Part shown: positions 1-35,852 of the stretch, piece by piece | How the letters are laid out: each line of letters starts with the position of its first letter | Numbering within the stretch: the first letter of the stretch is position 1 | Origin: Guillardia theta CCMP2712 | Lineage: Eukaryota > Protista > Cryptophyta | Assembly: GCF_000315625.1 (NCBI RefSeq) | Contig: NW_005434486.1 | Coordinates: forward strand, 57,783-93,634 | Direction of reading: 5' to 3' | Length of the DNA: 35,852 bases | The notes under the pieces: generated by a model | The model's database searches: none | What the model saw: only the letters and a program-made list of their open reading frames with translations | What the model was told of the DNA's origin: nothing | Made by a program: the position numbers and the translations under genes

Positions 1-421
1 GAGGCTTCAGCTTGGACTTGGCCTTATGACAAGTAATACACCTTTTCACAAACTTGTCCATATCACGCATCATCTTGGGCAATAAAAATTCTCATTAAGC
101 ATAAGCAAAGTCATTTCACGTGCAAAGTGAGCCATCAAGCCGGCCGGCAAGGGATTCCTGCAGCAATAGCAAACGCAGAAACGAGTAGGGTGCACAAAGT
201 AGATGAGCTTAAAACAAAACCCGATCATGTATCGGAAACGGCAGACATTCGTTTCCATGTTAAGAAGGATTTTCGGATCAAGCTAAGGGAGAATCATAAG
301 CATCAAAATCCAGTAAAAGATGGAATCCAGGATAGAGGTCATCCGTTGCCCTCCGAAGCCCAAGTTTCTGAGAAAGAGCATCAGCAACCTCCTGTTACAT
401 CCCCGGTGAGGGCGTAGTAGT

Positions 422-3400
422 CTAAAGATATGCAAGAGTGATTTCCGAGCAATGGACACGTTGGAGCATGGGAGAGGCGAAGGGAGGAGGGGTTTTCAGC
501 ATCTCCTCCCAGGCATCTTCATCCCCCTGATCAGGAGTTCGTAAGGAGGTACAGGAGACGTCAAGGATATGGTCAGAGGGCAGGAAGCAGATTAGGAGAA
601 AGCAGGCAGGCAGGAGAGGAGGAGAGGAGGAGGAGAGGAGGAGAGGAGGAGAGGAGGAGAAGGCAGGTGGGAGAGGAGGAAAAGGCAGGGGCCGCAGGGG
701 TAGAAGAGGAGGCAGGGGTAGAGAGAGGAGAAGGCAGGGGTAGAGAGAGGAGAAGGCAGGGGTAGGGAGAGGAGAAGGCAGGGGAGGGGTTACGGACCTC
801 ATGGACGACGAGGGATGCCGTCCTAGCGTTGCCGCTCGTCCACTTGAACTTCCCCAGGGTCTGGCACAACGAGGAGTAGATGGAGGACGGAGAGTCGGCA
901 ACAAAGGAAGCGAATCTTCCCCGTCCAGCCGCTCCATGCTTGTCGATCCTGCACAAGGGCGGCAAGGCAACGATCGCATGCTCAAGTTGGAGGAGGTTGG
1001 AGGGGAGGGAGGATAGGAGGTACTCGACGTCGACTAGGAGGAGTCGAACCTTGTTGGCCCTGTGAAGCTCCACGATCAGAAGCTCGTCGTCGCTCATGAC
1101 AACACGCCCGTCTCCTGCTCCTGCTCCTCCTGCTCCTGCTCCTGATCCCGCTCCTGCTCCTGTTCTCAGCATCCGCTTGCCGAGTAGGCCGACGCCATGG
1201 GAGGCAAGGGCCGACAGAGACTGATCTTGGAAGACAGCAGCCACTCTGAATAAGTCCTCGTCCGCCTCCTGCTCTGCTACCTTCCTTGCTACCAGCATGC
1301 TGAGCCGTCGAGCTTCTCCGAAGGTCCTGCAGACGACCAGGGACGGTCTGCCTGCGGTCCTCCCGACGAGGTTGAGGATGGTCCTGTCGGGGGAGGAGCC
1401 TCGTGGGAAGGAGAGGATCTTGAGGGTGACTCCGATGGGGATGCCATGGCGGAAAGGGAGGAAGCAGGAGGGAGGAGGGACATGCAACCAGCGCTGTATG
1501 TCATTGACGTTGTTGATGACGGAGCTGACGAGCGTTATCATCCTCGTCCTCTTCTTCTCCACCTCTGTACTCTGCTGCTTCTTGACAGCTGCCGCTGCCA
1601 GCTCCAACTCTGCGCATGTTGCTCCCGGCTGGAGGCCATGGACGATGACCACTCGAGCTTGTGACAGGAGGAGAGGACCGTCGAGGGTTAGCAGGCCCTC
1701 TGCTCCTAGCACGTGCAAGTTTGCCGAGCTGGTGACATCGCAGCAGGACACCTCGGTCTCGAACTGCTGCTGGAACTTCAGTCCCCACTGCCTGTACCAC
1801 TTCCAGGCCTCAGCTCGGTCCTTGCAGACGATGACAACCTTTGACCTGCCGCATGCGCCGTTGCCTCTGTCGATCCTCGCTGCCTCCCGTTCCCAGCTCT
1901 CCAGCTCCTGGAAGACCGCAAACATCGCGACCCTCTCCAGCGTCTCCCTCAGCCATTCCTCTCCTGCCATGAGGAAGTCTTCAAACGTATGTCGCAGCTG
2001 AAAGAAGGTACTGGTCATGATGGAATTCATGCTCTCGCTCGTGCTCGAGGGAAAGAGAAATTTTCTCTCCCGGGCTGAGAGGACAGAGGTGGGCAGAGGC
2101 GGGACAGCAGCGATCGTTGAGCACCGCGATCGAACTCCACCGGGCTTGTCGTTGTTGAACAAGGAGGTTGCCGAGCGCAAGACAAGTTGAGTCTTGCACT
2201 GCAGCCAGCGGTCAGAAAGAGCAGTGATGAGCAGGGGAAAGACTCGGTCTCTTGCGATGACGCATCGAACTGTGGTTGAGTTGTGCAGCTTGCTGAAGGA
2301 TAGCCTGTCTGAGAAGATGACCGTACCCTGGCTGTCCTGCAGGTGGACCAAGAACGTTTCCTGGGGGGACCGTGAAGACAGAGATGCGTTGAAGACGATC
2401 TTAAACAACCTCTCTCCGTAACTTTGAGCTTCGGCTGCAATCTCGACACGTGGGAACGACTGGGCGAGTTGCACGACGTACATCAGGTCCCTTTCTGGCA
2501 GCTGGTTCCCAACGATCCTCCTCAGTGGCAGCAGGGAGGAGCAGGCAGCGAGAGCTGCTGTGTCAACTCCTTGACGCTGCAAGGCAGCCAGCGCCTCCGT
2601 CAACCCTGACGGCACCATCGCCGCCCTCTGCATCCTGACATGCTTGCTCCTGCCCTCTGCCTGCTGGTTACGGTTCAGCTCGTATCCATAGAGCGGATGG
2701 TACAGGATGGGCACTTGAAGCTCCACGGCGATGGCCCAGGAGGAGGCTATCTCAGCGGTCTTTGCACAATCTTTCAGCAGCGACAGGTCGGATATTGCGC
2801 GAAAGACGCGGATGCAGTTCTGAAAGACGTACTGCGCATCGGAGGAGATGGAAGGGGTAGAAAATTCCCTCCTCAATGTGAACATCTGGATCATTACTGC
2901 AACCTTGTGCGATGCTGTTAACTCCCCTCCTGCTCCTCCTCCTTCTCCCCCCGCCCAATCTCGATGTAGCACAAGTTGTCCATCACTTGCCGCAGCTCCT
3001 CCTCCTCCTCAGCCCTCACGTTGATGCTCGCCATCTCGTCGCTGCCCGCCGCCAGCATCAGGATGTCATACATGGTCGAGTTGGGAGAGACTCTAGCAAG
3101 GATGTCTCGAGCTGAAGTCAAGCTCAGGTAGTGCTGGCTGACAACCTGTGCATACTTGGTCGGTAGGAACGAGGGAGGGTCAGCAACGCTGACGATCAGG
3201 CCGGAAGACAACAGCTTCTCAAGGGTCTTGTTGGCATGCCTTAGGAGCATCGAGTTTACCACGCCCTCCGCCTCCTCCTTCGATGCGCTCCTTGCCCTCG
3301 ACGCGTCCTGACTACTTCTCAACCTCGCACAGAAGAAGGTCTTTGAAATCCAGTCCAACACCTCCTCCAGGTTTGAGATGCTTCCCGCCGCTATCTCAGC

Positions 3401-5590
3401 GTTGATGTGCAATTCCATCACGTCCTCCATCCTGCTCTCGATCGGAACCTGCGCTGTCATCCTGCTGAGGATGAGCTGGAGCTTCTTCCGGCTGCATAGC
3501 ACGTACGCGTCGCCCTCTGCGTCAAACTGCGGCCTCCCTGCCCTCCCAAACATCTGCTGCAGCTCCAAGGCTGTTATCTCTTCCTCCCGCCCTGCGTTAG
3601 GGTCGAAGTACTCCACTCCCTTGATGATCACTACCCGCGCTGGCAGGTTCACCCCCCATGCTAGCGTCGACGTGGACACCAGTAGAGCAAGCGCCCCATC
3701 CTCAAACGCTCGTTCCACCACCGTCCTATCCTGCCTCGTCATCCCCGCATGATGCACAGCGATCCCGTTCATGGTCATAGACGGCAGCCTCCGATCCCGC
3801 AAGTTGCCCAGGTACCGCTGGTGCTTCTTCCATGCTCCCAGCCTCCCGTTCTCCTCCGTTGGTGCGATCATCTTCACGCATCTCTCCTCCTGCGCTCTCA
3901 GTAGCAAGAACTCTGCAGTCTTCACCGTGTCCTTCCTGGTGTGCACAAACACCAGCACGTGCTGTCCCATCCTGATGTGTCTTATCACCCGATCCCAGCA
4001 CGCTTCGAGCAGCGCCTCCTTGATGCCCCCCATCGCTCTCCCAGCTCCTCTCGCTCCTGCCCTTGTACCTGCTCCTGCTCCTCCTGCCACTGCCGCAGCT
4101 GCCAGTGCTCCTCCTCCTCCCCCTCCTCCTCCTGCTTCCACTGCTGCTGCATCCGCTTCTGATGGTGGTGGTAGTGCATCTGCTGCGTCTGCACCTCCTG
4201 CTGCTCCTACTCCTACCCCGACAAAGTGCTGAGCAAGAGGCACAGGACGGGTCTCAGGCCCGAAGGTGAAGAGGCCAGCATCCTCTTCAACGTGGAGGAA
4301 CCTCGCCACGTCCTTGAAGTTCGGCAGGGTAGCAGACAGTCCCACCAGGCGCAAGTAGCTGCCTGCTATCTCCGCATGCCGCAGGAAGCGAGCAACCAGC
4401 GCTTCTACCACAGGCCCTCTGTCCTCGTTCAGGATCTGGACCTCGTCAACAATCATCAGCGAGATCCTCTGCATCAGGACTAGCGAACTTGGTGGCTTCC
4501 TAGTCATGACATCCAGCTTCTCCGGCGTGCAGACCATCACGCTAGCCCGCGAGACATCGGCAGGTGACGTCACCATGTCTCCTGTCACCTCCACCACGCT
4601 CGCGTTCACCCGAGAGAGCATGCGCGTCAGAGTGCGGGTGACCTCTGCTGCAAGGGCCTTGAGGGGGGCGATGTAGACTACCAAGACCCTCCCCCCGTCT
4701 CCTCGCATCTTCTCTTCTCGATCCAACTCACGGAGGATCACGCTCACAGCAACGTTAGTCTTCCCTGCTCCTGTAGGCGCAAGCACCAGCAGGTTCTTGC
4801 TGGTCTCGAACGCCACTGGGAACACAGCGCTCTGCATGCGGTTGAGAGCTCGGATGTGGCTGGGAAAAACATCCTTCCACTTGCCAAACTTCTCCACGGG
4901 GACGAGGTTGACGTCAGACGCGTTCTTCCTCGGCAGTGAGGGGATGGAACACTCGATGATCCTCCTCGACTTGTCCTCCAGCCACACAAAGCGCGAGCAA
5001 GCCCCATCTCTCGTGGAAGGAGCTGGTAAATTGCCATGCGCGACCAGCCCATCGTCATCGTCGTCGCACACGAGGCTTGCTTGTGCATGCGGTCGCCACC
5101 TCATCACTTGCTCCTGATTCATCAACGTCCATGCTATCAGCTCCTCCCCTCTTTCACCAAGCAGGTCCCAAAGATCGCTCTGCGGATCGTTCCCCGCCAA
5201 ACATGCTTGAAGCAACCTTGCAAGATCTTCCTTGGTTGTGAACAACAATCCAGACGCAGCATCAGTATCGTCTATGAACTTCTGACAGAGATGGAGAACA
5301 GTCTCGTCTTGCTTCACGTTCCCTTCCCCACCAACAAGGAGCAGGTTTGAACCCAGCTTCAACGATTTGATCTCCTTCTCATACGTGTGAAGTTTGGCAC
5401 TGAGCCTCAAAGATCTGCTAGCGTGAGAACTTTCACTGACAATAACGAGGAAAAACGTCCAGCACAAGAGACTTTTGACCATGTCTGTGCTTCGATCCTG
5501 GTTGAGACTACCCTCTTCCAATAGTTCAAATCTCCTCCCCTGCTGGCCCCTCGCAGCAAACACAGTAATAAGTTCGCAATGTGAGTGCAT
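422..5590 (-). CDS. Ski2-like double-cassette DExH helicase (Brr2/ASCC3/Slh1 type): intact N-terminal cassette + Sec63 + degenerate C-terminal cassette; both ends approximate
   Basis: ORF 2918..5590 has LNRMQS, Walker A APTGAGKT (4757-4780), PLKAL, TPEK, DEVQ, LSAT, HHAG, TSTLAWGVNLPA and QMFGRAGRPQFD. ORF 573..2972 continues the Sec63 domain (SHKVAVMIQ..SDAQYVFQNCIRVFRA) and a second RecA-like pair. Probable intron ~798-527 (GTCCGT..CAG) joins VVHE to GDEDAWEEMLKTPPPFASPML. The frame changes at ~2945-2957. Confidence 0.85.
595..790. repeat. Purine-rich (GGA/GAGAG/GGCAGGGG) low-complexity tract inside a predicted helicase intron
   Basis: Repeated gagaggag and gagaggagaaggcagggg units are directly visible. 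Confidence 0.8.
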
Positions 5591-6548
5591 TCATACTGAT
5601 ATGAACAAGATCCTTCTTGACTACGAATTTTCGCTCCGTCAAGCTGTGGCAGAGCCCAAAATCGTACAGGGAAAGATCTTGAAAGGAAAGCTTCGATTCA
5701 TCTTACAACCATCAATGCTCGATTTCTTCACTTCAAAAGAGATTGAAGCATGCAACAGTCCTAAACATCTCGCTGTGTTACTTGCTCCTTGCCCCTTTCT
5801 CCTCCTTCTCATGTCCTCCCTTCCCTCCTCGCTCCTCGATTCCCTGGTTGAACTGCATGCGTCTCCTCTCCATAGCTTCATTGACCACTACCCCATCTCC
5901 GCACCACCCCCTTGAATCTTACCCACGGGTCGTTCAAACAGAAAATACCGGGTCATATCCCTTGTATTGTACGGGTACTCCATTTATCTACTGTAACGAT
6001 TGGGTGGGTCATATGCAATGAAGGGGTTATTTTCTGTTCTAAAATGGGGGTGTGTGAGAGGATTCTAGGGGGTGGGGTGGTCCTTCCCACAAACTTCATG
6101 GTTTGACCACTTGGGGGCCCAGAGAACGAGAAAGGAGAGGAGGGAGAGGAGGAGGAGGAGGAGGAGGAGGAGGAGGATGGAGAGGAAGGAAGATTTAAGG
6201 GAGATGAAGATGGGAAGGAGGAGGAGGAGCAGGAGGAGGGAGGGGGGAAAGGGAACAGGCAGGAGTAAAAAGAGGGGAGACGAGGAGAGAAGAGACTAAA
6301 CAAACGAGCATGCAAATAGAAAGGCAAAAGAGAACAACGAGTGATAGTAGATTGAAACAGGAAGCATCATTGCAGCACAAGGTTAAGTCGAATTCATAGA
6401 GAGAAAATAGCACAACGGGAGTCTGGGGTACGAGAAGGCAACATGGGCCACTATCGTTGAAATTGTGCAAACGATCATGAAAACACCAATGAGATCAAAA
6501 CATTTTCTAAGATTTCTCATTCAGTTGTAGACTAAAGGGAATAGCAGA

Positions 6549-8648
6549 ATGCAAGCTTCTCCGCGTGAAGACTCAAAGTACAAGATCGGCAAGTAATGAA
6601 ACCTTGACTGGTCTCCCGGTTTGTCCTTATTACATGTCGTCAGGAAAATTGGGGAGGGGAGTTATGGTAGCGTTTATCTCCTGCACAAGAGAGATACAAA
6701 GAGTGCAGTTGCTGTCATGAAGAAAATCATGGTTAAGAGTGTCGAGAATAAGGACCTCCGTGATCTTGTAAAAGAAGCGAAGGTGAGAACAAAGAGTTGA
6801 TGGTGGTGATGGTGATGATGGCGATGATGGCAATGATGGCGATGATGGCGATGATGGTGATGGTGGTGATGGTGGTGGTGGTGGTGGTGGTGGTGGTGGT
6901 GGTGATGATGATGATGATGGTGATGGTGATGATGATGGTCAAACGACACGAAATAATACATGCGCTTTTTGCAGTTGCTGGAGATGTTCAATCATCCTCA
7001 CATTGTCAAGCATATGGAGCATTTCCTCATGGACGATTACCTCTGCATCATCACAGAATATTGCAACACGGGGGACTTGTCGAGCCTAATAAGGAAGCGA
7101 AGAGTGGAATCGAAATTGATCAAGGAGGACACGATCTGGTCGTGGCTAGTTCAGCTTTCCTGCGCTCTCAAGCACATCCATGAGTAATGCTGACGATTGA
7201 GACTGGGAGCAACTACCCTGACATGCTGTTGTTTCTAGTCGCAAGATCCTCCACCGCGACATCAAGTCTGCCAACGTCTTCCTCCACCGTCCCGACGAGA
7301 GGGGAAACGCCGTGATCAAGCTCGGAGACTTTGGAATCTCAAAAGTCCTGGAGGAGACGCAGGGGCTTGCTAAGACTGCAGTTGGAACGCCTTACTATAT
7401 GAGCCCCGAGCTCTGCAGCGGCAAGTGTTATGGTTACAAGAGTGATATGTGGGCTCTTGGGATTGTTTTGTATGAGATGGCGTCGTTGCGGCCAGCGTTT
7501 GATGCTCACAGTTTCAACGCCCTTGTTGTGAAGATCTTGAAAGGAAAGTTCAACCCAATCTCTCCCATCTACTCCCCCGACCTTCACGATGCAGTCCATG
7601 CACTGTTGGACAAGGACACGTCGCTAAGGCCGGACATCAACCAGTTCCTGAACCTGCCGATGATCCGAAAGAGGCTGGCTTATTCCAACATTAGTCACGA
7701 TATCCTTGAGAACGAGTTTGCACATACGGCCTTGCATGGTTTCGATGCGATCAACGCTGTTTACTCCAGTAGGAAGAATGCCAGGCCTTCGTCGTCCCCC
7801 GCTACGGCAAGTGTCTTGCTTCATGCACTGCAAGAGATCTGATACAAGTGACAGGACAAGAAGGCTGATAGCAAGAGCGTGCTACCGAGCAAGACGCCAA
7901 CGAGCAGAACTGATCAACAAAGTCCTACTGACGTTGCGCATCAAGGCAGATCTCACTTGAGCATGGGCAAGGCCCGTCAGTCAGACAAGCAAGCGAAAGA
8001 TATCGACATGCATCTTGTCAAGAACGTTCTCAAGTCCGTCCGGGAGGCCTCCCACGACCCCCAGGTAACGAGGAGGAGACGATTGTGGGGATGGTGACAG
8101 GGGTGTAGGCGGCGGCAGAGAAGAAACTCGCTCCCGCTCCCCTGCCAGTCCCTGCTCCCCCTCCCCCTCCTTCCTCTCTGCCTCCTCCTCAACCCGACAA
8201 GGAAAACACGGCTCTAGGTCAAGACCACTCCTTTGAGTGCTCGAGCTCGAGCTCGGAGCCCGAGATCAACTTCGGGGAGAAGTTCATGTGGAGGGGAAAG
8301 ACGCTCAACCTGCCGGGGGTAGGACAGAAGGACAGCATTCACCAGCGCATCGAGGCCATGCGCATGTTCCTGGAAAAGGAGCTGGGGGAGGACGTGTTCA
8401 TCCACGTGTACAACATCATGAACGCCATCGCTCCAGGGGACGACGAGTTCGAGCTGGAGAAGCAACTGCAGGACTACGTTGGAACAGACCACATGGAGCA
8501 TCTGTGTCTAATCGCCCAATGTACGTATTGCGCATCTTTTATCTTCTCAGCCTTGCTTGTACTTGGCCGTTAACTGACTGTCTGCTGCTCGCTCTCAGTG
8601 ATTTTCTGCGAGGAACAAGCCAACGAGCAGCGAGTTGGAAAGGAGTAA
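6549..8648 (+). CDS. NEK: NIMA-related Ser/Thr kinase (NEK1/4-like), 7 exons
   Basis: Exons 6549-6592, 6644-6782, 6975-7183, 7239-7806, 7855-8064, 8109-8520 and 8599-8648 splice in frame. They give KIGEGSYG, VMKK, HPHIV, EYCNTGDL, HRDIKSANVFL, KLGDFG, VGTPYYMSPE and KSDMWALG, plus the NEK-type C-terminal helix RIEAMRMFLEKELGEDVF. Confidence 0.93.
6797..6939. repeat. (GAT/GGT/GGC)n compound microsatellite in NEK intron 2
   Basis: Lies between donor GTGAGA (6783) and acceptor TTGCAG (6974). Confidence 0.9.
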
Positions 8649-8696
8649 CTCCACTGCTCTGCCTGATTCGAGCCGAGCAGCACCATGATCCGTACT

Positions 8697-9898
8697 TCAC
8701 TCTTCCTTCAGGAGCCTGATGTCTTCCTTGCACTGTGAGCAAAGTTAGAACGTCTGCACTGAGCAGGAGAGAGTGGGGTAACAAACAACACACTATGAAC
8801 CAACAACATCTCACAGACAGGCGAGGCAAGGGAAAGCACGCACCTCTTCTATCGCCTTCAAGATGTAGTTGTATCTATCAACATCGAACGACTTGATCCT
8901 GTACAAGTTCACCCTCGACTTATCGATCATCTGCTGCCTCCAGCCCTCGAGCGAGAACTCCTCCTTCTTCGCTGCATACCACACATAGAAGAAGCAGATC
9001 GGCCCCATGGTGGAGACGAAGAACGATATCGGCTCAACAATGTCCCACGAGTACTCCCAGTACGTCATCCTGAAGAGCAACCCGAACGCAGTCAAAGGGA
9101 TACACCCTCCTATCCAGATGTTCCTGTTCGCCTCCCGCTCCGCTGCCTCGTCGATGAGCGTCTTGGCTGTGGACAGAGCCTCAAGCTCCTTGCTCAGAGT
9201 CTGCAGCTCTTGCTCCCTCCTCTCTATCTCCTGCGTCTTCATCGCACCGGTGAGGTCGAACGTTGCCCAGATGGTGTCAATGACGTCCTGAGGTTTGATA
9301 AACACAGTCTCTCGTAGAGCAGTGTTGGACGTGTTGCTGAAGTTGAGGACGATGCCTGACTGATGGAAGGATTCGAGGAGGCTCATAGACTCTTGCTCTC
9401 GGAAGCCGTACTTGCTGCACAGCCGGCAGAAGTCCAACCTGGAGATCTTCTGCTCCCCCATCGAGCTGAGCTCCTTCCTGACCTTAATGACGTCAACCTT
9501 CTTCAGCAGGTCTTCCATGGGAACATCTGCACGTCTTACTCAGTGAAGCTCCTCGCTCGGTCTCTCCTCCTCCTCCTACCTGTCGTGGTCCCTGCAAACC
9601 TCCTCTGTGTCCAACCCCACGCCGTCCTCTGCCGCAGCTGTACCACCTCCCTCACGCTCCTCCTCGTCACTTCGTGAAATGATGATCCCTCGTAGCCATC
9701 CCGCCTGCACATCCTCATGATCCCTGCAACCTCTCCTCCTCCTCCTCCTCGTCCCCATGCTGCTGCTGCTGCTCCTCCTCCTCCTCCTCGTCCCCATGCT
9801 GCTGCTGCTGCTGCTCCTCCTCCTCCTCCCCAGATGCTTCGTCCCCCCCGCCCGGCCTGCGCCAACCCCCCGAGCCTCTTCAACATTGCTAGTGCCAT
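8697..9898 (-). CDS. MCU: Mitochondrial calcium uniporter pore subunit, 3 exons
   Basis: Exons 9898-9580, 9526-8844 and 8732-8697. A coiled coil precedes TM1-YWEYSWDIVEPISFF-TM2 (WDxxEP selectivity filter). The N-terminus is Arg/Ala/Gly-rich and presequence-like. Confidence 0.92.
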
Positions 9899-9899
9899 T

Positions 9900-10140
9900 G
9901 AAAATGACCGTTAATTTGGTTACGAAACCGTTTCGCTCGGACCAGACCGGGCGGGCCGTCGGGCGGCAGGCCGTCGGGGCCTCGGAAGTGCCGCAGTCAC
10001 TGTGGCACGCCCGGCGGCAGCCGCTGAGACTCCAGATCAGTGTTGCCGAACTCACACCAGGCTCGGCTGCGCCGGGGCCCGGACGCTATGACTCAGTGAT
10101 CAGTGGGAGATGCCGCCGGGGACTTAGCGAATGACGGTAG
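9900..10140. promoter_or_regulatory. GC/CpG-rich putative promoter island upstream of MCU
   Basis: Abrupt GC- and CpG-rich non-coding stretch abutting the MCU start. Similar islands occur at ~13620-14090, ~32370-32500 and ~33790-33910. Confidence 0.4.
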
Positions 10141-10306
10141 TAGGTCTATTGACATTTTCTCATACAAATCTCCCTCTCAACTCTGTACATTCCCCTGACG
10201 GTGATCCTCTGAAAGAACATATGATAGCTGCCCCTGAAAATCCCTCCTGTTGCAGATAGCCGGCTCGGAGGTGGCTTGAACAAACCCGGCGCAAAAAAAA
10301 TCTCAG

Positions 10307-12047
10307 TCATGACGAACTTTTCACAACTTCTTTCATAGCAGGTCTCTTCTTCGAAAGCCGACAAGGAAAGCAGCAAGGAGGATGAACAATGCAATGCAAC
10401 CCAGCATTCTCCTCATCATGCTCTTCTGCCATGACTGTTGGACCAGGTACAAGGATCCCTTGGGAGTTGTGTCCACTGACATCTTCCGGAGGGAGAGGCC
10501 TCTCCTCGACAGCAGGGCTCCACCTGGGAGGGGGGACGTGAGAAAACAGGAAGGCAGGAGATCTAGTTTCAGCACCTTTCACCAGCGCGCACATCCATGC
10601 ATCCCTCTCCTCGGGCGACAAACAGACAAACTGTACTGCCTCTGAGACGACGGATTCATCCTCCGCGGCCATGAGCTGCAGGAGGCAAGGGTTCTCTGTC
10701 TGCATGCTAACCTCCATGTCCTCGAGGACAAGGCTGCCGATATCCCGAGAGAAGTCGCTGCCCGCAAAGATCTTCATCCTCCCACTCGAGACCCTGCAGA
10801 AGACGTCCAGGCCCTTCTCCTCCATCTCATCCTTAAGCTCAAGGTGACCCTCAAAGTAGACATCGCTCGTGGAGGAGGAGGAGAGCCGTCGGATGAAGTC
10901 CTCGTTCCATGAAAGGTACTCCCTGTTCCCCGTGAGCAGCTCAGACGCTGTCGGAAGCCCTTCGTCCATCCCTTCGCACCATGACGACGACTTGGGCAGC
11001 TTCTCCAACTGGATTGCCGGATACTGCGGGCACTGCTTCATAGGGCTGAGGCTCTTCCTGATTCTCGCCTTCCTCACGACCACCACAGGCTCCAAGTTCG
11101 CCAAGAGCCTGCAGCCAAGTCAGGAGGAGGAAGAAGAACATGGAGAGGGAGGGAGAGAGGGAGGAAGAGAGGGAGGAGGAGAAGGAGGAGAAGAGAGGGA
11201 GGAGAGGGAGGAGAAGAAAAGGTTTGCTAGTCACCGATGTGCTTCCCGGTGTCCAACAACAGCAAGGAAGTTGCTGACACTGAGCTCGAAGCATCTACAG
11301 GTCTCCATGGCCACGACATCGCAAGATCTCTGAACTTCCGAAGCATCATGAAGACGTGACACCCTGTCTTTCACTATCCTCCTGCACGTCGCTAGAAATG
11401 TCATCTCCCCAAAGCACGATCCTGTCTCCAACTCCTCCAGTATAGTATCATCGTTCATGGCTGCTGCTTTGCCAGAGTCGAGGAAGTACTGAGAGCAGAG
11501 TCACAACAAGGCAAAAGTCGGTCACATCAAGTTACCATCGTTGTTCCTATCGTCCCCTTCTTGATGATCTTTTCTCCCTCTTGGAAGGACTTCACTTTCA
11601 TCACTTCTATACACGCGCACACATTGTAGGTCGACATTGATCGGAACAGAGTGAATTGCCTTCATGGTCGAAAAACGCAACAAGTCAAATAACATTCTTT
11701 CCCGCAGAAAACAGAGCATACCTCCAGCTCGCCTTCCACAGCACCGGCTGCATCAAACTTGACAGGGTGCTCGGGGACTGCCTCCCTTCCTCGCTCTTCA
11801 CGCCATACTTGCGACCTGCAACCCTTCAGTCGAAGCCGCCATTAAACTAGGATCATCAACCTTCGTCGAACGAATGCGAGAACCACTGACGGGAGCTGCT
11901 TCCCCCCTTGGAGGCTGCATTCTTCGGAGACAGTCTTCGCGACTTGACAAGTCTAGCAGGGGCCTTTGGTTCCACAATGGATGACTCCCTCTCCTTCTCC
12001 CACTGCGTCAGCTCCATCTCAAGCGTTGGGGTGCTGATCATGCCCAT
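10307..12047 (-). CDS. Cyclic-nucleotide-binding domain + PH-like domain protein, multi-exon; 5' end uncertain
   Basis: Spliced reading gives VMKVKSFQEGEKIIKKGTIGTTM|YFLDSGKA..LETGSCFGEM..RSCDVVAMETCRCFELS (cNMP domain). An intron then leads to an exon with FEGHLELK..QFVCLSPEERDAWMCALVK (PH terminal helix). Confidence 0.75.
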
Positions 12048-14099
12048 AATTTTGTGACACAACTGCAAACGAAACAGTTTCAGCCCAGTTGTTGGAGTCG
12101 ATAGCTTTGAAATAAGTTGGAAATGCAAAAACTGCACCTCCTTTCATATTTACACACCTTCACTTCTCGTTTCTCACCCTGATCACCCTGACACCATCTT
12201 CTGAAATCCCAATCATCCCAAACCATTATCGGAATCATCCTCTACTTGCTCTATTCCTAGGCTTTATCGAACAAGCGGTGTTCATGGCGTCGATCTCCCT
12301 CTCATAGACTCCTTCGTCTCTTCACAACCCTCCTCTCCTCTAGCTTCAACTGCAAAGATTTCGTCACTGTATTTCCCACATCCTTGCATTCTGCCGAAGT
12401 GATACTTGCTCTTCACAACATAAAGTTCGATCCCAATCATACTCATCTCATCTCATCTCATCTTCCCAACACTTTCCGCGCTGCATCGTGCGGAAATATA
12501 CTACACAAGTCCCTTCTTTATCGATGGGGGTGGGGTGTCAGAGTGGTAGGGTCCCAAAAGGGTAAAACGGTGATATTGGACGAAATAAAGGGGGTAGGGT
12601 ACACCCCAGGGAAAATCTTGATCTCGATTCACCGGATACATTGAAACAAGACGGGTGGTAGGTGAACCTAAATGATTCCACATCTAAAAGGGGTGGGTAT
12701 ATTTTGCTAAATGGACTGGTGGGTATGAGATATGCGCACAATGGTACCCCTAGTCAGTCAGACCACCCTCATCTTGGAAACAACAACGACACCGGTGGTC
12801 GCATAACCCCACCATACTTTCTTTTTCGACCGGACTCTTAAGTTTAAAAACACATGTACAACATAAAATGTTGTATAGAGCTACTACCCCACCAGCCGGC
12901 TGTACAGAATATGGTAAATGACCGGTGTATTGATGTGAAGAATTGTTTCAATAACAGGTGGGTGGGATTTTTACAAGGGGTCCTTTGGGTTGATGAATCT
13001 TGATTTTGAAAAAGATCTTTATGGATTGACCAAAACCTTTTACAACCAATAAGACAATGTATGAAGAAGTTATAAACTTTTAAGTTGTGTGAAGCATACA
13101 TTTCCAAAGAAGTTGCTGACATATCCAAACGAGCTCCGTGACCAGGATCCCTAGTATCCCTTGGTCTGCCTGGAACGGGTACAGTACGTACCCCTACCTC
13201 CTCATTTCCGTATGACTACCACACCCCTTCTCGTCAGCGATTCACCTTCTTCGCATCCCGATTCCTCGTGTGATCCCACCACCCCATACTTCCTCACCGA
13301 CTACCCCCACCCCTTGGTCCTCGCACCGGTTCACTCTTGCTCACGGAGGCCACTCCGGAGAGGGGGGAATGGCTGTCACGAACCCCTCGAGCCCCACCCC
13401 TGTTTCCATCTAGTATCTTGTATCCAACCGGACCAGTACCCCCCAATTAACCTTCTAGCACCCACCTCAACTTGCGCGATTCAAGAAAGGAAGCGATTCG
13501 ACTGGCTCTCAAGTATTTTCAATTTTCATGGTACCGGTGGCTGATATTTACTATTTCATTGAGGGTAGGGGTGGTGATCGAAGTTTCAAAGTTAGGGTCT
13601 ATTCGACCTGTAAAACCTGAAAGTTTCAGCCAGTCCGGGCCGGCCCGACCGTCGACTCGGATGACTGACGGTCGGACGGTGACCGTCGGACTGTCGAGGG
13701 CCCGGCAGCCACTCCACTCAAAGTTCAAATACAGCGCCTCCGAGTCTGTTCTTCATGCCGAGTCCAGCGCTGACGATTCCTATCCTACGTGCCGTATGAC
13801 GCCGAGTGTGGATTCGGATCCGCGACTGGTAAGTTCAACTTCCGATGTGACTGGCCCTCGGGCACGGACCTCAGTCGGGCGAGGCCCAAGCTTAGGCTCC
13901 GAGGCTCCGATCAGGGCCCGGGGCCTCAACCACTGCGACCACCGGCGTCGAGCTCTCAGACTAGGCTGCCGCTGATGAGGGTCCGACCGGGATGAGGGTT
14001 AAGTTGACTCGGGTGTGACTCTCGTCAAGTTTGCCGCGGCGAGGCTTGTCTGCGACGATTGTCGAGGCGATTCGAACTTGTTCGCCCGAAGGCTACCTC

Positions 14100-15200
14100 A
14101 GCTTTCCTTTGCTTGGGAGAGAAATCGGATCCTAGTCAGCTTGAAGGGATCTGAGACGGCTTCGAGTGAGCACGGTCCACGACGGAGGAGAAGTCATGTT
14201 CTAGAAGGTTCGCTAAGGACGTTACTTTCGAGTACTTGAGAGCCCGGATTTCCGATCTTGCCGAGGAGCTTAGCAGAGTAGCCAGGCAAGCATACAAGGT
14301 GAGGCCAGGAAAGTTGTTCTCAACAGCTTGCCAATACACTGACTTTGCATGAAGTAGCGCAAACATGGCGAGTCGAGTTTGGGATCGGCCACTGGGGATG
14401 TAAAGAAGGAACTTCCTTCTGCTCAATCAGCTCAAGACCTTGTCTCACTCGGTTCTGTTAGACGTTTCATCCCCTGTGTTTTGTTACGAGGAATGCTAGG
14501 AAGCTGGAAGATTCAAGACTGATAGACTCAAGGAGCCTCCCGTGTCGTGAGAGGAAAGAACACGATGGTCTGAATGAAATGTCAACTTGTACTGAGAGAA
14601 GTTAAGCCAGACCAACTGAGTGAGGGACCCTGCCTGTCGTAATGACTTGTCTTGACTGCGATCTGCCATCTGTCAGAGCTCATAGGTACCGAGCCCGGGT
14701 TTACTGGAAAGAAAGGACAGTTGGCTGTCGCGTACTCGTGTTTGAAACTGACTTCTCCTGGATACCTCAGGACACTCTACCCCAGTGTGAATCTGCTGAC
14801 AAGGACCCCTCTAGAGGTCTTTGTTGCAGGAACCGTGTTCCCGTGGTGGCTTACAAGCGGACTGAGAGGACGGGTGAGTCTTGTGTTGTACAACCAGTTG
14901 GAAGTAGCCTGCTGGCATGCGAGGACGGGGTTCTCTTCCCTGCAGGAGACCAAAAGGTTTCCTCTCGAAGGGCTGACGAGATGTTCAACATCGAAGGAGG
15001 AGAGCTTATCAACTTCCAAGGAGAGAACACCCCTGCTTGCTTCAGCCAAGACACGGGTACTCCTGTCTCCTCCTTCGAAGAGTAACAAGATCATTCTCGT
15101 CAGAACCAGGGTCTTCTTACCCTTACGCGTGTGAGCCACGTCTGTTTGTGCCACACCAGTTTGCGTGGGTTTGTTTTGTTTGTTGTGTGAGAATAAAGAG
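14100..15200 (+). CDS. Hypothetical multi-exon protein; boundaries unresolved
   Basis: Coding-like segments flank plausible GT-AG introns (FAKDVTFEYLRARISDLAEELSRVARQAYK|RKHGES..; ORF 14642..15085; EPGSSYPYACEPRLF). It lies downstream of a CpG-rich island. No recognisable motif. Confidence 0.35.
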
Positions 15201-15565
15201 AGATTGATCTTTGTTGTATTCTGGACTCATACCGGACGCCCCTTGGACGTAGCGTAGGGAAATAGGATGACGATGCAGATTCCTGCAGTGGTGCTGCTGA
15301 TCTGATGAGAGTGTGTGCTTAATAAACAGTGATCCTAAGATCATCTGAGCTCAACGTCTTACGCAAGGTTGTGTATACAACAATCTTTCTGCTGTCACAC
15401 TGCTTTGCTCTTAGTAGAGAAATTCTAGCGCAAGTTCTTGTTGAGCTCTGCTGAAGGTCAATCCTGTAAAGCCTCGGGGTGTGCCACCATCATGTGGACA
15501 GATCGGATCGTAGACTGTCACTGAGGCCCACAACCTCTAAGTCTGCGGCAGACAGGGAACAGACC

Positions 15566-15677
15566 AAGAACAGCTAGCCTTTGGGAGAAGATCGTCTCTG
15601 AATAGAGCAAAGAACAGCTAGCCTTCGGGCGAAGATCGTCTCTGAATAGAGCAACGATCAGCTAGCCTTCGGGTGAA
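15566..15677. repeat. 44-bp tandem repeat, about 2.5 copies
   Basis: Unit aagaacagctagcct(t/c)ggg(a/c)gaagatcgtctctgaatagagca; cagctagcc starts at 15571, 15615 and 15659. Confidence 0.92.
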
Positions 15678-16214
15678 CTTCGGATAGTCTCCGAACAGAG
15701 CATGAACGTGACTTGGCGGGTCATCAGCATCGGCTGGTTGAAACACGCGCAGGTGTTTGCCTGCCGCCCGGCATTGCGGGGATGCGAAGCTCCGTGACGT
15801 AGGGTCCTATTGTCACATAAAATGACCGGTACCCACTGACTTTGTGAGCTATTGCTGGGAGACACGGTCCGACCCAGCCCTCAGGCTATCGTATTTCATA
15901 AGTGACGACCTAATCGCAAAGTGCGATCCCCTCCTCTTCTCTTCTCAGCACACCTCCCGATGTAGGTCGGCCTCTATTCCCCGTTTTAGCTTCCCACCTG
16001 TTCCACCTGCTATCCCGCCGCCCACCTTCAACTTGAAGGCTCCGCTATCTCCTCCTCCTCTGCCTCCTCTGCCTCCTCTGCCTCCTCCTCCTCTCTTCTT
16101 CTCCCTCTCGTACTCTCTTGCTTCGCTGAAGGCTGTTGGATTAGCTTTTAACAGTGCTGCGCATCAAGTTGACTTCTGTTCTCTTTGCACCCTGTCATTC
16201 GAACTTTTAAGGGA

Positions 16215-19200
16215 ATGAAGCGTCCTCATGATGAGAAGCTCGGTCCATCCAAGCATCAAAAAAACGAGCCCAAATACCGCCTGGTCAACAGTGCTTGTTT
16301 GAGCACTGGAAACGTTTACAACCTAGAAAAGGATGCTGACAAGCTCGGTTTGACCAAGACCTCAGGAGATCGTTATGTGCTGAAAGGCTCGCAAGGTTTA
16401 TTCTCTGCAGTACATTTGAATGACAGGCAAATCCTTTGGGAGAGCAGTGGTCCAGTGGTGGATGCAGATGTCAAAGAGATACTGCTCTTTGCAGCAGAGC
16501 ATGATCAAGCCATTCACGTCAATACTGCGGTACATGGAGAAGAAAAAGATAGCAAATTGAATACGCAAGATCCGAACTCCTTCGAGTTTCTGATCGAAGA
16601 TTACAACAATGCTAAAGATCCAATGTTCAAGAAAGATTTTCAAGCCTCTGTGCACCCAGTTTGCGACCAGAGTCCGCCGATTGCTCCCCACGGAGCGAAC
16701 ATGATTATCAATGCCTGGTGCCATAGCGTCAGTTTCAAATTTGCTGAGAAGTTGGATCACAAATCCGGCACAATACCACTAGAACGATGGGAAACGCTAT
16801 CCATCGCAGCAAGATTGGTCAAAGCTTTGCTGTTCAAACCAAAGATTTCTTTGATGGATGATTACATCGAGGGCATCCTCGAAGGATACGTGGAGATCAA
16901 CTGTACAGCAACCGATCCAGACGATGTCAAGAGCAAAGCGATCACTTCAGCTGATCTTCTCGTTCAATTCACAGAAAGCAACCATAAAGTCCTGCTCCTT
17001 CAAGGAGCTGCAGGAAGCGGGAAGTCTACGACAGTAAAGAAGTGGACCCATCAACTTTGGGGGCAATGGACTGTAGGGTGTCCTGTACCAATCTTCCTGA
17101 TCCTCTCAAGCGGCAAACGAGTGAGAGATTATGTAAACGAGCGACTGGAGGAGCAGCTCTGTGAGGATGAATGGAGGAGATTTGTCGAATTCAACAAGTT
17201 CATGTTGGTATTGGATGGTTACGACGAGCTCGGAGAGGAAGTGAATGTCGTGAAGAAGTTCGTTGAAGAACTGCGAGGCAGTATTGAAAGCAAGGTGATC
17301 ATTACTTGCAGAAGCAACTTTCTCAAGAGCGGAGGCAAGTCCTCTACTCTTTTCTATCCAGATGACACAGGGAAGAAGTCTCTGCTTGAATTTTGGATTT
17401 GTCCCCTCAGTCTGAATCAGGCTAGATACTTTGTTGAAAGTTTTCTAAAACAAGATCGCTCATCGATGAAGAATCACTGGGACAAGGAAAAATATCGGAA
17501 TGCTTTGGATTCTAAACCAGAATTGCAGAAGCTTGCCATTACGCCTTTGGCTTTGAAACTGGTAATTTCTACCCTCCCTCGATTGTGTTCGAAGATGAAC
17601 GACTCTTCTGAAGCTTCTAAACTTACAACATTCGATCTGTACATTGAACATGCTGAAAATTGTTTTTGTCGTGAATGGTTTAAGCTGCAAAAGACAGATT
17701 TGGTCATGGAAAAAATTTTTGTCAAGGAAGCAAATTACCAGCACAAATTTTTTCAGGCTGTTCAAGCGATTTCCTTGGAAATGCTTCGCCAGGGCAAAAG
17801 CCGACTTGAATGTCAAACTTCTCAGCTACTGTTACAGAATGAGCCTTTTCTGATGTCACCTGCACTTGCTGCACAGGAGCAAGCAGGATACAGGCTGCTT
17901 TCAGAGTATCTGATACAAAAACACGTTGCATGCAAACAGCTTTCTGAGGTCATAAGTATTGAGTTTGTTCACGAAAATTTCAGAAGCTTTTTCCTTGCCA
18001 AAGACACATTTGAACGAGTGAAGTCCTACGATGCCAGTACTCAGTCGCAAATTGAAGGACTGAGCATTCGTTTGCTGAACAACGATTTGGAGACGATCAA
18101 TTTTCATGCGGTGATTGTCCAGAGTTCAGACGAGTACAAAGATAAACTGTTTGATATCATTCGTGCTTCCCGCAACGCAGAGTCCGAAGACTGTGCGACA
18201 GTAATAGCAGCAGCGAACGCAGCCACTATCCTGACGACCGCAGGAGTCTCATTTTCAGGATTAGATTTGTCTGCAGTTAAAATCTGTGGTGCTGTATTAC
18301 GGAATGGCATTTTTCATCAAACCAACTTCAAGGGAGCCAACCTGTCACGGGTCGATGCTAGCTATGCGTGTTTCTTGGAGACTGATCTAGAGGAAACGAA
18401 CATGGACGGACTGATCTTAAGCGAGTACCCGTGCTTCCTTGACGAGGCAGATGTTGAATTCAATTGTATAAGCTACTCCCCAGATGGCAAACATGTTTGC
18501 TATGGATCATCCGGAGGAGAGATATGGAAATTGGCATTTGAAGAAGGAGGAAAGCAGAGTTTGCATATGCTCGGAAACAATTTGGGAGAAAGCATACAAA
18601 AATTGGTGCATGGACAGGATGGAGAAACTCTTTGTGTTGCATCAGATCGCAGCGTTCAATTGTGGAACATCAAGAATGAGACTTGTTTGTTTACACACAG
18701 AATCTTTGACCCGGAGCTTCTTTCTAAAGACCTCAAAGACAGCATTTTAGACATAACTATCACAAATGATGTCAAATATCTCGTTGTCAGTTTGTATTCA
18801 GGTTCTGTTTGCGTTTTTAATGCAAAATCTGGTGTGCTTCATCACAAATTAGTACTAGATAATGAGATATCATGCAGTTACTGTGAAAACAATGACAACA
18901 TTCTGCATACTGCGTCTTTCAGTGGGCTCATACAGACGTGGAACTTGGAAACGGGAGTATGCATAGAGAAAAATGATAGCTTTCAGCAGGAGGGTACCAA
19001 CTTCTGGTTCAGTCCCGATGGAAGGTTTCTCGCATTCTACTCTAATGGGATGGTACATATTGGAGAAGTTGAGTCAGGACAGCTGATGCTGAAAATCCGC
19101 GGGGCCATGGAGGACATAGAAATTGTCTTCTTCGATCCTGACGGCAACAGACTTGCATGCAGGACTGACAGTAGCTCCATCGAGATCTGGGACCTGCGAC

Positions 19201-22200
19201 AAGCCTCGTGCCTTCACTCCTTCCATACCCGCGACGATCATCTCTCGGTCTTGCGCTGGAGGCCTGACGGGAAGGCTCTGGCGACGGGATGGGAGGACGG
19301 GTTGATCCAGGTGTGGGACGTGGAGACTGGGAGGTGCGTGCGGTCGCTAGAGGGGCACAGAGAAGAGGTGGAATGCATGAGCTGGGGGCCAGACGGGAAG
19401 ACACTTGTGTCAGTCTCGATTGATAGTCCCGTAAGGGTTTGGAATTTGAGCGAGGGCAGAAGTTTTAAACACTCCCATGGTCCTATCACAACAGTTAAAT
19501 GTCTTGAGTTTGCAAGCGACGGGAAAACTCTTGCAGCTGGATGCAACGATGGCACCATTCAGATATGGAATACAGAAGACGACGAGCTCCAGCAGTCCAT
19601 GAAAGGACAGTCTTCGACCACATGGAATCCGGACGGGCAGACGCTTTTATCACTTTCGCAAGGGGAGATGTCGATATGGAATTCGAGATCGGGAGAACGC
19701 AAGAAATGGTTTGATAGAACGAGCACTGATATTGTTTCGAGCATCGACTGGAGCGCAGACGGTAAAATCGTCTTCATGTGTACTGATGAACATATCTTTG
19801 AATTTTGGAATACAAAAAGAGACGAGCTCCAACGCACTTTAACAAAAGAAATCAAACAAACTCCTCAAGTGATGTGGAGTCCAGATGGCAAGAGAGTTTC
19901 TCATGTATTTGAAGACGCTTCCATCATTGATTTGTGGGATTTACAAGCCTGCACAGAGCTGCATCTGCATAACGAGGTGCATGAGGTGGCGAGAGTGTTC
20001 TTGCTCGGCTCAGACTTTACCATGATTGCTAGTTGTGTAGGGATGGACAAGAACATAAGCTTGTTGGACCTGGAAACAAAACGAACTGTTCGAGTACTGG
20101 AAGGGCATACAGCAGAGATCACATACTTTACGTTTCGAGCAGAGAGCAAGATGCTTGCCTCGGCATCTGACGACTGTACTATCCGAATATGGGACATTGA
20201 GAGCGGAAATTGTCTGAAGATACTTCAGAAAACCGCAGAGGAAGTGACATTCCTACGATTTGACGAGCTAGAGGGAGATGTTCTTGTCTCAGGATCACTC
20301 AACGGTATGATACAAGTGTGGAGAGTGGATTCAGAAGAATGTCTGCACCTTCTAGAGGGTCACAAGGATGAGATAGCTTACCTAGAAGTATCGAGAGCTG
20401 GGAAATGGATTATCTCTGAATCAAAAGATAACACCAAGAGGATCTGGGATGTAGAGAACAACACGATATTCCGCAGTATGGAAACAATTTCATCTGCTTC
20501 CTTTCTTGCCTTCGATCCTGACGGCAACAGACTTGCATGCAGGACTGACAGTAGCTCCATCGAGATCTGGGACCTGCGACAAGCCTCGTGTCTTCACTCC
20601 TTCCATACCCGCGAGGTTCTTCTCTCGGTCTTGCGCTGGAGGCCTGACGGGAAGGCTCTGGCGACGGGATGGGAGGACGGGTTGATCCAGGTGTGGGACG
20701 TGGAGACTGGGAGGTGCGTGCGGTCGCTAGAGGGGCGCAGGGACGCAGTGCAATGCATGAGCTGGGGGCCAGACGGGAAGAAACTTGCGTGTGGGTATCT
20801 GCAAGGTGACGTTCGACTTTGGGACGTTGACTCTGGTGAAGCTCAAGCGCTGGAAACAAGAATTAGAGTCGCAACTTGCTTTAAACAAGATCCTGGCAAG
20901 AAGTTAGTGGCAGCTGGATCACAGAATGGAGTTGTCAGCCTGTGGGATGTGAAGACTGGAGAGTGTAAGGAAAAGCTTCGTGGCATCGTTGAAAACTTTA
21001 TCACGTGTTTGAGTTGGCATCCCAATGGATGCTTGCTTGCTGCTGGTGATAACAAGGGTTTGATTCAAGTTTGGAACGTGGGAGAATCGACGTCAACCCC
21101 AAACGTGTTTGAGGGCCATACGGAGGAAGTGTTGATGTTGAGGTGGAGCTCCGACGGGACGAGCTTGGCATCGACAGCACACGACATGACCCTTCGAGTG
21201 TGGGAGATGTCAAGAGAAGGACACGGGCACGTCCAGGCAGTGAGCGACGCGCGAGGAGTCTGTCTCAGCTGGAGTCCTGATGGGAGGCACATCGCGTCAG
21301 GGTGGGATGACGAGGCCCTTCGGCTTTGGGAAGTTGGACCTCAAGGCATTGAGTGCAGTTTACACGAGCCTGACCTGCCTCAAATTCTCAGCTTGAGCTG
21401 GAAGGTGGACAGTGAGGTGTTTGCCTCGGCACATGGAGACACAACGATAAGAATATGGAACGCACAGTCCAAGCTTTGCTTGCGAACTTTGCTACACATA
21501 ACATCAGACGTGTCGTGCTTGAGTTGGGCACCTTGTGGAACAAAGCTTGCCTTTGCTTCAGACGAAACAAAACTCGAGGTTTGGGATGTTGAAAACGAGA
21601 GAAGTTTACATCTTCATGACAACGGACTTTCCTATGATGCGTTGGCTTGTTGGAGTATAGACGGCAAGAAAATCACGACAGCATCCAACGGAGGAATAGT
21701 GCAAGTGTGGGATGTGAAGTCAGGTCTGAGACAAGGAGCTTCGAAGATGTTCGTTCATCACGTCAGCTGCTTGAGCTGGAGCCCCGACCGAAGAACATTG
21801 GCCGTCTGTCTCCGGGACGAAGTCGTCATAGAGGTTTGGGACGTCGAACAGAATGTCTGCAAGCACGAGCTGAGAGGTGAATGGCCTTCCGAGTACTTGA
21901 GCTGGGGGTCAGCAGGCAAGATACTGATCTCGAGCTCCGAGTTGGGAGAGATCGGAGTATGGAACGTCGATTCAGGGACATGCATCAACAATATCGATAC
22001 AAAGCTGATGATCAACTGCATCTGTTGTAGACCAGACGGAAAGATGGTTGTAATAGGATCACAAGATGCCATCTTACAGACATGGAAGACACGATCTGGT
22101 CAGCATGTTCAGACGATACAGTTTCACACTGAAAAGATCGAGGTGAAAAGCATGAGCTGGGGGCGCGATGAGAGCATTCTTGCCGTGGCAAGTTCACAAG

Positions 22201-22535
22201 TTTCAATCATGATCTTTGCGCTTTCAGAAGTCGATCTGCTCTATCTTGTCAAGGTATACAGTCAGAGTGAGTCGATTCTCAATTGTGCTGGCACTCGGAT
22301 CCGTGGGGCAACTATGTCAGAGGAGACAAGAAGGTTGTTGAAACAACGAGGAGCTATCGATAGTTCAGATCCAGAGTCTGCCGACGAGGAGGAGGAGGAA
22401 GAGGAGGAGGAGGAGGAGGAGGAGGAAGAGGAAGAGGAGGAGGAGGAGGAGGAGGAGGAGGAGGAGGAGGAGGAGGAGGAGGACGACAACGAAGATGGAG
22501 ATGAAGATAAAGCAGCCCCAAAGGAGTTGAGTTGA
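16215..22535 (+). CDS. Intronless NLR-like STAND protein: putative N-terminal H/D/C peptidase-like domain, NACHT NTPase, pentapeptide repeats, WD40 repeats, poly-Glu tail
   Basis: Single ORF with first ATG at 16215. Walker A GAAGSGKST (17004-17030), Walker B LVLDGYDE (~17205-17228), KVIITCR, TPLAL and FVHENFRSFF. Pentapeptide region FSGLDLSAV..TNFKGANLS (~18250-18420), many WD40 repeats (~18450-22250), and closing motif LNCAGTRIRGATMSEETRRLLKQRGA. Confidence 0.93.
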   Translation: MKRPHDEKLGPSKHQKNEPKYRLVNSACLSTGNVYNLEKDADKLGLTKTSGDRYVLKGSQGLFSAVHLNDRQILWESSGPVVDADVKEILLFAAEHDQAIHVNTAVHGEEKDSKLNTQDPNSFEFLIEDYNNAKDPMFKKDFQASVHPVCDQSPPIAPHGANMIINAWCHSVSFKFAEKLDHKSGTIPLERWETLSIAARLVKALLFKPKISLMDDYIEGILEGYVEINCTATDPDDVKSKAITSADLLVQFTESNHKVLLLQGAAGSGKSTTVKKWTHQLWGQWTVGCPVPIFLILSSGKRVRDYVNERLEEQLCEDEWRRFVEFNKFMLVLDGYDELGEEVNVVKKFVEELRGSIESKVIITCRSNFLKSGGKSSTLFYPDDTGKKSLLEFWICPLSLNQARYFVESFLKQDRSSMKNHWDKEKYRNALDSKPELQKLAITPLALKLVISTLPRLCSKMNDSSEASKLTTFDLYIEHAENCFCREWFKLQKTDLVMEKIFVKEANYQHKFFQAVQAISLEMLRQGKSRLECQTSQLLLQNEPFLMSPALAAQEQAGYRLLSEYLIQKHVACKQLSEVISIEFVHENFRSFFLAKDTFERVKSYDASTQSQIEGLSIRLLNNDLETINFHAVIVQSSDEYKDKLFDIIRASRNAESEDCATVIAAANAATILTTAGVSFSGLDLSAVKICGAVLRNGIFHQTNFKGANLSRVDASYACFLETDLEETNMDGLILSEYPCFLDEADVEFNCISYSPDGKHVCYGSSGGEIWKLAFEEGGKQSLHMLGNNLGESIQKLVHGQDGETLCVASDRSVQLWNIKNETCLFTHRIFDPELLSKDLKDSILDITITNDVKYLVVSLYSGSVCVFNAKSGVLHHKLVLDNEISCSYCENNDNILHTASFSGLIQTWNLETGVCIEKNDSFQQEGTNFWFSPDGRFLAFYSNGMVHIGEVESGQLMLKIRGAMEDIEIVFFDPDGNRLACRTDSSSIEIWDLRQASCLHSFHTRDDHLSVLRWRPDGKALATGWEDGLIQVWDVETGRCVRSLEGHREEVECMSWGPDGKTLVSVSIDSPVRVWNLSEGRSFKHSHGPITTVKCLEFASDGKTLAAGCNDGTIQIWNTEDDELQQSMKGQSSTTWNPDGQTLLSLSQGEMSIWNSRSGERKKWFDRTSTDIVSSIDWSADGKIVFMCTDEHIFEFWNTKRDELQRTLTKEIKQTPQVMWSPDGKRVSHVFEDASIIDLWDLQACTELHLHNEVHEVARVFLLGSDFTMIASCVGMDKNISLLDLETKRTVRVLEGHTAEITYFTFRAESKMLASASDDCTIRIWDIESGNCLKILQKTAEEVTFLRFDELEGDVLVSGSLNGMIQVWRVDSEECLHLLEGHKDEIAYLEVSRAGKWIISESKDNTKRIWDVENNTIFRSMETISSASFLAFDPDGNRLACRTDSSSIEIWDLRQASCLHSFHTREVLLSVLRWRPDGKALATGWEDGLIQVWDVETGRCVRSLEGRRDAVQCMSWGPDGKKLACGYLQGDVRLWDVDSGEAQALETRIRVATCFKQDPGKKLVAAGSQNGVVSLWDVKTGECKEKLRGIVENFITCLSWHPNGCLLAAGDNKGLIQVWNVGESTSTPNVFEGHTEEVLMLRWSSDGTSLASTAHDMTLRVWEMSREGHGHVQAVSDARGVCLSWSPDGRHIASGWDDEALRLWEVGPQGIECSLHEPDLPQILSLSWKVDSEVFASAHGDTTIRIWNAQSKLCLRTLLHITSDVSCLSWAPCGTKLAFASDETKLEVWDVENERSLHLHDNGLSYDALACWSIDGKKITTASNGGIVQVWDVKSGLRQGASKMFVHHVSCLSWSPDRRTLAVCLRDEVVIEVWDVEQNVCKHELRGEWPSEYLSWGSAGKILISSSELGEIGVWNVDSGTCINNIDTKLMINCICCRPDGKMVVIGSQDAILQTWKTRSGQHVQTIQFHTEKIEVKSMSWGRDESILAVASSQVSIMIFALSEVDLLYLVKVYSQSESILNCAGTRIRGATMSEETRRLLKQRGAIDSSDPESADEEEEEEEEEEEEEEEEEEEEEEEEEEEEEEEEDDNEDGDEDKAAPKELS
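19130..19401 (+). repeat. Copy 1 of a 272-bp internal duplication in the WD40 region
   Basis: Matches 20510-20781 with 10 substitutions and no indels (manual alignment); offset 1380 bp, in frame. Confidence 0.95.
20510..20781 (+). repeat. Copy 2 of the 272-bp internal WD40 duplication
   Basis: Matches 19130-19401 at about 96%. Confidence 0.95.
22386..22482 (+). repeat. (GAG/GAA)n coding microsatellite, poly-Glu tail
   Basis: About 32 consecutive Glu codons near the end of the NLR-like ORF. Confidence 0.95.
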
Positions 22536-22686
22536 TAGATGTATAGGTACAGCTGCACAACTACGAGGCTCAGATTACCATCAATTCAAATGTAAGTTCG
22601 TTTGTTACTTCTCTACTGTTACCCTTCTCGAATCCTGTCAACAAAGAAAGCACTGTGTGATTGTTGCTATATAAATGTTGTTCTGC

Positions 22687-22878
22687 AGCAATAGAGTTGA
22701 ACTCAACCTCTGGTAACCCTGCAACTTTAATATTCAGTCTCCATGCTGTTATGTCAGTCCAACTTTAATATTCAGTCTCCATGCTGTTATGTCAGTTCAG
22801 AAGCGAACTGACATAACAGCATGGAGACTGAATATTAAAGTTGCAGGGTTACCAGAGGTTGAGTTGAACTCTATTGCT
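22687..22878. repeat. Long inverted repeat (72-bp arms, 1 mismatch) with an internal 38-bp-period tandem duplication
   Basis: 22687-22758 is the reverse complement of 22807-22878 except at one position. 22760-22798 pairs perfectly with 22805-22843 around a 6-nt loop (agaagc). Confidence 0.95.
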
Positions 22879-24181
22879 ATATCAGTTTGCCCTTGGTCTT
22901 CATGCAAAATGCCTTGAAGAAACAAGACGATCTGTTCTTCCTCTTCCTCCTCCTTCTTCCTGCCCCATCTTTGCCCTCCGTTTGCTAAGCCACAGCCAAG
23001 TCAGTGATATTTCCTCGAGGCTGAGCCAGCTTTCTCGTCCTCGGTAGAGTCAAGCTTGACTCGCTTCCTCTCAGCTCGCGTCAGTGCAGTATGTCACCGT
23101 ATGGCAGTACAGACAGCAATCTTCGCTGCTCAAGATGCATCCTCGCCAATCCAAGTCACAGAGCAGCACTGCAGGCACACTGAGTTCAGATCCGCTTTGA
23201 TGCTTGACAGGGGTGGTGTTGATGATTGAAGCTGAAGGATGCTTCCATGCTATCATGGTCTCACAAAGACGAGCTCAAGTTTGTGGTTGCAGTAGAGGCA
23301 CTACAAGAGCCGGTGAGACAAGAGGAGGCGGAGAGAGCCTCTGCAGGTGATACATCATAGCGGTCCTCTCTCCTCACCACCACCTACTCGAGCACCTTCT
23401 TCCAACCCTCACGCCCTCCGAGTCCCTCACGCCCTCCTCCCTCCCGCCCTCCTCCTCCTTCTCCTGTCCTCCTGCTCCTCCTCCCTTTCTCCTCCCTTTC
23501 TCCTGCAGGCTCCTCTTCTTCGCTTGAAGCCAGTCAGCATCGTCCCGTCCATGTACAAGACCAGGTACCCGCCGCCGGATGACGACTTTTTTGAAAGAGA
23601 GAAGGACAGGGTAGTCATTCTGAAGGGGTGGGGTGTATCAGGGCGTTTCTGCAACCGGTCACCAACTACAATTATTCTTAGAAAAAGGGGGTGGGGGTAC
23701 TTTGACAGTTAAATATTCACCTTTTGGGGTGGGTTATAGAGGTCACTGGATAGGGTGGGTACTATGGAATACTTGACTTAAACTTTTGAGGAAACCAAAC
23801 TTGAGGAATAAGTACCCCCACCCTCCCATGTAGATTCAACAAGGGAAAGTTGAGAAAACAAACTTTCTTTGCGAAGGGTTCCTTGGTAGTGCAGAATTAA
23901 TTAGTAATCTACTCGAGAAATCGTTGCTGCAGGTCCACCTTCAATGAGTCCACATTCTGTCTTACCCTACCCCTGCGATCCCTGAGGCATCGTTTTGAAA
24001 AGTTCCCCCGATCCGGCGACTTTGGGGTGTAACTTAGGGGTGGGGTAGGTGAAGTTAACATGGGGGGTAGTCTGAGGGGCTCATGAGTCAAATTCCGATA
24101 GTGTAGGTAGGGGTAGTCGTGGGAGACAGGAGGGGTGGTAGTACGAAAACGCTGGGGCCAAGAGGGAATTCAGATCGCAAA

Positions 24182-25449
24182 ATGCACAAGGCGTTGGGAT
24201 TAGTAGCGCTGGGAATGGTGGGGATGCTGGTGCAGACGAGGGCAGACTATGTGGTGAAGAGGTATGAGTTCACAAGAACCGCTCCTGCTCCAAACACCAA
24301 GTACGCTCAAGGATCGATAGAGCATCACTGTATCCTGTTCAACGGCAACAACCCAGTTTCAGTCGTGGGTACCTACGGAATGTGAGATTCGTGTCTATGT
24401 TGCGCCTTGGAGGGATCATGCTGTGCTCAAAATTATGATCATGTGATGGAAAATGCATGCAAGTGCTCTGATCTCTTCTTTCCTCGCTCCTCTACTTCCT
24501 TTCTGCTCGCTGCTTTGTTTGATGTCATAATGACCATTCTCGTTGGCAGGTACGGATACTTTGAGGGATCCTTCAAGTTGAACGACAAGAAAGCTCTTAT
24601 CAACTGGTATGAGACTTCAACAACCTCCGATGGCAAGTTGAAGCCAACTGTTGGCTCTGGTTGGATAGTCTACAACGAAACCTTTGATTTCCTCCAAGGA
24701 GGGATTGGTGGAAGCGCCTTGACTGGCTCCTATGGGACGTTCGTTACGCTCGCAGCCAACTCGGGCACCCTCAAGATTGACTCCACCAACACTGCAGCAG
24801 CTGAAGACTTCAGCAAGAACTGCCTCCTGGCACGCTCCAGCACTTCCGTGTCGTGGGAAAGTAGGATGGGAACTTTTCTTCCAAGCACTACGGCCAACTA
24901 CTTTAGCGCTGGAGGAACCCTTGATGAAAGGCAGAAGATGCAGGCACTTGCTAGCACCTACTGGAAGAGCGAACAGGTTTGTCCTGCCGTCTTGCACGAC
25001 CAGGAGCTCGATGCTGACTACATGCACAGGGTGAAAACAACATCTGCGTCAATCATCTCAACGTGAACGCCAAGTACAAGTACACCTACTCCAAGGAGGA
25101 AGCCGACAACACCATCAAGGCAGGAGACGTTGAGACGGGAACCTACGGCGCAGATTCGATCGCGTTGAAGGCGGCGGCTGGCGATGGGATGGTGGGAACT
25201 TGGAAGGCAGAGACTGGGCCTGTCAAGGGCTCAACCGGCACAAACTTGTATCTTGTACAACCAGGCGCAAATGGAGCACAGCTGCTTGGATTCTACTGCG
25301 CTGTGGATGACAAGAATGTGAGGACTGGTTGCTACAATGAGCTTTACTCGTACAGTGCAGCGGAGACTTGTAGCGGAGCTGGGTTCAACAGGCCGGGCTT
25401 GCTGGGCTCGCTCGTCCTCGCAGTCGTTGCTCTCGCGATGGCCCGTTGA
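24182..25449 (+). CDS. Secreted, probably GPI-anchored or C-terminally anchored protein of unknown family (paralog A), 3 exons
   Basis: Exons 24182-24381, 24550-24976 and 25030-25449. Signal peptide MHKALGLVALGMVGMLVQTRA; C-terminal SGAG..LLGSLVLAVVALAMAR. Co-linear with paralog B. Confidence 0.85.
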
Positions 25450-25661
25450 GCGCTGATGTAGAAGTTCGAGCATCTCTACCTGCTCTTGTTCTATGAGAGG
25501 CGGGGGGAGAGGAAGGACGGGAGGCTGTTGAACCCACACAAGATTCATGCTCAATCAGATGAAGAGACAGAGACCAGTATGAACAACGTGTGGGGTGAGA
25601 TCTTAATAAAGACTTGTTAACATCTTCGAGAACATCCAACTATCAAACCATGGTCCCAGGC

Positions 25662-26925
25662 TCAATATCCAGCCAACACTCCGCGCGCCCAGCAGCAAGC
25701 AACAACCATCAAGAGTAAGACAGAGCTTGATCCCGTCCGGCATGTTCCGCACGTCACCTTCTCCTTGTACTTGTACAGCATGTCGAAGCACTTGAGCCGG
25801 ATCTTCTTGGAGTTTGTGATGCAGTAGTACCCTATCATCTGCGGCCCGCTCCCCTGCTGGGGTTGGATGAGGTACACGAACGGCCCCGTCTGGCCCATGT
25901 TGGGCCCGTCCTGGGCCATCCACTGACCGATGACGCCGTTGCCGACCGTGCCGGAGAAGGCGATGGAGTTGGGCGCGAAGATCCCGGTCTCCCTGTCGCC
26001 AGGCCGAGCAGTGTCAGTCTGATCCTTCTCGCTGAAGATGTGGATGTAGGAGGACTGCAGGTTGTAGACGTCTTTGCAGAAGGAGATTTTGCCCTGCGAT
26101 GACATCAGCAGTAGCATGAAGGTGTGCTGAAGAGAGCGCGAGGAAGGGAGGAATGCGGAACAGAACGGGAGGAAGGTAGCGAAGCAGAGAGACGGGGAGG
26201 GGATAGCGTGAGACGACGAGATCAAGTGCAAGGAGCATGCCTGATCTCCCTCAAAGATGGTTCCGTCAAAGCCAGGAAGCAAATCCCTGGCGGTGCTGGT
26301 AGGAGCGAGGTTGAAGAACGCGTCTTTCTTCTCAGTTCCCATCACATCCTGCCACGTCTTCCTGTCAGGCAGGACCAGGAGGCAGTTGCTGAGGAAATCA
26401 GGACGATAATCGGGGTCTTCAGAAGTCTTCTTCATGACTCCTTTCACTGAGATCCACTCCACGTACGAATCCAGTGAGTCGTACATCCCGGCTGTATTGC
26501 ATCCTCCCTCAACGCTGGAGTAGTTCGATGCATAGATCAGCCAGGCACCCCCGCTCGACGTCACGAGCTCCCAGTCCTCGCTAGTGGCAGTCTCGTACCA
26601 GTTCACCATGGCGTTCCTGGTGTTCGCCTGGAACGTACCCTCGAAGTATCCGAACCTGCAACAAGTTACCTTTGAACAGCACATCCGTAGCTAGAGCTGC
26701 CTCCCGCCCTCCTCCTGCCACTGACCTTCCGTATGTCCCAACGACGCTGATTGGAGAGTTATCGTCCGCAAAGAGGATGCAGTGATGTTCCACCGTGCCC
26801 TCTGGGTAGTTGATGTTCCTGGTTTCGTCCTTGAGCTCATACTCGTACCTCCTTACGATGACTGCTGCTGTGTACGAGGCACGGAGGGACAGGAGAAGAA
26901 GAGCTTTCAGCAAACTGCTCCGCAT
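25662..26925 (-). CDS. Secreted, probably GPI-anchored or C-terminally anchored protein of unknown family (paralog B), 3 exons
   Basis: Exons 26925-26726, 26655-26241 and 26093-25662. Shares EHHCILF, SVVGTYG, GYFEG, NWYET, NCLL, ETG and G(F/Y)YC with paralog A, with the same intron positions. Confidence 0.85.
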
Positions 26926-27184
26926 GAAGACAAGCTGAAGCCAGCAGGGGTCGAAGGGCTGCACTCCTTTGGCCTTCTCAACCCCTACAGTCCTATGTCA
27001 GCGCAAAAATGAACATGAACACGTCGATCCCTTTCCTTCCCTATCATACCATACGAGATTATCTAAGCTCCATCGAAAGAAGAAAATCACAGATGATCTC
27101 ATATGATACGATAGGGACCATCGAATGATCAAAGTCACGGTGAGAGTTCTCAACTCTGGTCAAGTACAAATCTGTCATCATCAT

Positions 27185-27494
27185 CGCTCCTGCCCCTGCT
27201 CCTGCCCCTGCTGCATCTGTTGCTGCTGCTGCTGCTGCTCCTTCTGATCCTGATCCTGATCCTGATCCTGATCCTGATCCTGATCCTGATCCTGATCCTG
27301 ATCCTGACTGATCCCCTTGCCTCTGCTCCAGCTGCTGCTCCTGCCCCTGCTACTGATGCTCCTGCCCCTGACACTGTACCTGATCCTTATCCTGATCCTC
27401 CTGTTCCTGCGGAGTCCTGCTCCTACATTTGATCCTGCACCTTTACCTGATTCTGCTCCTTCTTCTTCTCTTACTCATGTTTCCTGCTCATGTC

Positions 27495-27533
<39 letters not shown>

Positions 27534-27650
27534 TCTCTTGCACCTGCACCTTCACCTTCACCTGCCCCTGCTCCTGCCCCTGCTCCTGCTCTTGCCCTTG
27601 CCCATGTTCCTGCCCATGTTCCCTCTCCTCTTGCCCCTCCTGCTCCTCTT
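27185..27650. repeat. Compound hexamer microsatellite region: (CTGATC)n, (CTGCTC)n, (CTGCCC)n
   Basis: About 10 CTGATC units at ~27244-27305 and a CTGCTC array at ~27496-27531, in the spacer between divergent genes. Confidence 0.9.
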
Positions 27651-27765
27651 GACGCTAACTCTAATAATGCCGGCGTCAGTCAAACGATCAGATCACTGCT
27701 AGCCCCCATCCCCGCTCATCCCAGTTCACCTTTTGTGTCCGGTTTTGTGTCGCCATTTTGCCGCT

Positions 27766-29341
27766 ATGCACACGATGCTCGTAGCGACAGCGATGGCGGC
27801 GCTGATATCGACCGCTTCCTCCTTCCTCCTTCCTCCTCCTCCGTCCACTCTAACATCAACCTCTTCCTCGTTCTCTCCACTCGTACCCTCCTCTTCTCTT
27901 CGCCAGTTTCCCTTGTCACCTAACCTCGCCTCGGATTGTAGAATGCGGATTTCAGGGCGGGGGTCTCCAGGCAGGTGGAGCATGGCAGTAGGAGAGATGA
28001 AGGAGCTGGAGTTTGCGTTCTCATCAGGATCCGGCCTTGACACAGTGCAAAGATGTCTGCAAGCCGCCATCAGAGATGGGAAGAAAGTTCTCGAGCTCGA
28101 GGTCCCAACGACGGATAGGTTCAAGGATGCGGCTTTGAATCAGATCTATCAAGCGAATACTCTCTACGCCAGAGAGCTTGTCCGTATGTTCTTGCAGCCA
28201 AGTGAGCTGTGCATGGTGTTCCCAGGTTGATCATCGTTGGAGAGGACGGAGGAGACTGACGATGATCGTCCAGACCCATCCGAAGCTCGCATCGCGTTCG
28301 AGGAGTATGGCAGTCAGGTCCCGTTCTCTCTCTCCAGCCTCAGCAAACCGAAGCAGCAAGAGGATCGAGTGAACAAGTACCTTGTGATGCATCCTGTGTT
28401 CGACGTGCGCGAGTACATCCAGATGGACGAGCTGTACATGAGTGAAGTTGCCCCCAAAGACGCTGCAATGATCATCTTCAACGGCGACCTCTTCAAGATG
28501 CGCAGTGGAGGAATCGGGGGATACTACCCTGACTTCTTTTTTCCCAAGCTTGCTCAAGTGAGGAGGCGATTCATGCCGATGGTTGAGACTGGTGAACACT
28601 CCTCCTCCCTTCCTCCTCCCCTCCTCCTTCCTCGCTACCTGTCTACTTGTCCTCGCAGTTGTTCCCTCCCCTCTCCTTCCTTCTGCTCCCCTCACTCCTC
28701 TCCTTCCTTCCCCTCCCATCTCCATTCTTCCCCTTCCCGCTCCTCCTTCCTCTCTCCCCCTCACCTTTCTGGGCAGCTTACTACCTGAGAGTCTTCCGTG
28801 GGCCGCCGGTAGGAGCTCTGTAAGCTAAAATGCGCAGGAGTGCGATGCTGGTGACTCGCTTCCTCCTTGGCAGGTACCGCGAGTATCCCGGGCCATGGCA
28901 GATCCTCCGAGCCGTCAATGGGGGCAGGTGAGCGATTGGCGGGGCATGAGGAGGAGGACGGGGGAGGGCGGGGAGAGGACGAGGAATTGGAAGAGGAACA
29001 GGAAAGAGAAGAGGACGAGAAAGAGCAAGGAGGCAAAGACAACGAGGATGAAGCGGAAGCGGAAGAGGAAGAGGAAGAGGAAGAGGAAGAGGAAGCGGAG
29101 TATTCACGAAGGATCTGGCAGGTTTGAGGTGCTATGGGAGCAGCAGCAGCAAGAGCCTCCCAAGCAAGAGTTTGTCCTCCGCGTGCTCCAGTCCGCGGGC
29201 CCCCCGCCTGTGATGACTAAGCCGAGCGAGGAGGAGAATCTGCCGGAGGGATGGAAGTCAGCAGTGGATCAGGAGACGGGCAAGGTGTACTACTACAACG
29301 CTAACACAGGAGAGTCTACGTGGGAGCCACCTGCTGTCTAG
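27766..29341 (+). CDS. LPA3: Plastid-targeted DUF1995/LPA3-like protein with a C-terminal WW domain, 5 exons
   Basis: Exons 27766-28225, 28274-28591, 28777-28819, 28874-28927 and 29122-29341. Signal peptide ending ASS-F followed by a Ser/Pro-rich transit peptide. IIFNGDLFKMRSG..YYPDFFFPKL..VETAYYL..GALYREYPGPWQIL matches my recollection of LPA3. LPEGWKSAVDQETGKVYYYNANTGESTWEPP is a WW domain. Confidence 0.82.
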
Positions 29342-29559
29342 TAAAGTTGTCTTCTCTGCATCTTGACCATATAGATCTTCAAAATCCTGTAACGAAGGTT
29401 TTCTTCTTTATGGAGCAAGTGGTTTAGAGATAGATAGGGGATGTATGATGTTATGGCTGTCGAATGCGTCAAACTCCGGAAACTCGAAAAAATGTTTGCT
29501 TCGAGCGATACTGAGCATTTGCAAAATTTGGTGTAAGAAACATGTGGAGTGGGAGCAAA

Positions 29560-31080
29560 CATGTTTGGCTAACACCTTTTGTTCATAGAATGCAGTAGAA
29601 ACAATCTTCAAGTCTATGTTCAACACTTCCAAACATCCTCCATCCTCCTCATTCCCCACTTCTCCTCTTACAAATCTTCGTCGTCATCATCCATCTTCGC
29701 AATCGACTTGACCCTTGCCCTCCACCATTGCTGGGCCTGCATCTTGGCACCTTCCGATAACCTCCGCTCTCCATTCGCCTCTCTCCTCTCCCCTCGTTCC
29801 TGCTGCCTGCCGTCCTTGGGTTTCCTCGCCACACGTGAGGTCCCCATAACAATATCAATCTCATCCGGGAAGGGAGACCTTTCTGACGGATTTACGTTGC
29901 TCTCCTGCCCACCAACATTGGCGGCACTTAGTCCCCGCGAACGATCCGAGATGTCCATCTCGCTCCTCCTCCTCATCATGTCTTGATGGTTGTTCTTGAC
30001 GTCCTCCCGCTCCCGCGAGATCACTTGCAAGGAAGCCTTACGAGCCTTTCGGAGCTCCGATAGGTTGCTTTCTGAGAAGGTTGCTCTCTTGACCACACTC
30101 TCCTGCTCTTTTCTCTCTTTGATCCCACGAGCTTGTCTGGACGACTCTGAGGCTGAATCATCGACGTGCGATCGGTTACTCTTGGCCTGTGCCTCGATTG
30201 TGATCTTGTCTTCATCGCTCGTCCAGCCTCCCTTGCGCTCAGGATGCGCAGCAGCCAAGTCGAGGTCGATCTTCGCACGCTGAAGGGGTCCTCCTTCGCT
30301 GCTGCTCGATCCAATGGTTCTCATCGACTCTGACTCGGAGCTGATCAGCGAAGATGTCTGATAACCCTGCAGCACATTCCGCATCGAAGCTCGTCGCTAG
30401 GGAACACAAAATCAACATCACATCAAGGAAAAACAAGAGGATACAAGACTACCTGAGAGAAAATTTGCAGTTTTCCCACCTCCGAGACGTGGCCAGAGTT
30501 GTGAGTCGTCTTCGATATCACTATCAAACTATTTGCACGTTGTACCGGGCGAACTGGGACGGTTTCGTGGTCAGGGGTGGCAGGGCAAGAATGAGAGCTA
30601 GTCCAACTCTGCATCATGTCTGTTGCAGACATCATTCTTTCGAACGTTGACAGGTCCATCCGTTGGATATTTGACTTCGACTCGTGGGACGTGATCGAGT
30701 CAGACTCCTGGCCTTGGGTCTCGGCGTCAGACAAAGAGTTCAGGCCAGGAGCATACTTGGAGTATTTCCCTTTGCCCGAAACTCTGCTGTACTTCCCTGA
30801 AGATCCGATTCTTTCCTCGTCCACAGAATAGCTAGAATCCTTGATATACTTATTGATCATATTGGATTGCATTGTCTTCAACCCCAGGTGTAGGTAAAGG
30901 CATGTAGAGCCCTGTAAAAGCATGCTTGTCAGTTTAGTGACGACACTGAAGTCTAATCTACACTTGACCAGTCTCTGCAAAAATATCTGGGATACTTGAC
31001 TATCGGGGACGCTGTACAACTCTCTACTCTCCATGAAAGAAAACTTTGCTGAGAACGTCAATGGGTGTTCCATCAACTCA
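29560..31080 (-). CDS. Hypothetical multi-exon Ser/charge-rich protein; boundaries approximate
   Basis: ORFs 29668..30384 and 30423..31226 have coding-like low-complexity composition interrupted by plausible GT-AG introns. No domain recognised. Confidence 0.5.
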
Positions 31081-32747
31081 TTTTCATCTCTTCTCTGCTT
31101 TAATTTACATGTTTTTGCACTATTCAGCCAGACATCACGAATGAAGTATGTCAGCAACAGGATCACTAGCAAAAACGCGCTTCTCTTCCCACCCTCTTCT
31201 CTGGTTTCTCTGATAGCCCTCATCAAGAATTATCCTGCTCCTTTCCTCTATCCAATCTCTCTACTCTCCTCTTGTTGACTTCCATTCCCACCCCGTTTCC
31301 TTCCCGCTTCTGCCTCCAGCTTCCTGCCCTTCCTCCCGCTTCCTGCTAATATCCTGCATATCCATTCGGCCTTGACGTATTTTACAGATTTTAAACCCAC
31401 CTCCCTCTGACGAGAACAAAGCACCCCCTACCCCATGAGACACAGCTTGTACCCCACCCCTCAGCCAATATTACCGGTCCTTTTGACTATCAAATCACCC
31501 GTACTCAGGGTTTTCAGAAAAATCTTTTCCATTACCCGTCATCAGGTCATCAACCCATAAATAGATTCCTATGACCCTGGCCTACGACCTGCCTATGTTT
31601 GGAGTTGCTGGTACATATTCTGATTCAGAGACGGGGTGATTGACTTGGTAGGTAGGGTACCAAGAATGGAGATAGAGACAGTAAAAAGGGTAGGGTACTT
31701 TTAGTATAACGAAGGGTGGGGGTATCACAAGGGGGTGAAGAACTCGGAGATTGTACTGCGCGACGTTTAAATCGTATTGTAGAAGTTTACATCCGATGAG
31801 GGGTGGGTACTGAAATGCTCCGCTGACCCGGAGTGGCAGGTAAACACCCCTCCAAACATCTGCAAATGAAGGGGTGGTTTCATAACACTTTTCCGACAAA
31901 TGGGCTGGGGGGTGGGTGGGTCAATTGTGATATCTCATTCAGACCTTTCTGGGGAATGTCATAGGGAGCTATATCGAGGTGCTAGCAAGTGACAATTTTG
32001 TAGCTCGGTCATATCTGATTTTACACGTTCCTTTGACCAGGTCCTAGAAAGCCATAGCTGACCTATTGCATGCAATAAAAAGTACTATGCCGGTCTTAGG
32101 AAAGTCCTAGCTACCATATGACATGACTTGAAGAAGTAAAAATGAAAAATCATCAAACTCTGGAGGCCAGGTTCGGGTGTTTTTTTTTCTAGTGGTACCC
32201 CTACCCCCTATTTTAGCTCATAAACAACCCCTGTTCAGTCCGTCCTTGACTCGACAAACCGTGATAGCCCCTCGTCCGCATGACCACCTTCCCAGGGGTC
32301 CCCCATTTCGAAGGTCATTCGAGGGGTCCTCGTCACAAGGGGTCACCCACTTTACAAATGAAGACATCGAGCGCTTCGGGGCTGTCCGGTACGGTGCGGT
32401 ACAGAACCTGCTAATGGTCAGTACTGACTGGGGACGAGGTACACAGACCAAGGGGATGCAGCGGCGACCAGTCAGGCTGTCCGACGGTCACTCGCAGTGA
32501 TCGTCTAGCAGTTGAAGGTTGTTCCTAGAGGGGATCAGGAGCTCCTCAAGACAGACATGACCGTTTGTCTCATGGGTAACCTGGATCACTCGGACGAACG
32601 GCGGCAGCGCTGCTGCTGATAGTCTGCGGTGACTTTGTTGCATACGCGTCATTGGGGCGCCCTGCTGAGGGTCGCGACTCGGATAGGATCGAGCAGGGAC
32701 CTAGGTCACGTATGGGACAGTAGGAGAAGAAGGAGAAGAACTCAAGC

Positions 32748-33673
32748 ATGGAAGGTCAGTATGTGCAGTCGTGGACGGCCCTTGGACTGCCAGCACAAGT
32801 TGATCAGGCAGCGTGATAGAAGGCAAGGGATCAGCCAAGACAAGAAGAAACCTTGGGCTTCTTGACAGAGAAAGATGGAAGGCATTTCAACAAGGATGTC
32901 ATCCTTGTAGCTGCCCTCTTACAGGAGAGCTCACGACTAGCCTTCTAGCTCCCTTGCACCCGAAGGGAGCGAGGACCCATCTCCTTCTCCGCTCAGCTCA
33001 GGGTGTATTGCGCAGCCGTTGGAGAACCATTATGGTTTTTTCCATGCAGAAGAACTTAAAACATTAAAGTACAATCAGAAAAAGTGTGTTGAGCACAGAA
33101 AACGACCCTATCCGTGTGATAATCTCCAGTCAAAATTCACTCCTCCTCTCCCCTCCCTTCTCCCCCCTCCCTCCTCCCTCCTCCCTCCTCCCTCCTCCCT
33201 CCTCCCTCCTCCCTCCTCCTCCACTGCCTTTCTCTCCTTCATCCCTTCTTCTTTCGACCCATCTTTCCTCCCCCCCTCATCAGCACCTGAAGGACTGGGC
33301 CATCGCGGCGGACGATCCGGGATATACGGAGTCCTTCTGTAGGCGAAGGGAAGGAGTTGGGGTAGAGTCTTTTGATGGATTTCAGAATCGCCTCTCATGC
33401 TCTTGTATACTTGTGCTCTTCATGTGCGACCTCTACATGCGAAAGCAACATCACGGTACGGTCAAGGAGGCTCTAAGTCAGATCCGGACAGAATCCTTCA
33501 TAGGAGAGCTCACTGTCACGTGCTTGAGGAGGCAGGACCCCTCATCCTACTGGCCGAAACACCCGTGGGAGGACAACAGAGAGGCACGAGCCCTTACCTG
33601 TTCCTCAGAATGGCACGGTGAGTCCCGCAGGGCACTCGGAGCGCGAAGAGGAGCAGCGTCGGGTAGCAAGTGA
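32748..33673 (+). CDS. Hypothetical small multi-exon protein
   Basis: Coding-like segments (LENHYGFFHAEELKTL; HLKDWAIAADDPGYTESF; QHHGTVKEALSQ..WPKHPWED) separated by candidate introns. No motif. Confidence 0.3.
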
Positions 33674-34015
33674 AGGCGTCGGAAGACTTCGCCTTTCTCG
33701 AAACAAATTGCGGCAGATGCGCGGTACCGGTCCACTGTCAGAAGACTAGTACGTTTGAGTAAAGACTCGGTATTGCGGTCTTGGTAACTTGCGTTTGAGG
33801 AGTGACTCCACAGTCGGACCCCCGCCCGGGCCCCGGCGGGCGGAGTATCACCGTGACTCAGAGGCCCGGTGCTGCCCAGTGACGGACCGGACATCTCGCC
33901 GGGCCTTGCAAGTGACTGGACTGTTCGTTTGGTAGGAAACGCCGCAATGGTGGTCGTGGTCGAGGACGACGCCGCAGATGGCGCGATGGCAGCAAGGTGA
34001 AGGGCCGAGGAAGGC

Positions 34016-35258
34016 ATGGAAAGTTCGAGGAACTCTTGCAGGTATGCTGTAGGAGGGGGAGATTCCTAGCTGAGGGTACACATGGCAGGGAGGAGGAGGA
34101 AGACCTTCTGGAAGGTGTACTGCTCAAGCGAGGAGGTTTGTTCTCTGGTGAGAAAATCCCCTCCGTGTGCTGCTCCTTTAATGATTGAACGACGGATTTC
34201 TATCATCCTGTGACAGAGTTGCGATGCAGGATGGAAGGAGAGGCTCTTTGTTCTCACAACCAAGCACATCGTGTACTACGAGTCTGGGAAGTAAGTGGGC
34301 AGAGAAAACGTTTCTTCCCCTTCTTTGTCGATGTGCTCAGCTACATGCTTGCATCCAGGTCATGCACAATCAAGGGATCCATCCCTCTCAGCCAGGTATT
34401 TGACCGCTATCTTCCTCCTCCTCCTCCTCCTCCTCCTCCTCCTCCTCCTCCTCCTCCTCCTCTTTGAAACGTTTTCCCTCACACTCGGGAATTCTCTCAG
34501 GTCAAATCTTTGGACTCGCTCCCAGAGAAGAAGCACGGGAAGCGATTCTGCATGGCGATATGCAGTCCGAGCACAACATGGGTGGTGAGTTTGAAGATCA
34601 CTGATCCTGATCAACCACACAATGATAACGATAAACGTCTGATCTCTTGTTACTTGTAACATTCCATTCCTTCACCTCTCGTTATGTTTCACATTGTATG
34701 TTCGATTACAGCGTCGTCACATGTGTGCATGCAGGTCAGAGCAGACACAGAGTCAGACTTCAACCGCTGGAGGGACGCGATAAGAAACGCCATCGCCAAC
34801 GGTTTGTGCGGAGGAGCAAGTCGAAATTTCTCCCACTGACACGATTCACGGCCAGCAAAACCAAAAGCTCCACAGTTTGGGGAAGTTTCAAGTTTTCTGA
34901 GTGCAGCAGGACATCTGAACACATCGAATGATCCTGCAAACCTGCAAGACATCGAGTCTCCAACATCTCCTGCACAAAACGACGGAGAGAAATGTCAGTT
35001 TCCGGGTCAGAAAGTTGAGCAGCTCAGCAAGATGAAGGTTGTACTGCTGCTGCTGCTGCTAATGATGATGATGATGGCGATGATGATTGAGATGATGATG
35101 ATGGAGATGGGAGATGATGATCACCATCACCATCACCATCACCATCAGAAGATGGTGGAAATGATGATGATGGTAGTTACAGTTGTACTGCTTGAGTTTG
35201 AGATGATGGAGGAGATACGGATTCTTCTTCTTCTTCTTCTCCTTCTTTTTCTTCTTCT

Positions 35259-35298
<40 letters not shown>

Positions 35299-35852
35299 AT
35301 GATGGACGACAATGAAGGAGATGTAGAAAGAGGATGATTGATGACAGTGTCGATTTGTTTCCTCCTCCTGCTGATTCGTTTCTCTGCAGATTGTTCAGCA
35401 TGCGAAGCTTGAGGTACACAAGAGGGTTGAACTGCAAAAGTTCGATGTGACCTGGAATGCAGGATGTGTATACAATTGGTCGTGTGATAGATCAGGGCAA
35501 CAATGGAAAGGTGAGAGCAGGGAGGGTTTTCTCTTTCAGAGCTGTAGGAATGTGATGATTTTCAGGTGTTTGAAGGCGTGGACAAGCGAAGTGGGGAACG
35601 AGTAGCGATCAAGCAGATAGATGTGGGATCGAGGTCAGAATTCCGATGTGATGTTTGTCTTGTTTTGATGCTGTTGGGTATTTGTTGTCAGCGTTGAAGA
35701 TGACCGCAATCACATGGAGATCTGGCAACAAGTACTGTTTGCTTGGTCCGTCTTTTCATCGTCTGACAAGACCGAAAGGTTCAACATGAGCACGTTGTTC
35801 GGCTGCTGGACTTCTATCAGACGCCTTCACAGGTACGATGATGAACATGGAA
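34016..35852 (+). CDS. PH-domain Ser/Thr protein kinase, many small exons, truncated by the window end
   Basis: Splicing gives LLEGVLLKRGGLFSG|WKERLFVLTTKHIVYYESGK|SCTIKGSIPLSQ|VKSLD..FCMAICSPSTTWV|VRADTESDFNRWRDAIRNAI (PH). After a linker comes IVQHAKLE|DVYTIGRVIDQGNNGK|VFEGVDKRSGERVAIKQI..|VQHEHVVRLLDFYQ (kinase subdomains I-IV). Confidence 0.85.
35045..35345. repeat. Compound trinucleotide microsatellites (CTG, GAT, CAC/CAT, CTT) in a kinase intron
   Basis: Lies within predicted intron 35038-35389 (GTTGTA..CTGCAG). Confidence 0.88.

What the first reader, a model, noticed from the sequence alone, without database searches (positions are those of the whole stretch)
16215..16800. NLR-like receptor whose N-terminal effector looks like a bacterial Tox-HDC toxin peptidase
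Seen: the ~200 aa before the NACHT domain contain IHVNTAVHG (His107, codon 16533), FEFLIED (Asp129, 16599), SVHPV and MIINAWCHS (Cys169, 16719), numbered from the ATG at 16215. Knowledge: the polymorphic-toxin domain Tox-HDC (Pfam PF15656) is a predicted peptidase with an H, D/N, C triad, which I recall as I-x-(S/T)-G-x-HG ... F-x-x-ED ... hydrophobic strand-x-C-x-S. Protease effectors on STAND receptors drive cell death in bacteria and fungi. Inference: this is a ligand-activated, oligomerising protease, i.e. an algal innate-immunity or cell-death receptor using a toxin-derived effector. I know of no description of this architecture in algae. The family match is from memory, not from a search.
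Basis: partly seen in the sequence, partly recalled or inferred. Interest (0 to 1): 0.9.

Follow-up and report, generated by a model that had tools for sequence, protein, structure and literature searches.

The report
Algal NLR-like receptor with Tox-HDC tip
A cryptophyte alga carries an intronless 2,106-residue immune-receptor-like gene (switch ATPase plus WD40 sensor) whose tip is a true relative of Tox-HDC, a predicted bacterial toxin enzyme that nobody has tested in the laboratory. Intracellular bacteria fuse the same tip to the same kind of switch.

Summary
All four motifs sit at the stated codons in one open frame (16215-22535, +).

- The window copy itself gets no Pfam hit. Six of its 11 own-genome paralog N-termini hit PF15656 Tox-HDC, and no other family hit more than one.
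- A scan of 1.8 billion proteins gave 43 relatives. Ten of them match Tox-HDC and three I checked pass Pfam's cut-off.
- A profile-profile comparison of the algal copies against the non-algal copies gives E = 1.7e-43.
- C169 is invariant in 48 sequences. H107 and D129 are kept in at least 90%.

All ten other full-length paralogs examined share the layout: Tox-HDC-like domain, NACHT-type ATPase, pentapeptide repeats, WD40.

Bacterial relatives (Chlamydiota, Bdellovibrionota and others) join the same domain to NACHT, NB-ARC-TPR, STAND-LRR or ankyrin repeats.

The predicted fold is confident (pLDDT 85.6). It is a generic alpha/beta sandwich with no close solved relative and no caspase match.

The enzyme chemistry, activation by oligomerisation and an immune or cell-death role are inferred, not shown. 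I could not measure whether the triad residues cluster in 3D.

The searchable papers mention Tox-HDC only in its 2012 definition. This scan had already reported the same family on two other paralogs of this genome (s1-437022, s1-430485), with the same conclusion.

The parts
16215..22535 (+). Whole intronless coding sequence: 2,106 residues plus the stop codon
   Evidence: Single ORF. The first in-frame ATG lies 15 codons after a stop. Paralogs also start M-K-R.
16215..16274 (+). Basic, poorly ordered N-terminal tail (residues 1-20)
   Evidence: pLDDT 57-60 in the model. The tail is variable and gappy among paralogs.
16275..16784 (+). Tox-HDC-like domain (residues 21-190). It has a small N-terminal beta subdomain (about 21-77) and an alpha/beta core (about 78-190). 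The Pfam model corresponds to about residues 70-180.
   Evidence: pLDDT above 90 over residues 21-190. hhalign against non-algal relatives covers residues 17-183 at E 1.7e-43. The Pfam hits on relatives span the region equivalent to residues 70-180.
16512..16538 (+). Motif 1, IHVNTAVHG (H101, N103, T104, H107, G108). It is the family's [S/T]GxHG signature; here the Gly is Ala105.
   Evidence: The motif is defined in PMC3482391.
16581..16601 (+). Motif 2, FEFLIED (F125, E128, D129). D129 is the family's conserved D/N by elimination.
   Evidence: D129 is kept in at least 90% of 48 sequences and is invariant in the 32 non-algal ones. It lies in helix 122-133 of the model.
16647..16661 (+). SVHPV strand (S145, H147)
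   Evidence: S145 is kept in at least 90% of 48 sequences. H147 is invariant only among the algal paralogs. It forms strand 144-148.
16701..16727 (+). Motif 3, MIINAWCHS (W168, C169, S171). C169 is the predicted nucleophile.
   Evidence: W168 and C169 are invariant in 48 sequences. C169 lies between strand 163-166 and helix 171-174.
16785..16988 (+). Helical linker between the effector and the NTPase (residues 191-258)
   Evidence: Helices 197-213 and 218-223 at pLDDT 51-66. Conserved only among the cryptophyte copies.
16989..17315 (+). NACHT NTPase core (residues 259-367). Walker A is at 17004-17027 and Walker B at 17202-17228.
   Evidence: PF05729 scores 30.5 bits against a cut-off of 26.7. 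Motif positions.
18312..18410 (+). Pentapeptide-repeat segment (residues 700-732)
   Evidence: PF00805 scores 30.4 bits against a cut-off of 20.2.
18444..22214 (+). WD40 array of roughly 30 blades (residues about 744-2000; the end is approximate)
   Evidence: Many WD40 and beta-propeller families match with E down to 1e-225. W-D type motifs recur about every 42 residues.
19130..19410 (+). First copy of a 281-nt in-frame WD40 duplication
   Evidence: 96% identical to 20510-20790.
20510..20790 (+). Second copy of the 281-nt WD40 duplication
22386..22481 (+). Run of 32 glutamates near the C-terminus

Best explanation
The gene encodes an NLR-like STAND receptor of a cryptophyte alga, probably Guillardia theta. 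From N to C it has a roughly 170-residue domain that is a divergent member of the Tox-HDC family, a NACHT NTPase with intact Walker A and B motifs, a short pentapeptide-repeat segment, about 30 WD40 blades and a poly-Glu tail. The likeliest mechanism is as follows. The WD40 propellers bind a trigger. The NACHT module exchanges nucleotide and oligomerises. Crowding of the N-terminal domains then switches on a Cys169-His107-Asp129 thiol enzyme, most likely a peptidase. That enzyme cleaves or modifies proteins of the alga's own cell, giving cell death or a defence signal. The domain order, the homology to Tox-HDC, the conservation of H, D and C, and the recurrent fusion of this domain to STAND NTPases in bacteria are shown here. 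The enzyme activity, the way it is activated and the biological role are inferred.
For: Architecture. Family identity: 6 of 11 paralog N-termini hit PF15656, and no other family hit more than one. Ten of 43 phmmer relatives hit it, best E 9.5e-9. P0016 (25.0 bits), P0007 (21.7) and P0020 (21.3) exceed the 21-bit cut-off. hhalign of the algal profile against the non-algal profile gives probability 100 and E 1.7e-43 over 161 columns. Catalytic-type conservation: C169 is invariant, and H107 and D129 are kept in at least 90% of 48 sequences. The model is confident (pLDDT 85.6, pTM 0.78) and places H107 and C169 a few residues past the ends of strands 100-104 and 163-166. That fits the published prediction of an alpha/beta sandwich with the catalytic residues at strand ends (PMC3482391). 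Effector role: the domain is N-terminal to a NACHT-type NTPase in nine of the ten other paralogs examined, and the tenth has the same layout. It is also N-terminal to an NTPase in Hanusia phi proteins. In bacteria it is joined to NACHT (P0024), NB-ARC-TPR (P0033) and STAND-LRR in Chlamydiota. Nuclear eukaryotic origin: the paralogs lie on 11 different contigs. The neighbouring genes are a Brr2-like helicase and MCU. The cryptophyte copies form one clade with 99% support.
Against: The window copy gets no Pfam, NCBIfam or PADLOC hit even at E 10, and it has Ala in place of the near-invariant Gly105. No Tox-HDC protein has been tested biochemically as far as the searchable papers show. The original authors left peptidase versus transglutaminase open. 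The model puts D129 inside a helix rather than at a strand end, and the tools give no coordinates, so I could not check triad geometry. Fold searches found only generic Rossmannoid matches (best Z 6.8) and no peptidase. No read data could be laid, so expression of this copy is unverified. The homodimer prediction gave no verdict.
Confidence: 0.62

Rival explanations
1. The architecture and activation logic are the same, but the Tox-HDC domain is not a protease. It would be a transglutaminase or deamidase, or another cysteine-dependent enzyme, that modifies rather than cleaves its targets.
For: The family's authors themselves proposed 'thiol peptidase or a transglutaminase' (PMC3482391). No peptidase fold was found. 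Several Foldseek searches gave weak, non-significant hits to Cys-dependent phosphatases, which also carry the Cys at a strand-to-helix junction.
Against: The phosphatase matches have E of at least 0.04 and TM of at most 0.37. The CX5R phosphate-binding loop is absent: only S171 is conserved after C169. Nothing favours transglutaminase over peptidase, and an H, D, C set fits both.
Confidence: 0.25
2. The protein is a STAND-type scaffold or signalling ATPase with no role in immunity or cell death. The N-terminal domain would act as a binding or adaptor module rather than an enzyme.
For: No functional data exist. WD40-rich STAND proteins can be scaffolds. D129 is not at a strand end in the model.
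Against: Invariant Cys, His, Asp and Asn residues persist across sequences only about 25-30% identical from algae and bacteria. That pattern is typical of catalysis, not of adaptors. The domain family was defined in secreted toxins. The gene family has expanded to about a dozen diverged paralogs, and the sensor carries a near-identical internal WD40 duplication, as in diversifying NLR repertoires.
Confidence: 0.08
3. The N-terminal domain is a caspase-like (clan CD: caspase, C80 and similar) peptidase rather than Tox-HDC.
For: The H-G motif after a strand and the Cys after a hydrophobic strand resemble the clan CD layout. The 2012 paper expected a caspase- or flavodoxin-like sandwich.
Against: No caspase or C80 family hit appears at E 10 in the window copy or the paralogs. 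No caspase, gingipain or CPD chain is among the top 50 of 48,161 chains aligned (Z at least 4.3), nor in the Foldseek lists.
Confidence: 0.03
4. The gene is bacterial contamination of the assembly, or a dead relic.
For: The ORF has no introns, and its domain relatives are mostly bacterial.
Against: A 6.3-kb intact frame cannot persist by chance. The flanking genes are eukaryotic (Brr2-like helicase, MCU). Eleven paralogs lie on different contigs. Relatives in Hanusia phi interleave with the paralogs in the tree.
Confidence: 0.02

Closest known systems
Tox-HDC (Pfam PF15656), the C-terminal toxin module of bacterial and phage polymorphic toxins. Its prototype is the APSE phage toxin of Hamiltonella defensa; it also occurs in Coxiella, Xenorhabdus and Photorhabdus (Zhang et al. 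2012, PMC3482391).
   Same: It has the same three motifs: [S/T]GxHG, a conserved Asp and an invariant Cys. It has the predicted alpha/beta sandwich. There is direct Pfam similarity for 6 of 11 paralogs and profile-level homology.
   Different: Here the domain is at the N-terminus of an intracellular eukaryotic STAND receptor, not at the C-terminus of a secreted RHS-type toxin. It carries an extra conserved N-terminal beta subdomain (residues about 21-70) outside the Pfam model. The window copy is too diverged to hit the Pfam model itself and has Ala at the conserved Gly of motif 1.
Fungal NACHT-WD40 NLRs (HET-E/NWD type) and the NACHT-pentapeptide-WD40 proteins of Mortierellaceae and their Mycoavidus and Glomeribacter endosymbionts
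   Same: They share the tripartite layout of effector, NACHT and WD40. The NACHT-to-pentapeptide core is 25-28% identical over about 96% of its 530 residues. The window gene also has a highly similar internal WD40 duplication.
   Different: PF15656 was not visible in the precomputed Pfam lists of those hits, but the lists are cut short. I did not test their N-terminal domains.
Bacterial NLR-related and Avs-type STAND defence proteins (bNACHT, Avs1-5)
   Same: An N-terminal enzymatic effector, a STAND NTPase and a C-terminal repeat sensor. Bacteria do fuse this same Tox-HDC-like domain to NACHT, NB-ARC-TPR and STAND-LRR.
   Different: There is no significant PADLOC match (best hit 18.8 bits, on the P-loop only). 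The host is a eukaryotic alga. The bacterial carriers I could name are mostly Chlamydiota and Bdellovibrionota rather than classic phage-defence model organisms.
Apaf-1/caspase-9 and NLRC4/caspase-1 (proximity-activated cysteine protease downstream of a STAND oligomer)
   Same: The proposed logic is the same: a repeat sensor, a nucleotide-driven oligomer and proximity activation of a Cys-His enzyme.
   Different: Here the enzyme is fused to the receptor rather than recruited through CARD domains. It shows no detectable caspase fold.

Membership tests
Tox-HDC (PF15656) | Motif 1, the [SGxH] signature | tested here: met
   The window has T104-A105-V106-H107-G108. Most paralogs and the bacterial relatives have TGTHG. 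H107 is kept in at least 90% of 48 sequences and G108 is invariant. The deviation is Ala105 in place of the near-invariant Gly.
Tox-HDC (PF15656) | A conserved D or N between the His and Cys motifs | tested here: met
   D129 is kept in at least 90% of 48 sequences and is invariant in the 32 non-algal sequences. Assigning it as the family's D/N is by elimination: it is the only such conserved residue between the two motifs.
Tox-HDC (PF15656) | An absolutely conserved Cys | tested here: met
   C169 is invariant in all 48 aligned sequences.
Tox-HDC (PF15656) | The window protein itself scores above Pfam's gathering cut-off (21 bits) | tested here: not met
   There is no hit at E up to 10 for residues 1-230. 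The six-frame genome search with the family model also found nothing, but its controls did not ring either, so that search is uninformative.
Tox-HDC (PF15656) | Homology to family members shown through profiles or intermediates | tested here: met
   Six of 11 paralogs hit PF15656 (best E 1.2e-4). Ten of 43 phmmer relatives hit it. P0016, P0007 and P0020 exceed the cut-off. Precomputed Pfam lists PF15656 for P0016, P0033 and P0024. hhalign gives E 1.7e-43.
Tox-HDC (PF15656) | An alpha/beta three-layer sandwich with H, D/N and C at the ends of three successive strands, close in space | tested here: inconclusive
   The model is alpha/beta and confident. H107 follows strand 100-104 and C169 follows strand 163-166, but D129 sits in helix 122-133. 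The tools do not expose coordinates, so no distances could be measured.
Tox-HDC (PF15656) | Thiol peptidase or transglutaminase activity | not testable with these tools
   The activity is only predicted in the literature as well (PMC3482391).
NLR-like STAND receptor (NACHT clade) | NACHT domain above the Pfam cut-off, with Walker A and Walker B | tested here: met
   PF05729 scores 30.5 bits against 26.7. GAAGSGKS lies at 264-271 and MLVLDGYDE at 330-338.
NLR-like STAND receptor (NACHT clade) | Tripartite layout: N-terminal effector, central NOD, C-terminal repeat sensor | tested here: met
   The same layout is seen in the ten other paralogs examined.
NLR-like STAND receptor (NACHT clade) | Ligand-triggered oligomerisation and an immune or cell-death output | not testable with these tools
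   Inference only. The homodimer prediction gave no verdict.
Caspase-like / clan CD peptidases | Sequence-profile or fold similarity to caspase, gingipain or C80 | tested here: not met
   No such Pfam family appears at E up to 10. None is among the top matches of Foldseek PDB, VIA-align wide, Atlas or BFVD.
Cys-dependent protein phosphatases (PTP/DSP) | The HCX5R(S/T) phosphate-binding loop | tested here: not met
   After C169 only S171 is conserved and there is no conserved Arg at +6. The structural matches are non-significant (E at least 0.04, TM at most 0.37).

The most novel reading that the evidence does not exclude
Tox-HDC is a so far uncharacterised class of executioner enzyme activated by NLR-type receptors. 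It has a fold without a solved relative. It is shared, probably through horizontal transfer, between cryptophyte algae and bacteria that live in or prey on other cells (Chlamydiota, Bdellovibrionota). In the alga a dozen diversified receptors would use it as a fused, caspase-independent death or defence protease.
Probability: 0.35. Interest if true: 0.75.

Novelty: new variant of a known kind. Interest (0 to 1): 0.6.

Why it matters
NLR-type receptors are known from animals, plants, fungi and bacteria. Their repertoires in secondary-plastid algae are barely described. Tox-HDC has existed only as a 2012 computational prediction.

A family of about a dozen intact algal receptors carries this domain, and bacteria show the same fusion. 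That gives a natural setting in which the domain's activity is expected to be switch-controlled and therefore testable. It would add a new effector class to the list of NLR outputs. It also points to gene exchange between protists and their intracellular bacteria.

The finding is not unique to this window. It is one paralog of a family this scan has already reported twice.

Tried and rejected
- **Direct family scans.** Pfam, NCBIfam and PADLOC scans of residues 1-230 gave nothing at E up to 10.
- **Six-frame genome search.** PF15656 against the genome found nothing, but the control genomes also stayed silent, so this is uninformative.
- **Long relatives.** The word-indexed search for relatives of 1,160-3,700 residues sharing the N-terminal domain found none. 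The length limits and the possible withholding of this genome's own proteins make that blank meaningless.
- **Fold searches.** No search gave a significant or specific match.
  - Foldseek against PDB: best E 0.04.
  - VIA-align against 48,161 chains: best Z 6.8, to IPMDH/IDH, phosphotransacetylase, Mur-ligase C-domains, SRP GTPases and PTPs.
  - ESM Atlas by shape: TM below 0.5 by the query.
  - BFVD: best E 0.18.
- **Other blanks.** The Atlas feature search gave no usable hit. The profile search of PDB sequences gave nothing at E up to 10.
- **Homodimer.** The prediction for residues 21-195 returned no verdict (score 0.00, controls not run). It is evidence neither for nor against.
- **Reads.** No expression, transcript-start or splice data were obtained. 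Only a local script translated the 300 bases upstream of the ATG to locate the in-frame stop.
- **Readings rejected.** The caspase/C80 and Cys-phosphatase readings were considered and rejected (see the membership tests).
Full report
**What is in the window.** A single open frame runs from 16185 to 22535 on the + strand.
- The first in-frame ATG is at 16215, 15 codons after a stop. Several paralogs also begin M-K-R.
- The product has 2,106 residues and no intron.
- Downstream, Pfam finds NACHT at 259-367 (30.5 bits against a 26.7 cut-off) and a pentapeptide-repeat segment at 700-732.
- About 1,300 residues of WD40 propellers follow.
- Walker A (GAAGSGKS, 264-271) and Walker B (MLVLDGYDE, 330-338) are intact. 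A run of 32 glutamates sits near the C-terminus.

**Host.** The assembly has 87.1 Mb in 669 contigs.
- The nearest labelled relatives of the N-terminal domain are three proteins of the cryptophyte Hanusia phi.
- The window also carries a Brr2-like DEAD/Sec63 helicase (573-5590, -) and a mitochondrial calcium uniporter exon (8811-9518, -).
- This is therefore a eukaryotic nuclear locus. From the size and contig number I infer Guillardia theta. That rests on my own knowledge, not on a tool.

**Is the N-terminal domain Tox-HDC?** The window copy gives no hit in Pfam, NCBIfam or PADLOC even at E 10. The family around it does.
- The genome holds 11 intact copies of the domain, 36-52% identical and each inside a long open frame of 794-2,120 residues. 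There is also one apparently frameshifted copy.
- I scanned the 11 N-termini one by one. Six hit PF15656 Tox-HDC (best E 1.2e-4), and no other family hit more than one.
- An exhaustive phmmer scan of 1.84 billion representative proteins found 43 relatives at E up to 1e-3. Ten of them match Tox-HDC, best E 9.5e-9.
- P0016 (25.0 bits), P0007 (21.7) and P0020 (21.3) exceed the 21-bit cut-off.
- The collection's precomputed Pfam lists name Tox-HDC for P0016, P0033 and P0024.
- A profile of the 11 algal copies aligns to a profile of the 32 non-algal relatives with probability 100 and E 1.7e-43 over 161 columns.
- I therefore file the domain as a divergent member of the family, while recording that this copy fails the direct cut-off.

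**Conservation.**
- Among the 11 paralogs, H101, N103, T104, H107, G108, E128, D129, S145, H147, N162, N166, W168, C169 and S171 are invariant.
- Across 48 algal and bacterial sequences, W75, N103, G108, W168 and C169 are invariant. H101, T104, G105, H107, G112, F125, D129, S145 and S171 are kept in at least 90%.
- These match the family's published definition: an [SGxH] motif, a conserved D/N and an absolutely conserved C. The authors predicted 'a thiol peptidase or a transglutaminase' (PMC3482391).
- The window copy has Ala at the near-invariant Gly105.

**Structure.** AlphaFold2 with the 48-sequence alignment gives mean pLDDT 85.6 and pTM 0.78, with pLDDT above 90 for residues 21-190.
- The domain has a small beta subdomain (strands 46-48, 54-56, 63-67, 73-77) and an alpha/beta core.
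- In the core, H107 follows strand 100-104, D129 lies in helix 122-133, S145 and H147 lie in strand 144-148, and C169 sits between strand 163-166 and helix 171-174.
- No solved structure is close. Foldseek against PDB gives a best E of 0.04. VIA-align over 48,161 chains gives a best Z of 6.8, to generic Rossmannoid domains. The Atlas gives TM below 0.5, BFVD a best E of 0.18, and the PDB sequence profile nothing.
- No caspase, gingipain or C80 chain appears in these lists, so the caspase-like idea is not supported.
- Weak, repeated hits to Cys-phosphatases are not backed by a CX5R loop.
- Model coordinates are not exposed by the tools.

**Architecture across relatives.**
- All ten other paralogs examined continue into a NACHT/NPHP3_N-type NTPase and/or pentapeptide repeats at the same spacing.
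- The Hanusia proteins have the domain followed by NACHT, then pentapeptide repeats and/or WD40.
- The non-algal relatives sit in compact bacterial gene neighbourhoods. They show these forms:
  - Tox-HDC with NACHT (P0024).
  - Tox-HDC with NB-ARC and TPR (P0033).
  - The domain with a STAND NTPase and LRR (P0009, P0017, P0026, P0032, L023).
  - The domain with ankyrin repeats (P0015, P0029, P0030).
  - Stand-alone proteins of 240-330 residues, one followed by a TPR gene.
- The named bacterial genomes are a Simkaniaceae MAG, two other Chlamydiota MAGs, a Bdellovibrionota MAG and a gammaproteobacterial MAG, plus an Anaerolineae MAG.
- In a maximum-likelihood tree the 16 cryptophyte sequences form one clade (SH-aLRT 99, stem length 0.94). 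Hanusia copies interleave with this genome's paralogs.
- The family therefore diversified before the two algae split. Its bacterial sister group is unresolved.

**The rest of the protein.** The NACHT-to-pentapeptide core (residues 231-760) is 25-28% identical, over about 96% of its length, to NACHT-pentapeptide-WD40 proteins of other organisms. These are Mortierellaceae fungi, their Mycoavidus and Glomeribacter endosymbionts, and the foraminifer Reticulomyxa.

**Mechanism.** By analogy with characterised NLR and Avs proteins (established knowledge), the WD40 array is the sensor, NACHT the nucleotide-driven oligomerisation switch and the N-terminal domain the output.
- Every step beyond domain identity is inference.
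- A homodimer prediction gave no verdict.
I worked beside those places afterwards.
- Two runs guessed to be RNA hold 35-46% of the sampled words of 15900-18200, which is only weak evidence of expression.
- To my knowledge the Hanusia entries derive from a transcriptome. If so, the fusion is transcribed in a sister species.

**Novelty.** In the searchable library Tox-HDC appears only in the 2012 paper and PF15656 in none. The 2020 survey of STAND-based conflict systems mentions neither HDC nor cryptophytes.
- The pairing of Tox-HDC with an NLR-like chassis therefore looks undescribed. It is a new variant of a known kind.
- It is not new to this scan. Two follow-up reports on other paralogs of the same genome reached the same conclusion (s1-437022, s1-430485). 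I re-derived their claims independently here.

Noticed in passing
window 19130-19410 and 20510-20790: A 281-nt block of the WD40 array is duplicated in frame, 1,380 nt apart, at 96% identity. This resembles the highly conserved internal repeats of fungal NLR sensors.
   Followed up: partly
window 16905-18494 (residues 231-760): The NACHT-pentapeptide core is closest (25-28% identity, about 96% coverage) to proteins of Mortierellaceae fungi, their Mycoavidus and Glomeribacter endosymbionts, and Reticulomyxa. This patchy distribution suggests the chassis moves horizontally.
   Followed up: no
L018 5076-6164 and 6175-9402; L025 3483-4574 and 4583-7747: In two unrelated bacterial metagenome contigs a U-box gene lies immediately upstream of the gene for the Tox-HDC-like domain joined to a STAND NTPase and LRR. 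This may be a conserved two-gene unit in Chlamydia-like bacteria.
   Followed up: no
L015 8001-8726 and 8996-10861: A stand-alone Tox-HDC protein (241 residues, 25 bits) is followed by a separate 621-residue TPR gene. It looks like a split version of the fused Tox-HDC, NB-ARC and TPR protein P0033.
   Followed up: no
G000:C44:476634-477211 (L012/L013): One paralog of the domain is split between two overlapping frames near residues 126-131, with short open frames of 148 and 492 residues. It is apparently a frameshifted copy. I left it as it is.
   Followed up: no
L010 1501-3531 (-): In the paralog on contig C118 the frame stays open for about 470 residues upstream of the Tox-HDC-like domain. 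This could be an extra N-terminal region or just untranslated open frame.
   Followed up: no
window 573-5590 (-) and 8811-9518 (-): The neighbouring genes are a Brr2-like DEAD/Helicase_C/Sec63 helicase, read as two long ORFs, and a mitochondrial calcium uniporter exon. They are ordinary eukaryotic genes and show that the locus is nuclear.
   Followed up: partly
window 22386-22481: A run of 32 consecutive glutamates (GAG/GAA repeats) lies near the C-terminus of the receptor. Its function is unknown.
   Followed up: no
   Followed up: no
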